A program made the translations under genes and the position numbers. The notes under the pieces were generated by a model that worked only from the letters and a program-made list of their open reading frames with translations, was not told the DNA's origin and did no database searches. A stretch of 64,000 nt of DNA from an uncultured Actinomycetota bacterium (GTDB lineage: Bacteria > Actinomycetota > Actinomycetes > JACCUZ01): positions 217,835 to 281,834 of the forward strand of contig CAWHJC010000021.1 of assembly GCA_963829565.1 (NCBI GenBank), written 5' to 3'. Position 1 is the first letter of the stretch. The number at the start of each line of letters is the position of its first letter. Of the stretch, positions 1-64,000 are shown one piece after another.

Positions 1-1271
1 GTAGTCGGGCTTGTAGTTGTCGAGGTGCACGAAGCTGCCTCGACCTGCCAGGTAGTCGTAGAGGGGCTGCAGGTAGTCAGCCACCACGAGGTTCTCGACC
101 GTGGTGACCCGGTCGTCGCGCAGCATCGGGTAGACGTACAGGCGCAGGTCGTTCTTGAACAGCCGGCCGAAGCTCTCCAGGATGCCGCCGGGTAGGTCGG
201 CGTGGGTGCTCTCGTCGAAGAGCTCGGTCAGGCTGGGCACCCCCATGACCATCCCGATCCGCCCGTCGGTGCGCCAGGCAAGGTAAGCGGCGAGCCGGTG
301 GTACGCCAGGAAGTCGGAGATGAGCACGGTCATGCCGCAGGCGGCCAGCAGGTCGGCTCGGGCCAGGAAGTCACGCCGGTCGACCTGGTCGCTGCCGGCA
401 CGCAGGTTGGCCATCGTCAGCTCGGTCAGGACCAGGACGTCCCGGTCGGCCACCTCGGGGTCGGCCTCGAACTTCACCAGGGCCGAGCTCGAGCATGTCG
501 ATGTTGACCACGGTGGGCGGCCGGAAGCTGCCGCGCTCGACCAGGATCGCCTTCTTGCGCAGCACCTCGCTGGGCTGAAGGACCTCGCGGTCGGGGCCGA
601 ACATCGCGGCACCGCTGAGGCCGACCTGCACCAGCTTGAGCGCCATCAGCCGGTTGTCGACGGCACGGAACTCGATGCCCTTGAGCTCGATCATGTCGAT
701 CTCGATCCGGCCCGTGGTCAGGCGGTCGAGCAGGCTCTCGACGAGCTGCTCCGGCTCGTGGTGCTGGAAGAACGCACCGTGCAGCAGGTTGACCCCGACG
801 ACGCCGAGCGCTTCCTGCTGCAGCGCTGCCTCGGCATCGAGCATCCGCACGTGCAGGATGATCTGGCTGGCGTCGTCGCGCGGGTGCGACTGGAACTTCA
901 CGCCCATCCAGCCGTGGCACTCGTTGCCCGCCTCGGTAGCTGCGGGCGACGACCGTGTCGGCGAAGGCGAAGAACGCGGTCTCGTCGCCGCGCTCGTCGC
1001 CGAGCCGGTCCAGGTTGAGCTGGTACTCGCGGTCGAGCATCGCCTGCAGCCGGCCCATCGAGACATACCGGTCGGACTTGCCGTAGACGGCGTCGCTGAC
1101 CGCCATGTCGTAGGCCGACATCGACTTGGCCACCGTCCCTGCGGCACCGCCGGCCCGGAAGAACCAGCGCGCCACCTCCTGGCCGGCGCCGATCTCCGCG
1201 ATCGTGCCGTACCACCGAGGGTCCAGATTGACCTGCAGGGCCTTCTGCAGCGTGTCCGCACCGACATCCAT
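1..1271 (-). CDS. Conserved protein of unknown function (family often labelled nicotinate-nucleotide adenylyltransferase-like or 'TonB-dependent receptor'); runs off the window, frameshifted
   Basis: Motifs YGTIAEIGAGQEVARWFFRAGGAAGTVAKSMSAYDM, ECHGWMGVKFQ, VERGSFRPPT and GGILESFGRLFKNDLRLYVYP lie in three successive frames (shifts near 935 and 485). Confidence 0.7.
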
Positions 1272-1351
1272 AGCGGTCCCCTGGTCGAGCCGTCAGGTCC
1301 GTCGCGAGCCTAGTCGCGTTGCCGCCGTCGGGCCGGTGCGTTCACCAGGCT

Positions 1352-1969
1352 TCAGGTGTTGAAGGCGTTCTGGGCCAGGTCGAGCCCGTGGGCGACCAGT
1401 TCTTCGATGGCGTCAGCGGCCCGGTCGACCTCCAGGTCGAGCTCCTTGCGCTCCGTACCGCTGAAGTCGCGGAGCACGAAGGTCGCGGGCTCCATCCGCC
1501 CCGGCGGACGGCCGATCCCGATCCGGACCCGGTGAAACTCCCCGGTCCCGAGGGAGCGGCGGACGGCCTTCAGGCCGTTGTGCCCGTTGTCGCCGCCGCC
1601 GAGCTTGAGCCGCAAGCCGCCGAACGGGAGGTCGAGCTCGTCGTGGATCACGACGAGCCTGTCCAGCGGGACCTTGAAGAAGTCGAGCAGCGCCGTCACC
1701 GGACCACCGGACTCGTTCATGTACGAGCGCGGCTTCGCGAGCACGACCCGCTCGCCGGCCAGGCGGCCCTCGACGATCTCGGCGCGCGTCTTGTGCGCCT
1801 TGAAGCGCGCCGACATCCGGTCGGCCAGCAGGTCGGCGACCATGAACCCGACGTTGTGGCGGTTGCCGGAGTACGCCGGGCCGGGGTTGCCCAGACCGAC
1901 GACCAGCCACCTGCCCTCGGACTCCTCCGCGGCCGGCTCGCGCCCGCGGCGGGGCCTGAGCAGGCTCAG
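1352..1969 (-). CDS. pth: Peptidyl-tRNA hydrolase
   Basis: [56 protein letters not shown]. Start uncertain (CTG at 1969 overlaps the rplY stop). Confidence 0.95.
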
Positions 1970-2684
1970 CTCTCGGCCTTCTCGCCCTCGGATCCGCCGG
2001 CCTCGCTCGCCTTGGCGCCGTCGCCTCGCCCTCGGCAGCGGCAGCGGCCTCCGCCTCGGCCTGTGCGGCCTGCTCCTCGTCGGTGGGCTCGTGCACGATC
2101 CCGACCTCGGCCTCGGCCTCGGCCAGCTCGGCCTCGATCTCCTCGGCCGTGGTGGCGGCGGTGACGTTGACGACGAGGGCGTCCTCGGCGGTGACCAGCG
2201 TGACGCCGGCCGGCAGCGAGATGTCCTTGGCGTGAATCTGCGAGCCGACCGTCAGCCCCTCGATGGACACGTCGACGCCCGTCGGGATGTGCGTCGCCTC
2301 GGCCTCGACGGTCAGCGTCTGCTGCTCGGTGGTGACGAAGGTCTCCGGAGCGGCCTCGCCCACTAGGTGGACGCCGATCTCGACGGTGACCTTCTCGCCG
2401 CGCTTCACGACGACGAGGTCGACGTGCTCGAGGAAGCCCTTGATCGGGTCGCGCTGGATGTCCTTCGGCAGCGCGAGCTCGTCGGTGCCGTCCAGGTCGA
2501 GCGTCAGCAGGACGTTGGCGGTCTTGAGGGCGAGCATCAGCTCGTGACCGGGCAGCGAGATATGCCGCGGGTCGGTGCCGTGGCCGTAGATGACGGCGGG
2601 GACCTTGTTGTCGCGGCGGATGCGGCGGGCGGCGCCCTTGCCGAACTCGGTGCGCGGCTCGGCGGCGATACGGACCTCAGGCAC
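1966..2684 (-). CDS. rplY: 50S ribosomal protein L25/Ctc (frameshift in acidic tail)
   Basis: [30 protein letters not shown]; lies between prs and pth. Confidence 0.95.
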
Positions 2685-2859
2685 GGCTGGCGGGCTCCTC
2701 GTGGTGGCGGTGCGGTGATCAGTTCGAAGCGGTGGTCGGCGCACGGCGGGGCGGCTCGGGACCACCGCGTCGATCACGGAGGCCCCACTTCGGGCTTCCC
2801 TCGCCGGGCAACCGGTGCAGTCTAGCCGCGCCCGGACGCCCGGCCCAAACCGGTGTCCG

Positions 2860-3840
2860 TCAGCTGTGGCCGTCGAACAGGCTGGTCACCGAGCCATCGT
2901 CGAAGACCTCCCGGATACCGCGGGCGAGCAACGGGGCGATGGACAGCACCGTCAGCTTGTCGAAGCGCTTCTCGTCGCCGATCGGGAGGGTGTCGGTGAC
3001 GACGACCTCGCTCACGCGCGAGTTCTTCAGCCGGTCGACCGCCGGCCCCGACAGCACAGCGTGGGTCGCTGCCACGATGACGTCGGCGGCGCCGGCCTCG
3101 AACAGTGCGTCGGCGGCCTTGGTGATGGTGCCCCCGGTGTCGATCATGTCGTCCTGCAGGATGCAGGTCTTGCCGGCTACCTCACCGACGACCCGGTTGG
3201 CGATCGACTCGTTCGGCACCAGGGCGTCGCGTGTCTTGTGGATGAAGGCGATCGGTGCTCCGCCCAGGGTCTCCGACCAGCGCTCGGCGAGCCGCAGACG
3301 TCCGGAGTCCGGCGAGACGACGGCCACCTTGGAGCGGTCGACACGCCGGTTGACGTGGCCCGCCAGCAGCGGCAGGGCGAACAGGTGGTCGACCGGTCCG
3401 TCGAAGAAGCCCTGGATCTGGGCGGTGTGCAAGTCGACGGCCATCATCCGGTTGGCGCCCGCGGTCTTGAAGAAGTCGGCCATCAGCCGGGCCGAGATCG
3501 GCTCGCGGCCGCGGTGCTTCTTGTCCTGGCGGGCGTAGCCGTAGAACGGGACGACGACGGTGATCCGCTTGGCGGACGCCCGCTTGAGAGCGTCGACCAT
3601 GATGAACTGCTCCATCAGCCACTGGTTGAGCGGCGCCGCGTGGCTCTGGATCACGAACGCGTCGCAGCCCCGGACCGACTCCTTGTAGCGCACGAAGATC
3701 TCGCCGTTGGCGAAGTCGTAGGCCGTGGTCGGCGTGAGCTCGATCCCCAGCTCGCCCGCGACCGCGTCGGCGAGCTCCGGGTGGGCTCGACCGGAGAAGA
3801 GCATCAGCTTCTTCTCACCCGTGGTCTTGATGAAGCTCAT
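2860..3840 (-). CDS. prs: Ribose-phosphate pyrophosphokinase
   Basis: [38 protein letters not shown]. Confidence 0.97.
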
Positions 3841-5305
3841 CCGTCCGACCCCTCCTCGTCGCGCTGCCTGTCCTGAAGCGCTCCTGCGTCGGCGGCGGCC
3901 GCCGCCTCCGCCGTTCGTGTGCCGGCGCGGCGCCGGGCGACCCAGCCGGCGATGTTGCGCTGCTTGCCCCGTGCGACTGCCAGTTCGCCAGGCCCGACGC
4001 GGCCGGTCACTGTCGAGCCGGCGGCGACGTACGCTCCGTCGGCGACCTCCAACGGGGCGACGAGGACCGAGTCGCTGCCGACGAACGCGTGGCGGCCTAC
4101 CACCGTGTGGCTCTTCGTGACGCCGTCGTAGTTGGCGAATATCGTCCCGGCGCCGATGTTGGCGCCCTCGCCGATGGTCGCGTCGCCGACGTAGGACAGA
4201 TGGGGGACCTTGGCGCCGTCACCGACGTCGGCCATCTTCATCTCGACGAAACCGCCCGCTCGCGCGCCGCGGCCGAGCCGGGTGCCGGGGCGGAGGTAGG
4301 TGTAGGGACCACCGTCGCGTCCGGGCCGACGATCGCGCCGTACGACGTGGTGTTGATGATCTCGGCTCCCGCGCCGACCTCGGTGTCGACGAGCAGGCAG
4401 TTGGGGCCGACCGTGGCGCCGGAGGCCACGCGAGTCGAGCCCCGCAGCAGCGTGTTGGGCTCGACGAGGACGTCCCTCTCGAGGGTCACGTCGGCGTCGA
4501 TCCACGTGGTGGCCGGGTCGACCACGGCGACGCCGGCGCGCATCCAGCGCTCGACCGTTCGCCGGTTGAGCTCCCGGTGCAGCGCCGCCAGCTGTACCCG
4601 GTCGTTAGCCCCCTCGACCGCCCACGTGTCGACGACCGCCAGGGCACCGACCTGCAGCCCGTCGGCCACGGCATGGCCCACCACGTCGGTGAGGTAGAGC
4701 TCGCCCTGGACGTTGTCGGTGTCCAGCCTGGACAGGCCCGCCCGCAGAGTCTTGGCGTCAAACGCGTAGACGCCCGAGTTCACCTCGCGGATGGACCGCT
4801 GCTCGTCGGTCGCGTCCTTCTGCTCCACGACACCGACGACCTGGTCGCGCTCGCCGCGCAGGACCCGGCCGTAGCCGGCCGGGTCGGCCAGGTGAGCGGT
4901 GAGGACCGTGACGGCGTTGCCCTGCTCGGCATGGGCGTCCAGCAGCGAACGGAGCACGTCGGCGGTGAGGAGGGGTACGTCGCCGTAGGTCACGACCACG
5001 GTGCCGTCGAGCTCGGGGAGCGACTCGAGGGCGCACTGCACGGCGTGCCCGGTCCCGAGCTGCTGGTCCTGCACGACGGCGGTGGCGGTGGGCGCGACCT
5101 CGTGGAGATGGCTCGTCACCTGGTCGCGCCCGTGACCCACGACGACGGCGAGGTGGACGGGCTCCAGGGCAGCGGCGGCCACAACCGCGTGATGGACCAG
5201 GGATCGGCCGCCCACCGGGTGCAGGACCTTCGGGATCGACGACCTCATCCGGGTGCCCTCGCCGGCGGCGAGGACGACCACGGCGGCCGGTCGGTCGGGG
5301 CTCAC
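3837..5305 (-). CDS. glmU: Bifunctional UDP-GlcNAc pyrophosphorylase/glucosamine-1-P acetyltransferase (frameshift near 4308)
   Basis: [38 protein letters not shown] hexapeptide region. Confidence 0.95.
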
Positions 5306-5427
5306 GCGGGGAGCGCTCCTCGGCGGCGAGACGGCGGACGGGACGTCTTACGGTCTGAGGATACCCGCCGTTCACCTGTGCTCCGAGAAGGCGACGGCGG
5401 GACGTCGCTAGCACGACGAGAACGCGG

Positions 5428-5500
5428 CTCCGCCAGCTGGACTCGAACCAGCACTGCACATCTCCAAAGGATGGCGGGCTGCCAATTACCCCATGGCGGA
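5428..5500 (-). tRNA. tRNA-Gln(TTG)
   Basis: Acceptor stem TCCGCCA/TGGCGGA, anticodon loop CTTTGGA, T-loop GGTTCGAGTCC; usual position upstream of glmU. Confidence 0.95.
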
Positions 5501-5717
5501 TCGCGTCAAAGGCTAGACGGTCGGCATCTCCGGTCTGATGATCGTCACCCGGCCACACAGTGGGGGTTGGCCTGGCGTCCCCGGCCACCTCGCTGTACGT
5601 CTGGAGGACTGCCCATCTGCTCCCGGATCGCGCCAACTGTGTGGCGCCGGGACGATCTTGGGCAGCGAGGCGGCCAAGGAGACGGCGACGGGTGACGTCC
5701 CGTGTCCGGGTTCGACC

Positions 5718-5750
5718 ACCTACGGCGGCGTAGGTTACCGTCGCGTAGGT
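5718..5750. promoter_or_regulatory. Tandem palindromic operator upstream of the desaturase-TetR operon
   Basis: ACCTACG-GCGG-CGTAGGT (5718-5735) overlapped by an imperfect second copy GGTTACCGTCGCGTAGGT. Confidence 0.6.
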
Positions 5751-5781
5751 ACTGACTCCGATCGCAGAGGGAGCGGGTCCA

Positions 5782-6730
5782 ATGACCACTCCTGTCACCG
5801 CCGAGCCCACGTCCACGGATCTGCCGGCCGGCACCCTGGGCGGCGAACGCAAGGGCGTCGTCGAGCAGGTCGCGCTCGTGGCGTTCATCGCCATCCCGTT
5901 CGTGGCGATCCTGCTCGCGATCCCGGTCGCCTGGGGCGGCTGGCTGGGCTGGTCCGACGTCCTCATCTCGTTCGTCGCCTACGCCGTCGCCGGGCACGGC
6001 ATCACCGTGGGCTTCCACCGCTACCTCACCCACGGCTCGTTCAAGGCCAAGCGGCCGCTCCGCGTCGGCCTCGCCGTTGCGGGAAGCCTGGCGATCGAAG
6101 GACCGGCGATCCGCTGGGTGGCGGACCACCGCAAGCACCACAAGTTCTCCGACAAGGAGGGCGACCCGCACTCCCCGTGGCGGTACGGCGAGAGCGTGCC
6201 GGCGCTTGATGAAGGGCCTCTGGTACGCCCACATGGGCTGGCTCTTCGACGTCGAGCAGACCCCTGCGCGCCAGTACGCCCCCGACCTGCTCGCCGACCG
6301 CGACATCGTCCGGGTCAGCCGCGCCTTCCCCTACCTCGCCCTGGCCTCCCTCGCGGTGCCACCCGTCCTCGGCGGGCTGCTGACCTGGTCCTGGCACGGC
6401 GCCCTGACCGCGTTCTTCTGGGCCAGCCTCGTGCGGGTCGGCCTGCTCCACCACGTCACTTGGTCGATCAACTCGATCTGCCACGCGATGGGCGCTCGTC
6501 CCTTCGAGAGCCGCGACCGCGCCGGCAACGTGTGGTGGCTCGCGGTCCTGTCGATGGGCGAGTCCTGGCACAACCTGCACCACGCCGACCCGACCTGCGC
6601 CCGCACCGGCGTGCTCAAGGGCCAGGTCGACTCCGGCGCGCGCGTCATCCAGCTGTTCGAGGCGTGCGGCTGGGCCTACGACGTCCGGTGGCCACGGCAA
6701 GATCGCCTCGATGCCCGCCGGGCAGCCTGA
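5782..6730 (+). CDS. Acyl-CoA (delta-9 type) desaturase (frameshift near 6205)
   Basis: His boxes HRYLTH, HRKHH, HNLHH. Confidence 0.9.
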
Positions 6731-7400
6731 TGGCGGGTGCCGCAGCACTCCCAGAACCTGTCAAGGGCAAACGCGACGGACGAGCACGGATGACCGGCAA
6801 GGAGCGGCGCGAGCAGCTCCTCGACATCGGCCGGTCGCTGTTCGCCCAGAAGGGATTCGACGCGACGTCGGTCGAGGAGATCGCCCAGAAGGCCGGCGTG
6901 TCCAAGCCCGTCGTCTACGAGCACTTCGGCGGTAAGGAAGGTCTCTACGCCGTCGTCGTCGACCGCGAGATGCGCGCCCTGCTCGACGCCATCACCGGCG
7001 CGCTGACCAGCAACGGCCACCCCAGGGAGCTGCTCGAGCGGGCCGCCTTCGCGTTGCTGGACTACGTCGAGACGTCCACCGACGGCTTCCGCATCCTGGT
7101 CCGCGACTCGCCCGTCGCCCAGTCCACCGGCACCTTCGCGTCGCTGATCAGCGACGCCGCGAGCCAGGTCGAGCACATCATGGTCAGCCAGTTCCGCCAG
7201 CGCGGCTTCGACCCGCAGTTCGCCCCGATGTACGCGCAGATGCTGGTCGGCATGGTCGCGCTGACCGGCCAGTGGTGGCTGGACGTCCGGAAGCCGGACA
7301 AGGCCGACGTCGCGGCCCACCTGGTCAACCTGGCCTGGAACGGTCTGTCCGGCCTCGAGGCCAGCCCGGCGCTGCCGCGACGTCAGTCCCTCCGGCGACC
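6730..7400 (+). CDS. TetR-family regulator (Rv1019-like); 3' end uncertain
   Basis: RMTGKERREQLLDIGRSLFAQKGFDATSVEEIAQKAGVSKPVVYEHFGGKEGLY; TGATG coupling with the desaturase. Confidence 0.9.
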
Positions 7401-7738
7401 TAGAGCGGCTCGAGCAGCTCGATCCGGTTGCCGTGCGGATCGGCGACGTAGCACCTGCGGTAGCCGGGAAAGTCGTCGTCCCACTGCACCGCGACCCCGT
7501 GTCCCTCCAGCCGCTGCGCCAGTGCCTCGAGACCGTCGACCAGCAGGCCGGGGTGCGCCTTGCCGGCCGGGACGAAGTCCTCCTGGACACCGAGGTGCAG
7601 CTCCACCTGCGTCGAGCGGAACCAGACACCTCCCCGCGCGGCCAGAGCCGGGGGCTTCGGCACCTCCGGCAGCCCCAGCAACGTCCCGTAGAAGTGCCGC
7701 AGCGCGTCCTCGCTGCCCGGCGGCGCCGCGAGCTGCAC
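7400..7738 (-). CDS. VOC/glyoxalase family protein
   Basis: (IIGLHH)VQLAAPPGSE..FYG..LGL, KAHP, DPHGNRIELLE. Confidence 0.85.
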   Translation of the reverse strand: MQLAAPPGSEDALRHFYGTLLGLPEVPKPPALAARGGVWFRSTQVELHLGVQEDFVPAGKAHPGLLVDGLEALAQRLEGHGVAVQWDDDFPGYRRCYVADPHGNRIELLEPL

Positions 7739-7765
7739 GTGGTGCAGGCCGATGATCGACGCCGG

Positions 7766-8549
7766 TCACGCGGCGGCGCCACGGCGAGCGACGGCGAAGA
7801 TCCGGCGGTACGGAAGAACGGTGCCGTGCGGCCGCCGCGGGTAGGCCGGCGCCACCAGCGCGCGGTACTCGCCGATGAGCTCCTCCTGCTCCCGCTCGTC
7901 CAGCGCTGCGAGCACGGGCCGCAGCCCCGTCCCCTTCATCCAGCGCACTACCGCGTCCTCGCCCTTCAGGACCTGGAGGTACGTCGTCTCCCAGACGTCT
8001 GCGGTGCAGCCCAGGGCGACGAGCCGGTCCAGGTAGATGACCGGCTCCTCCGACGCGGGCTGCTGGACGTCCACACCGACCAGCCGGTCGCGCCACCGCG
8101 GCGATTCCCGCAGCTGCGCGATCGCGGTGTGGCTCGGCTCGCCGAAGTTGCCCGGCACCTGGAAGGCGAACCAGCCGCCGGGGCGGACGGCTGAGACCAG
8201 CCGATCCAGCAGGGCAAGGTGGCCCGGCACCCACTGCAGGGTCGCGTTGCACGTGAGCACGTCGACCTGGGTGTCCGGCTGCCACCGCCGCAGGTCACCG
8301 AGGGTGAAGCGCAAGTCGCTCGGACGTGCCCTCCGCCCGGGCCGACACGATCATCTGCTCCGACGAGTCGACCCCCTCGACCACCGCGTCGGGCCAGCGC
8401 CGAGCCAGCTGGCGGGTCAGGTTTCCGGGCCCGCACCCGAGGTCGACCACGAGCGACGGCGCCTCGGCGGGCACCCGTGCCATCAGGTCGGCGAACGGTC
8501 GCGCCCGCTCGTCCCCGAACTGCAGGTACTCCGCCGGGTCCCACTGCAT
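7766..8549 (-). CDS. tam: Trans-aconitate 2-methyltransferase (frameshift near 8320)
   Basis: [56 protein letters not shown]. Confidence 0.9.
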
Positions 8550-8563
8550 GGCGCCTCCATATG

Positions 8564-8609
8564 TCTTGACGTCAAGATACCTTGGCCAGGAGAAGTCTCG
8601 ATGTCAAGA
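8564..8609. promoter_or_regulatory. Two TamR-type operators in the tam/tamR intergenic region
   Basis: Perfect palindrome TCTTGACGTCAAGA (8564-8577) and imperfect TCTCGATGTCAAGA (8596-8609). Confidence 0.8.
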
Positions 8610-8653
8610 GGCACGTCGTCGATACTCTTTCCCCTGGCCGAGGAGGTGCGGGC

Positions 8654-9142
8654 GTGCAGGACGAGGTCGACCGCCTGGTCGAGGCATGGGCGCGAGAGCG
8701 GCCGGACCTCGACGTCGGCCCGCTCGAGGTCCTCAGCCGGGTGACGCGACTCGCCCGCCACCTCGATCGGGCCCGGCGGACGGCATTCGCCGCCCACGAA
8801 CTAGACGTCTGGGAGTTCGACGTGCTGGCTGCCCTGCGCCGCGCCGGCCGCCCGTACGTCCTCTCCCCCGGACAGCTGCTCGGCGAGACGATGGTGACCT
8901 CCGGGACCATGACCAACCGGGTCGACCGCCTCGAGTCCCGCGGCCTGGTGCACCGGCTGCCCGACCCTGCCGACCGGCGCGGCGTGCACGTCCGCCTGAC
9001 ACCGCGCGGCAAGGAACGGGTCGACGCCGCGCTGGCCGACCTGCTCGGTCGCGAGCGGGACCTGCTGCGCAGCCTCAGCCGTCGCGAGCAGGAGACCCTG
9101 TCGACCCTGCTCCGGCGTCTCGTCGTCCCCTTCGAGGAGTGA
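8654..9142 (+). CDS. tamR: MarR-family regulator TamR
   Basis: DEVDRLVEAWARERPDLD, WEFDVLAALRRAG, VTSGTMTNRVDRL; divergent from tam. Confidence 0.85.
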   Translation: MQDEVDRLVEAWARERPDLDVGPLEVLSRVTRLARHLDRARRTAFAAHELDVWEFDVLAALRRAGRPYVLSPGQLLGETMVTSGTMTNRVDRLESRGLVHRLPDPADRRGVHVRLTPRGKERVDAALADLLGRERDLLRSLSRREQETLSTLLRRLVVPFEE

Positions 9143-9149
9143 CCCCGCC

Positions 9150-9842
9150 TCACGCGGCGACGAAACGGCCTTCCACCAGCACCGGCACCGCGTCGCTGGC
9201 GTCGGTCTCACCGGCGATCCGCACGTCCTCCGCGTAGCCGCGCTCCACCAGCTCCGCGCCAGAGGTGCAGCGCTCCAGCGGGCGCAGCGACCGGAAGGCC
9301 AGGGCCGCGGCCTCCGCCTCCGGCGACAGCTCCAGGGACAGGTCCTGACCGCTGAGCCGCTCGACCACGGCGCCCGCCCCGACGAGGTCCTCGTACGCCG
9401 GGCGCAGCGACCCGTCGCCCCACTGCTCGCCCGCCGGGACGAGGCCGATGCGCTGGACGTCGCGCAGGTGCCGAGCGACCGCGCGCGCGTTGCGCAGGCA
9501 GGCCGCCACGACCGGACGGGACCCGTTCACCGCCGCGAACGCGATGGACGACCCGTTGGGCGACGGCAGCACCAGCCGGGTGTCTGCGGGCAGGTCGCAC
9601 AGGCTGGCCGGAGACAACGTCAGGCCCTCGTGCGACGACCGGTTACCGGCGAGCACCGCACCGATGTCGCGGGCGAGCTGGCCGGCCGACTCCCCGCCGA
9701 TGTGCGGCCACACCTTGGCGCCCTGCTCGACGGCGATCGTCAAGGCGGTCGAGAACGACAGCACGTCCACGACGACGATCACGTCGGAGGTCTCGGCCAG
9801 GACCTTGGCGCCGATGGGTCCCCACTCCAGGGCGACGAGCAT
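9150..9842 (-). CDS. 2-phosphosulfolactate phosphatase (ComB) family protein
   Basis: VVVDVLSFST, LPSPNGS, ACLRNARAVA, AGEQW..LRPAYEDLVGAG. Confidence 0.8.
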   Translation of the reverse strand: MLVALEWGPIGAKVLAETSDVIVVVDVLSFSTALTIAVEQGAKVWPHIGGESAGQLARDIGAVLAGNRSSHEGLTLSPASLCDLPADTRLVLPSPNGSSIAFAAVNGSRPVVAACLRNARAVARHLRDVQRIGLVPAGEQWGDGSLRPAYEDLVGAGAVVERLSGQDLSLELSPEAEAAALAFRSLRPLERCTSGAELVERGYAEDVRIAGETDASDAVPVLVEGRFVAA

Positions 9843-9861
9843 GGCCGGAGCGTACGCGTGA

Positions 9862-11665
9862 TCAGCCGGGCTGGTCGACGCGCTCGGCCAGCTCCAGCCA
9901 GCGCTCCTCGAGCTGCGACCGCTCGGCGACCACCGCCCGGAGCGCGGTGTCCAGCTCGAGCACCCGCTCGTGCTCGGTCGATGCCATCGACGCGGACGCC
10001 AGGTCGTCGTGCAACACACCCTCGCGGCTCCGCAGCCGATCCAGCTGGCGCTCCACCCGGGCGAGCTCCTTGCGCGCGGCCCTGGCGGCAGCGGCGTCGC
10101 TCGGTGGCGCCGTGGCCGTCGCGTCGGGCGACGGCGGCCCAGCGGCGATCTCGCGACGCAGGGCGAGGTACTCGTCGACTCCTCCGGGCAGGTCGCGCAG
10201 CCGGCCGTCGCCGAGCAGGGCGACCGTGCGGTCGCACACCCGCTCCAGGAAGTACCGGTCGTGGGACACCACCAGCAGCGACCCGGGCCAGCCGTCGAGC
10301 AGGTCCTCCAGCGAGTTCAGCGTGTCGATGTCGAGGTCGTTGGTCGGCTCGTCGAGAAGCAGGACGTTCGGCTCGTCCATCAGCAGCCGTAGCAGCTGCA
10401 GACGGCGCCGCTCGCCGCCGGAGAGCTCCCCGACCGGCGTCCACTGGTCGTTCCCGACGAAGCCGAACCGCTCGCACAGCTGGGTCGCCGTCACCGACCT
10501 GCCCTTGCCGAGATCGACCTCCCGGCGCACAGCCTCGACGGCCTCCAGGACGCGCAGGGACGGGTCGAGCTCGACGACGTCCTGGGAGAGGTAGGCCTCG
10601 CGCACGGTGACCCCTCTCACCACCCGTCCTGCGCTCGGGGCCAGCGAGCCGGTGAGCATCCGCAGCAGCGAGGTCTTCCCCGAGCCGTTGACGCCGGCGA
10701 TCCCGACCCGGTCACCCGGGCCAAGGTGCCAGGTCAGGTGGTCGAGCAGCGCCCGCCCGCCCACCTCGAGCGACGCGTCCTCGACGTCGTAGACCGTCCG
10801 CCCGAGTCGCGCGCTGGCGAAGCGCATCAGGTCGACCCCGTCGCGTGCCGGCGGCTCTTCCGCGATGAGCGCGTTGGCCGCGTCGATCCGGAACCTCGGC
10901 TTGGACGTTCGCGCGGGAGGGCCTCGGCGCAGCCAGGCGAGCTCCTTGCGGACCAGGTTTGCCCGGCGCGCATCCGTCGCTGCCTGCATCCGGTCACGCT
11001 CGGCGCGAGCCAGGACGTACGCCGAGTAGCCACCGTCGTACGGCGCGCACCGTGCCGCCCTGCACCTCCCACGTGACCGAGCAGACCTCGTCGAGGAACC
11101 ATCGGTCGTGCGTGACGACCACGACCGCCTCGCGGCGCGCTGCGAGGTGCCGGGCCAGCCAGTCGATCCCCTCGACGTCGAGGTGGTTCGTCGGCTCGTC
11201 CAGCACCAGCAGGTCGTGCTCGCCGACGAGAGCCCGGGCGAGTGCGACCCGACGCCGCTCCCCGCCGGAGAGGTTCCCGACCGGACGGTCGAGGAACTGG
11301 TCGACCCGGGTGCGGTCGCCGAACAGGCCGGACAGCACGTCGCGGACGCGCGCGTCCGAGGCCCACTCGTGCGCGGGGCCGTGCCCCACGACCAGCGACC
11401 GCACGGTCGCCGTCCCCTCGAGGTCGTCGTGCTGGGCGACACCCGCGACGCGCAGGCCGCCGGTGTGAGTGACCCGGCCGCCGTCCGGCGTCTCACGACG
11501 GGTCAGCAGGTTCAGCAGCGTCGACTTGCCGTCACCGTTGCGCCCGACGACCCCGATCCGGTCCCCTTCTCCGACACCGAGCGAGACGGCGTCGAGCAGC
11601 ACCGTCGTGCCGTACGCCTTGGTCGCGCTCTCGAGGTTGACCAGGTTGCGCGCGCTCGTCGCCAC
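9862..11665 (-). CDS. ABC-F family ATP-binding protein (Uup-like; frameshift near 11048)
   Basis: Two ABC domains (GRNGDGKS, GVNGSGKT, LSGGERRR, LDEPTN twice), no membrane domain, C-terminal coiled coil. Confidence 0.9.
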
Positions 11666-12587
11666 TCAGTCCCCCACCACGCGCGCGCCGCCCACCGGGC
11701 CGTGCGCGCGCTTCACCGCCCGGCAGGTCCCCGTCGCGCTGAGCGCCACGGCGATGTCGATGGCATGCTCCGGGCTGCGTGCGAGGAAGACGACCGTCGG
11801 TCCGCTGCCGGAGACCATCGCCTCCCAGCGCGCCCGCCTCGCGGCCGGTGTCCAGCGTCTGGCGCAGCACCGGGCGCAGCGCGCACGCGGCGTCCTGCAG
11901 GTCGTTGCGCATCGCCCGGCCCAGCTCGTCGGCGTCCCCTGCCCGCAGCGCCGCCATCAGCCCGTCGCTGACCCGCGGCTCCGGCACGTCCCGTTCGCCC
12001 CGGAGCCGGTCGAGCTCCCGGTAGACCGCCGGCGTCGACAGCCCTTCCTCGGCGAGCGCGGCGACCCAGTGGAACCGGCCGCGGGCGAGCACCGGCGCGA
12101 GCACCTCGCCCCGGCCGGTGCCCATCGCGGTGCCGCCGAGCAACGAGAACGGCACGTCGCTGCCGAGGCCGGCGGCCAGCTCGGCGAGCTCGGCGCGGGA
12201 CAGGCCGGTGCCCCACAGCGCGTCGCAGGCGACCAGGGCCGCCGCGGCGTCGGCGCTGCCGCCGGCCATGCCGCCGGCCACGGGGATGCCCTTGGTGATG
12301 TGCAGAGCCACTCGCGCCTCGCGGCCGACGTGGCGCGCCAGCGCGAGAGCGGCGGCTGCGGCGAGGTTGGTCTCGTCCTCCGGGACGTCGTCGACCGGGA
12401 TGCCGGTGCCCGCGCTCACGCTGACGGTCAGCTCGTCGGAGTCGGAGGCGATGACCTCGTCGTAGAGCGAGATCGCGTGGTAGGCGGTGGCCAGGTCGTG
12501 GTAGCCGTCGAGACGCGGCCCGCCGACTGCCAGCTCGAGATTGACCTTCGCGGGGGCACGCGCGGTCACCGAGCTCATGGCGCTCAC
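11666..12587 (-). CDS. ispE: 4-diphosphocytidyl-2-C-methyl-D-erythritol kinase (frameshift near 11822)
   Basis: APAKVNLELAVG, IPVAGGMAGGSADAAA, LGSDVPF, VSGSGPT in the shifted frame. Confidence 0.93.
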
Positions 12588-12588
12588 C

Positions 12589-13455
12589 CTAGGTGCGCGT
12601 CGTCGGCCGGTGCGCCGCCAGGCGGGCGAACTCGGTCACGCCCAGGGCCTCACCGCGCGTCCTCGGGTCGATGCCGGCGGCGCGCAACGCTTCCTCGGCC
12701 GCGGTGGGCGACCCGGCCCAGCCGGCGAGGGCCGCGCGCAACGTCTTGCGCCGCTGCGCGAACGCCGCGTCGACGACCGCGAACACCTCCGAGCGGCTGG
12801 CCGGCGTGGCCGGCGGGTCGCGACGGGTCATCGCCACCAGCCCGCTGTCGACGTTGGGCGCCGGCCAGAACACGGACCGCCCGACGGCGCCGGCCCGGCG
12901 CACGTCGGCGTACCACGCGGCCTTCACCGACGGCACGCCGTAGGTGCGGCTGCCAGGCGGCGCGGCGAGGCGGTCGGCGACCTCGGACTGCACCATCACC
13001 AGCACCCGGCGCAGCGACGGGAACCGCTCCAGCAGGTGCAGCAGGACCGGCACCGCCACGTTGTAGGGCAGGTTCGCGACGAGGGCGGTGGGTGGCGGTC
13101 CGGGCAGGTCGTCGATCCGCATCGCGTCGGCGGTGACCACGGTGAGGCTCGACGCGTACGCCGGAGCGCGACCCGCCACGGTGACCGCCAGCTCCCCGGC
13201 CAGCACCGGGTCGATCTCGACCGCGACGACCGATGCGACCGCCGGGAGCAGGCCGAGGGTCAGCGACCCGAGCCCCGGCCCCACCTCGACGACGACGTCG
13301 TCAGGACCCACGCCGGCTGCTCGCACGATCCGGCGGACCGTGTTGGGGTCGATGACGAAGTTCTGACCGAGCGTCTTGGTGGGACGGATCCCCAGCCGGG
13401 TGGCGATGTCGCGCACCTCGACGGGGCCGAGCAGCGCAGCGGCCGGAGCGCTCAC
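12589..13455 (-). CDS. rsmA: 16S rRNA dimethyladenosine transferase
   Basis: [38 protein letters not shown]. Confidence 0.96.
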
Positions 13456-13459
13456 CCGA

Positions 13460-14596
13460 TCAGGAGAAGAGGTACTGGCCGCACACCGGCCACTGCCCCG
13501 CGCCGCTGCGGTTGTAGAGGATCTGCGCGCGGTAGGTCTGCTCGGAGGCGCTGTGCTGGGTCGGGATCCCGGTGCCGCCCACCGAGTGCCAGGTGCTCTC
13601 CAGGAACTGGTAGAGCCCGTAGTAAGGCCCAGCGCTGTTAACGGCCTGCGGGTTGCCGCCGGACTCGCAGTCGGCGAGTGCCGCCCAGTTCAGCCCGTCG
13701 GCCGTCGGCGTGTTCTGCGGGACCGGCTTCGTGCCGACCAGGACCACCTGGGTGATCGGCTTCTTCGCGACGCGCGTGCTCACCAGCTTGCGCGAGTCCA
13801 GCTTCCCGTCGAGGTAGGTCTCGACGTACCGCTTGACGCGGATGCCGACCTTGCCCGCCTTCAGCACCTTGGTCGTGCCCTCGAAGAGGTCGTTGGTCTT
13901 GCGCTCCACGGTCTCGAACCGGATCGGTCGCTCTTCGACGACGCGCTTGCCGTCGACCCGCGTGACGCCGACCACCTGCTCGGAGTAGGGCAGGGCGGCC
14001 AGGTCGGCGCTGACGCGGTCCTGGGTCCGCAGCCGCAGGCCGGCCTCCTCGAGCGCACTGCGCACCGTCGGTGCGGTCGTGGTCACCTCGTGGTGCTTGC
14101 CGTCGGCGAGGAACGTGATGTGGTGCGGCATCCGGACGTCGAGCTTCATCCCGCCGCGCCCGATGTCACGGCTGCGCGACGCCGACAGGTAGGCGCCGTC
14201 CGAGCGGACGCCCAGCATCATCAACGCCTCGGAGACATTGCGCGCGGTGGTCCACACCGTCCGGGTCTGCCCGTCGACGGTCAGGAGCACCGGCCGGCCG
14301 AAGCGCACCACGACGGTCTCGCCGTCACGCAGTTCCTGCTCGGGACCCGGCGTGACCAGGTCGTGGTCGGAGTCCACCTCGATGCCCTCGGCCTCGAGAG
14401 CGTCGCCGACGGTGCCTGCGAACGTGCGCACCTCGCGGGTGGACCCGTCGACGGAGACCGTCACGGTCTTGTCGTGGGTGACGAAGGCGGTGGTGCCGAT
14501 GACCAGGCCGAGCACGACGGCGACCTGCAGCACGAGCGAGGGCAGGCTTCGCAGCGCGGACCGTCGGGGTCCCGCGGAGTGCCGTCCAGCGCTCAT
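13460..14596 (-). CDS. rpfB: Resuscitation-promoting factor RpfB-like (DUF348 repeats, G5, transglycosylase)
   Basis: N-terminal TM; C-terminal [29 protein letters not shown]; tatD-rpfB-rsmA order. Confidence 0.9.
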
Positions 14597-14654
14597 AAGC
14601 CGTCGACGGTAGCCAACGGGGTCGTTGCCGAGCAAACTGCCCGCGTGCAGAGGC

Positions 14655-15449
14655 TCACCAGGAGCCGAAGGCAGCCTCGGTGTTGGCAGCGATCGCCGTG
14701 CCGAGCTCGTCCTCGCTGACATCCAGCACGGCGGCCATCGCGCGCACGGTGAGCGGCACGAGGTAGGAGGCGTTGGGCCGTCCCCGGTAGGGCATCGGCG
14801 TGAGGTACGGCGCATCCGTCTCGACGAGCAGTCGGTCCAGGGGTGCGACGGCGAGCGCCTCGCGCAACTGGCCGGCGTTCTTGAACGTGACCGTGCCGGC
14901 GAAGGACAGCCACCATCCCCGACGTACGCAGTGCTCGGCCATCTCCCTGTCCCCGGAGAAGCAGTGGAAGACGACCCGCTCCGGCGCCCCCTCCTCCTCG
15001 AGGACGCGCAGCACGTCGTCGTGCGCGTCGCGGTCATGGATGACCAGAGCCTTGCCGTGCCGCTTCGCCATCTCGATGTGCGCGCGGAACGACGCCTCCT
15101 GCACGCCGCGACCCTCGGGGCCGGTCCGGTAGTGGTCCAGGCCCGTCTCCCCCACGGCGCGTACGACGGGAGCAGTGGCCAGCGTGTCGATCTCGGCGAG
15201 GGCGTCGTCGAGCCTGCCGGCCGCCGCGAGCCGCGGTGCCTCGTTGGGGTGCAGGGAGACTCCCGCCACCAGCTGCTCGTGCGCGGTGGCCGTCTCGACC
15301 GCCCACCGCGCGCCGGGCAGGTCGCAGCCGATCTGCACGATCCGCGGCACGCCGGCAGCAGCGGCGGCCGCCAGTGCATCCTCCACGGACAGCCCGTCCT
15401 CGGGCGTCAACGCCATGTCCAGGTGGCAGTGGCTGTCGGCGACCGGCAC
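14655..15449 (-). CDS. tatD: TatD family DNase
   Basis: DSHCHLD, LHPNE, VGETGLD, IHDRDAH, FHCFSG, ETDAPYL. Confidence 0.93.
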   Translation of the reverse strand: MPVADSHCHLDMALTPEDGLSVEDALAAAAAAGVPRIVQIGCDLPGARWAVETATAHEQLVAGVSLHPNEAPRLAAAGRLDDALAEIDTLATAPVVRAVGETGLDHYRTGPEGRGVQEASFRAHIEMAKRHGKALVIHDRDAHDDVLRVLEEEGAPERVVFHCFSGDREMAEHCVRRGWWLSFAGTVTFKNAGQLREALAVAPLDRLLVETDAPYLTPMPYRGRPNASYLVPLTVRAMAAVLDVSEDELGTAIAANTEAAFGSW

Positions 15450-15482
15450 CCGGAGCGGCTCGCGGAGCGGGTGGGTGCTCGG

Positions 15483-17287
15483 TCACGCGCCGGCCTTCTC
15501 CTCCAGCCGCTCCAGCTCCTCGTCGACCACCGACGGGTCGAGCTTGCGGAAGATGATCGTCGGTGCGGACAGGGGCGTGCCAGGCTCGATCGGGATGCTC
15601 TGCCAGCGCGCCGCGGCCGCGGCGTAGTCGCCCTGGATGACCGGGTAGTCGGTGTTTCCCTCCTCGGACACCTCGCGCACCTCCGGCAGGCCCGACCACG
15701 CACCGGTGCCGCCCAGCATCTCGTGAACCTGCTGCGCCGAGTGCGGCAGGAACGGCGTGAGGATCGTGTTGCAGTCGCGCGTGGCCTGCAGCGCGACGTG
15801 CAACACCGTGGCCATCCGGGCCGGGTCCTCGGTCTTGAGCTTCCAGGGAGCCATGTCGGAGAGGTACTTGTTCACCTCGGACACGACCCGCATCGCCTCG
15901 TTGATGGCGGCCTTCTGCTTGGACTTCTCCAGCAGCGCACCGACGTCGTCGAAGCCCGCGCGCACAGTGGCGAGCAGCGCTTCGTCGTCCGCGGTCAGCT
16001 CGCCCTGCTCCGGGACCGCGCCGATGTTCTTGGCGGCCATCGAGACGGTGCGGTTGACGAGGTTGCCCCAGCCGGCGACGAGCTCGTCGTTGGTACGCCG
16101 GACGAACTCCGCCCAGGTGAAGTCGGTGTCCTGCGCCTCCGGGCCGGCGACCGCGATGAAGTAGCGCAGCGCGTCGGCGTCGTAGCGGTCCAGGAAGTCG
16201 CGCACGTAGATGACGACCGCGCGGGACGAGGAGAACTTGCGGCCCTCCATCGTGAGGAACTCGCTGGAGACGACCTCGGTCGGCAGGCCCAGCTCGCCCA
16301 GCTCGCCGGGCTTCCCGCCGCGGTCACCCTTCCCGTCGTACCCGAGCAGGATCCCCGGCCAGATCACCGAGTGGAAGACGATGTTGTCCTTGCCCATGAA
16401 GTAGTACGACGTGGCGTTGCCCTCGTCGTTCTGCCACCACCGCCGCCATGCCTCGGGGTCGCCGCTGCGGCGAGCCCACTCGATCGACGCGGACAGGTAG
16501 CCGATGACCGCGTCGAACCAGACGTAGATCCGCTTGTCGTCGCGGTCGCGCCAGCCGTCCAGCGGGATCGGCACGCCCCAGTCGAGGTCGCGGGTGATGG
16601 CGCGCGGCTGCAGGTCGGCGAGCAGGTTGCGGGAGAACTTCAGCACGTTCGGGCGCCAGTCCGTGCGACCGTCGAGCCAGGTGCCGAGGGCGTCGGCCAG
16701 AGCGGGCAGGTCGAGGAAGAAGTGCTCGGTCTCGACGAAGCTCGGCGTCTCGCCGTTGATCCGGCTCTTCGGGTCGATCAGGTCGGTCGGGTCGAGCTGG
16801 TTGCCGCAGTTGTCGCACTGGTCGCCCCGGGCGTGCGGGTAGCTGCAGATCGGACAGGTGCCCTCGATGTAGCGGTCGGGCAGGGTGCGCCCGGTCGACG
16901 GCGAGATCGCGCCCATCGTCGTCTTGGGCACCACGTAGCCGTTGCGGTGCAGCGTCCCGAACAGCTCCTGCACCACCGCGTAGTGGTTGCGCGTCGTCGT
17001 CCGGGTGAACAGGTCGTAGGACAGGCCGAGGCCGGGCCAGGTCCTCGACGATGACGCGGTTGTAGCGGTCGGCGAGCTCGCGGGTGGTGACGTCCCTCCG
17101 CGTCGGCCTGGACCTGGATCGGCGTCCCGTGCTCGTCGGTGCCGCTGACCATCAGCACGTCGTGGCCCGCCATCCGCATGTACCGGCTGAAGACGTCGGA
17201 GGGCACTCCGAAGCCGGACACGTGGCCGATGTGGCGCGGGCCGTTGGCGTAGGGCCACGCCACGGCCGTGAGGATGTTGCGGGGCAT
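15483..17287 (-). CDS. metG: Methionine-tRNA ligase (frameshifts near 17035-17095)
   Basis: [18 protein letters not shown], zinc knuckle, [19 protein letters not shown]; -10 TAGGCT 6 nt before ATG. Confidence 0.96.
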
Positions 17288-17333
17288 GGCTCCAGCCTAC
17301 GGGCGCGGCGCCACCCGAATTTGCCGACTCGGG

Positions 17334-18513
17334 TCAGCCGAGCTTGGGCAGGCCTCGCTTGAGCTGGCGGACGGCCTGGACGATGCGCTGCTCGTTCTCG
17401 ATGAGGGCGAACCGCACGTGCCCGTCACCGGCGGGGCCGAAGCCGACGCCCGGTGAGGCCGCGACGTCGCACTCGGTCACCATCAGCGTCGCGAACTCGA
17501 TCGAGCCCATGTCCCGGTAGGGCTCGGGGATCGGGGCCCAGGCGAACATCGTGCCGCGCGGCCGCTCGATCGCCCAGCCGATCCGGCCCAGCCCGTCCAC
17601 CAGCGCGTTCCGGCGGGACTCGTAGACCGCGTTGACCTCGGCCGGGTAGTCCGCGGCCTCGTTCATCGTCACGGTGGCGGCGATCTGGATCGGCTGGAAC
17701 GTGCCGTAGTCGAGGTACGACTTCAGCTTGGTCAGCGCGGCCACCACCTCGGCGTTGCCGAGCAGGAACGCCACCCGCCAGCCGGCCATCGAGAACGACT
17801 TCGTCATCGAGTAGAGCTCGACGGCGCAGTCCATCGCTCCCTCGCACTGCAGGATGGACGGCGGCGTGCCAGCCGTCGAAGGCGACGTCGGCATAGGCGA
17901 AGTCGTGCACCAGCACGACGTCGCGCTCCCGCGCCCAGTCGACGAGGCGCTGCATGTCGGCCAGCTCGACGGTCGCCGTCGTCGGGTTGTGCGGGAACGA
18001 CAGCACCACGACGCGCGGCTTGGGCCAGCCGAGGTCCCAGGCCTCCATCACGTTGCCGACGTAGTCCTCGCCGACGCCGACGGGCACCTGCCGGGCGTCG
18101 GCCCCGGCGAAGTAGGGGCCCCAGATGTGGATCGGGTACGACGGCGAGGGCACCAGCGCGGCGTCGCCCGGCTGCAGGAGCACCCACATCAGGTGGCTGA
18201 AGCCCTCCTTGGCGCCGATCGTCGAGAGCACCTCGGTGTCCGGGTCCAGCGTGACGCCGAACTTCCGCTGGTAGAGCGCCGCGATCGCCTGGCGCAGCTT
18301 GGGGATGCCCCTGCTGGCCGAGTAGCGGTGGTTGCGGCTGTTGCGGGCCGCCTCGGCGAGCTTCGCCACCGCGATGTCCGGAGAGGGCAGGTCCGGGTTG
18401 CCGAAGCCGAGGTCGACCACGTCCCGTCCGGCCCGACGCGCCTCCTGCTTCAGGCCGTCGATGATCGTGAAGACGTACGGCGGCAGGCCGGGGATGCGAC
18501 GGAACTCCATCAC
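17334..18513 (-). CDS. Class I/II PLP aminotransferase, AlaC-like (frameshift near 17865)
   Basis: LPPYVF, DLGFGNPD, YSASRGI, FPHNPT, HDFAY, SMTKSFSMAGWR. Confidence 0.88.
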
Positions 18514-18537
18514 GCCAGGCTAGTCACCCTCCCCGAA

Positions 18538-18596
18538 GATCAATTGTGCGCTACTGCACCAGACACGCCGGTCAACTGGTGTGTCGGCGCAATATC
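18538..18596. repeat. REP-like palindromic intergenic repeat, copy 1
   Basis: Its reverse complement closely matches 38900-38962. Confidence 0.8.
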
Positions 18597-18614
18597 GGGG
18601 GCGGTCGGGGGCGG

Positions 18615-19461
18615 TCAGGCGGTCGGGCGGCGGGCGGCCAGCACCGCGTCGTAGAGCTCCCGGCGGTTCGCTCCGGTGCGACGAGGCCACCGCGGCGGTC
18701 GCGTCCTTGAGCCGTTCGCCGCCGGCGACCAGGGTCTCGACCTCGGTGACCAGGTCGGCCGCCGACGCCGGCGGGCCCGGCCGGGCACCCTCGACGACGA
18801 CGGTCACCTCGCCGCGTACCCCGTCGGCGGCCCAGGCGGCGAGGTCCCGCAGGCCTGCCCGGCGTACCTCTTCGTAGGTCTTGGTCAGCTCGCGGCACAC
18901 GGCGCCCGCCCGGTCGTCGCCGAACGCGTCCGCCATCGCGGTGAGCGCCGTCGCCAGCCGGTGCGGGGCCTCGAAGAACACCATCGTCCGCGGCTCGGCG
19001 GCCAGCTCGGCCAGCCGGCGGGCCCGCTCGCCCGCCTTGCGCGGCAGGAATCCCTCGAAGCAGAACCGGTCCACCGGCAGCCCGGACACGGCCAGCGCGG
19101 TGAGCACCGCCGAGGGCCCGGGCACCGCCGTGACCCGCACGCCGGCCTCGACGGCGGCGGCGACCAGCCGGTAGCCGGGGTCGCTCACCGACGGCATCCC
19201 GGCGTCGGTGACGACGAGGACACGCAGCCCGGACAGCAGCGCCTCGACCAGCTCCCCGGTGCGGGCGGCCTCGTTCGCGTCGTAGTACGACACGACCCGG
19301 CCGGTCACCTCGACGCCCAGGTCCTTGGTCAGCCGGCGCAGCCGGCGGGTGTCCTCCGCCGCCACGACGTCGGCGGCCGCGAGCTCCCGGGCCAGCCGCG
19401 GGGACGCGTCGGCGGGATCGCCGATCGGCGTCCCCGCGAGCACCAGAACCCCGACCGTCAC
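18615..19461 (-). CDS. rsmI: 16S rRNA C1402 2'-O-methyltransferase (frameshift near 18670)
   Basis: [44 protein letters not shown]. Confidence 0.95.
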
Positions 19462-19489
19462 GCGGACATCATCCCCGTACGCTGGCGCG

Positions 19490-21059
19490 GTGCTGATGCC
19501 GGCCATCGACCGCGAGCGGGTGCGCGAGCGCCTGGTGCCGCCCATGCCGACCGACCGGGTCTGGGGATGGGTGGGGCCGCTGCTCGTCACAGCCGTCGCC
19601 GGGCTGCTCCGCTTCTGGGACCTCGGTCGGCCCAAGGCGTTCATCTTCGACGAGACCTACTACGCCAAGGACGCCTGGTCACTGCTGCACTTCGGTGTCG
19701 AGCAGAACTACATCAAGGCGGCCAAGGACGGCGATCCCGACCCGGCCAACGTGAAGATCCTGGCCGGCAACCTGGACGGCATCTGGACCGGCGAGCCGTC
19801 CTACGTCGTGCACCCGCCGGGCGGCAAGTGGATGATCGCGCTCGGCGAGCAGCTGTTCGGCCTGACGCCGTTCGGCTGGCGCTTCATCGTCGCGCTGACG
19901 GGGACCCTGGCGGTCCTCATCGTGGCGCGCACCGGTCGCCGGCTCTTCCGCTCGACGCTGCTCGGCTGCACCGCCGGCCTGCTGCTCACGCTGGACGGTC
20001 TTGCCTTCGTGCACAGCCGCACCGCGCTGCTCGACCCGCTCGTCATGTTCTGGGCGCTGGTGGCGTTCGCCGCGCTGGTGCTCGACCGTGACTGGGCCAG
20101 AGGCCGCCTCGCCGAGCGGCTCACGGCAGCCCAGACCGCCCGCTTCGGCCCGTCACTCGGCATGCGCCCGTGGCGGCTGCTGGCCGGCGTGGCGCTCGGC
20201 CTGGCCTGCGCCACGAAGTGGAGCGGCATCTACTTCGTCGCCGTCTTCGGACTGCTGACCGTGCTCTGGGACATGGGCGCCCGACGCACCGCCGGGGTGC
20301 GCCGGCCGTGGATCGGCGCCCTGGTGCGCGACGCCGCACCCGGCGTTCCTGGCCATCGTCGTGGTGGCGCTGCTCACCTACCTGGCGACCTGGACCGGCT
20401 GGTTCCTCGGCGGTGAGGACGCCTACTTCCGGAACTGGGCGCAGGACAACCCGGGACCGGCCGTGGTCCCCGACGCGTTGTGGAGCCTCTGGCACTACCA
20501 CCACGAGGCATGGAAGTTCCACACCGGCCTGGAGTCCTACCACCCCTACCGCTCGAACCCGTGGGGGTGGCTGCTCCTCGCACGCCCGGTGTCGTACTTC
20601 TACGAGGGCCCGAAGATGGGCGAGAGCGGCTGCACGGTCGAGCAGTGCTCGCAGGCCGTGACGGCCCTGGGCACCCCGGCGATCTGGTGGGCGGCCGTTG
20701 TTGCCCTCCCGGTGCTGGTCTACCTCTGGGCGGGCCGTCGGGACTGGAGGGCGGGCGCGATCCTGGCCGGGGTCGCGGCCGGCTACCTGCCGTGGTTCTT
20801 CTACCAGGACCGCACCATCTACTCCTTCTACGCCGTCGCCTTCGTGCCGTACCTGGTGCTCGCGGTGACGATGTGCCTGGGCCTGCTTCTCGGCGACCGG
20901 ACGAGCTCACCGGCCCGGCGGCAGTGGGGCGCGGCAGCGGCCGGCTCGTACGTGCTGATCGTCGTCGCCAACTTCGGGTGGCTGCTGCCGGTGCTCTCGG
21001 CAGAGGTCATCCCGTACGCCGAGTGGGCGCAGCGGATGTGGTGGAAGTCCTGGATCTGA
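19490..21059 (+). CDS. pmt: Protein O-mannosyltransferase (frameshift near 20345)
   Basis: [37 protein letters not shown]; head-to-head with rsmI. Confidence 0.9.
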
Positions 21060-21078
21060 GGGGACGGTCGCGCGCCGC

Positions 21079-21602
21079 TCAGGAGGTCCAGCGCACCTCG
21101 CCGTCCACGAGCACGTCGGTCGCCGTCATGCCGAGGTGCCGGGCGACGCCGATCGAGGCCTCGTGGGAAGGGTGGACGTGGGCCACCAGGACGTCGACCC
21201 CGTGCCGGCGCAGCCAGCCGGCCATCGCTGCCGCCGCCTCGGTCGCGTAGCCCTGGCGCTGGTGCGGGGCTGGCGACGACCCAGGCCAGCTCGGCCATCC
21301 GGCGGCCGCCCTCGTCGTGGAGGGTGGCCTGCACCGTGCCGACCGCGGCGCCGGTATGGCGCTCGCGGGCGACCCAGTTGAGCCAGCCCTCGGTCCCGTC
21401 CGGCCGACCTGCCTCCGACCTGCCGCTCGTAGCGCGATCGCAGCTCGCTCAGCCCTGGCGGACGGCCGCCGATGAACGCGTGCAGTCCCGGGTCGTCGAG
21501 GAGTCCGGCCATCTCCTCCGCGTCGTCGACCCGCAGGGGCTCGAGCGTCAGCCTCGCCGTCTGGACCGCCTCGACCGCGGGCCAGTCTGCGTCGGGCGTC
21601 AC
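21079..21602 (-). CDS. GNAT (RimJ/RimL-like) acetyltransferase, frameshifted
   Basis: TARLTLEPL, VGTVQAT, QRQGYATEAA, AHVHPSHEASIGVARHLG. Confidence 0.75.
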
Positions 21603-22228
21603 CCGGACGACATGTCGGAACTCTCAGCAGGTTTGTCGTCAGGACGACCCGAATAGCCGAGACAAGCCACCGCGATGGCAAGGACGAGTGTTCGCGATGG
21701 CATCGGGATCACCGTGAGCACTGCACCAACCATCAGCAGAATGACGGCCCACCGCGGGAACATCCCGGTCCGAAGGACGGCAACCGCGAAGACCAGCCAG
21801 CCGAGGCCCATCAACAGGTAAGAGATCACGAAACCAGCAAGGAGGGAACCCGAGGACTCATCGGCCACTCCCGGCGCCTTGTCAGCCAGGAAGGGCACGA
21901 CGAACACGTAGGTCCACGCCCCGCCGATGCCGAGGGCAGTCCCAACAAGTGCGCCGACGAAGCCAACCACGCCCAGCGTTCCAAGACGCTCGGACAGACG
22001 GGCGAACAGGCCGACAAGCGCGACGAGAAGGGCGATGATCGACCCCAGCGCCGCCAGAGTAGGTGCATAGAACGCCGGGGACTCGGCGGCCTCGGAGATC
22101 GTGTCGCCACCGACCACCACCAAGAACAGCACCAGCGCCGCAAGCGCGAGAACAGCCGCAATCACTCCGCTCGGACCTGCCAATACCGACAGGCGCTTCC
22201 AGGCGACGAGACGCGCCTCCGCATCCAT
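21599..22228 (-). CDS. Hypothetical multi-pass membrane protein
   Basis: About six hydrophobic segments; more A/T-ending codons than its neighbours. Confidence 0.65.
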   Translation of the reverse strand: MDAEARLVAWKRLSVLAGPSGVIAAVLALAALVLFLVVVGGDTISEAAESPAFYAPTLAALGSIIALLVALVGLFARLSERLGTLGVVGFVGALVGTALGIGGAWTYVFVVPFLADKAPGVADESSGSLLAGFVISYLLMGLGWLVFAVAVLRTGMFPRWAVILLMVGAVLTVIPMPSRTLVLAIAVACLGYSGRPDDKPAESSDMSSG

Positions 22229-22312
22229 GTGGCAGACCGTAACCCCACCCGCGGCGATTCACCCGCCTGTTCCGCCCGACGGGGAAATGTGCCTCTGACC
22301 AGTCATTCCAGA

Positions 22313-22388
22313 TGGTGGAGCTGAGGGGACTCGAACCCCTGACCCCCTCGTTGCGAACGAGGTGCGCTACCAGCTGCGCTACAGCCCC
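22313..22388 (-). tRNA. tRNA-Ala(CGC)
   Basis: GGGGCTGTAGCGCAGCTGGTAGCGC..CCTCG TTCGCAA CGAGG..GGTTCGAGTCCCCTCAGCTCCACCA. Confidence 0.97.
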
Positions 22389-22459
22389 TTGTGGAGACAG
22401 CGAGGTTACCAAACGACGGGCGATCTCCCGACCGCGGAACGAGCCGGCAGGAGCGCGAC

Positions 22460-23323
22460 TCAGTCGTTGACGGCGCGGCGGGCGATGATCGCGTCGAGCT
22501 GGTCATCGGCGTCGTCCGCGTCCTCGAGCAGCGCCGACATCGGGGCGCGGGCGGGCGGGGCCGACGCCTGCGCGGGGATCGCCGGCTCGGTCTCGGCACG
22601 GCTCCAGGTGCTCGGGTCGCCGAGGTCGATCGCGGGCGCGCGGCGCGGTGCCATCGGCTTGCTCACGTACGTCGGGAGCGGAACCGGGACCGGGCTCCAG
22701 CCCGCCTCCCGCTTGCGCTGCTCCTCCTCCTCGCGCAGCCGCTGCTCCGCCTCCTCGGACTCCTGCCAGCGGCGGTCCTCCTCGGCGCGCTCCGCTGCGA
22801 GCTCGCGGCGGACCGTCATCAGCCGCTCGATAGCGTCGAAGCGCATGATCCGCGACCGCGATCCCTTGCGGAGCGCGGCGCGGGTGCGGGTCACCTGCCG
22901 GCGGCTGCGGGCCTGCAGTCGCAGGTGGACCAGGTACGCGACCATCACGCCGACGGCGGCCAGCGGTCCCCACCACGGCACGGGGGTGACCGGGACCAGC
23001 GCGCTCGTGACCAGGGTCGTCAGGAGCAGCCCGGCGAGAACCCGACGGCGGCGCACGGCGACCGACGCGGACACCCGGGGGCGGCCTGCGCGGCGGCCGG
23101 GAACGTCGGCACGACCCGCCGGGCGCTGCTCGGCCGGTCGGGGCGGCATGACCACGTAGCGCTGGTCGGGGGTCGGATCGCGCCGGGACAGGATGCGCAT
23201 CGCGTGGTCGAACCGCTCGACCGAGCGGGACTCGGAGAGCTCCTCGTGGCGGCGCAGCCACCGCGGGATGAAGTAGGCAGCCCACATCACGATCAGCACC
23301 GCGTAGATCAGACCGCTCCCCAC
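22460..23323 (-). CDS. Divisome protein SepX/GlpR family
   Basis: GLIYAVLIVMWAAYFIPRWLRR, RRRRVL+TM, WSPVPVPLPTYV.KP, C-terminal RAVND; lies between rimJ and tRNA-Ala. Confidence 0.8.
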   Translation of the reverse strand: MGSGLIYAVLIVMWAAYFIPRWLRRHEELSESRSVERFDHAMRILSRRDPTPDQRYVVMPPRPAEQRPAGRADVPGRRAGRPRVSASVAVRRRRVLAGLLLTTLVTSALVPVTPVPWWGPLAAVGVMVAYLVHLRLQARSRRQVTRTRAALRKGSRSRIMRFDAIERLMTVRRELAAERAEEDRRWQESEEAEQRLREEEEQRKREAGWSPVPVPLPTYVSKPMAPRRAPAIDLGDPSTWSRAETEPAIPAQASAPPARAPMSALLEDADDADDQLDAIIARRAVND

Positions 23324-23407
23324 GGAAGGGAACGCTAGAGGCGCCCACCGGCCCGGACACGCACCGTGGCCGGTGTGTCGCAGGATGAGTTGTGTGACTG
23401 GTGTGAC

Positions 23408-24091
23408 TCAAGTGACGGTCTTTTGCGGTGATCCAGGTGACGCCAGGGCCCCGGTAGGGGCTGGAACGTCACCTGGATCATCTGGATCATCAGCCGGCGG
23501 CGGCCGCAGCGACCGCCACCGGGCGAGCAGGCCCTCCGGGACGTCCTCGGTGGTCAGCACGAACGCCCGGTGGTCGCGCCACTCTCCGGCGATGTGCAGA
23601 TAGCGACGACGGAGGCCCTCCTCGCGGAAGCCGAGCTTCTCCACCACGCGCAGCGACGCGGTGTTCTCCGGCCGGATGTTGACCTCGATGCGGTGCAGCT
23701 GGAGCACCAGGAAGCAGTGGTCGACGGCCAGGGCGACGGCGGTCGGGATGACGCCACGACCGGCGACCCGGGCGTCGATCCAGTAGCCGACGTGCGCCGA
23801 GCAGAGCGAGCCGTGGGTGATCCCACCCACCGTCAGCTGCCCGACCAGGGCACCGTCCAGCGTCACCACGAACGGCATGATCTGTCCCTTGCGGGCCTGC
23901 CCGCGCAGGTTGCGCACCATCGCCGGGAAGCTCAGCGGCGGCCCGACGTGCCGCGGCGGCGTGGCCTCCCAGGGGGCCAGCCAGTCGCGGTTCTCGGCCC
24001 GCACCCGGGTCCACGCCTCCCGGTCGCCGCGCGCGATCGGGCGCAGCGAGACGGGACCCTCCCGCAGCGTCACCGGCCAGCCCGCGGTCAT
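23408..24091 (-). CDS. rimJ: RimJ-like GNAT acetyltransferase
   Basis: WLAPWEAT, GQLTVGGI, GYWID, LHRIEVNIRPEN..SLRVVEKLGFREEG, WRDH. Confidence 0.88.
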   Translation of the reverse strand: MTAGWPVTLREGPVSLRPIARGDREAWTRVRAENRDWLAPWEATPPRHVGPPLSFPAMVRNLRGQARKGQIMPFVVTLDGALVGQLTVGGITHGSLCSAHVGYWIDARVAGRGVIPTAVALAVDHCFLVLQLHRIEVNIRPENTASLRVVEKLGFREEGLRRRYLHIAGEWRDHRAFVLTTEDVPEGLLARWRSLRPPPADDPDDPGDVPAPTGALASPGSPQKTVT

Positions 24092-24140
24092 ACGGGGCCC
24101 CCGCGGAAGTGCGAGCGCAGCGAGCAGTTCCGCGGGGAAG

Positions 24141-25105
<965 letters not shown>

Positions 25106-25109
<4 letters not shown>

Positions 25110-26338
25110 GACAGGCGCCGCTCGAGAACCATCACCTCGACGCTCGCACCGGCCGGCACCTCTGTCACGTCCTCCGGCACGACGACGAGCGCGTTGGAGT
25201 GCGCGAGGGATGCGACCAGGTGGGACCCCGCGCCGCCGACCGGACGCACGACGTAGCGCCCGTCGGCCACGGACAGCCAGGCGCGGGCGTACTGCCGCTT
25301 CCCGGCGGGCGACGACATGGCCGACTCGCACACGGCCCGCACCGTGGGACGGTGCAAGGGCTCGACGCCGAGCATCCGCCGGATGACCGGGCGGACGAAG
25401 ACCTCGAACGAGACGTACGAGCTGACCGGGTTGCCCGGCAGGGTGATGATCGGCGTGCTGTCCGGGCCGATGGTGCCGTAGCCCTGTGGCTTGCCGGGCT
25501 GCATCGCGACCGCCTCGAAGCGCACCGTCCCGAGCCGGGACAGCACCTCCTTGACGACGTCGTAGGCCCCCACGCTGACCCCGCCGCTGGTGAGCACCAG
25601 GTCGGCGCGGATCAGCTGGTCCTCGATCGCGTTCATCAGCGAGCGGTCGTCGTCGGGGACGATGCCGACCCGGAAGGCGGTGGCGCCGGCCTCGCGGGCG
25701 GCGGTGGTGAGGATGTAGGAGTTCGACTCGTGGATCTGGCCGGGCTCGGTCGGCGAGCCCGGCTCGACCAGCTCGCTGCCGGTGGAGATGATGACCACCC
25801 GCGGACGGGGCCGGACCAGCACCCGGTCACGGCCGACAGCGGCCAGCAGACCCAGCTGCCCCGGCCCGAGCCGGGTGCCCGCCTCGAGCACCGTCTGCCC
25901 CGCCGTGACGTCCTCGCCGCGGCGGCGGACGGCGTGGCCGGGCGCGGGTGCCTGGTCGATCGAGACGCTGGCGAGGCCGCGGTCGGTCCACTCCAGGGGC
26001 ACTACCGCCTCGGCGCCCGGCGGGACAGGTGCGCCGGTCATGATGCGCACCGACATGCCGGGCTGCACGGTGTAGGTCGGGCGGGCGCCGGCCGCGATGT
26101 CACCGACCACCGGGAGCTGTGCAGGCGTCGCCGCGGTCGCTGTCGCGACGTCCGAGAGCCGGACGGCGTAGCCGTCGACCGCGGAGTTGTCGAACCGCGG
26201 CAGGTCGGTGTCTGCCACGACCGGCTCGGCCAGGATGCAGCCGTGGGCGTCCAGCAGCTGCAGGTCCAGGGACGCGATCGGCGCGATACCGGCGAGGATG
26301 TCGGTGAGGTGCTGGTCGACGCTCTTGAGCTCCGTCAC
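25106..26338 (-). CDS. moeA: Molybdopterin molybdotransferase
   Basis: FDNSAVDGYA, IMTGAPVP, STGSEL, SGGVSVG, MQPGKP, LPGNPVS. Confidence 0.95.
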
Positions 26339-27240
26339 CGGCCGAGCCCTCCGACGAAGTCCCGCAGCCACTCGGTGAAGTCGGGGCCGAGGTCCTCGCG
26401 CTCGGCGGCCAGCCGCACGACCGTCTTGAGGTAGTCGAGCCGGTCGCCGGTGTCGTAGCGACGGCCGTCGAAGACCACGCCGTGCATCGGGCCGTGGTCT
26501 CCCGAGGCCGCCATCGACCTCAGCGCGTCGGTCAGCTGGATCTCCCCGCCACGTCCGGGGTCGGTCTTGCGCAGGACGTCGAAGACGCCCGGGTCCAGCA
26601 CGTAGCGCCCGATGATGGCCAGGTCGCTCGGCGCGTCCTCGGGTGCCGGCTTCTCGACCAGGTCGGTAACCCGCACGACGTCCCCGTCGCCCTCGACCGC
26701 GGCGCAGCCGTAGAGGTGGGCCTGCTCGCGCGGCACCCGCATCAGAGCGATGACACTGCCGCCCTCTCGGGCCTGCACCTCGAGCATCCGGCTCAGCAGC
26801 GGGTCGCGCGGGTCGATCAGGTCGTCACCCAGCAGCACGGCGAAGGGTTCCCGCCCGACGTGCCGGGCCGCGCAGAGCACGGCGTGGCCGAGCCCGCGCG
26901 GGTCGCCTTGCCGGGTGTAGTGCAGGTCGGCGATGACGGCGCTCTCGCGGACCCGGGCCAGCCGTTCGGTGTCGCCCTTGGCCTCCAGCGCGGCCTCGAG
27001 TTCCCAGTTGGTGTCGAAGTGGTTCTCGATGGCGTTCTTGTTGCGACCGGTGACCAACAGGACGTCGTCCAGGCCGGCGGCGACGGCCTCCTCGACGACG
27101 TACTGGATAGCCGGCTTGTCGACGACCGGGAGCATCTCCTTCGGCGTCGCCTTCGTGGCGGGCAGGAAGCGGGTGCCGAGCCCGGCCACCGTCACGACAG
27201 CCTTGGTCACCTTCAGGTCGCCGCTCGATGCGCCGCTCAT
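26335..27240 (-). CDS. galU: UTP-glucose-1-phosphate uridylyltransferase
   Basis: AGLGTRFLPATKATPKEMLPVVDKP, GLGHAV, VEKP, GEIQLTDA. Confidence 0.96.
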   Translation of the reverse strand: MSGASSGDLKVTKAVVTVAGLGTRFLPATKATPKEMLPVVDKPAIQYVVEEAVAAGLDDVLLVTGRNKNAIENHFDTNWELEAALEAKGDTERLARVRESAVIADLHYTRQGDPRGLGHAVLCAARHVGREPFAVLLGDDLIDPRDPLLSRMLEVQAREGGSVIALMRVPREQAHLYGCAAVEGDGDVVRVTDLVEKPAPEDAPSDLAIIGRYVLDPGVFDVLRKTDPGRGGEIQLTDALRSMAASGDHGPMHGVVFDGRRYDTGDRLDYLKTVVRLAAEREDLGPDFTEWLRDFVGGLGR

Positions 27241-27258
27241 GACACGGCACCCTAACGC

Positions 27259-29210
27259 TCAGTCCTGCGGAGCCCCGGGGACGTGCCAACGGTCGCGACC
27301 GCCACCCTTCGCGACATAGAGCGCCTTGTCCGCGGCTCGCATCAGCGTGGCCGGGCTGGACCCGTGCTCCGGGAAGGCAGCGCCGCCGACGGAAACCGTG
27401 ACGTGCAGCGGCTCCTCGCCGTCATGGCGGAACGGCTCGCGGCGCACCGCCGCGCAGATGCGCTCGGCCAGCTGGGCGGCGCCCTCGACCGTCGTCTCGG
27501 GCAGCACGACGACGAACTCCTCGCCGCCGTAGCGCGCGAACGTGTCGACCTCTCGGATCTGCTCCTGCACCCGGCTGGCCAGCTCCCGCAGCACAGTGTC
27601 CCCACGCGCGTGCCCGTGCGCGTCGTTCACCTGCTTGAAGTGGTCGAGGTCGAGCATCAGCACGGCGAGCGGGCGGTCGAAGCGGGTGGAGCGCTCGATC
27701 TCGCGGGCCAGGCTCATCGAGAGGTAACGGAAGTTCCAGAGGCCGGTCAGCGGATCGGTGGTCGACAGCCGCTGCGCCTCCTGGTGCAGCTGCACGTTGT
27801 CGATCGCGATGCTGGCCTGGCGGGCGAGGGTGGTCAGCGCGTCCTCGTCGGACGCCTCGAACGCTCGTCGGTCGATGCGGTCGTAGAGCGCGACCACCCC
27901 GACCACCGACCCCATGCTGACGAGGGGCACGGCCAGGACGTCACCGAAAGCAGGTTCCACCTCCGACGGCGCCAGCCCCACCGGGCCCGAGCCGATCCGC
28001 CCGCGCACCGGGTCACCGGTCGCGACGACTCGGCCGAGGATGCCGTTACCCGGCGACCACGACGGCCGGCGCCGGGAGGCCGGCCTCGTGCAGGCCCTGC
28101 TCGGCCATCAGCTGGAGCTGGTCACCCGAGCGGTAGACCACCACGCCGGCCTTCGCGGCCAGGGTCGCCGTCGCGGTCTCGAGCACGACGTGCAGCAGGC
28201 CGTCGAGGTCGTGCGTGCTGCGCAGGGCGTCGCCGATCCGCTCGAGGCTGTCGCGCAGATCGCCCCGGCTGCGCTCGAGCTCGCTCAGGCTGCGCCGGAG
28301 CTCGTCGGTCATCTGGTTGAACGCGCTGCCGAGCCGCCCCGCCTCACCCTCGTCGCTGGCGGCGATCGAGGTGTCGAGGTCGCCCTGGGCGACTCGCTCG
28401 GCGGCCTCGGTCAGGTCGGTGAACGGCTGGCTGAGCCCGCGGGCGACCACCCTGACCAGCAGCCCGGCCGCAGCGGCGCCCGCGAGCAGGATCCCGGCCA
28501 CCAGCCACCGCGTCGCCCCGCTGCCGCAGTCGGGGACGGCCACGACCACGTCGTACGGGACGCCGCTGCGCGGAGCCTCGACCCGCAGCGTCCAGCCGTC
28601 CCCGTCGAGAGTCCCCCGGCGGCCGTCGATCTCGCCGGCCACGGCCCTCGACTCGGCCGGCCCGAGCGTGGAGGCGACCACCTCACCCCCGGAGAGCAGC
28701 AGGACCTCGCCCTCGGTGCCGCCGCGGAGCCGGAGAGCCTGCATCGCGCGTGAGTCCAGGACGCGGGCGACGACGGTGGCGCTGGCACCCGGCACACCCT
28801 CGACCGGGACGCGGTCGGCGATCAGACCCATGCCCTCGTCGGCGAGTCGAGCAGCCGGGCAGGGTGGCCGGCTCGACGCCGGGGGGCAGGTCCCCCTGCT
28901 CGGCGACGACGGAGCCGTCCGAGCCGAGGACGGCCGCGTAGTCGGCGTACCCCCCGCTCGCGACCGAGGCGACCGCCTCCTCGGGCGACGAGGTGGCGGA
29001 CTCCAGCGCTGCTGTCCGGGCCGCGAGGCCGAGCAGGGAGCAGTCGTCGGCGAGCTCGGCGGCCACGGCGGAGGCGGCGACGTCGATCGACTCGGCCTGC
29101 CGGTCGGACTGGGCGCCGATCACGACGACGATCACGACGAGCACGCCGACGACGATCGGCACCAGGAACAGGGCGCCGAGGACGAGCCACAGCCGGGTGC
29201 GCAGGCTCAT
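27259..29210 (-). CDS. Membrane diguanylate cyclase (TM-sensor-TM-HAMP-GAF-GGDEF); frameshifts near 28840 and 28045
   Basis: HAMP (DLTEAAERVAQGDL..AFNQM), DPLTGLWN, DLDHFKQVNDAHGH, REVD I-site and RYGGEEF. Confidence 0.88.
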
Positions 29211-29237
29211 GGCAGCGCCCCGCGGCGCCGGGCTGGG

Positions 29238-29867
29238 ATGATCGCTCCCGTGGGTGACGCGGAGGGAGCAGCGGCGGAGAAGGCGCGGCTGCGGGCGCGC
29301 GTGACCGCCGCTCGCCGCGCGACCGATCCCGCGGTGCGAGCGCACGCTGCGGCGCGCGTCACGCGTTCCGTGCTGGACCTCCCGGACATCCTGGCCGCCC
29401 GCTGCGTGGCCGCCTACTTCTCCTTCGGCACGGAACCGTCGACTGCTGAGCTGCTGGCCGAGCTCGGATCGAGAGCCGAACGGCCGCGGCTGCTGCTCCC
29501 GGTGCTGCGGGACGACCTCGACCTGGACTGGGCAATCTACGACGAACCAGGCCGGATCACACAAGGCGCGCGGGGTCTGTGGGTGCCCGACAGCCCGAAT
29601 CTGGGTGTGGACGCGGTGGCCGAGGCGGACGTCGTGGTCGTGCCGGCGCTGGCCGTAGGCCCGGACGGGGCCCGGCTCGGCCGCGGCGGCGGCTCGTACG
29701 ACCGGGCGCTGTCCCGGGTCGGATCCGGGACCGTGGTGGCCCTGCTGTACGACGGCGAGCTGCTGCCCGACGTACCCGCTGAGGCGCACGACCGGCCGGT
29801 GGACGTCGCCGTGCTGCCGTCCGGCGTGCACCGCCTGCGCCCGGCGCCCGCCGGGGGGCGACCGTGA
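29238..29867 (+). CDS. 5-formyltetrahydrofolate cyclo-ligase
   Basis: EKARLR, VVVPALAV..GARLGRGGGSYDRAL, EAHDRPVD. Confidence 0.92.
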   Translation: MIAPVGDAEGAAAEKARLRARVTAARRATDPAVRAHAAARVTRSVLDLPDILAARCVAAYFSFGTEPSTAELLAELGSRAERPRLLLPVLRDDLDLDWAIYDEPGRITQGARGLWVPDSPNLGVDAVAEADVVVVPALAVGPDGARLGRGGGSYDRALSRVGSGTVVALLYDGELLPDVPAEAHDRPVDVAVLPSGVHRLRPAPAGGRP

Positions 29868-31414
29868 CCGCGGACCAGCTCGACCTGCTGCTGCTCCTCG
29901 GCGCGGTCGTGCTCCTGGTGGCGATCGCCGCGGTGCGCCTCGCCGTCGGGAGCGGGCTGCCGACGCTGCTGATCTACCTCGGGCTGGGCATGGTCCTCGG
30001 CGAGGACGTCCTGGGGCTCGACTTCGACGACGAGGAGCTCGCCAGGGCCCTCGGCTACGCAGCTCTCGTCGTGATCCTGGCCGAGGGTGGCCTGACCACG
30101 AAGTGGCGAAGCATCCGGCCGGTGGTCCCGGCGGCCGCCTCGCTCTCCGTGGTCGGCACGGCCGTGTCGGTCGTCGTCGTCGCGGTGGCCGCGCACACCT
30201 TCGTGTCGATCGGCTGGCGCGACGCGTTGCTCATCGGGGCGATCCTGTCGCCGACCGACTCGGCGGCGGTGTTCTCCGTCCTGCGCCGGGTGCCCCTCCC
30301 ACCTCGGCTGGCCGGGCTGCTGGAGGCGGAGTCCGGGTTCAACGACGCGCCGGCGGTCATCCTGGTGGTCACCCTGGCCGGAGCGAGCGCGCCCTCGTGG
30401 TGGGAGCTCGTCGGGCTGCTCGCCTACGAGCTGTCGGTCGGGGCGGTGGTCGGGCTCGCCGTCGGCTTCGCCGGCGCGTGGGGGGTCCGCCGGATCGCCC
30501 TGCCGTCGTCGGGCCTCTATCCGCTCGCCGTGCTGGCGCTGTGCGTGGCGGCCTACGGGTCCGCGGCGGTCGTCCACGCCAGCGGCTTCCTCGCCGTCTA
30601 CCTGGCGGCCCTGGTGCTCGGCAACTCCCGGCTGCCGCACCGGCCGGCGACCCGTGGCTTCGTCGAGGGCGTGGCCTGGCTGGCCCAGATCGGGCTGTTC
30701 GTGATGCTGGGGCTGCTCGCGACGCCGAGCGACCTCGGTCCGTGGATCCCGCCGGCGCTCGGCGTCGGGCTGGTCCTGCTCGTGCTGGCCCGCCCACTGT
30801 CCGTGTGGGTGGCGCTGCTGCCGTTCGGGTCGAGGTCGGAGTCCGATCCTCCGCCGGATGATGACGACGACGACCACGCGTCGGGGTGGCGGCTGCCGAC
30901 GACCTGGCGCGAGCGCGCACTGCTGTCCTGGGCGGGCCTGCGCGGCGCGGTCCCCATCGTGCTGGCCACCGTGCCGGCCGACGACGACGTGTTCAACCTG
31001 GTGTTCGTCCTCGTGGTCGTCTTCACGCTCGTGCAGGCGCCGACGCTCCCGGCGGTGGCGAGTCGGCTCAAGGTGACGGCCGACATGGAGGCTCATGCGC
31101 TGGACGTCGAGTCGTCACCGCTGACCCGGCTCGACGCCGACCTGTTGCAGGTCCAGGTGCAGCAGGGGTCCCGGCTGATCGGCGTCGAGGTCTTCGAGCT
31201 GAGTCTGCCGGAGGGCGCGGCGGTCACGCTGATCGTGCGGGAGGGGCGGGCGTTCGTCCCCAGGCCGAGCACTCCGCTGCGGGCCGGGGACGACCTGATC
31301 CTGATCGCCACCGAAGCCGTCCGCGTCACCGTCGAGCAACGGCTGCGTGCCGTGTCGCGAGGCGGCCGGCTGGCGGGGTGGCACCACCCCCGCCGCCGCC
31401 CCCGCCGCCCCTGA
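29864..31414 (+). CDS. K+/H+ antiporter (CvrA/NhaP2) with C-terminal TrkA-C domain
   Basis: ILAEGGL, PTDSAAVFSVLR, EAESGFNDA, WAGLRGAVPIVLA. Confidence 0.92.
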   Translation: MTADQLDLLLLLGAVVLLVAIAAVRLAVGSGLPTLLIYLGLGMVLGEDVLGLDFDDEELARALGYAALVVILAEGGLTTKWRSIRPVVPAAASLSVVGTAVSVVVVAVAAHTFVSIGWRDALLIGAILSPTDSAAVFSVLRRVPLPPRLAGLLEAESGFNDAPAVILVVTLAGASAPSWWELVGLLAYELSVGAVVGLAVGFAGAWGVRRIALPSSGLYPLAVLALCVAAYGSAAVVHASGFLAVYLAALVLGNSRLPHRPATRGFVEGVAWLAQIGLFVMLGLLATPSDLGPWIPPALGVGLVLLVLARPLSVWVALLPFGSRSESDPPPDDDDDDHASGWRLPTTWRERALLSWAGLRGAVPIVLATVPADDDVFNLVFVLVVVFTLVQAPTLPAVASRLKVTADMEAHALDVESSPLTRLDADLLQVQVQQGSRLIGVEVFELSLPEGAAVTLIVREGRAFVPRPSTPLRAGDDLILIATEAVRVTVEQRLRAVSRGGRLAGWHHPRRRPRRP

Positions 31415-31428
31415 CCGGAGGAGACGCG

Positions 31429-33756
31429 TCAGACGACGGCGCCGCTGCTGTCGCGGTCGACCCGGGCCCGCACGGGCGACTTCTTCGGCACCGGTGGCGG
31501 CGACGGACTGCGCTTCTCGAGCTCGATCGCGAGTGGGGACGCGGTGAACATCGAGGAGTACGTGCCGACCAGGATGCCGATGAGCAGCGCGACGGCGAAG
31601 TCGGTCAGCGAGTCCCCACCCAGCACGGCCAGGGCCGACAGGATGAAGACGGCACCGAGGCCGGTGTTCACCGTCCGGGGCACGGTCTGCAGCACAGCGG
31701 TGTTCACGACACGGGGGAACCCGTCGGACCGTCGCACGGCCCACAGCTCGCGTACCCGGTCGAAGACGACGACCGAGTCGTTCACGGAGTAGCCGATGAC
31801 CGTCAGCAGCGCCGCGAGGAACACACCGTCGATCGGCTTGCCCAGCCAGGCGAAGACGCCGACCAGCACGACGACGTCGTGCGCCATCGCGGCGACCGCG
31901 GACGCGCCGAGCGTCCAGCGGAACCGCACCGCCAGGTAGAGCAGCTGCGCGCCGAGCGCGACCGCCAGCGCGATCAGCGCCTTGTTGCGCAGCTCGTCCC
32001 CGAGGCTCGGGCCGATCAGCTCGTCACGCTCCTTGGTGACCTCGCCGCCCGTGGCCTCCTCCAGCGCCCGCTCGATCGTGACGACGTCGTCGTTGGTCAG
32101 ATCGCCCGTACGCACGGAGACGTTGTCCTCGCCGCTCTCCTGGACCACCGCGCGGGGGAAGCCGGCGTCGCCGACCGCCTCGCGGGCCGTGTCGACGTCC
32201 AGCGTCGCGCTGGACGAGTACTCCACCAGCCGCCCGCCGGTGAACTCGACGCCCAGGTCGAGACCGCGCCAGAAGATCCCGGCCCCGGCCAGCACGAGCA
32301 CGAGCAGCGACCCGGCCAGGAACCGCCGGCCGTGGCGCATCAGGTCCGGGTCACGCTCGGAGAGCCAGGTCCGCACCCGGCCGGGCGCCGCGATGCCGGT
32401 GACCGGTGGCCGGGTCATGACGGCCCGCCGCCCGACCGCCCACTCGGCGAGCACCCGGGTGACGATCAGCGCCGACACCATCGACGCGAGAACACCGATG
32501 GACAGGGTGACGCCGAAGCCCCGGACCGGCCCGGACGCGAGGAAGAACAGCAGCCCCGCGGCCAGCAGGGTGGTGACGTTCGAGTCGATGATCGCGCTCC
32601 ACGCCTTGGCGAACCCGGTGGAGACCGCCGTGCGGAGGCTCTTCTTCTTCGCGGACTCGTACTCCTCCCTGGCTCGTTCGAAGACCAGCACGTTGGCGTC
32701 GATGGCCATACCGATCGCCAGCACGAAGCCGGCCAGGCCCGGCAGCGTCAGCGTCGCTCCGAGGGCGACCAGCGCCGCGTAGGAGATCAGGGCGTAGCCC
32801 GCGAGCGCGACCACCGCCAGCCCACCGAGCAGCCGGTAGACCACCATGATGAAGATGCCGGTCAGCGCGACGCCGATGACGGCCGCCTTGGCGCTCGCGT
32901 CGATCGCCGCGTCGCCGAGCGTCGGGCCGACGGTCCGTTGCTCGATGACCTCGACCGGCACCGGCAGGGCGCCGCCGCGGATCAGGACGGCGAGCTCCTT
33001 CGCCTCCTCCGTCGTGAACCGGCCGGTGATCTGCGTCGACCCGCCGGTGATGCCGACGTCGCAGGCGACGCTGGGGTCGACCTGCGGTGAGGAGATGACC
33101 TCGTCGTCAAGGACGATCGCGACTCGACGGCGCGGGTCACCCGGCGGCTCGCAGGCCGCGTCCCCGGTGAGCTGTTCCCAGGAGTCCTGGCCGCCGCCCT
33201 GGAAGTCGATGGTGACGTACCACCCGCCGCCGCCCAGCGAGTCGATCGCCGCCTGCGCACCCTTGACGCCCTCCCCCGTGAGGCCGGGCGGACCGAGGCG
33301 CAGCGGCTGGCCGTCCTCGTCCTCGACGACGAGCTCCCCGTCGGCCGCGGAGGGCGTCGGTGACGGCGAGGGCGACTCGGTCCCCGACGGCGAGGGAGTG
33401 GGCTCCGGGACGCCGAGGACCGGGTGGAACGTCAGCTGCGCGGTGCGGCCGATCACCTCGGCGGCCTCCCGCGGGTCCTGCAGCCCGGGCAGCTCGACGA
33501 TGATCCGCCGGTCGCCGGAGCGGGTGAGGCTGGGCTCGGCGACGCCGAGAGCGTCGACCCGGCGGCGCAGCACCTCGACCGCCCGGTCGGTCGACTCCTG
33601 GCCGGCCTTCACGGTCGGGGAGTCCTGGGTCTCGAGCACGATCTGGGTGCCGCCGCGCAGGTCGAGGCCGAGGCGGGCGGGGGTGCTCACGGCGAAGTAG
33701 ACGGATCCGGCGAGGATGCCCAGCGCCACCAGAGCGCGGACGAGCGGTGCGGACAC
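31429..33756 (-). CDS. secDF: Fused protein translocase subunit SecDF (second paralog)
   Basis: LGLDLRGG, LRRRVDALGVAEP, GALP, IGMAIDANVLVFER, LGVEFTGG, GYSVNDSVVVFDRVRE, RTVNT. Confidence 0.95.
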   Translation of the reverse strand: MSAPLVRALVALGILAGSVYFAVSTPARLGLDLRGGTQIVLETQDSPTVKAGQESTDRAVEVLRRRVDALGVAEPSLTRSGDRRIIVELPGLQDPREAAEVIGRTAQLTFHPVLGVPEPTPSPSGTESPSPSPTPSAADGELVVEDEDGQPLRLGPPGLTGEGVKGAQAAIDSLGGGGWYVTIDFQGGGQDSWEQLTGDAACEPPGDPRRRVAIVLDDEVISSPQVDPSVACDVGITGGSTQITGRFTTEEAKELAVLIRGGALPVPVEVIEQRTVGPTLGDAAIDASAKAAVIGVALTGIFIMVVYRLLGGLAVVALAGYALISYAALVALGATLTLPGLAGFVLAIGMAIDANVLVFERAREEYESAKKKSLRTAVSTGFAKAWSAIIDSNVTTLLAAGLLFFLASGPVRGFGVTLSIGVLASMVSALIVTRVLAEWAVGRRAVMTRPPVTGIAAPGRVRTWLSERDPDLMRHGRRFLAGSLLVLVLAGAGIFWRGLDLGVEFTGGRLVEYSSSATLDVDTAREAVGDAGFPRAVVQESGEDNVSVRTGDLTNDDVVTIERALEEATGGEVTKERDELIGPSLGDELRNKALIALAVALGAQLLYLAVRFRWTLGASAVAAMAHDVVVLVGVFAWLGKPIDGVFLAALLTVIGYSVNDSVVVFDRVRELWAVRRSDGFPRVVNTAVLQTVPRTVNTGLGAVFILSALAVLGGDSLTDFAVALLIGILVGTYSSMFTASPLAIELEKRSPSPPPVPKKSPVRARVDRDSSGAVV

Positions 33757-33764
33757 GGTGGGAA

Positions 33765-33839
33765 CTCCTGTGCAGCAGGGCCACCGCGCGGGGTCGCGTC
33801 AGGGTGGCGGGGAGGCGGTCGGGCTCAGACGCACAGAGG
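33765..33839 (-). promoter_or_regulatory. Stem-loop that can sequester the secDF Shine-Dalgarno sequence
   Basis: mRNA CUCUGUGC (end of the upstream ORF) pairs with GCACAGGAG (SD); inner stems GCCACC/GGUGGC and CGCG/CGCG. Confidence 0.65.
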
Positions 33840-34253
33840 CGCCGGAGGTCCCCGTCCCCGGTGGCTCCCTGCCGTACGTCCGAAAGGTGCCGTCACCGGG
33901 CGAGGCCGCGTGACGAACCGGCCGAGCAGGCCGGCCAGCAGCGCAGCCGTCAGGACTGCCGCGACGTCGGGCGAACCTGTAGTCCTGCCTCGCGACGCGT
34001 CGGCCGCGCGGACCTCGGCCGCTGCTGCGGTCCGCTCGCGGTGCAGGCGCCGGGCGGCTTCGCGGACCTCACGCAACGTCCCCGGACGAGCCGATGCCGG
34101 CGCGGTGGCCGCGTGCCCCTGGCTCCCGGCGACGGTCAACCGCGCGCTGCTCCCCGGCGATGCCGTCCAGCCGAGGCCGAGCAGGGACGCGCATGAGGCC
34201 AGCACCACGAGCAAGGCTGCGGGAAGCGCGCGGGGGCGGGGACGGCAGCTCAT
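33825..34253 (-). CDS. Putative ribosome-arrest leader peptide (ApdA-like, RGPP motif), 142 aa
   Basis: N-terminal signal-like segment, second hydrophobic segment, C-terminal RGRGPPAPLCV; ends 68 nt upstream of secDF; -10 TAGCCT 8 nt before ATG. Confidence 0.75.
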   Translation of the reverse strand: MSCRPRPRALPAALLVVLASCASLLGLGWTASPGSSARLTVAGSQGHAATAPASARPGTLREVREAARRLHRERTAAAAEVRAADASRGRTTGSPDVAAVLTAALLAGLLGRFVTRPRPVTAPFGRTAGSHRGRGPPAPLCV

Positions 34254-34305
34254 CGGGAGCCAGGCTAGCCCTGCCCGTCCTGTGGTGCCCGCTGCCGCAC
34301 GATCG

Positions 34306-34809
34306 TCAGTGCATGCCGTGCACGACCGCATGGCCACGGCCGCGGCCGATCAGCACCCGGTTGACCGGGACCGTGACGACGAACGCGACGAGCAGCGCGA
34401 AGGCCAGGCTGCCCCAGAACAGCATGTTGCCCAGGCCGGCTTCCATCGCGCCCGGAACCGCGAGCATCACCGCGTTGTCGACGATCTCCATCACCAGGAT
34501 CGACACGGTGTCGGCAGCGAGCGCCACCTTGACGGCCGACCGGAAGGGCAGGCCCGACCGCAGCACCGGGCCGACGGTGAGGGCGTAGCCGAAGAAGAAC
34601 GCGAGGACGACGGCGAGCGCGATGGTCGGCCAGTCGCCCCAGCCGAGAGCCGTCCCGATGACCATCCCGAGCACCTCGCCGATGGCACAGCCGGTGAGGC
34701 AATGCAGGGTCGCGGACACAGCGGTCCTGGTCAGCTCGCGCCCGGTCAGCGGATGGGCGTGGTCACTCATGACGGCTCCTGTCGACGTGCCCGGCGTACC
34801 CGACGTCAT
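34306..34809 (-). CDS. DUF4396 membrane protein (alternative start 34770)
   Basis: ATLHCLTGCAIGEVLG, ADTVSILVMEIVDN, PVNRVLI.RGRGHAVVH. Confidence 0.85.
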   Translation of the reverse strand: MTSGTPGTSTGAVMSDHAHPLTGRELTRTAVSATLHCLTGCAIGEVLGMVIGTALGWGDWPTIALAVVLAFFFGYALTVGPVLRSGLPFRSAVKVALAADTVSILVMEIVDNAVMLAVPGAMEAGLGNMLFWGSLAFALLVAFVVTVPVNRVLIGRGRGHAVVHGMH

Positions 34810-34813
34810 GTAT

Positions 34814-34830
34814 ATACCCCCTAGGGGTAT
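34814..34830. promoter_or_regulatory. CsoR/RicR-type copper operator
   Basis: Palindrome ATACCCC-CTA-GGGGTAT directly upstream of DUF4396. Confidence 0.8.
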
Positions 34831-34874
34831 GAGACAAGACCTCGCGGGACGGTTGCCACACCGACAGGAGGTGA

Positions 34875-35270
34875 CTAGGCCGTCAGCTCGGCCCACACGG
34901 TCTTGCCGCCCGGCTGACCCTCGACGCCGTAGCGCGTGGAGAGCGCGTCGACCAGCGCGAGCCCACGCCCGCCCTCGTCGAGCAGGCCGGGCGACGTGAG
35001 CCGGACGGGGCGCGGCGAGCCGTCGGTCACCTCGAGACGAAGCCCGCCGTCGGTGCGGCGCAGCCGGAGCCGGATCACCGTGCCGGCGTGCCGGACGGAG
35101 TTGGCGACGAGCTCGGTCACGATCAGGGTGGCGTCCTCGCAGAGCTCGCCCAGCCCCCAGTGACGGCAGTGCTGCTGGACCGCCGAGCGGGCCAGCGGTG
35201 CCGAGGCGGGCTCGGCGGGAAGGGTCGTCTCGTAGGTCGTCAGGTCATCGGACTGGTCTGGCGCGGACAT
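34875..35270 (-). CDS. RsbW-like anti-sigma factor / HATPase_c_2 protein
   Basis: LIVTELVANSVRHA, LEVTD, GGRGLALV, GKTVWAEL. Confidence 0.88.
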   Translation of the reverse strand: MSAPDQSDDLTTYETTLPAEPASAPLARSAVQQHCRHWGLGELCEDATLIVTELVANSVRHAGTVIRLRLRRTDGGLRLEVTDGSPRPVRLTSPGLLDEGGRGLALVDALSTRYGVEGQPGGKTVWAELTA

Positions 35271-35386
35271 CCGCGAAGCTCTCCGTCCTGCTGCTGGAAC
35301 GTCCTGGGTCACGTACCCAGACACTGCGCAGGGAATCGAGATGGCCCGTGCTGCCACGGTGAAACCCATCACCTATGTCAGCGCGG

Positions 35387-36325
35387 TTACTGCGCGAGCT
35401 CCCCGGCGAGCCGGTCGCGGCGAGCCGTGACGTCGGCCAGGCGCCGCTCGGCGTCGCGGGCGACCCGCTCTGCCTTCTCTGCGGCCGTCTGCGCCGTGCG
35501 TCGCTCCCGGTCGGCTCCGGCCTGCTCGTCGGTGGCTGTGGCGAGCTCGTCGCGGAGCCGGCGGACGGTGTCGGCAGCGGCCTCGGCCGCGGCGGTTGAA
35601 CGGTCCAGCCGTTCCCGGGCGTCGTCCCGGGCGGCGCCGGCGGCATCGGCGGCCTCCCGGGCGGCCGTGGCCTCCGCCTCGGCGCGCTCCAGCCGCTCGG
35701 CTCGGCGCCGGCGCTCCCTGGCCTCCGGGTCCGGGTCGGCCTTGGTGCGGCCTGCCGTCCCGCCGCCCGCCGACCGGCTCGACGGCTTCGCCGCCTTCGT
35801 CGGTTGCTTCGCCCGGGAGGTCGGAGGCGCCTGGTCACCGGTTCCCGGCGCGAACCCGGAGGGCCGGAAACCCTCCGTCAGCCGCCCCTCTGCGAGCTGC
35901 TCCGCCAGGTCCGGGTCGGCGAGCGCAGCCCGCAGCGTCTCCTCGAGACCGCGCGCCGCGTCCTCCCCCACCCGCTGGCCGGCGGCCGCCGCGCTCCGGC
36001 GGGCCTGCTTGACCAGCGCGGCCACCAGCTGGTGCTGCTGTTGGGAGAGCCGGCGCAGGTCCTCGCCGCTGAGGACCTCGGTGGCCTCGCGCAGCGCCTC
36101 GCCGAGCTCGAGCAGCGGCCCGATCTCGTCGCCGTGCTCCCGGACGAGCTGGTTGGCCAGCCAGGCGACCGTCGTCGGCTTGCCCAGCGCGTGGATCTGC
36201 TTGGCCAGGTCACGGTCGCCGTCTGCGCGTGCCTCCTTCTCCCGGGCCGTACGCGTGGCAGTGAACTCGGCGGGCAGCAGCCCGTAGAGCTCGTCGGCGA
36301 CGGTGTCGAGTGTGGGCATGTCCAC
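35387..36325 (-). CDS. Conserved hypothetical protein with C-terminal coiled coil
   Basis: VADELYGLLPAEFTATR..LGKPTTVAWLANQLVR; host-like codon usage. Confidence 0.7.
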   Translation of the reverse strand: MDMPTLDTVADELYGLLPAEFTATRTAREKEARADGDRDLAKQIHALGKPTTVAWLANQLVREHGDEIGPLLELGEALREATEVLSGEDLRRLSQQQHQLVAALVKQARRSAAAAGQRVGEDAARGLEETLRAALADPDLAEQLAEGRLTEGFRPSGFAPGTGDQAPPTSRAKQPTKAAKPSSRSAGGGTAGRTKADPDPEARERRRRAERLERAEAEATAAREAADAAGAARDDARERLDRSTAAAEAAADTVRRLRDELATATDEQAGADRERRTAQTAAEKAERVARDAERRLADVTARRDRLAGELAQ

Positions 36326-36364
36326 GGTGTGCGCATTCTGCCGCGCCGGTGGCGCGGCTGTCCG

Positions 36365-36805
36365 TCAGCGCGCCGCGGATCCGTCGACAAGCGACGGTGG
36401 CAGTCGCAGCCCGGGCACCAGCTCGGTGAGCAGGGTCCGCACCCGTCGGTCGATGTCGGCGACGATCCGACGTACGGTCGCCTCGTCCTGACCCTTGGGG
36501 TCGTCGAGCTCCCAGTCCTCGTAGCGCGCGCCCGCGTAGAACGGGCACTCCTCGCCGCACCCCATCGTCACGACGGCGCTGTAGCTGCCGTCCGGGTCGA
36601 ACCGCTTCGGGGTCTCCTGCCCGGTGTCGAGACCCAGGGCGGCGAGGACCGATGCGACCTCGGGATGCACGCGGTCGCCGGGCTCGGACCCGGCGGAGAA
36701 CACCTCGACCCGGTCGCCGCCGTAGTGCTCGGCCAGGACCTTGCCAGTCACCGACCGACCGGCGTTGGCGCGGCAGGCGAAGAGGATCCTGGGCTTGTCG
36801 GGCAC
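36365..36805 (-). CDS. arsC: Arsenate reductase, LMW-PTP fold, three-Cys type
   Basis: ILFACRANAGRS, SAGSEP, TMGCGEECP, DWELDDP. Confidence 0.9.
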   Translation of the reverse strand: MPDKPRILFACRANAGRSVTGKVLAEHYGGDRVEVFSAGSEPGDRVHPEVASVLAALGLDTGQETPKRFDPDGSYSAVVTMGCGEECPFYAGARYEDWELDDPKGQDEATVRRIVADIDRRVRTLLTELVPGLRLPPSLVDGSAAR

Positions 36806-37515
36806 GGCGGTGCTCCTTCGGCGGAAGCGGGCGCGAGCGGGTAGAGAGCGGTGACGAGCGCGACGCCGAGGATGCCGCCGAGGATCTCGGCGATGACGAA
36901 CGCCGGCACCGATGCCGGGGTGATGCCGGCGAAGGTGTCCGACACGGCGCGCCCGACCGTCACGGCCGGGTTGGCGAACGACGTCGACGACGTGAACCAG
37001 TAAGCAGCGCCGATGTAGGCGCCGACGGCGGGCCCGGCCCAGACGCCGCGCCGGGTGCGGACAAGCGAGAAGACCAGGGCCACCAGGCCGGCGGTGGCGA
37101 CGACCTCCCCGAGCCAGAGCCGCCAACCGACGCGGTCCGTCGTGGCAAGTGCGGTGGGGACGTCGAACATCACGTTCGCGAGAACCGCTCCGGCAAGGGC
37201 GCCGACCGTCTGGACGGCCGCGTAGCCCGCGACCTCCCGGCCGCGCAGCCCGCTGCCGCTGTGCCGACCGAGCCACCAGTCGGCAGCCGACACGACCGGA
37301 TTGAGATGCGCGCCGGAGACCGGACCGAGCATGACGATGAGGGCGCCGAGGCCTAGGGCCGTCGCCGTCGAGTTCTGCAGCAGCTGGAGGCCCGTGTCGT
37401 CCGGCGAGAGCCGTTGCGCGGCGATGCCAGACCCGACGACGACCGTCACGAGAAGCGCTGTCCCGACACCCTCGGCGAGCAGCCGGCGAGCCGGCGCGCG
37501 GTCTCCCGTCAGCAC
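36748..37515 (-). CDS. Aquaglyceroporin AqpS-like arsenite channel (3' end possibly frameshifted)
   Basis: AEGVGTALL..VVGSGI, SGAHLNPVVS, AYWFTSSTSFANPAVT. Confidence 0.88.
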   Translation of the reverse strand: MLTGDRAPARRLLAEGVGTALLVTVVVGSGIAAQRLSPDDTGLQLLQNSTATALGLGALIVMLGPVSGAHLNPVVSAADWWLGRHSGSGLRGREVAGYAAVQTVGALAGAVLANVMFDVPTALATTDRVGWRLWLGEVVATAGLVALVFSLVRTRRGVWAGPAVGAYIGAAYWFTSSTSFANPAVTVGRAVSDTFAGITPASVPAFVIAEILGGILGVALVTALYPLAPASAEGAPPCPTSPGSSSPAAPTPVGR

Positions 37516-37859
37516 GGTCGGCGCGTCCGCTCGGCGTCGCAGGCGTCAGCCAGACCGGCGACCGCGTCCCGAACGGCTGCGATCGCGCCCGCCGAGAGCC
37601 GGTAGTAGGTGAATCGTCCGGCCGGGTCGCTCTCGACCAGGCCGGCCTCCCGCAGGGCCCTGAGGTGGTGGGAGACGAGCGTCTGCTTGATCCCGAGCTC
37701 GTCCTGGAGGTGGCAGACGCACAGGTCCTCGGCGGCGAGCAGGTCGAGGATCGCGGCACGGACCGGGTCGGCGAGCACCCGCAGGGTCGGGGCTGCGTCA
37801 GCGAGCGGAGACGGCGACGGCGACGGCCGGGTCCGGGAGAACGTCACATCGGTGGGCAT
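37509..37859 (-). CDS. arsR: ArsR/SmtB regulator
   Basis: LADPVR, LCVCHL, QTLVSHHLRALREAGLV, C-terminal RRPC. Confidence 0.9.
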   Translation of the reverse strand: MPTDVTFSRTRPSPSPSPLADAAPTLRVLADPVRAAILDLLAAEDLCVCHLQDELGIKQTLVSHHLRALREAGLVESDPAGRFTYYRLSAGAIAAVRDAVAGLADACDAERTRRPC

Positions 37860-37872
37860 CGTGGTCAGGACA

Positions 37873-37890
37873 CACCAGCGACGGCTGATG
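37873..37890. promoter_or_regulatory. Putative ArsR operator of arsR-aqpS-arsC
   Basis: Imperfect inverted repeat CACCAGC-GACG-GCTGATG just upstream of the arsR ATG. Confidence 0.6.
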
Positions 37891-37960
37891 AGTCAATCCC
37901 GGCGGAGGGACCCCCGGCCCACGCTTCCACCTCTCACCACCCACCTCCCACCTCCCACCA

Positions 37961-38015
37961 CCGAAGCGGACCGGCTACCGGGCGCGACACGCCGTCGCTA
38001 GCCGGTCCACTTCGG
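37961..38015. repeat. Long hairpin (17-bp arms), REP-like or terminator
   Basis: CCGAAGCGGACCGGCTA ... TAGCCGGTCCACTTCGG with an inner GCGAC/GTCGC stem. Confidence 0.7.
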
Positions 38016-38050
38016 CGTGTTGCGGTGGTGCCATCGGCTGCGCTCAGGAC

Positions 38051-38092
38051 TCAGCAACACCCGGTGTCGCAGCTCTCGCAGCAGTCGTCCAT
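38051..38092 (-). CDS. 13-aa Cys-rich micropeptide MDDCCESCDTGCC
   Basis: GGAGGGAGGTGA RBS 6 nt before ATG; 5 Cys and 4 acidic residues; lies in the arsenic cluster. Confidence 0.7.
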   Translation of the reverse strand: MDDCCESCDTGCC

Positions 38093-38133
38093 GGCAGGTC
38101 ACCTCCCTCCGCTCGCGGTGGCGGACAGCGGTC

Positions 38134-38214
38134 TCAGCCGCCCCCAGCGAGGCCGGGAAGGCCGGCGCCGATGACGGCGACTGACTCGACGACGGACTCC
38201 GAGCGGCGGCCCAT
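38134..38214 (-). pseudogene. 26-aa N-terminal remnant of an FAD-dependent oxidoreductase
   Basis: MGRRSESVVESVAVIGAGLPGLAGGG* has a Rossmann VAVIGxGxxG motif; TGATG-coupled to the upstream ORF. Confidence 0.5.
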
Positions 38215-38429
38215 CAGCAGGTGGGGCAGGGCTGGCCGCGCTGGGCGGAGGCGGACGGGGTCACGGACTCCAGCGTCTCGCGCAAGGCGGTGGCCAGCCG
38301 GCCGGGGAGCACCCGGGTCCGGCGGCGGCCGACTTCGCGGCCGAGGCGCTCGGCGGCCACGTCGCGGCGCAGCTCCTCCATCCGCAGGTGGATGGTCGCG
38401 GCCAGCGGGTCGAGCGGAAGGCTGCTCAT
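38214..38429 (-). CDS. 71-aa hypothetical protein ending in CPTC
   Basis: GAGGAG RBS; MSSLPLDPLAATIHLRMEELRRDV...GQPCPTC*; divergent from the second ArsR. Confidence 0.65.
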   Translation of the reverse strand: MSSLPLDPLAATIHLRMEELRRDVAAERLGREVGRRRTRVLPGRLATALRETLESVTPSASAQRGQPCPTC

Positions 38430-38446
38430 GACGGGCTCCTCAGGAG

Positions 38447-38518
38447 ATCGATGGTTCTCGATAACTCGGTCATCGTGGCCGACGTATCGACGGCTGTCAA
38501 TGATTGACGGCCGTCTAT
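38447..38518. promoter_or_regulatory. Three 16-bp ArsR-type operator boxes
   Basis: ATCGATGGTTCTCGAT (38447-38462), ATCGACGGCTGTCAAT (38486-38501), ATTGACGGCCGTCTAT (38503-38518). Confidence 0.7.
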
Positions 38519-38538
38519 TTCGACCGCATGATGGAGCC

Positions 38539-38895
38539 ATGCCCAAGCCGCTGCCGCTTCTCGAGCCCGTCCCCAGCGCCGACACCTGCTGCGCGCCGCT
38601 GGCCGAGGCGCCGCTCTCAGCGGGCGAGGCCCAACAGCTGTCGATCCGGCTCAAGGCGCTCGCGGACCCGGCCCGGCTGCGGTTGGTCTCGATGCTGCTG
38701 GCCAGCGCCTCGCAGGAGTGCTGCACCTGCGACCTGACCGAGCCGCTGGGCCTGTCCCAGCCGACGGTCAGCCACCACCTGAAGAAGCTGGCCGAGGCAG
38801 GGATCGTCACTGGCGAGCGTCGCGGCGTCTGGACCCACTACCGCGTCGTGCCCGGCTCCCTCGCCGCGATCGCCGACGTCATCACCACCCCCTGA
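38539..38895 (+). CDS. ArsR regulator with N-terminal CC (Rv2640c-like)
   Basis: DTCCAPL, LKALADPARLRL, ECCTCDL..LSQPTVSHHLKKL. Confidence 0.9.
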   Translation: MPKPLPLLEPVPSADTCCAPLAEAPLSAGEAQQLSIRLKALADPARLRLVSMLLASASQECCTCDLTEPLGLSQPTVSHHLKKLAEAGIVTGERRGVWTHYRVVPGSLAAIADVITTP

Positions 38896-38899
38896 CGAA

Positions 38900-38962
38900 G
38901 ATCCACTGTGCGTTGACACACCAGTTCACCGGCGTGTCTGGTGCAGCAGCGCACAGTGGATC
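38900..38962. repeat. REP-like palindromic intergenic repeat, copy 2
   Basis: 13-bp arms GATCCACTGTGCG ... CGCACAGTGGATC; homologous to 18538-18596; lies between convergent genes. Confidence 0.8.
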
Positions 38963-38985
38963 TTGGGGGTGGGTTGCCGGGCGGG

Positions 38986-39519
38986 TCAGGCTGCCGCGCG
39001 GCCGCCGGGGGTCACGACCAGCCACACGCCGCCGTACTCGCGTACGTCGTGGCAGAGCACCTGGCCCGGCCCCTCGTGGGCGTAGAAGTAGAGCGGGTGA
39101 CCGGCATAGGTGACCTGGGTGGTGCCGTCGCGGCGCTCGGTCCTGCCGAGCAGCCCGGCCCGCGCGTCGCCCTTCGCCCGTGGTGAGCCTGTCGTGAGGA
39201 CCGGCGGCCACGCCTCGGCGCACTCGCCGTAGCACTCCGGCCGGTCACCGCCTTCCTTGTCGAAGAGGTAGATGGCCTGGCCGGTCGGGTCGAACAGCAT
39301 CGTCCCGAAGTCGCTGGCACCGGTGGTGATCACCCGGCCGCGGCCCTCAGCGGCAGCGCTCGGCGACTCGCTGGCCGGAGCCGACGTGGTCGTCCCGGTC
39401 GGGCTGGACGAGCCAGTGGAGGCCGGTGTCGGCGACGTTCCCGCCGAGTCGTCGGCGGTGGAGCCACCTCCGCAGCCGGCGAGCAGCAAGGAGACCGCGA
39501 GGAGTGCGGTACGAGTCAT
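38986..39519 (-). CDS. Secreted repeat lipoprotein (COG4315/Lipoprotein_15)
   Basis: Lipobox LAGC, YLFDKE, CYGECAEAWPP, QVTYAGHPLY. Confidence 0.85.
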   Translation of the reverse strand: MTRTALLAVSLLLAGCGGGSTADDSAGTSPTPASTGSSSPTGTTTSAPASESPSAAAEGRGRVITTGASDFGTMLFDPTGQAIYLFDKEGGDRPECYGECAEAWPPVLTTGSPRAKGDARAGLLGRTERRDGTTQVTYAGHPLYFYAHEGPGQVLCHDVREYGGVWLVVTPGGRAAA

Positions 39520-40649
39520 GCCGAGCCGACCGGCCCGCCGCGCACCGGCTTGTCCTGCGCCGTGCGCCGCTCGTTGTCGCGCAGCCGCGGCTCGTAGTGG
39601 GTGAAGAAGACGGTGGCGACGAGATCCCGTCGGCTGCGTACGCCCGTCTTGTCGAAGATGCTCTTCAGGTGCTGCTGGACGGTGTGCGGTGACACGGTCA
39701 GCGTCCCGGCGATGTCCGTTGTGCACGCGCCCTGCAGGACCAGCCGGGTCACGTCGCGTTCCCGTTCAGTGAGTCCATAGGCAGACATGAGCAGGGCGGT
39801 GATGCGGGCCGGGTGCGCCGGCTCGACGATGACGGCTACCCGCCGGTCGCCTCCCGACAGGAGCGCGGCGCCGTGCAGCACCACCCAGGTCCCCGAGCGC
39901 GTCAGCACGCGGGCCATCGCCACCTCGGCCGGCGCCCCGTCCTCGACCGGGCGCATCGCCCGACCGGCGACTGTCAGCACGACGGACGGCAGCCGGCCCG
40001 CATCGATGTCTCCGTCCGGCAGATCGCGCAGCCATGTGTCCACACCCGGTGTCGAGGACTCGACCTGCCAGTCGTCCCGCAGCACGAGCAGCCCCGGCGC
40101 CTGGCCGTCCTCGGGGTCACTCGCCTCCCCGAACAGAAGAGCTCGCCGGGCGCCTTCCGCGAGGTGCGGCGCGGCCTGCGCGATGAAGTGCTGGTCGGCG
40201 GCACCGAAGAGCGGCCGGTCCGCCTCGCGGTAGAGGCCCAGCGCCCCCCAGACGTCACCGGAGCGGGTCCGGAGCACCGCGATCATCTCCTGGTCTCCGC
40301 CGAGCGCGATGTTGGCCTGCCACCGGGGACTGCTGCTCGGGTCTCCGCCCGTGGCGTCGTGCAGCGTCGAGACACCCGTGCTGCTGCGCGCCACGTCGAC
40401 GATCTGGTTCACGTCGTCGCCGTAGTACTCCTCGGCCAGCGACTCGCGGGGCAGCTCCGGCATCTCCGGGTTGTAGTGGCTGGTGATGAGAAGTGATGCC
40501 GGGTCGAGGGTGTACCAGCACGGGAATCCGAAGTGCGGCACCACCTGGTCCAGGACGTCGGCGGCCTCGGTCCAGAACGTCACCAGGCTGCGGGGCTCTT
40601 CGGACAACCGCTCGATCTTGTCCAGCGCCCGCGTCGCCGATACCGCCAT
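39516..40649 (-). CDS. GAF-like sensor plus LuxR-type HTH regulator
   Basis: TLDPASLLIT, YGLTERERDV..IAGTLTVSPHTVQQHLKSIFDKTGVRSRR. Confidence 0.85.
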   Translation of the reverse strand: MAVSATRALDKIERLSEEPRSLVTFWTEAADVLDQVVPHFGFPCWYTLDPASLLITSHYNPEMPELPRESLAEEYYGDDVNQIVDVARSSTGVSTLHDATGGDPSSSPRWQANIALGGDQEMIAVLRTRSGDVWGALGLYREADRPLFGAADQHFIAQAAPHLAEGARRALLFGEASDPEDGQAPGLLVLRDDWQVESSTPGVDTWLRDLPDGDIDAGRLPSVVLTVAGRAMRPVEDGAPAEVAMARVLTRSGTWVVLHGAALLSGGDRRVAVIVEPAHPARITALLMSAYGLTERERDVTRLVLQGACTTDIAGTLTVSPHTVQQHLKSIFDKTGVRSRRDLVATVFFTHYEPRLRDNERRTAQDKPVRGGPVGSA

Positions 40650-40759
40650 GTCCGCACTGTCCCACCGACCTCCGGTCCTGGCGATACCACCTTTCTGGAA
40701 TGGTCGCCGTCGTCGTGCGGTCCTAGCGTCCCCGTCATCGCCAACCGGAAGGACCGACG

Positions 40760-41245
40760 ATGACCACGACGAGCCTGCGAGTCCACAGCCTGGAGACTCC
40801 CGGACCTGACCAGATGGGCGTCACCGATCAGTTCCTGATCGACGGTGACGACACCGGTGGCCGCTTCGCCCTGGTCCAGCACCTGTTCGCTCCGCGGGCT
40901 CTGGCCGCCCCGATGCACCGCCACCACGAGGAGGACGAGTTCACGCTCGTCCTGACCGGGCGGATCGGCGCCGTCCTCGACGGCAACGAGATCGTCGCCG
41001 GCCCCGGAGAGCTGCTCTTCAAGCCGCGCGAACAGTGGCACACGTTCTGGAACGCCGGCGACGAACCCGCGACCTGCCTCGAGATCATCTCGCCGGCCGG
41101 GCTGGAGCAGCTGTTCCGGGCCTTGGCCCAGGTCGGCGAGGCGACCACACCCGAGGACCTGGCGCGGCGCGCCAGGCCCTACAACTGCGACGTCGACATG
41201 GACGCGACCGCAGCGGTCATCGGGCGGCACGGCGTGGAGTTCTGA
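40760..41245 (+). CDS. Cupin domain protein
   Basis: PMHRHHEEDE..VLTG, KPREQWHTFWN. Confidence 0.85.
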   Translation: MTTTSLRVHSLETPGPDQMGVTDQFLIDGDDTGGRFALVQHLFAPRALAAPMHRHHEEDEFTLVLTGRIGAVLDGNEIVAGPGELLFKPREQWHTFWNAGDEPATCLEIISPAGLEQLFRALAQVGEATTPEDLARRARPYNCDVDMDATAAVIGRHGVEF

Positions 41246-41248
41246 CCC

Positions 41249-41566
41249 GTGCCCGGCGCCTCGTCGCCCGAAGAGCTCGAGACGCTCCTCGAGGACGCCG
41301 TGCTGCTGCAAGACGACCGAGCCGTCGCAGACCTCTTCGAGAGCAACGGTGTCGTGGTCCGTGTGCCGAGCCGGGTGACCGGTCGGAGCCGGGCTGGAAG
41401 CGTGCTCGTCCGGGAAGGGTTCGTCGCATCGGTCCGGTCGGTGACGGTGGTGCACGACGTCGCCGTGGTCGTCGGGCAGCGGACGGTCAACGTCTCCGGC
41501 CGGCGCCCGGACCACACCTGGCGACTGCTGGCGACGGTCGTGATGCCGTCGTCACCAGGTGCGTGA
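41249..41566 (+). CDS. Small hypothetical protein (possibly NTF2/SnoaL-like)
   Basis: GASSPEELETLLEDA..ADLFE..RRPDHTWR; starts 3 nt after the cupin stop. Confidence 0.5.
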   Translation: MPGASSPEELETLLEDAVLLQDDRAVADLFESNGVVVRVPSRVTGRSRAGSVLVREGFVASVRSVTVVHDVAVVVGQRTVNVSGRRPDHTWRLLATVVMPSSPGA

Positions 41567-41573
41567 CCGGGCC

Positions 41574-42503
41574 TCAGGCGTGGGTCGGGTGCTCGTGGTC
41601 GCCGTGGCCGGCGGCCTCGAGCTGGAACGTCGAGTGCTCGACGGAGACACCGTGGTGGGAGGCGACGCACTGCTGGAGCTGGTCGAGGATCTGGGGTGCG
41701 TGCCCGTCGTGGAAGCAGCCGTCGTCCACCACGACGTGTGCGCTGAGCACCGGCAGGTTCGACGCGACCTGGGACGCGTGGAGGTCGTGCACGTCGAGAA
41801 CATGCGGCAGGTCGAGGATGTGCGCCCGGACGCCGTCGAGGTCGAGCCCTTTCGGGGTCGCTTCCAGTAGGACGTCCACCGTCTCGCGCAGCAGCCGCCA
41901 GGTGCGCGGCAGGATCAGCGCGCCGATGAGCAGGGAGGCGACCGCGTCGGCGCGCTGCCAGCCGAACACCGCGATGCACGCCGCCGCGACGAGGACCGCG
42001 ACCGAGCCGAGCGCGTCGTTGACGACTTCGAGGAAAGCGGCCCGCATGTTCATGTTCTTCGTACGGGACGAGGCGAGCACGCCGATCGCGGCGATGTTCC
42101 CGACCAGGCCGACGATGCCGAACACGAGCATCGCCGTGGAGGCGACCTCGGGAGGATCGAGCAGCCGGCGGGCGCCTTCGACGAGGACGAAGACGCCCAC
42201 GGCGAGCAGCACCGCCGCCTGTGCGGCGGCGGCGAGAACCTCGGCCCGCCGGTAGCCCCAGGTGCGTTGCGGCGTCGCGGGCCGCTGGGCGAGGACGGCG
42301 GCGCCAAGCGCAAGCGTCAGGCCGGCAGCGTCGGTCAGGGCGTGCCCGGCGTCGGCGAGCAGCGCGAGCGATCCGGAGACAGCCGCCCCGACGACCTCGA
42401 CGAGCAGCGCAACCGTCGTGATGGCCAACACCAGCGCGAGCCTGCGCCGGTCGCCGGCACCGCCGGAGGGTCCGTGGTCGTGGTCGTGTCCACCGGGCAG
42501 CAC
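41574..42503 (-). CDS. Cation diffusion facilitator (CzcD-like)
   Basis: His-rich N-terminus, SLALLADAGHALTD, NMRAAFLEVVND, VHDLH. Confidence 0.92.
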   Translation of the reverse strand: MLPGGHDHDHGPSGGAGDRRRLALVLAITTVALLVEVVGAAVSGSLALLADAGHALTDAAGLTLALGAAVLAQRPATPQRTWGYRRAEVLAAAAQAAVLLAVGVFVLVEGARRLLDPPEVASTAMLVFGIVGLVGNIAAIGVLASSRTKNMNMRAAFLEVVNDALGSVAVLVAAACIAVFGWQRADAVASLLIGALILPRTWRLLRETVDVLLEATPKGLDLDGVRAHILDLPHVLDVHDLHASQVASNLPVLSAHVVVDDGCFHDGHAPQILDQLQQCVASHHGVSVEHSTFQLEAAGHGDHEHPTHA

Positions 42504-42564
42504 GTGATGTATCGAATCACCCCGCCGCTTGACGACGACGATGTAACCGCGGTTTCATGCCGTC

Positions 42565-43083
42565 ATGGTGCCGCGGACCCATCAGGCGGGCGAGTGGGTG
42601 CTGCTCAGCTACCGGATGCCGCGGGAACCGTCGACACCGCGCATCTCCGTGTGGCGCAAGCTGCGCCGGCTCGGCGTCGCCCAGCTCGGCGACGGCCTCG
42701 TCGCGCTCCCCGCCGATGCCCGCACCCGCGAGCAGCTCGAGTGGATCGCCGAGGAGGTCCGCGAAGCCGACGGCACCGCCGGCGTGTGGCTCGCCCACCC
42801 GGCCAGCCTCGCCCAGGAGCGGGAGCTGGCGACCTCGATGGCGGCCGCCAGGGCCGCCGAGTACCAGGCCCTGCGCGCCGAGGCGGAAGCCGCCCTCGGC
42901 CTGGGAGACGCCGAGCGGGCTCGTGCCGTGCGCCGGCTGCGCGGCGAGCTGCGGCGCGTCCGCCGTCGTGACTTCTTCCCGCCGGACGAACGCGACGGCG
43001 CGGTGGCCGCCCTCGACCAGCTCGCCACGTCCAGAGCCGGCACTGCACCCGACCCCGCCGGCCAGCAGGCGGTGCCGTCGTGA
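42565..43083 (+). CDS. Chromate resistance ChrB N-terminal domain protein
   Basis: WVLLSYRMPREPSTPRISVWRKLRRLG, RRDFFPP. Confidence 0.8.
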   Translation: MVPRTHQAGEWVLLSYRMPREPSTPRISVWRKLRRLGVAQLGDGLVALPADARTREQLEWIAEEVREADGTAGVWLAHPASLAQERELATSMAAARAAEYQALRAEAEAALGLGDAERARAVRRLRGELRRVRRRDFFPPDERDGAVAALDQLATSRAGTAPDPAGQQAVPS

Positions 43084-43512
43084 AGTGGGCGACCCGCCAG
43101 GGCGTGCACATCGACCGGGCCGCCTGCGCCTGGCTGATCCGCCGCCGCATCGACCCCGACGCCGACGTTCGTGTTCGTCGCCGACCCCGCCGACGTACCT
43201 GCCGATGCGACGCCGTTCGACATGCCGGGCGTCGACCTGTCCCACCACGGCGCCGACTGCACGTTCGAGACGCTGCTGCGCCGCCACGACCTGACCGACC
43301 CGGTCCTGTGGCGGATCGCCGCGCTCGTCCACGAGGCCGACGTCGACGACGGCCATTACGACGCGCCGGAGGCGCCCGGCTTCGACCTCGCCCTGCGCGC
43401 CCTGTCCATGGTCGAGACCGACGAGCGCGTCCTCGAGCTGACCGGGCCGCTGTTCGACGGGGTGCACGAGTTCTTCCGCCGCCAGCTCATGCTCGGCCGG
43501 GAGCCCGCATGA
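43080..43512 (+). CDS. chrB: Chromate resistance ChrB C-terminal domain protein (frameshift near 43168)
   Basis: MKWATR..HIDRAACAWLIRRRIDP, FDMPG..HHG..CTFE, VHEAD. Confidence 0.85.
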
Positions 43513-44928
43513 CGAACGACCAGCGGCCGACGCCGCCGAGCCCGCCGACGCGCAATCACACGCACGCCGACAGCGCGACGTCGTCCCGTTCCGCGACGCC
43601 GTACGCGCCTGGTTCCTCATCTCGCTGCAGACCTTCGGCGGACCTGCCGGTCAGATCGCCGTCATGCAGCGCACCCTGGTCGACGAACGCCGCTGGATCG
43701 GCCAGCGCCGGTTCCTCCACGCCCTGTCCTACTGCACGCTGCTGCCCGGCCCCGAGGCCCAGCAGCTCGCCATCTACGTCGGGTGGCTGCTCAACGGGGT
43801 CCGCGGCGGACTCGTCGCCGGCACCCTGTTCGTGCTGCCCGGCATGCTCGCCCTGCTCGCGCTGTCCGCCTTGTACGTCGGGGCCGGCGACACCACGCTG
43901 GTCACCGCGCTGTTCGCCGGACTCGCGCCGGCGGTGCTCGCCATCGTCGCGCAGGCCGTCGTCCGGGTCGCCGGCCGAGCACTCGGTCACCCGGCGCTGA
44001 TCGCGCTCGCGGTCGCCGCGTTCATCGCCCTGGCGGTGTTCGGGCTCCCGTTCCCCGTGGTCGTCGCGGCCAGCGCCGCAGTCGGCTGGGCGCTCGGCCG
44101 GTGGGCACCCGCCACCATGCACGACGCCAGCGGTCACGGCGCGAGCGACGACGGCCCGCCGCCTCTCATCCCCGACGACGCCCTGCACCGCGAGGCCCCA
44201 GCCGCACGCCATGCCGCCAAGGTGCTCGCCATCGGCCTGCTCGCCTGGGGCATCCCGCTCGCTGCAGTCGCCGCGCTCACCGGCCGGGACAGCGTCTTCA
44301 CCCAGCAGGGCCTGTTCTTCTCCGGTGCCGCGCTCGTCACGTTCGGCGGCGCGTACGCCGTGCTCGCCTACGTCGCGCAGAAGGCCGTCGAGGTGTACGG
44401 CTGGCTGGCGCCCGGCGAGATGGTCCGCGGCCTCGCCCTGGCCGAGACCACGCCCGGGCCCGCTCATCATGGTCGTGCAGTTCGTCGCGTTCCTCGGCGC
44501 CTACCGCGACCCGGGCAGCCTCAACCCGTGGGTCGCCGCCACCCTCGCCGCGCTCCTCGCCACCTGGGTCACGTTCGTGCCGTGCTTCGTGTTCATCTTC
44601 CTCGGCGCGCCGTACGTCGAACGGCTGCGCGGCAACCACGCCCTGTCCGCCGGCACTGACGGGCATCACCGCCGCCGTCGTCGGCGTCATCGCCAACCTC
44701 GCCCTGTACTTCGCCGTGCACACCCTGTTCGCCGACACCAACCGCACCTCCTGGGGCCCGGTCAGCCTCGACCTGCCGGAGCTCGACTCGCTGCGCCCCG
44801 TCGCGGCCGCCATCGGCGCCGTGGCGTTCGTGCTGCTCTTCCGCCTGAAGTGGTCCGTGCTGCGCACGATGGGAGCCTGCGCAGCCCTGGGCCTCCTCGC
44901 CGCGCTGGCCGGCGCCCCGCTGGACTGA
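43509..44928 (+). CDS. chrA: Chromate efflux transporter (several frameshifts)
   Basis: TFGGPAGQI, LLPGPEAQQLA, TFGGAYAVL, AETTPGP, ITAAVVGVI. Confidence 0.9.
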
Positions 44929-44964
44929 CGAGCATGTTGCGCCGCACCTGTCGGTGGCGCATCA

Positions 44965-44991
44965 TTAGCACTCGACCAGTCTGAGTGCCAG
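44965..44991 (+). promoter_or_regulatory. CIRCE element (HrcA operator)
   Basis: TTAGCACTC-N9-GAGTGCCAG, 18 nt upstream of the FmdB-family gene. Confidence 0.9.
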
Positions 44992-45009
44992 ATCGCCAGG
45001 AGGACGTCC

Positions 45010-45420
45010 GTGCCGACGTACCAGTACGCCTGCACCGAGTGCGGACACGGCTTCGAGACCGTCCAGTCCTTCACCGACGACTCCCTCACGGTGTGCCCAC
45101 AGTGCGGCGCCCGGCTGCGGAAGGTCTTCAACTCCGTCGGCATCGTCTTCAAGGGCTCCGGCTTCTACCGCACCGACAGCCGGGAGAAGCCATCCTCCGA
45201 GTCGGACGCCAAGGGCGCGGACGCCAAGGGCGACGCCAAGGGCTCCGACTCGACCGCTGCCAAGGACGGAAAGGCCGACAAGGCCGGCGCGAAGACCACG
45301 ATGTCCGAGCCGGCATCGAGCACCAGCGGCTCCGGGTCGAGCGGGTCCTCCGGTACGTCGGGCGGCGCCTCGTCCGGCTCGTCGACGAGCGGCGCGTCCA
45401 CAGCCGGCAGCGCCGCCTGA
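45010..45420 (+). CDS. FmdB-family zinc-ribbon protein (Rv0991c/Ruc-like chaperone)
   Basis: MPTYQYACTECG..CPQCG..FKGSGFYRTDSR plus a disordered Ser/Gly tail. Confidence 0.9.
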   Translation: MPTYQYACTECGHGFETVQSFTDDSLTVCPQCGARLRKVFNSVGIVFKGSGFYRTDSREKPSSESDAKGADAKGDAKGSDSTAAKDGKADKAGAKTTMSEPASSTSGSGSSGSSGTSGGASSGSSTSGASTAGSAA

Positions 45421-45475
45421 CCGCCGTTGTGGACGGCACCGGGGCGTCCCCGGTTCGCCGTTAGTCTCCTGCGCC

Positions 45476-46306
45476 ATGACGACCACCAGGCCGTACGCCG
45501 GTCCGCGCGCCGACATCGGTGTGATCGGGGGGTCCGGGCTCTACTCGCTCCTCGACGGCGAGACCGTCGAGGTCGACACCCCGTGGGGACCGCCCAGCGA
45601 CCCGCTGACCGTCGCGGAGGTCGCCGGCCGGCGGGTCGCGTTCGTCCCCCGGCACGGCCGCGACCACCGCTTCCCGCCGCACCGCGTCAACTACCGCGCC
45701 AACCTCTGGGCCCTGCGCGCGGTCGGAGTGCGCCAGGTGCTCGGCCCGTGCGCGGTCGGGTCGCTGCGGGCTGACCAGGGTCCGGGGACCGTGGTGGTGC
45801 CCGACCAGCTCGTCGACCGCACCTGGGGTCGCGGGCACACCTTCTACGACGAGCCGGGCGCCGTCGTGCACGTCGCGTTCGCCGACCCCTACTGCCCCAA
45901 CGGCCGCGACGTGGTGCTCACCGCCGGCCGTGACAGCGCGCTGCCGGTCGTCGACGGCGGGACGATCGTCGTCATCAACGGCCCGCGCTTCTCCAGCCGG
46001 GCCGAGTCGCTCTGGCACCAGGCACAGGGCTGGTCGGTGGTCGGCATGACCGCCGCGCCCGAGTCGGCACTCGCGCGCGAGCTGGCACTCTGCTTCACCT
46101 CGGTCGCGCTCGTCACCGACCTCGACGCCGGGCTCGAGCACGGTGAGGGCGTGACCCACGACGAGGTGCTGCGCGTCTTCGCGGAGAACATCGACACGGT
46201 CCGCGACCTGCTCGTCGACGCGGTGGGGCGGCTGCCCGGCCCCGACGAGGACTGCAGCTGCCGCCATGCCCTCGACGGGCAGAAGCTTCCCTTCGACCTG
46301 CCGTGA
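45476..46306 (+). CDS. mtnP: S-methyl-5'-thioadenosine phosphorylase
   Basis: IGVIGGSGLY, PRHG..H..PPHRVNYRAN, GPRFSSRAES, GMT, VTDLDAG. Confidence 0.92.
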   Translation: MTTTRPYAGPRADIGVIGGSGLYSLLDGETVEVDTPWGPPSDPLTVAEVAGRRVAFVPRHGRDHRFPPHRVNYRANLWALRAVGVRQVLGPCAVGSLRADQGPGTVVVPDQLVDRTWGRGHTFYDEPGAVVHVAFADPYCPNGRDVVLTAGRDSALPVVDGGTIVVINGPRFSSRAESLWHQAQGWSVVGMTAAPESALARELALCFTSVALVTDLDAGLEHGEGVTHDEVLRVFAENIDTVRDLLVDAVGRLPGPDEDCSCRHALDGQKLPFDLP

Positions 46307-46980
46307 TCCCAGGTGGTCGCGAGGCCGACCCGCTGGCGCGGTGGGTGCGCGACCTCGTCCGGGCCGGGCGCTGGCACCGACGGCTGCTCGCGGCCGGCCT
46401 GCTGGCGGGTGCCATGGCCATGGCTCTGCACAGCCTCGCGCCGCCTCCCCCACCATCGGTCGTCGTCGTGACCGCCGCGCGCGACGTGCCCGCCGGGTCC
46501 CGGCTGACCGAGGCAGACCTGACCGTGGCCCGGCTCACCCCGTCGTCCGTCCCGGTCGGCGCGGTCGAGCAGGTGGGCGAGGCGAGGGGACGGACTGTCG
46601 TGTCCGCCGTACGTCGTGGAGAGCCGTTGACCGACGTCCGGCTGGTCGGCGCCGCAGCCGTCGACGAGCTCGGCCAGGGCATGGTCGCCACGCCTGTGCG
46701 CATCGCCGACGGCGACTCGGTCGACCTCCTGCGACCCGGCGACGTGGTCGACGTGCTCGGTGCGGCGGGCGCAGTCGAGGCAGGAGGGTCTCTCAGAGCG
46801 GACGCCCGGCTGCTCGCGTCCGCGGTGCGGGTGGTCACGGTGCCCCGCCCATCGGGTCGCGGCTTCGCGGCCGGCGCCGACGGCGCGCTGGTGCTGCTGG
46901 CCACCACGTCGACCACTGCGGCCCGGCTGGCGGGGGCGGCCGTCACCGAGCGGCTGACCGTCGTGCTGCGCGGGCAGTGA
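46303..46980 (+). CDS. SAF domain / CpaB-like protein (Rv0990c-like)
   Basis: N-terminal TM, VVTAARDVPAG, GEPLT, LRPGDVVDV. Confidence 0.8.
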   Translation: MIPGGREADPLARWVRDLVRAGRWHRRLLAAGLLAGAMAMALHSLAPPPPPSVVVVTAARDVPAGSRLTEADLTVARLTPSSVPVGAVEQVGEARGRTVVSAVRRGEPLTDVRLVGAAAVDELGQGMVATPVRIADGDSVDLLRPGDVVDVLGAAGAVEAGGSLRADARLLASAVRVVTVPRPSGRGFAAGADGALVLLATTSTTAARLAGAAVTERLTVVLRGQ

Positions 46981-47134
46981 CCCCGGCAGCAGTGCCTCGA
47001 GCGCTGCAGACACGCCGCGGACGGACGGCGGCCGTTCGGCGTGTTCGCAGCGCTCGACGGCGGGATCGGGTCACCATCGACCCAGTGTCCCGAGTCTGGC
47101 ACGGTGGACTCCCCACCAACGTCGGGAGGACTAC

Positions 47135-47521
47135 GTGCTCAAGGGATTCAAGGACTTCCTGCTGCGGGGGAACGTCGTAGACCTCGCGGTCGCCTTCGTC
47201 CTCGGGGTCGCATTCGCCGGGGTCGTCGCCGCGTTCAGCACGGACTTCATCGGCGGGATCATCGGAGCCATCGGTGGCACCCCGGACTTCGGCACCGCCG
47301 GTTTCGAAGCGAACGACAGCAAGATCATCATCGGTTCGACGATCAACGCCTTGATCAACTTCGTGATCGTGGCGGCGGCCGTCTACTTCTTCGTGGTGGT
47401 CCCGGTCAACAAGCTGATGGAGCGACGCAAGCGCGGCGAGGAGCCCGAGGTGGCGGCCCCGAGCGAGGACATCCTGCTGCTCCAGGAGATCCGCGACCTG
47501 CTGCGCCAGCGGCCGCTCTGA
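47135..47521 (+). CDS. mscL: Large-conductance mechanosensitive channel
   Basis: MLKGFKDFLLRGNVVDLAVA, LLQEIRDLL. Confidence 0.95.
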   Translation: MLKGFKDFLLRGNVVDLAVAFVLGVAFAGVVAAFSTDFIGGIIGAIGGTPDFGTAGFEANDSKIIIGSTINALINFVIVAAAVYFFVVVPVNKLMERRKRGEEPEVAAPSEDILLLQEIRDLLRQRPL

Positions 47522-47537
47522 CCCGCCAGCCGTACGG

Positions 47538-47681
47538 TCACCAGTGCGGTGGCTTGTCCCGGATCAGACGCTCGTCGTCGCTGAGCTCGTCCTCGTCGTG
47601 GCGATCGCCCCAGCCGTTGTCGGTGTCGTCGGAGGTCTGCTCGGGTAGCACCTCGTCGTCGTGCCCCTGCCGTTCGCTCAC
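47538..47681 (-). CDS. 47-aa acidic small protein ending KPPHW
   Basis: VLPEQTSDDTDNGWGD..DDERLIRDKPPHW resembles a small actinobacterial protein family I recall near mscL. Confidence 0.65.
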   Translation of the reverse strand: MSERQGHDDEVLPEQTSDDTDNGWGDRHDEDELSDDERLIRDKPPHW

Positions 47682-47763
47682 CCGGCCAGCGTAAACCGGC
47701 CGAGGGCGAGCGGTCGGCCCGTCGTTACGATCCTGCGCACCCGAGCGAGACGAGGTCGTCACC

Positions 47764-48658
47764 GTGGCTGCTCCTCCCGTGGCGTTCCTGCGGTGGCTGG
47801 CGGGCCGCGTCGTGCAGCGGGTCGGCCTGGTCAGCCAGGAGGAGATGCAGCGCCGCCTGTCCAACCTGCGGACCCAGCGCGACGCCATCAGGGTCAAGCT
47901 GGACAAGGCGCTGGCCCGGCGCGACGCGCAGCGCGAGCGGGCCGACTCGTTGGGCGCCGAGCTCGAGCGGGTACGCGCCGAAGGTGCCATCGCGAGCGGC
48001 AGGGACCGTACCGACCTGTCGTACCTCTTCGTCGTCACCTACGGGCGGTCCGGGTCGACCTTGTTGCAGGGCATCCTCTCGTCGACGCCCGGCGTGATGA
48101 TCCGCGGCGAGAACGGCGGCGCGCTGGAGCACCTGTTCCGCTTCCACGACACGGTGCGCGGCCATCGCGACCGGCTGGCCCGCGACGAGCCGTTGCCGCC
48201 GAGCCACCCGTGGTGGGGCATCGACGGCTACCCCGACGAGACGGCGTCTGCGGGACCTGCGGATGCTGATGCTCGAGACGGTGCTGCGACCGGGCCCGGA
48301 CACCCGGGTGGTCGGCTGCAAGGAGATCACCTGGCTGCCGGGGCGGCTGCCGGAGCTGCTGGCCTTCGTCCGCGCGGTCTTCCCGGGCGCCCGGTTCGTG
48401 CTGAACACCCGCGACCTCGAGCAGGTCGCGACCAGCAAGTGGTGGGCCGGCCGCAGCGACGCGCTCGGCCAGCTGCAGGCGCTGGAGAAGGAGTACGTCG
48501 AGTCCCTCGACGCGCTGGGTGACGACGTCGTCTACCGCGTCCACTTCGACGACTACGTCAACGACCCGGCGGTGCTGCGCGGCCTGTTCGACTGGCTCGG
48601 CGAAGACTTCGACGAGAAGCGGATCAGGGCTGTGATGGCGGTCCAGCACTCCTACTAG
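47764..48658 (+). CDS. Sulfotransferase family protein with N-terminal coiled coil (frameshift near 48250)
   Basis: PAPS-binding loop YLFVVTYGRSGSTLLQGIL, GCKEI, FPGARFVLNTR. Confidence 0.8.
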
Positions 48659-48783
48659 GGCGGGTACGCCCGGTTCGTCCTGCTCCATCGGCATGACCTT
48701 TTCTTTACCTTCTGCAGTCCTGCGGCAGACGGAACCGATACAGGGACGGTCATCGCACCATCCGTTAGTCATTGGGGCTCGCC

Positions 48784-49428
48784 ATGAACACCACCGCTCG
48801 GCTGTCTCGCCGCGCCGCCGTCCTGATGGCGGTGCTGCCGCTCACCTTCCTCGGCACGTCCGCCCTGCCCGCCTCCGCGCAGTGGGACGAGGACGGCTAC
48901 TGCGAGGGCAAGGAGGTCACCAAGGTCGTGACCGACAAGACGGCGACGACCGTCACGCTGACCGGCGACGACGACGTCGTGCTCGTCAAGGACGCCGGAC
49001 ATGTGCTGTTCCTCGAGGGCGGCAACGACTACGTCTGCGGCTCGGACGGTGCCGACGTCGTGCACGGCGGTGACGGGGAGGACCGGCTCTACGGCAAGGG
49101 CGGCCCCGACTCGCTCTACGGCGAGGGCGGCCACGACAAGCTGATCGGTGACGAGGGCTACGACAAGCAGTACGGCGGGGAGGGCACCGACTGGATGTCC
49201 GGTGGTGTCGGCAAGGACACCCAGCAGGGCGGACCGGACGCCGACTACCTCTACGGCGACGGCCAGCCGGACGTCATGGACGGCAACGGCGGCGACGACC
49301 TCCTCGAGGGCGGCTACGGCAAGGACGACGTCAGCGGCGGCAACGGCGACGACTGCCTCAAGGGCGGCGACGGGGCCGACGACCTCGACGGCGAGGGCGG
49401 CAAGGACGAGGTTGTGCAGGAGAAGTAA
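48784..49428 (+). CDS. Secreted calcium-binding protein with hemolysin-type (RTX) nonapeptide repeats
   Basis: Signal peptide ending ASA; many GGxGxDxLx repeats. Confidence 0.88.
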   Translation: MNTTARLSRRAAVLMAVLPLTFLGTSALPASAQWDEDGYCEGKEVTKVVTDKTATTVTLTGDDDVVLVKDAGHVLFLEGGNDYVCGSDGADVVHGGDGEDRLYGKGGPDSLYGEGGHDKLIGDEGYDKQYGGEGTDWMSGGVGKDTQQGGPDADYLYGDGQPDVMDGNGGDDLLEGGYGKDDVSGGNGDDCLKGGDGADDLDGEGGKDEVVQEK

Positions 49429-49437
49429 GCGCGCCCG

Positions 49438-50340
49438 CTAGGTAGTCGTATAGGCGGCCGGGTCGGCGGCGAAGGCGCGCAGGCAGCCGCTCCCGCAGAA
49501 CCAGTGCCGGACGCCGTCGTGATCGAGGTGCAGGGACGCGTCCACCGCCGCGACCGACATCCCGCACACCGGGTCCGTCGCGGTAGCGGGGTCGGCGGCC
49601 GGCTCGGCGGCAACCGGGCGGCCCGACTCGCGGCGTCGGTGGGCGACGATCTCGGCGAGGATCGACAGGGCGACCTCCTCCGGCGTCTGCGCCCCGATGT
49701 CCAGACCGGCGGGGGTGCGGACGCGGGCCCGCGCAGCTTCATCGACGTCGAGCGAGGCGAGCACGGCCTCACCGCGCTTGCGGCTGGCAACCAACCCGAC
49801 GTACGGGACGCCGCTGGCCAGCGCCGCGGTCAGCGCGTGCTCCTCGTCCCGGCCGTGCGAGGCGACGACGACAGCGGCAGCGCCGGAGGGCGACCCGCCG
49901 GGGTCGCCGGCCACGACGTCGTAGCCGAGGCCGGCGCCGAGGCGGGCGAGGGCGGAAGCGATCGGGCTGTCGCCGTGGACCAGGACCAGGGGTGAGGGCA
50001 CGACCGGCTCCAGGAAGATCTCCAGCGTTCCGCCGGAGAGGCACGGGTTGTGGACGCTCAACGTGCCAGCCGGGTCGGCACGCCCGGGCTCCGGCGCCGG
50101 CGTGATGCGCAGCAGTAGCGGCTCCCCCGAGTCGAGCAGCGCGATGCCTTGCGCCCGCACCGTCGACTCCGCGCACGTCCCGCCGACGAAGCCCTCGATG
50201 GTGCCGTCGGCGAAGACGACCGCCTCGTCGCCCGGCTTGGCCGACGTGGGCCGCTCGGCGAGCACGACCCGGGCGTGCACGTAGGGCACCCGGTCGGCGC
50301 GCAACGCGGCGGCTCGGGCGGCGATCTCCGGACGGCTCAC
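49438..50340 (-). CDS. XdhC/CoxF family maturation factor with C-terminal YHS/TRASH domain
   Basis: GFVGGTCAE, NPCLSGG, PAGLDIGA..EEVALSILAE, DPVCGM..WFCGSGC. Confidence 0.88.
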   Translation of the reverse strand: MSRPEIAARAAALRADRVPYVHARVVLAERPTSAKPGDEAVVFADGTIEGFVGGTCAESTVRAQGIALLDSGEPLLLRITPAPEPGRADPAGTLSVHNPCLSGGTLEIFLEPVVPSPLVLVHGDSPIASALARLGAGLGYDVVAGDPGGSPSGAAAVVVASHGRDEEHALTAALASGVPYVGLVASRKRGEAVLASLDVDEAARARVRTPAGLDIGAQTPEEVALSILAEIVAHRRRESGRPVAAEPAADPATATDPVCGMSVAAVDASLHLDHDGVRHWFCGSGCLRAFAADPAAYTTT

Positions 50341-52723
50341 GTGACCGCGAGATCGGTGCGCATCGGTCGGCCCTGCATCGCCCGCCACACCTGGGCGGGC
50401 GTGAGAGGCATGTCGGCATGCCGGACGCCGTAGGGCTGCAGCGCGTCGATCACCGCGTTGACGACAGCCGGGGGCGAGCCAACGGTTGCCGACTCCCCCA
50501 CGCCCTTGGCTCCGATCGGGTGGTGCGGCGACGGGGTCACCGTCTCCCCCAGCTCCCAGCTCGGGCACTCCAACGATGTGGGCAGCAGGTAGTCCATGAA
50601 CGTGCCCGACACGCAGTTGCCGTCCTCGTCGAAGGCGATGGCCTGCATCAACGCCATGCCGACGCCGTCGGCGAGCCCGCCGTGCACCTGTCCCTCGACG
50701 ATCATCGGGTTGATCCGCGGGCCGCAGTCGTCGACGGCGATGAACCGACGGACCTTCACCTGGCCGGTGCCGGGGTCGACGTCGACGACGCAGACGTAGG
50801 CGCCGAACGGGTACGTCAGGTTGGGCGGGTCGTAGACGACCGACGCGTCGAGATGTCCTTCGACGCCCTCCGGCAGCTCGAGGTTGCCGTGGCTGAGCAT
50901 CGCGATCTCCTGGATCGTCTTGCCCTGGGTCGGGTCGCCCTTGACCTTCCACCTGCCGAGCTCCCACTCGAGGTCGTCGGGGCTGACCTCGAGGGCGGCG
51001 GCGGCGATCAGCCGCGCCTTCGCCTTGATCCGCTGGGAGACGACCGCGGCGGCCGCCCCTGACACCGGTGTGGAGCGGGAGCCGTAGGTGCCCAGGCCGA
51101 ACGGGGTGTTGTCGGTGTCGCCATGGATGACGTCGACGTCCTCGGGCGGCAGCCCGAGCTCGTGCGCCACGATCTGCGCGAACGTCGTCTCGTGGCCCTG
51201 GCCCTGTGTCTGTACGGAGATCCGGAGCTGTGCCTTGCCGGTCGGGTGCACCCGCAGCTCGCATCCGTCGGCCATGCCCAGCCCGAGGATGTCCATGTGC
51301 TTGCGCGGGCCGGCGCCGACCCCCTCGGTGAAGAACGCCAGGCCGATGCCCATCAGCTCACCGCGGGTCCGCTTCTCGGCCTGCTCGCGCCGCAGCTCGT
51401 CGTAACCGGCCATGTCGAGTGCGAGCCGCAGCGCGCGCGGGTAGTCGCCCGAGTCGTACTCCCAGCCGGTCTGCGAGGTGTAGGGGAACTGGTCGGGCTG
51501 GATGAGGTTCTTCATCCGCAGCTCGGCCGGGTCGATGTCGAGCTCGTCGGCGAGCAGGTCGACCATCCGCTCGACGAGGTAGACCGCTTCGGTGATGCGG
51601 AACGAGCAGGCGTACGCGACGCCGCCGGGAGCCTTGTTGGTGTAGACGCCGGTGACCTTGCAGTGGGCCGCCTGGAGGTCGTAGGACCCGGTGAAGATGT
51701 GGAAGAACCCGGCGGGGAACTTCGTGGGCTGCGCGGTCCCGTTGAAGGCGCCGTGGTCGGCGAGGACGTCCACCCGCAGGCCGAGGATGGTGCCGTCACG
51801 GGTCGCCGCGATCGACCCGGTCATGTGGTAGTCCCGGGCGAAGGCCGTGGACGTGAGGTGCTCGCTGCGGTCCTCGACCCACTTGACCGGCTTCTTGGTG
51901 ACGATCGAGGCGACGACCGCGCACACGTACCCGGGGTAGATGCCGACCTTGTTCCCGAAGCCGCCGCCGATGTCCGGCGAGATGATCTGGATCTTGTGCT
52001 CGGGGATGCCGGCGACGAGCGCGTAGACGGTGCGGTGGGCGTGCGGCGCCTGGTTGGTCGACCAGACCCGCAGCTTGCCGGTGACGGGGTCCATGTCGGC
52101 GACCGTCCCGCAGGTCTCCATCGGCGACGGGTGCACCCGCGGGTAGAGCATCTCCTGGGTCACGACGACCTCGGCCTTGGCGAAGACGTCGTCGGTCCGC
52201 TCCTTGTCGCCGGCCTCCCAGTCGAAGATGTGGTTGTCGGTCTTGCCCTCGATGTCGTCGCGGATGACGGGCGCGCTCTCGTCGAGCGCCTTCTTGGCGT
52301 CGATGACTGGCGGCAGGGGCTCGTAGTCCACCTCGATGAGGTCGAGCGCATCACGAGCGGCGTACTTGTCCTCCGCCACGACGAACGCGACCTCCTGACC
52401 CTGGAAGCGCACCTTGTCGGTGGCCAGCACGGCCTGGACGTCCATCGAGAGAGTCGGCATCCAGGCCAGCTTGAGCGACTCGAGCACCGCACCCGTGATG
52501 ACGGCCTTCACCTTCGGGTGCGCCTCGGCGGCGGACGTGTCGATCGACACGATCCGGGCATGCGCCATCGGGCTGCGCAGGATCGCGGCGTGCAGCATGC
52601 CGGGAAGCGTGACGTCGTCGAGGTAGTTGCCCCGGCCGCGCAGGAAACGCGCGTCCTCCTTGCGCAGCATGCGCCCGAATCCCATCGGGTTGCCGGCCGG
52701 GCTGGTCGGGACATCGGTGGCGG

Positions 52724-52727
<4 letters not shown>
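50337..52727 (-). CDS. coxL: Aerobic CO dehydrogenase large subunit, form I
   Basis: Active-site AYACSFR (AYxCSFR), RKEDARF, GGGFGNKV, GTYGSRS. Confidence 0.95.
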
Positions 52728-53236
<509 letters not shown>

Positions 53237-53237
53237 G

Positions 53238-54110
53238 TCAGCCTCTCCCTTCCGCGCGCCCGACGGACCGGCGCAGCGCTCGGACGGTCAGCTCCTGGGC
53301 GAGATGTCGCTTGTAGTCGACGGGGCCGCGCTGGTCAGGCTGGGGGTTGCAGGCCTCCGCGGCGAGCCGCCCCGCCTCGGTGAAGTGCTCCTCGGTGGCC
53401 GCCTTGCCGACGAGGAAGGCCTCGGCGTCGGGTGCGGTGAAGTGCTCGGCGCCGAGCGCAGTCAGCCCCAGTCCGACGTCGCGGATCGTGGCGGCTTCCA
53501 TCACGACGTACGCTCCGACGGCCGCCGTCGCCCAGTCGCCGGCCCGCCGCTTGACCTTCTCGTAGGCGCTGCCGCCCCCGGGGCGGATGGGGATGCGGAC
53601 CTCGGTGAGCATCTCCGCCGGGCCGACCGCTGTCTCGTAGGGGCCGGTGTGGAACTCGCGGGCCGGCACCCGGCGCTCGCCGGAGGAAGAGCGGATCACC
53701 ATCGTCGCCTTGAGGGCGGACCCGACGGCCGACAGGTCCTCGGCCGGGTCACCCTGGCAGAACGAGCCGCCGACGGTGCCCCAGAGACGGACCACCGGGT
53801 CGGCGATCAGCCGCTCGGCATCGTGCACGATCGCGAAGTGCTCACCGACGACGGCAGAGTCGAGCAACGTCGCGTGCCGGGTCAGCGCACCGACGAGCAG
53901 CTCGTCACCGTCGACCCGGATGTAGTCGAGGTCGCTCAGGTCGTTGATGTCGATGACGCACTCCGGCTGGGCGAGGCGCAGCCGCATCATCGGCAACAGG
54001 CTGTGCCCGCCGGCGATCAGCCGGGCGTCCTCCCCTCGCTCCTCGAGGAGGGCCAGCGCGTGCTCGACGCTCGTCGCACGGGCGTAGTCGACTGGTGCGG
54101 GTGTCTGCAT
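53238..54110 (-). CDS. coxM: CO dehydrogenase medium (FAD) subunit
   Basis: AGGHSLLPMM, IADPVVR..GTVGGS, coxMSL order. Confidence 0.92.
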   Translation of the reverse strand: MQTPAPVDYARATSVEHALALLEERGEDARLIAGGHSLLPMMRLRLAQPECVIDINDLSDLDYIRVDGDELLVGALTRHATLLDSAVVGEHFAIVHDAERLIADPVVRLWGTVGGSFCQGDPAEDLSAVGSALKATMVIRSSSGERRVPAREFHTGPYETAVGPAEMLTEVRIPIRPGGGSAYEKVKRRAGDWATAAVGAYVVMEAATIRDVGLGLTALGAEHFTAPDAEAFLVGKAATEEHFTEAGRLAAEACNPQPDQRGPVDYKRHLAQELTVRALRRSVGRAEGRG

Positions 54111-54167
54111 CCCCACACTCCTTCGTGCCGGGACCGGCCGCTGCCCTGCTGGAGCGGCCGCCGATCC

Positions 54168-54830
54168 TCACTCTGCTACGCGGCGCACGAGGAGGGAAGG
54201 GGTGCTGCTGAGACGGCGGTCCAGCAGGTGGGCGCCGGCCGCGAGGCCGAGGAACAGCAGGGCGACCGCCGCTGAGTTGAGCAGGACCCGCGGGTACCCG
54301 TGGTCGCCGACGTCGAGGAACGGATAGGGGTAGTAGTCGCCCACGAGAGGCCCCCGCACGAGAGCGAAGACCAGCCAGCCCACCGGGAACAGCACCGCGA
54401 GCCGGACGATCCGCCAGGACGTTCGGCCACGAGGCCCGAAGAACAGCCATCCGATCAGGCACAGCACCGGGGACGCCGTGTGCAGCAGGAAATCGGCGGT
54501 TCGGGCCAGTCCCTCGAGGTCCTGCAGATCGGCCAGCGCGAGGTGGAACACGACAAACGTGACGGTGATGCACAAGACGCCGTCAAGCCGGAGCACCCAG
54601 AACCACGTGGGCTTGGCGCCCACGCGTACTGCGAGCAGGGCGCACGTCACCATCACGATCAGGTTCGACTGGACGGTGAAGAAGCAGAACACGTTGAGGA
54701 TCCGGCCGGCGCGCGAGTCGAAGAACCCGCTGTCGAGCTGAGCCGTGGCCACCAGCTGGACGACGATGCCGACTGCCACCACCAGGGCCGTCGCGGCGAA
54801 CCACAGCCGGGCAAGGACGATCTTCTTCAC
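54168..54830 (-). CDS. Pr6Pr-family membrane protein
   Basis: FCFFTVQSN, LLHTASP, YYPYPFLDV..GY; -10 TAGCCT upstream. Confidence 0.8.
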   Translation of the reverse strand: MKKIVLARLWFAATALVVAVGIVVQLVATAQLDSGFFDSRAGRILNVFCFFTVQSNLIVMVTCALLAVRVGAKPTWFWVLRLDGVLCITVTFVVFHLALADLQDLEGLARTADFLLHTASPVLCLIGWLFFGPRGRTSWRIVRLAVLFPVGWLVFALVRGPLVGDYYPYPFLDVGDHGYPRVLLNSAAVALLFLGLAAGAHLLDRRLSSTPSLLVRRVAE

Positions 54831-55013
54831 GCAGGTGAGGCTACGGGTGTGGCGGGGCGGTCCCTCGAACCGCGATAGGGTGTGGGCACGTCGTGGCTCG
54901 ACGCTCAGAAGCGCCGGACCCTGAAGGTCGAGGCAGCCGCCTCCCTCGAAGCGATCAGCGCGGTCAGGCCCAGATCCGGCTCTTCCGTGTGTGAGCACGC
55001 CAGGGCAGGCACC

Positions 55014-56129
55014 GTGACCGGGTTCGGACCACACGTACCGCTGAGCATCGCGATGATCGCGCCGCCGTGGTTCACCGTCCCACCGCACGGCTACGGCGGC
55101 GTGGAGAACGTCTGCGCCGACCTGATCGCCGGGCTGATGACGCGTGGGCACGCGGTCACCTTGATCGGCGCCGGAGCGAGCGGCACACCCGCCTCGTTCG
55201 TCGCGACGTACGACGAGCCACCGAGCAGCCGGCTCGGCGAGCCGCTCCCCGAGGTGCTGCACGCGGCTGCCGCAGCGGCCGCCCTCGCAGACCTCGACAT
55301 CGACGTCGTCCACGACCACACGCTGGCCGGCCCGCTGCAGGCCAGGAACCGCAAGGCACCGACCGTCGTCACGATGCACGGCCCGGTCGCGGGCGAGGCC
55401 GGCGAGTACTACCGGCAGCTGGGGCAGACGATCGACCTGGTCGCGATCTCGGCCGCCCAGCGCCGCGCGGCGCCGGACCTGCCGTGGGCGGGGATGGTGC
55501 ACAACGCGGTCAACGTCGAGGACTTCCCGTTCCGTGAGCACAAGGACGAGATGGTCCTGTTCCTCGGCAGGTTGCACCCCGACAAGGCCGTGCACCTGGC
55601 GATCGACGCGGCGCGGGCAGCCGGCCTGCCGATCGTGGTGGCGGGCAAGTGCAGTGAGCCGGTGGAGCGTGACTACTTCGCGACCCACATCCAGCCGCGG
55701 CTGGGACCGGACGTGACGATCTTCGGACCGGCCGACGCCATGGCGAAGCGTGACCTGCTCTCCCGGGCGGCCGCGCTTGTCTTCCCGATCGTCTGGGACG
55801 AGCCGTTCGGCATGGTGATGATCGAGGCGATGGCCTGCGGGACGCCGGTCGTCGCGCTGCGCCGCGGCTCCGTGCCGGAGGTCGTCGTGGACGGCGTGAC
55901 GGGGATGGTCTGTGACACCGCGGACCAGCTGCCCGACGCGATCCACGCGGCCCGCCGGCTCGACCCAGCAGCCGCCCGGGCGCACGTCCGGACGACGTTC
56001 GACGTCGCCACCATGGCCGAGGGTTACGAGGCGGTCTATCGCGCGAGCATCGCGTCGCGGCGCGCGGGCAAGATCTCGCCAGTGCGACTTCCCCGCTCCC
56101 GGATGGAGCCGGACGTGCGCATCGCCTGA
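55014..56129 (+). CDS. Glycosyltransferase family 4
   Basis: VPPHGYGGVE, HDH, FLGRLHPDK, EPFGMVMIEAMACGTPV. Confidence 0.92.
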   Translation: MTGFGPHVPLSIAMIAPPWFTVPPHGYGGVENVCADLIAGLMTRGHAVTLIGAGASGTPASFVATYDEPPSSRLGEPLPEVLHAAAAAAALADLDIDVVHDHTLAGPLQARNRKAPTVVTMHGPVAGEAGEYYRQLGQTIDLVAISAAQRRAAPDLPWAGMVHNAVNVEDFPFREHKDEMVLFLGRLHPDKAVHLAIDAARAAGLPIVVAGKCSEPVERDYFATHIQPRLGPDVTIFGPADAMAKRDLLSRAAALVFPIVWDEPFGMVMIEAMACGTPVVALRRGSVPEVVVDGVTGMVCDTADQLPDAIHAARRLDPAAARAHVRTTFDVATMAEGYEAVYRASIASRRAGKISPVRLPRSRMEPDVRIA

Positions 56130-56191
56130 GCGCCCTGGATGAGACAGCCGAGCCTGGAAGGGTCGAAAGGTCGTAATCGGGGTACGGTTGT

Positions 56192-56959
56192 ATGAGCCCG
56201 GAAATCACGACATCCCGCCTTGAGATGCCTCTTCAGTCCGGCTTCCGAAGGACGCGCGATGTCGCTGTTCCGTCGAACCCCCAACTTGCTCAGTCGAGCG
56301 ACGTAGTCCTGTACACGCTGCAGGACGGGACGATCTCGCCGACGCGACCACGGCTGCGAGCCGTGATGCGTCACCTCGCCCTGAGTCTGTTGAGTGCCAA
56401 CGTCATACCCGGCGCGATCTTCTACGTGTGCCTGATGACGATGAACGTCTGGGCGGCACTGGTGGCCGCGCTCGCCTGGTGTTACGGCGCGATGGGCTGG
56501 CGATTGGCCACCCGCCGGCGGATGTCCGGACTGCTCGTCCTCGCCGTGATCGGGCTGACCGCCAAGACGGCTTTGACGTTCGCCAGTGGCGACACGTTCA
56601 TCTACTTCGTCCAACCCGCGGTGAACAACGGCGTGATCGCGCTGGTGTCGTTGCTGTCCCTGGCGACGGCACGCCCCGTGGTCGCACGGCTCGCGGCCGA
56701 CTTCTACCCGATGGACGAGGACATCGCCAAGCGGCCTAGGGTCCAGCAGCTGTTCTGGCGGCTGACCTTGCTCTGGGCTGTCGTGTGTCTCGTGAAGGCA
56801 CTGGCGACGATCTGGCTGCTGCAGTCGCAGACACTGCCGACGCTGGTCCTGGTGAAGACCCTCGGGTTCCCGGTGGTGACAGTCCTCGCGGTCGTCGTGA
56901 CCGTGGCCGCCGCAATCCGGGTTGCCCGCGTGGAGGGTCTGCTGCCGGCCCGGGCCTGA
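56192..56959 (+). CDS. VC0807-like membrane protein (start uncertain)
   Basis: About six TMs; SGDTFIYFVQP, RPVVARLA.DF, LTLLW. Confidence 0.65.
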   Translation: MSPEITTSRLEMPLQSGFRRTRDVAVPSNPQLAQSSDVVLYTLQDGTISPTRPRLRAVMRHLALSLLSANVIPGAIFYVCLMTMNVWAALVAALAWCYGAMGWRLATRRRMSGLLVLAVIGLTAKTALTFASGDTFIYFVQPAVNNGVIALVSLLSLATARPVVARLAADFYPMDEDIAKRPRVQQLFWRLTLLWAVVCLVKALATIWLLQSQTLPTLVLVKTLGFPVVTVLAVVVTVAAAIRVARVEGLLPARA

Positions 56960-57087
56960 TGTGGCTGCATTGACAGGGACCACTCTCAAGGGGCGGGGCG
57001 TGAGCGGGTCGACCTGCTCGCCAGTACCCTGTCCGCAGGCCCAGTTTGAGCGCGCGCGGACAGTCTCCGCGTCTCCTCTTGCACCCG

Positions 57088-57163
57088 GCCCCCGTAGCTC
57101 AGGGGATAGAGCGTCGGTTTCCTAAACCGTGCGTCGCAGGTTCGAATCCTGCCGGGGGCACCA
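57088..57163 (+). tRNA. tRNA-Arg(CCT)
   Basis: GCCCCCGTAGCTCAGGGGATAGAGC..TTCCTAA..GGTTCGAATCCTGCCGGGGGCACCA. Confidence 0.96.
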
Positions 57164-57192
57164 CTGCCGGGGCACCACTGCCGGGTGCACGA
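57149..57192 (+). repeat. Three tandem copies of the tRNA-Arg 3' end
   Basis: CTGCCGGGGGCACCA / CTGCCGGGGCACCA / CTGCCGGGTGCACGA. Confidence 0.85.
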
Positions 57193-57214
57193 CTCTGATG
57201 TCTCAGGACATCGG

Positions 57215-57258
57215 AATGGGCCGGACCTGCAATCTGCAGGTTCGGCCTATTTCTATGT
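57215..57258 (+). terminator. Hairpin terminator downstream of tRNA-Arg
   Basis: AATGGGCCGGACCTGCA-ATC-TGCAGGTTCGGCCTATT followed by a T-rich tail. Confidence 0.65.
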
Positions 57259-57500
57259 GTCCGGGAAAGCGGGTCAGGCTCCGGGGATGTCGTGTGCACG
57301 ACCTGCGCCCGGTGCTTCTCGAGCAACGAGTGGTTGACGGAGACTCACGCCCTTCCCGACCAGCAGGATGAAGCGAGGGTTGTGGAGCTGGCGGCGAGAG
57401 AACTGGCGGCCTTGGGTGCCCGGTGGCGGAATCCGCTTGACCTGTTCCCCGGCAAGAGCGCACATTCCAGTCAGGGGATGGGTGGCCGTAGGGGGATGGA

Positions 57501-58171
57501 ATGGCCAGCGACACTCAGAACACCAGCGCTCCGGACGTGATCGTCGGGGGCTTGCCCCAGCCGCGGCCTGAGGTGGTCATCATCGGCCCGGAGCCGCAGA
57601 CGCCTGGGCGTGGTTCGCCTCACCGGAGCGTGGGGCGGTGGTCGTTGGACAACTGGCTCGCGCTGACCGCGATCGTGGTGTCAGCTGCAGCGGCGGCCGT
57701 CTCCATCGTCGTCTCGAAGGACGCCACCGGCGAAGCGATCGCGTATCAGGACGGCATTCGCCAGCGCGCCCAGGCTGAGCGCGTTGTCTTCGTGAATACG
57801 TCTTCACAGATCGTGCAGAACTACTCCAGTCTGCCGATCCTCCAGGTGGTGTTGGAGGTGCAAGGAAAGCGCAGCGGAGACGGCATCATGTTGTTCCTAC
57901 CCACCCTGGCCCGTGCCAGGAGATCAATACCCAGAAGGTGTACAAGTACGAATGGGCAGGGAACCGGTACGTCCGCATCCGTTTCTTGGACGTGTCGAAT
58001 CGTGAGTGGGTCCGAGACCTCAATGGTGCCTTGCGCCGCGGGGAGAATGTGCCGGTCATGGGTGCGGAGCCGGAGAAGTATCGCGAGCACGCGATGCTGA
58101 TTCCGCCGGCGCGGAGCATCGATTTCAGTGAGGTGCCGCGCGCGCCGATCAAAGGCTGTGTGCCCGGCTAA
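57501..58171 (+). CDS. Hypothetical single-TM protein in a lower-GC islet (frameshift near 57905)
   Basis: TM WLALTAIVVSAAAAAVSIVV, RAQAERV, then IRFLDVSNREWVRDLNGAL in the next frame. Confidence 0.55.
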
Positions 58172-58323
58172 TGGCGATGGAGGTGCCAGGCGAGACGCCA
58201 CCACCATCGGTAGCTCTCGGGGGGCGGAGGCCGAGATGCCGGTCAGGCGGTTGGCCGCACCAGACCGCGCACTCGCTCCTATCGACAACCATCTGAGCGA
58301 ACACCTCACAGAGGTAAAGTCGT

Positions 58324-58593
58324 GTGGTGCGCGGCGACAGGGTGGAGATCGTCATCGATGCGGGTGACGAGGTGCGCACGTACGACGTCGTGGCTACCCG
58401 CAACGGCCGTCGGGTAGAGATCAACACCGGCCGCGGAATCGTCGAGGTGGCGGAGGTGACCCGGGGCGGAACTCCTGTCCGGACTGCGCGCTTCATGGCC
58501 AACCGGATCCTGGCCCTCGTCGAACACCCCGCGACCGATCGGAACATCGCCCAGGACGTCCTCGACACGCCATCGGGTGTCGCCGAGCACTGA
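58324..58593 (+). CDS. Conserved small hypothetical protein
   Basis: GDRVEIVIDAGD..RTYDVVATRNGRRVE..RTARFMANRILALVEHP; GAGG RBS. Confidence 0.7.
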   Translation: MVRGDRVEIVIDAGDEVRTYDVVATRNGRRVEINTGRGIVEVAEVTRGGTPVRTARFMANRILALVEHPATDRNIAQDVLDTPSGVAEH

Positions 58594-58934
58594 CTGGCGC
58601 GGGCACCGGATACTCACGACATCGGCCCCCTCCCAACTCTTCCCAGGAGCTCCCTGCAGTGCTGTAGTGGGAGTGCGCCCCGGACCCGGCGTTGACCTAC
58701 GAGCCGGTCTTCGCGCTGTGAGGTCGATTCAGTTCTTGAACCCCCTCGCGCACCACGATCAACCCCGCCAGAATCGGGCACCCCGAAGGCCACCCACACG
58801 CAGGCCAGTTCAGCGTCCGAACCACACGGGAGCAGCGACGGGGAAAGGCCGCCGGTGTCGGAACGCCCCCCATGGCGCAGTGGGGGGCGTCTCCATGTCC
58901 GGGGCCGGGATGTCCTGGGCCGGGATCACCTTTG

Positions 58935-58997
58935 TTCAACCCGATGGTTGACAACACGACGCCGGCGGTCGTACGTTGTGTTCAACCGAATGGTTGA
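58935..58997. promoter_or_regulatory. Two ArsR autoregulatory palindromes
   Basis: TCAACCCGATGGTTGA and TCAACCGAATGGTTGA; the second overlaps the start codon. Confidence 0.75.
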
Positions 58998-59382
58998 GCA
59001 ACTGGAGGAGGCTGTGGCGGCTGACGCGCTGTCCCGGGTGTTCTCGGCCCTGGCCGATCCCACCCGGCGCGACATGGTGGCCAGGCTCACCGTCGCAGAC
59101 GCCACGGTGAACGAGCTCGCCGAGCCCTACGACGTGACCGTCCAGGCCGTCTCCAAGCACCTCAAGGTGCTCGAGGACGCCGGCCTGGTCAGCCGCAGCC
59201 GGGAGGCCCAGCGCCGCCCGGTGCACCTCGAGGCGGAGGTCTTCGACCTGATGACCAAGTGGATCGAGCGCTACCGCCAACAGGCCGAGGAGCGCTACCG
59301 CCGCCTCGACGACGTCCTCCGGTCGATGCCGGACGACGTCGAGCCCACCCCACCACCACGCAGGAAAGGACCACGGTCGTGA
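58990..59382 (+). CDS. ArsR-family regulator (Cys-free, SRPBCC-associated)
   Basis: FSALADPTRR..ELAEPY..AVSKHLKVLEDAGLV. Confidence 0.88.
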   Translation: MVEQLEEAVAADALSRVFSALADPTRRDMVARLTVADATVNELAEPYDVTVQAVSKHLKVLEDAGLVSRSREAQRRPVHLEAEVFDLMTKWIERYRQQAEERYRRLDDVLRSMPDDVEPTPPPRRKGPRS

Positions 59383-59862
59383 CCATGACCAGCACCCACG
59401 AGACCCAGATCATCAGCCGACCCCGACGTACCCCTCGTCCGGATCATCCGCGAGTTCGACGCCCCGCCGGAGAAGGTGTTCCGCGCCCACACCGACCCCG
59501 AGCTGATCGTCCAGTGGCTCGGCCCGCGCGACCTGACGATGACGGTCGACCACTACGACTGCCGCACCGGCGGCTCCTACCGCTACGTCCACAAGCGCGA
59601 CGACGAGGAGTACTGCTTCAACGGCTGCTTCCACGAGGTACGCCCGTCGGAGCTGATCGTCCAGACGTTCGCGTTCGAGGGCTTCCCCGACAGCGTCGCC
59701 CTGGAGCGGATGGTCCTCGAGGACATCGGCAACGGCCGGACCCGGCTGACGGCGACGTCGCTGGTCGACTCCTTCGAGAGCCGAGACGCCTTCGTCGCCA
59801 GCGGCATGGAGGTCGGGGTCCGCGAGGGCTACGAGCGTCTCGACGAGCTGCTCGCCGGCTGA
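59379..59862 (+). CDS. SRPBCC/AHSA1-like protein (frameshift near 59415)
   Basis: REFDAPPEKVFRAHTDP..WLGP, SGMEVGVREGYERLDELL. Confidence 0.85.
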
Positions 59863-60017
59863 GGCACCGGGGCGGCCGTGGTCCACCGCGGCCACGGTCG
59901 CCCGCGCGCGCGTAGCCGCTGATCATCGCGGCGGCAGCGAGCGTATGCTCACGGCAACAGACAGCGCCCGTCCCGGACCCCGACGTTCGCCCTCGGCACC
60001 CGGGAAGCGGCGGAGTC

Positions 60018-61070
60018 ATGGTCACTACAGCAGTCCGCGACACCCTCACCACGCGCGCAGACCGGGCCGGCTCCGACTTCTCCGAGCTGTCGAAGCGGGT
60101 CAAGAACGCCGGCCTGCTCCACCGCCGTCCGGCCCACGCCGCCCTGATGATCGGCGGCACCGCCGCGCTCTACATCGCCGGATGGGTCGTGTTCGTGCTG
60201 CTCGGTCCGAGCTGGTGGCAGCTCTTGACGGCGGCCTTCCTCGGGGTGATGTTCACCCAGCTCGGCTTCCTCGGTCACGACGTGGGGCACAAGCAGGTCT
60301 TCCGGACCCGCCGCGCCGCCTACGCCTTCGGGCTGGTCGCCGGCAACGCCTGTCTCGGCCTCAGCTACGGCTGGTGGCTGGACAAGCACAATCGCCACCA
60401 CGCCCACCCGAACGACCTCGAGCGCGACCCTGACGTCCGTCCCGGCGCCCTCGTCTTCGACGCTACCCACGCGGCACAACGGCGTGGGGTGGCGCGGCTT
60501 CTGACCGCCGTCCAGGCCTACCTCTTCTTCCCACTGCTCCTTCTCGAGGGCCTGCACCTGCACATGTCCAGCGTGCGCGCCGTCCGCAGCGGCCCGGTCC
60601 CGGCCCGGTGGCTGGAAGGTGGGCTGCTGCTCGGCCACCTCGCCGCGTACGTCGGGATCGTCGCGCTCGTCCTCGACCCCTGGCAGTCGGTCGCGTTCCT
60701 CGCCGTCCAGCAGGGCGTCTTCGGGCTGTACATGGGGGTCTCGTTCGCCCCCAACCACAAGGGGATGCCCAGTGAGCGACCCGAGGACAACTGGGACTAC
60801 CTGCGCCGCCAGGTCCTGACGTCACGCAACGTGCGCGGCGGACCGTTCGTCGACCTCGCGCTGGGCGGGCTCAACTACCAGATCGAGCACCACCTGTTCC
60901 CGAGCATGCCGCGCTCGTCACTCCGTCGTGCGCAGCCTCTGGTCCGCGCCTTCTGCGCCGAGCGCGGCATCTCCTACGCCGAGGCAAGCGTCGTCGGGTC
61001 CTACCGCAAGGCGCTCGGCCACCTCAACGCCGTCGGCAGCAAGACCGCCGCTGGAGACGCCACGGCCTGA
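60018..61070 (+). CDS. Fatty acid desaturase (front-end/delta-6-like)
   Basis: HDVGH, HNRHH, QIEHHLFP. Confidence 0.92.
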   Translation: MVTTAVRDTLTTRADRAGSDFSELSKRVKNAGLLHRRPAHAALMIGGTAALYIAGWVVFVLLGPSWWQLLTAAFLGVMFTQLGFLGHDVGHKQVFRTRRAAYAFGLVAGNACLGLSYGWWLDKHNRHHAHPNDLERDPDVRPGALVFDATHAAQRRGVARLLTAVQAYLFFPLLLLEGLHLHMSSVRAVRSGPVPARWLEGGLLLGHLAAYVGIVALVLDPWQSVAFLAVQQGVFGLYMGVSFAPNHKGMPSERPEDNWDYLRRQVLTSRNVRGGPFVDLALGGLNYQIEHHLFPSMPRSSLRRAQPLVRAFCAERGISYAEASVVGSYRKALGHLNAVGSKTAAGDATA

Positions 61071-61181
61071 TCCGCCGTACTGAAGCGCGAAGAGGGTAAA
61101 GAACCGGTAAAGCCGTGCCGATCCATTACTGTGCGTCGCAAACCGGCGGTGCCTTACGGGGGAACGGAGGGGTGTCGGCGA

Positions 61182-62657
61182 ATGACCCAGGTCAACCTCG
61201 CCGCGTTGCGCAACGTGCAGCGACTGATCGTCCGGCTCAATGCCGAGGCGAACCTCGCCGCCACGCTGCGCGCCGTGGTCGACGGCGTCGTGGAGGGGCT
61301 CGGCTTCGGCGTCGCCGTGGTCAGCCTGGTCCACGACGACCGGACGGTCGAGGTGGTCACCGTCGCCGGCCCGCAGGACGTGAGCGACACCCTGCTCGGC
61401 AAGCGCAACCCGCTCGAGAAGTGGGAGCGCGCGTTCGCGCGGTCCCACCCGTGGGGGGCGCTGCGGTTCGAGCCCCACGACGCTCGCCGACCTCGACGAC
61501 CTGCCGAGCTGGGTTCCCGACCTCCCCATCCTCGGAAGACGCCGACGCCTGGCACCCCCTCGACGCGCTCTACGCACCGCTGCACTCCATCTCCGGCGAG
61601 CTGGTCGGCATCCTGTCCGTCGACCTGCCGGAGGACGGCCGCAAGCCCGGCGAGCTGCAGCGGGAGATGCTGGAGATGTACGCCACGCAGGCCGGCATCG
61701 CCATCGACAACGCCCGCCTGTCGGAGCGGCTGCGGGCCAGCGAGGAGTCCTTCCGGCTCGCGTTCGAGAACGCGCCGTTCGGCATGTCCATCGTCGACTT
61801 CACGCCGGGCACCGCCGGTCGGTTCCTGCGGGTCAACGAGGCGATGTGCCGGATGCTGGGCTACAGCCGGCGGGAGCTGCAGGAGCGCAGCATCGCCGAC
61901 ATCACCCACCCCGACCACAGGTCGGCGGACAACGAGGTGATCCGCCGGGCCACCAGCGGCGAGATCGACCACTACCAGCTCGAGAAGCGCTACCTGCGGG
62001 CCGACGGCCAGCCGGTCTGGGTCTCGCTGCAGACCTCCATCGTCCGCGACAGCCGCGGGAGCGCGCTCTACGGGATCTCGCAGTTCGAGGACATCAGCAA
62101 CCGGCAGGGCCGAGCACCAGGAGCTCACCCGACGGGCCCGGGTCGACCCTCTGACCGGTCTGCTCAACCGGGCCGCGCTCTCCGAGCAGGTGGAGGCGGC
62201 GATCTCCGAGGCTCGCCGCTCGCGACGGTTCGGCGCCGTGCTGTTCTGCGACCTCGACGCCTTCAAGCCGGTCAACGACACCCACGGCCACGCCGTCGGG
62301 GACCAGGTCCTGGCGATCGTCGCGAAGCGCCTCGAGTCGCAGGTCCGGGCGCGGGACACCGCCTCCCGCTTCGGCGGCGACGAGTTCGTCGTGGTCGCCG
62401 ACGACCTCAGCGGGGCGATGCTCGCCGACCTGGTCGCCCGCCTGCGGGAGGCGGTGGCGGCGCCGATCGACGTGGCCGGTGTGACGGTCGAGCTGTCGGT
62501 CACCGTCGGGACCGTCGCCGTGACCGGCGCGGACGACGAGACCGCCGACGGGCTGGTCGCTGCCGCGGACGTGGACATGTATCTCCGCAAGCCCGGCTCG
62601 GTCGGGCTCCAGTCGTCGTCCCGCGAGGGAGCCGACGACGGCGGCGGGGGCCGCTGA
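61182..62657 (+). CDS. GAF-PAS-GGDEF diguanylate cyclase (CdgB-like); frameshifts near 61485 and 62105
   Basis: GILSVDLP, AIDNARL, PAS (ITHPD..EKRY), DPLTGLLNR, RARD I-site and RFGGDEF. Confidence 0.88.
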
Positions 62658-62684
62658 CCTCAGCGGCGGAGTGCTGGTCCGGGA

Positions 62685-62759
62685 GAAGGCGGGACCCCGG
62701 AGCCGGGGGGATGGCTTCGGGGTCCCTGTACGCGGCAGCGGGGGGGTTGCCTGCCACGC
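62685..62759 (-). ncRNA. 6C RNA
   Basis: Two adjacent hairpins with C-rich loops: GCGTGGCAG-GCAACCCCCCCG-CTGCCGCG and GGGACCCCGAAGCC-ATCCCCCC-GGCTCCGGGGTCCC. Confidence 0.85.
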
Positions 62760-62800
62760 ACTTCCTGGGGCGGCGCGCCGTGCACGCCGGTGGTGCTGGG

Positions 62801-63560
62801 CTAGAGCACCCTTCCGTACGACACGTTCGACGACCAGGCCCGGTGCTTGCCGACTCCGGTGCTCGGGTTGGAGGCCTCCCACCAGTAGCCGCTGCCGGCG
62901 TAGATGGCCACGTGACCGATGCTGCCGCCGCCGCCGTTGTAGACGAAGACCAGGTCGCCGGGCTGCGGGCTGGAGACCCGGGTGGCGACCGAGTACTGCG
63001 CCGACGAGGAGTGGGGCAGGGAGATCCCGACCTTGCCGAAGACGTAGGACGTGAAGCCGGAGCAGTCGAACCCGCTCGGGCCGGCACCGCCGTACGCGTA
63101 GTAGGCACCCGACGCGACCTCTGCGGCGATCTGCAGGACGTGGGCCGCGGACGCGCTCATCCGCTCGACGCCGCGGGACGCGGTCGTCTGCGTCCGGGCC
63201 TCCGCGGCGCGCTTCTCGGCCGCGCGCTTCTCGGCCAGCGCGCTTGGCCTTGCGCCGGGCCTCTGCGCGGGCCTTGGCCTTGGCGATGCGCTCGGCGCGA
63301 TCCTGCCGGGCGTCATCGACAGCGTCCCGCAGCGCGACGACGTTCGCCGGGTCCGCGAGGTCGTAGACGACCTCGCTGGCGTGCGCGACCGGCTTGGTCC
63401 GCACCTTGGTCGTGGTCGGCGTTGCCTGGGCGACGACGGTGCCGGTGATCGACAACGTGCCCGCGACGCCAGCAGCGACGCCTAGGTGCAGGGGGCTGAC
63501 GTTGACCCGGCTGAACTGCGCGATCTGGGAAAGCCGAGTCGGGCGGCGATGCTTGGACAA
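62801..63560 (-). CDS. Secreted NlpC/P60 peptidoglycan endopeptidase (frameshift near 63245-63290)
   Basis: TTG start LSKHRRP; YAYGGAGPSGFDCSGFT, PGDLVF, HVAIY. Confidence 0.88.
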
Positions 63561-63574
63561 ACGTGCTTCCTCTC

Positions 63575-63733
63575 CCACGCCTACGAGGTGAGCTGTCGGG
63601 TTCGGGCGGGAGATGCCCGGCCGCACGAGTGCGGCTTAACCCCTAGGACCCCTGAGGGCCCACGATTCGTGGGTCCCCCGCTCCTGCCAGGCGTCGATCG
63701 GCGAGCAGCGCGCGAGGGGCAGGATTCGGCGGC
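63575..63733 (-). ncRNA. c-di-AMP (ydaO/yuaA) riboswitch
   Basis: CGCCGAATCC..GGAGCGGGGGACCC..GGGGTTAAGCCG..CGGCCGGGC..CCCGAACCCGACAGCTCACCTCGTAGGCG upstream of a cell-wall hydrolase. Confidence 0.93.
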
Positions 63734-63869
63734 CACGCACGCACCTGTCCGGAGGACCCGAGCAGGCGGAGGAAGGCTACGGGACGGCTGGTTGCAGAGA
63801 CAAACCCACCCCCCTCCCGCGCGCGTCGCGAGCGCTGGAGGGCCGAAACCCGCCCAAACCGGCCTTCCG

Positions 63870-64000
63870 TCACCCGCTGTCGGCGGCGGCACCGGCCACC
63901 ATCGGCAGCCCGGCCGGCCCGGCGGCCTCGAAGTCGTCGTCGACGTGGACGACGTCGCGCCCGCGGGCGGACAGCAGCGAAGCCGCCACGGCCGCCCGGA
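63870..64000 (-). CDS. C-terminus of a rhodanese-domain protein (partial)
   Basis: RAAVAASLLSARGRDVVHVDDDF...*. Confidence 0.6.
   Translation of the reverse strand, partial: RAAVAASLLSARGRDVVHVDDDFEAAGPAGLPMVAGAAADSG

Follow-up and report, generated by a model that had tools for sequence, protein, structure and literature searches.

A 42-nucleotide open reading frame on the minus strand of the window, the 64,000-nucleotide stretch of actinobacterial DNA analysed here, belongs to a conserved, unannotated family of cysteine-rich micro-genes in arsenic-resistance clusters. The best explanation of this micro-ORF, and one that seems somewhat better than an even prospect, is a real, separately translated gene of the arsenic regulon whose product would be a thiol-rich micro-protein binding As(III) or organoarsenicals. 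The preliminary description of the sequence had proposed a genuine micro-gene in the arsenic cluster, and this part stands, whereas its alternative, a Cys-sensing leader, is disfavoured by the evidence given below.

The ORF runs from an ATG at 38092-38090 to a TGA at 38053-38051 and has 13 sense codons. Its peptide, MDDCCESCDTGCC, contains five Cys (CC, C, CC, spaced as CC-x2-C-x3-CC) and four acidic residues, so that position and composition agree with what was first reported. A 6-nt spacer (CCTGCC) separates GGAGGGAGGTGA from the start codon, and the 16S rRNA of the same genome ends in ...GGATCACCTCCTTTCT, which makes GGAGGTGA a perfect 8-nt Shine-Dalgarno (SD) sequence. This core followed after 3-7 nt by ATG or GTG occurs at 31 sites across the 3.94-Mb assembly and, within the window, at the micro-ORF alone. 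Statistics from a single genome carry the case only a short way: among 36,134 ORFs of 8-25 codons on both strands of the whole genome, 447 have GGAGG at -16 to -4 and 21 have at least five Cys, and the micro-ORF is the one that has both, against about 0.26 expected under independence, so the ORF by itself exceeds chance only slightly. What proves it real is its conservation. Table 1 lists the ORF and its neighbours.

Table 1. Coordinates of the micro-ORF and the surrounding genes and elements within the window.
Feature	Position	Strand	Description
Micro-ORF	38051..38092	-	ATG + 12 codons + TGA; peptide MDDCCESCDTGCC, 5 Cys
Shine-Dalgarno GGAGGGAGGTGA	38099..38110	-	8-nt core GGAGGTGA
orf72	38214..38429	-	71 aa, Arg-rich, predicted helical, ends ...PCPTC; first cistron of orf72 + micro-ORF
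Control region	38447..38518	.	Divergent; three 16-nt boxes ATCGAnGGnnnTCnAT at 38447-62, 38486-501 and 38503-18
arsR2	38539..38895	+	Divergent ArsR/SmtB regulator, HTH_5 1e-16; N-terminal CC + CCTC motif
Hairpin	37963..38013	-	51-nt perfect stem 3' of the micro-ORF, then a G-rich tract to about 37915
Promoter-like block	37860..37896	-	TTGACT-N18-TGTCCT-N7-ATG before arsR
arsR (CVC type)	37509..37859	-	HTH_5 7e-16
MIP/aquaglyceroporin (aqpS-like)	36748..37515	-	PF00230 2e-22
arsC, low-molecular-weight phosphatase type	36365..36790, start approximate	-	PF01451 1e-12, residues 325-444 of frame 37759..36365

Homologous ORFs were found at 52 loci (50 non-duplicate; loci are numbered with L and genomes with G), all with 13-19 codons, 5-6 Cys and GGAGG 8-11 nt upstream. 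Across the non-duplicate set, 43 peptides have six Cys and seven have five, and 49 of the 50 end in CC; translation would start at ATG in 49 and GTG in one, and stop at TGA in 44, TAA in four and TAG in two, while GGAGG lies 8 nt from the start in 40, 9 nt in nine and 11 nt in one. The family is defined as M-[DNGES]0-2-CC-[DE]...CC-stop behind GGAGG, with 13-19 codons. In the window ORF the N-terminal CC is followed by D/E and the stop comes right after the C-terminal CC, and its location also conforms, in an arsR2-divergent unit adjoining arsenic-resistance genes. Relatives are 15-19 aa long and usually have six thiols, arranged as three CC pairs or as CC..C..C..CC; they hold two or three CC pairs each, the window ORF two. 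The window peptide is the shortest variant, one Cys below the usual six. This version was found at two loci, the window and metagenome contig L074, with identical DNA, and an in-frame loss of 15 nt from the ORF of the closest relative (G022, L031) would yield exactly this version.

Carriers belong to an uncultured actinobacterial family, where at least 20 of 39 genomes have the micro-ORF, and to Jiangellaceae, with 10 of 22 sampled genomes; others come from soil metagenomes. One search of the window's family showed it in 12 genomes besides the window's own. A generic pattern of SD, CC[D/E] and CC-stop, tested on 401 genomes of the class, matched 24 against one control match, confined to the families f1 (11 of 22), f12, the Jiangellaceae (10 of 22), and f23 (1 of 1), besides a false match; the latter, G320, was rejected as a carrier for want of a start codon near the SD. 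An earlier form of the pattern with a narrower first gap missed most known carriers, and the widened version was used. A profile built from 12 aligned peptides hit 6 of the 401 genomes and added two loci, L055 and L056; it missed the known carriers G000, G006 and G017 among others, so the 6/401 is not a distribution figure. A pattern fixing some Cys columns returned only 10 loci across the genomes of 185,579 species, every one in an actinobacterial MAG. Metagenomes gave 23 matches, of which 22 are ORFs of 13-19 codons. L079 was rejected as a micro-ORF locus, being a long unrelated ORF.

Most search patterns demanded the SD (GGAGG or GGAGGTG) and/or CC codons, so the conservation of these two features is partly ascertained. 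An SD-free 17-nt pattern nevertheless matched once in each of 10 of the 39 family genomes (reversed control 0), and GGAGG is present in all 10 matches. The Cys columns that the pattern left free hold the synonymous TGT in 11 sequences and the non-Cys TAC in one. Additionally, the MDDCC start and the CC-stop end stay in one frame despite internal differences in length, from 13 to 19 codons. Cys-preserving TGC/TGT changes, the use of three different stop codons and the retention of start and end read as coding signatures, and the cysteines are under purifying selection. Over 10 Jiangellaceae loci conservation is 0.94 in the ORF against 0.52 in either flank. The non-Cys residues vary freely (158 non-synonymous and 75 synonymous pairwise codon differences in the 10 Jiangellaceae ORFs), which indicates that selection acts on Cys, acidic character and length; a codon-sensing element could account for this pattern too. 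Thus the check proposed at the outset, a search of actinobacterial ars loci for GGAGGTG-N5-8-ATG followed by a CC..CC ORF, was positive for amino-acid-level conservation, and the notion of a real unannotated gene is borne out by the 52 loci and their coding signatures.

The family lies in an arsenic context. An arsI/cadI gene (NF041414, E 1e-58) sits directly 5' of the micro-ORF at 9 of the 16 loci in genomes and 13 of the 22 in metagenomes; the other genes that it follows encode a helical protein of about 70 aa with a C-terminal dithiol (the window type), an ArsK-like MFS transporter or an ArsO-like flavoprotein. A divergent ArsR2-like gene is present at 14 of the 16 genome loci and at 9 of 9 g97-type Jiangellaceae loci, and at most loci with sufficient upstream sequence the micro-ORF shares its operon with an ArsR-family gene of divergent orientation. 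MIP, LMW-PTP arsC, ArsK-like MFS and Pyr_redox flavoprotein genes also occur in these units. Membership of an arsenic cluster, as claimed for the window, is supported by ArsI/CadI, ArsR2, MIP and arsC neighbours across loci. Neither arsA nor arsD was seen among the neighbouring genes that were scanned. A RiPP precursor was rejected as an identity for the peptide, which has no leader, and no maturase gene, whether for a radical SAM enzyme, a cyclodehydratase, a lanthionine synthetase or another kind, was found among the neighbours scanned in the window, L021-L031, L055 and L002.

In the window the three boxes upstream and the arsR, MIP channel and arsC downstream were found as first described. 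The boxes at 38486-501 and 38503-18 form a palindrome over two -35-like hexamers, and all three ATCGAnGGnnnTCnAT copies are presumed ArsR operators. On the plus strand a promoter-like TTGACG-17-CATGAT (38504-38532) ends 6 nt before the arsR2 ATG, and the minus strand has TTGACA at 38500-38495; arsR2 is probably leaderless. Its relatives are of the Rv2640c-family type, with the ortholog at L023 matching NF041413 at 8e-31 (below the curated cut-off) and NF033788 at 6e-29. The first cistron, orf72, has the SD GAGGAG 6 nt before its ATG, and the stop-to-stop frame that holds it has a GC3 of 0.87. It has no match in Pfam or NCBIfam. Two near homologs are called hypothetical proteins. The alignment has 15 members, and searching 1.84 billion proteins with a profile gave 36 representatives; 33 of 34 fetched relatives have CC or CxxC at the end. 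AlphaFold2 predicts one long helix over residues 8-56, with a mean pLDDT of 73 (moderate confidence).

Fusions connect the micro-ORF to enzymes at the protein level. At L021 and L071/L080 it is fused in frame to ArsI, reading ...GEVTAM-DDCC...CC, and the ArsI-tail fusion recurs in 42 metagenomic protein clusters. Of 22 fetched fusion proteins, 20 end in a D-CC...C tail, and the residue at the start position within the tail is M in 18, V in two and L in one of 21 tails. The NF041414 profile spans ArsI and tail end to end (1-147 of 147). A flavoprotein is fused in frame at L091. An apparent in-frame MFS fusion at L092 was rejected as an off-frame of another gene. Other ArsI copies have a ...CC...CC tail of their own followed by a separate micro-ORF, and CC tails recur on the neighbouring ArsI, orf70, flavoprotein and ArsR2 proteins, although CC within the last six residues is found in just 1 of 1,669 GC3-supported ORFs of this genome. 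The fusions to ArsI and to the flavoprotein argue for a function at the protein level, in line with the peptide-level role put forward in the preliminary description. The tails of the ArsI/CadI family are the closest likeness, since in one clade the C-terminal tail is the micro-peptide itself. Unlike these tails, however, the micro-ORF mostly stands alone as a cistron with an SD and start codon of its own, as in the window, and it also follows orf72, MFS or flavoprotein genes or the promoter itself. No statement on the role of the ArsI tails is found in the excerpts of the literature that were consulted.

In the favoured reading, As(III) or an organoarsenical would bind the divergent ArsR2 repressor (N-terminal CC and CxC motif), which would then leave the 16-nt boxes. 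The two-gene unit of orf72 and micro-ORF would be transcribed, ending at the hairpin, and the perfect 8-nt Shine-Dalgarno would drive strong translation of the acidic 13-aa peptide with its five thiols. The peptide would chelate trivalent arsenic, either as AsS3 through a vicinal pair and one further Cys or, in the case of RAs(III), through a vicinal pair, and would buffer or relay As(III) from ArsC or ArsI until it exits through the MIP channel. In trans it would play the part that C-terminal Cys-pair tails may play in cis on ArsI, orf72, the ArsO-like flavoprotein and some ArsR proteins. We infer translation, control of transcription by ArsR2, metalloid binding and the identity of the bound metal or metalloid from sequence and comparison, and binding or scavenging of As(III) in particular is suggested by chemistry and context. 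Phytochelatins, which enzymes assemble from glutathione through gamma-Glu linkages and which chelate As(III) and Cd, are likewise short, acidic, thiol-rich peptides; the micro-peptide, in contrast, would be ribosomal. In the available excerpts of two papers, a CC-x5-C peptide of 10 residues that serves as a model of AfArsR gives a defined AsS3 site (PMC11212059), and ArsR sites use CC plus C (PMC12607644).

RNA libraries contain one trace of the family, a 210-nt soil-metatranscriptome contig with 33 nt (38075-38107) of a relative's SD and start, which may be DNA carry-over; the same run contains a 177-nt piece of arsR. A search of sequencing runs returned no run with half of the sampled words, and the matching DNA runs consist of soil, rhizosphere or groundwater contigs of relatives; gaps in their coverage carry no weight in either direction. 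Full-text searches of the articles themselves, as distinct from supplements whose sORF lists may include relatives, turned up no paper on a Cys-rich micro-ORF of an ars operon.

A bolder version of this reading, possible but tentative on the comparative evidence, treats the micro-ORF as a free-standing 'arsenic arm', a shared and diffusible form of the Cys-pair tails of ars proteins. The arm would collect As(III) or methyl-As(III) at ArsI, at ArsC or at the ArsO-like flavoprotein and deliver it to orf72, ArsR or the exit channel. The micro-ORF would then be a movable cassette (SD, start, Cys6 and stop), always at the 3' end of an arsR2-controlled unit, that has been repeatedly fused to and split from different enzymes. 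SD and start codon are kept in the fused forms, so a tailed enzyme and a free peptide may share one mRNA. If true, no smaller gene dedicated to the handling of metalloids would be known than this one, with its 13-19 aa and, as a rule, six thiols.

Among the alternatives, a trans-acting dithiol partner of the ars enzymes survives best, though it is rather unlikely. Here the peptide would be a small redox or hand-over arm, a chaperone or relay like ArsD rather than a sink. It would either keep the substrate-binding Cys pair of ArsI (or that of the flavoprotein or of orf72) in the reduced state or remove the As(III) product from the enzyme. Fusion to two different enzymes fits such a role, as do the CC tails of neighbouring proteins, the position of the micro-ORF directly after whichever gene ends the arsR2-controlled unit, and its pairing with one specific small protein, orf70/orf72, in Jiangellaceae and the window. 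Yet at least 7 of 9 g97-type Jiangellaceae loci have a unit with orf70 only and no enzyme gene, and in L022, L037/L060, L065, L069, L077 and L094 the micro-ORF stands right behind the promoter. The Cys ligands of ArsD are Cys12/13/18, 112/113 and 119/120. ArsD resembles the micro-peptide in its vicinal Cys pairs for As(III) and as the product of an ars-operon gene, and a hand-over role is plausible for both, but it is a folded protein of about 120 aa partnered with the ArsA ATPase, whereas the micro-peptide has 13 aa and no homology to it. The excerpted text of PMC11212059 lists ArsD among AsS3 proteins.

An improbable alternative sees in the peptide a micro-metallothionein for soft metals in general (Cd, Cu, Zn, Hg), carried along in an ArsR/SmtB-controlled unit, with arsenic not its ligand. 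Like bacterial SmtA/BmtA and mycobacterial MymT, the peptide is gene-encoded and very small, about one third Cys or more, rich in CC/CxC/CxxC motifs and placed under a metal-sensing ArsR/SmtB-type regulator. The window peptide shows the features by which metallothioneins are operationally recognised (small size, at least about 30% Cys, no aromatic residue or His, Cys motifs); across the family Cys makes up 32-40% of residues with CC/CxxC motifs, and F, W, Y and H are absent from 49 of 50 peptides, L067 ending in Tyr. ArsR/SmtB regulators sense many metals, and at a distance of 3.5 kb the window has a CDF cation-efflux gene. CadI is cadmium-induced. The upstream enzyme family is ArsI/CadI, and As, Sb, Cd, Cu and Hg are candidate ligands. 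The shortest fungal metallothioneins have about 25 aa; the micro-peptide is half that size and, unlike metallothioneins, acidic and located among arsenic rather than Zn/Cu/Cd genes. It has no homology to metallothionein families, and a 20-residue reading of the L027 ortholog hit no family in NCBIfam (E<=1) or Pfam (E<=10). Moreover, all identified neighbours of known role are arsenic-specific (ArsI, MIP, LMW-PTP ArsC, ArsK-like MFS), and inspection by eye shows ArsI with its catalytic residues and CC pair. As far as the excerpted literature goes, the CC-x5-C peptide holds Hg(II) far tighter than As(III) (PMC11212059), which favours a general metal ligand, but ArsR2 shares its CC plus C layout with the As(III)-sensing ArsR of C. 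glutamicum.

Slightly less probable still is a cis-acting regulatory ORF, in which ribosomes pausing at the paired Cys codons would alter hairpin termination or arsR-MIP expression, triggered by arsenic-depleted Cys-tRNA or thiols or by As(III) on the nascent chain. The paired Cys codons are the most conserved feature and other residues vary, as this mechanism would have it; a stable hairpin follows the stop at many loci (z < -2 in 18 of 49), the window included, and arsR and/or MIP are co-directional in the window, L031, L023-25, L029, L030, L028, L055, L090, L094 and 8 metagenome loci. A precedent comes from mycobacteria with their polycysteine sORF attenuators; in the excerpts of Canestrari et al. 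(10.1101/834739) these are leaderless, open the transcript ahead of cysteine-metabolism operons, and pair through the Cys tract with the SD of the next gene. To judge from the same excerpts, the two groups share unannotated actinobacterial ORFs of few codons with consecutive Cys codons (two CC pairs in the window ORF) and conservation mainly of the Cys tract, but the micro-ORF is SD-led, last in its unit, found in arsenic operons and fused to enzymes in some genomes. Far from leaderless at a 5' end, it has an 8-nt perfect SD and lies at the 3' end of a unit, after orf72, arsI, MFS or flavoprotein genes, and its neighbours are arsenic rather than cysteine-metabolism genes. The micro-ORF is often the last cistron, with a terminator-like hairpin or a convergent gene next, and is therefore unlikely to be a leader peptide. 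A convergent or unrelated gene comes next at nine loci or more, among them L021/L022 (phospholipase-C-like), L051, L027 (AlkZ-like), L082, L084, L085, L087 and L037/L060 (transposase-like by eye), and the Jiangellaceae unit consists of orf70, micro-ORF and hairpin and nothing more. The enzyme fusions make sense for a protein-level function only.

The elements on which such a leader would act also speak against it. The window hairpin is a dispersed palindromic repeat, GAAGYGGACCGG-N25-CCGGTCCRCTTC, with 8 full copies in this genome (G000), each exactly 51 nt, and many copies in both orientations in other genomes of the family; the count comes from a stricter regular expression, blastn-short and a loose expression having been uninformative. 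It is missing from most orthologous loci. It folds into a very stable stem (z -3.7 for the 271-nt region) and has no Rfam match, positions 36000-40000 giving nothing beyond a chance miRNA at E 0.37. The downstream arsR, whose orthologs follow the micro-ORF in L031, L023, L024, L025, L029 and L030, has no SD in the window with which a Cys tract could pair. It is preceded by a conserved promoter-like block of its own, TTGAC(C/T)-N18-T(G/C)TCCT-N7-ATG/GTG, common to the window and these six loci; the block fails a sigma-70 consensus scan and would be a promoter giving a leaderless arsR mRNA. These observations weigh against the Cys-sensing leader on the hairpin that the preliminary description had offered as its alternative.

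A chance ORF or a decaying, functionless remnant of an ArsI tail is close to refuted: the combination of SD and at least five Cys is just about 4-fold over expectation in one genome and TGCTGC easily arises in off-frames of GC-rich DNA, but start, SD, frame, Cys and stop are kept in 50 non-duplicate loci of at least two families, the flanks are far less conserved, and reversed-pattern controls gave 0 and 1 matches.

Although ars operons are among the best-studied bacterial gene clusters, this micro-gene is unannotated, and it is invisible to gene callers because it has only 13-19 codons. It offers a clean case of a conserved micro-protein in bacteria for which the assay is obvious, and its presence in complete, single-contig Jiangellaceae genomes, which to judge from assembly quality are probably cultured isolates, makes it directly testable. 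Linked to this unit as well is the helical protein of about 70 aa that ends in a dithiol, which represents another uncharacterised family. If the peptide does bind As(III), it would be a new ars component, a ribosomal chelator or chaperone of phytochelatin size, and would offer a function for the unexplained Cys-pair tails of ArsI/CadI-family enzymes. It would also provide a minimal natural As(III)-binding sequence, with possible use in biosensors and bioremediation.

The arsenic locus of the window holds, on its minus strand, a 13-codon Cys-rich ORF (here the micro-ORF, a name we extend to its homologues of 13-19 codons), and the micro-ORF noticed in the preliminary description was confirmed. 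Since the 16S rRNA 3' end in the same assembly reads ...GGATCACCTCCTTTCT, the upstream element GGAGGTGA is a perfect 8-nt Shine-Dalgarno (SD) sequence. Followed after 3-7 nt by ATG or GTG, this element occurs in the window at the micro-ORF alone and at 31 sites in the 3.94-Mb assembly. G or C fills the third position in 12 of the 13 codons, matching the genuine genes of this genome (72% GC). Among 36,134 ORFs of 8-25 codons on both strands of the genome, 447 have GGAGG at positions -16 to -4 and 21 encode at least five Cys; one combines the two, against about 0.26 expected. This chance estimate is weak by itself, and the decision therefore rests on comparison with other genomes.

Features of the window at and around the micro-ORF
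Feature	Position	Strand	Remarks
micro-ORF	ATG 38092; TGA 38053-38051	minus	13 sense codons, MDDCCESCDTGCC
Shine-Dalgarno region	38110-38099	minus	GGAGGGAGGTGA; 6 nt ahead of micro-ORF ATG
51-nt palindromic hairpin repeat	37963-38013		GAAGYGGACCGG-N25-CCGGTCCRCTTC; after micro-ORF
G-rich tract	37915-37960	minus	GGTGGGAGGTGGGAGGTGGGTGGTGAGAGGTGG; directly behind hairpin
TTGACT-N18-TGTCCT block	37860-37896	minus	ends 7 nt ahead of arsR ATG
arsR	37859-37509		downstream of micro-ORF
MIP channel gene	37515-36748		downstream of micro-ORF
LMW-PTP arsC	~36790-36365		downstream of micro-ORF
orf72	38429-38214		71 aa, own SD; between boxes and micro-ORF
TTGACG-17-CATGAT	38504-38539	plus	promoter-like; ends 6 nt ahead of arsR2 ATG
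arsR2	38539-38895	plus	second ArsR gene, divergent; upstream of micro-ORF
LuxR-type regulator	39516-40649	minus	near ars genes, in metal- or stress-related stretch
cupin	40760-41245	plus	near ars genes
SnoaL-like	41249-41566	plus	near ars genes; weak match, under Pfam's cut-off
CDF cation-efflux transporter	41574-42503	minus	near ars genes

A blastn comparison of the intergenic region with 61 relatives showed the SD and first codons to be 85-97% identical in other genera, with no recurrence of the flanks, and when the loci so located were translated, another 12 genomes proved to have a short Cys-rich ORF. An SD-free 17-nt pattern (ATGGAYGAYTGYTGYGA) matched 10 of 39 genomes of the window's family (f1), once in each, and its reversed control matched none of the 39; GGAGGTG precedes all ten loci. 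Searching 185,579 species, one genome each, with an SD-containing pattern returned only ten loci, all in MAGs of actinobacteria, two of which bear the titles Sporichthyaceae and Jiangellaceae. In a metagenome collection, the same pattern found 23 loci, of which 22 are ORFs of 13-19 codons that end in CC and stop (CY and stop in one); the remaining match, an unrelated long ORF, was rejected. One metagenome contig (L074) carries an ORF exactly equal to that of the window. A generic pattern (GGAGG, then CC with D or E, then CC-stop) matched 24 of 401 genomes sampled across 61 families in the class, against one control match, with 11 of 22 genomes in f1, 10 of 22 in f12, taken to be Jiangellaceae from the title of its MAG G299, and the one genome of a third family, f23. 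One further match proved false. No single search took in all variants; their union places the micro-ORF in at least 20 of the 39 f1 genomes. Three genomes are unpublished: G016 and G061, both among the 20 f1 carriers and without which the count is 18 of 39, and G058, the sole f23 genome, on which the f23 occurrence depends; the other results are independent of these three. Two different copies are present in each of two genomes, G014 (C75, C187) and G284 (C201, sites 21 kb apart), so the micro-ORF can be duplicated within a genome.

Equivalent ORFs in related ars loci, for which the preliminary description had proposed a search, carry coding signatures. The tabulated set comprises 52 loci, 50 of them non-duplicate and none from unpublished genomes. 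Across these 50, the ORFs span 13-19 codons, encode six Cys (43 loci) or five (7), start with ATG (49) or GTG (1), and stop with TGA (44), TAA (4) or TAG (2) immediately after the final Cys pair (or, in one locus, after CY); GGAGG lies 8 nt from the start in 40 loci, 9 nt in nine and 11 nt in one. Two Cys layouts recur, CC-x4-6-CC-x3-CC and CC-x2-3-C-x4-5-C-x3-CC, and the MDDCC start and CC-stop end share one frame despite internal length differences. Among 29 distinct ORFs found through their N-terminal pattern, 11 sequences have the synonymous TGT in Cys columns that this pattern leaves free, and one has a codon for another residue. The window's ORF equals the 18-codon ORF of its closest relative less 15 nt, in frame, which makes it the shortest member, with one Cys fewer. 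In ten Jiangellaceae loci, conservation is 0.94 within the micro-ORF versus 0.52 in the 60-nt flanks on both sides, and pairwise codon differences are 158 non-synonymous versus 75 synonymous. Residues other than Cys do vary, a pattern indicating that selection acts on the cysteines, acidic character and length. We regard the micro-ORF as very probably a real gene.

Its surroundings in the window were also described correctly, with arsR, the MIP channel gene and arsC downstream and three boxes upstream, these being copies of a 16-nt box in a 109-nt divergent control region; orf72 was absent from that account. Both ArsR genes of the window look leaderless. Elsewhere, judged by neighbouring genes, the micro-ORF unit is arsenic-related wherever enough sequence is available. 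An ArsI/CadI-family gene (NF041414, E ~1e-58) lies upstream in 9 of 16 genome loci, ending 36-43 nt ahead of the micro-ORF or fused to it, and 14 of the 16 have a divergent ArsR2-like gene. Among 22 metagenome loci, ArsI is directly upstream in 13, and only the ArsR2 promoter region is found upstream in four (L060, L065, L069, L077). In other loci, the upstream position is taken by an ArsK-like MFS gene, whose stop codon in locus L031 falls within the SD of the micro-ORF, by a Pyr_redox flavoprotein of the ArsO type, or by a protein of about 70 aa, found in the window, in L003, L028, L056 and L093, and in at least seven of nine Jiangellaceae loci of one type (g97). In the closest relative (L002, G022:C319), an ArsO-like flavoprotein gene comes next after orf72, and a different contig carries the micro-ORF, behind an ArsK-like MFS gene. 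Neither of these two genes is present in the window, whose homology to this relative ends 39 nt past the orf72 stop; the orf72/micro-ORF junction (38178-38214) thus looks like the product of a deletion that spared orf72 as well as the micro-ORF and its SD. In the Sporichthyaceae-titled MAG and a metagenome contig (L037/L050/L060), the sequence from +179 onward past the micro-ORF holds a transposase-like gene, and the operon may have been interrupted there by an IS insertion.

The companion orf72 is a member of a rare family: a profile search of 1.84 billion proteins found 36 representatives, nearly all of 61-85 aa, and no Pfam or NCBIfam family matched. It is predicted to form a single long helix, rich in Arg, that ends in a flexible tail bearing Cys, and 33 of 34 family proteins examined have a C-terminal CC or CxxC. 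In two actinobacterial families, a gene of this kind is paired with the micro-ORF.

Gene fusions point to a function of the peptide itself. In L021 and L071/L080, ArsI has neither a stop codon nor a tail of its own and runs in frame through ...GEVT(A/T)M-DDCC...CC; in L091, the flavoprotein likewise runs in frame into the micro-ORF. That two unrelated enzymes carry such fusions is Rosetta-stone evidence of a function at the protein level alongside ars enzymes. A search with the fused ArsI C-terminus returned 42 metagenomic protein clusters; of 22 examined, 20 have a micro-ORF-like tail, P0040 a shorter D-CC tail and P0043 a different tail. The fused proteins keep the SD-encoded residues E-V (GAGGTG), and the former start position holds M in 18, V in two and L in one. 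This is suggestive of a retained internal start rather than proof of one, given that the sequences share ancestry and that the search which retrieved them relied on similarity across the same stretch. Vicinal C-terminal Cys pairs of their own also occur in ArsI (L023, L024, L029, L030, L055), the flavoprotein (L002), ArsR2 (L027), orf62 (L055) and orf70, the Jiangellaceae counterpart of orf72; in the window's genome, only one of 1,669 GC3-supported ORFs has CC within its last six residues.

ArsR2 has CC near its N-terminus and CCTC in its DNA-binding region, the Cys layout of the Corynebacterium glutamicum As(III) sensor, which is reported to use Cys15/16 from one subunit and Cys55 from the other (PMC12607644). 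We therefore propose that arsenite would derepress ArsR2 at the three boxes, whereupon orf72 and the micro-ORF would be transcribed and the peptide efficiently translated. For a 10-residue CC-x5-C peptide of AfArsR, a defined AsS3 site is reported (PMC11212059); the Cys groupings available in the window peptide are CC-x2-C and C-x3-CC. Relatives with six Cys could bind two As(III), and a single vicinal pair could hold methyl- or aryl-As(III), which are described as ArsI substrates (PMC6138428, PMC12607644). The peptide would then buffer or relay the trivalent arsenic that ArsC or ArsI produces, pending its exit by the MIP channel, and may act mainly as a sink, as a hand-over arm serving the enzymes or as a damper of ArsR induction. 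A protein-level part in arsenic handling is the best explanation, somewhat more probably than not by binding and buffering, and with less likelihood as a relay or redox partner.

The Cys-sensing leader acting on the downstream hairpin, raised earlier as the alternative, is improbable: the micro-ORF closes its unit as the final cistron, the hairpin is a copy of a dispersed repeat and not a device specific to the micro-ORF, and the next gene is convergent or unrelated in L021/L022, L051, L037/L060, L027, L082, L084, L085 and L087. Hairpins do follow the stop, with z < -2 over 70 nt in 18 of 49 loci, perfect GC-rich stems by eye in L003, L028, L056 and L081, and a stem with T-run in L085. The window's very stable hairpin may well terminate the orf72 and micro-ORF unit. 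The repeat, of constant length with a conserved stem of 13 bp or more and a variable loop, has eight full copies in the 64%-complete assembly (the others at C3:245137, C8:154179, C17:307059, C17:316473, C19:319497, C19:366116 and C19:534212) and many more in both orientations across other f1 genomes. It had no Rfam match and may represent a REP-like element or a terminator particular to the family. A G-rich run similar to that behind the window hairpin follows another copy (C19:534262); the tract may be part of the element or form a G-quadruplex. Where arsR-MIP follows (the window, L031, L023-25, L029, L030), a conserved block, TTGAC(C/T)-N18-T(G/C)TCCT-N7-ATG/GTG, intervenes and suggests that arsR has its own promoter and is leaderless, a role that stays putative because the block fails a sigma-70 consensus scan. 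About +30 to +90 past the micro-ORF stop, L023, L024, L025, L029 and L030 have a 19-bp perfect palindrome (ACCAGCGGCGGTTGGTGTC...GACACCAACCGCCGCTGGT type), of which the window has a shorter form; it overlaps the arsR start and the putative -10 and probably serves the second ArsR as operator. Mycobacterial polycysteine attenuators are described as leaderless, first in the transcript, upstream of cysteine-metabolism genes and pairing with the next SD (10.1101/834739), and none of these four features holds for the micro-ORF.

Expression has at best a weak hint: a 210-nt soil metatranscriptome contig, from the micro-ORF locus of a relative, matches 38075-38107 (SD and start) with three differences and then diverges, and DNA can be present in RNA libraries. 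No sequencing run contained half of the region's sampled words. A full-text literature search, with supplements outside its reach, found no description of a Cys-rich micro-ORF in ars operons, and the peptide, searched as a 20-residue reading of the L027 ortholog, matched no curated family in Pfam or NCBIfam. To our knowledge, even the smallest metallothionein is about twice its size. In composition, the peptide qualifies as a metallothionein under the operational definition, and we place it as a candidate among the gene-encoded, thiol-rich peptides or chaperones that bind metal(loid)s. The micro-ORF is phylogenetically narrow, yet directly testable.
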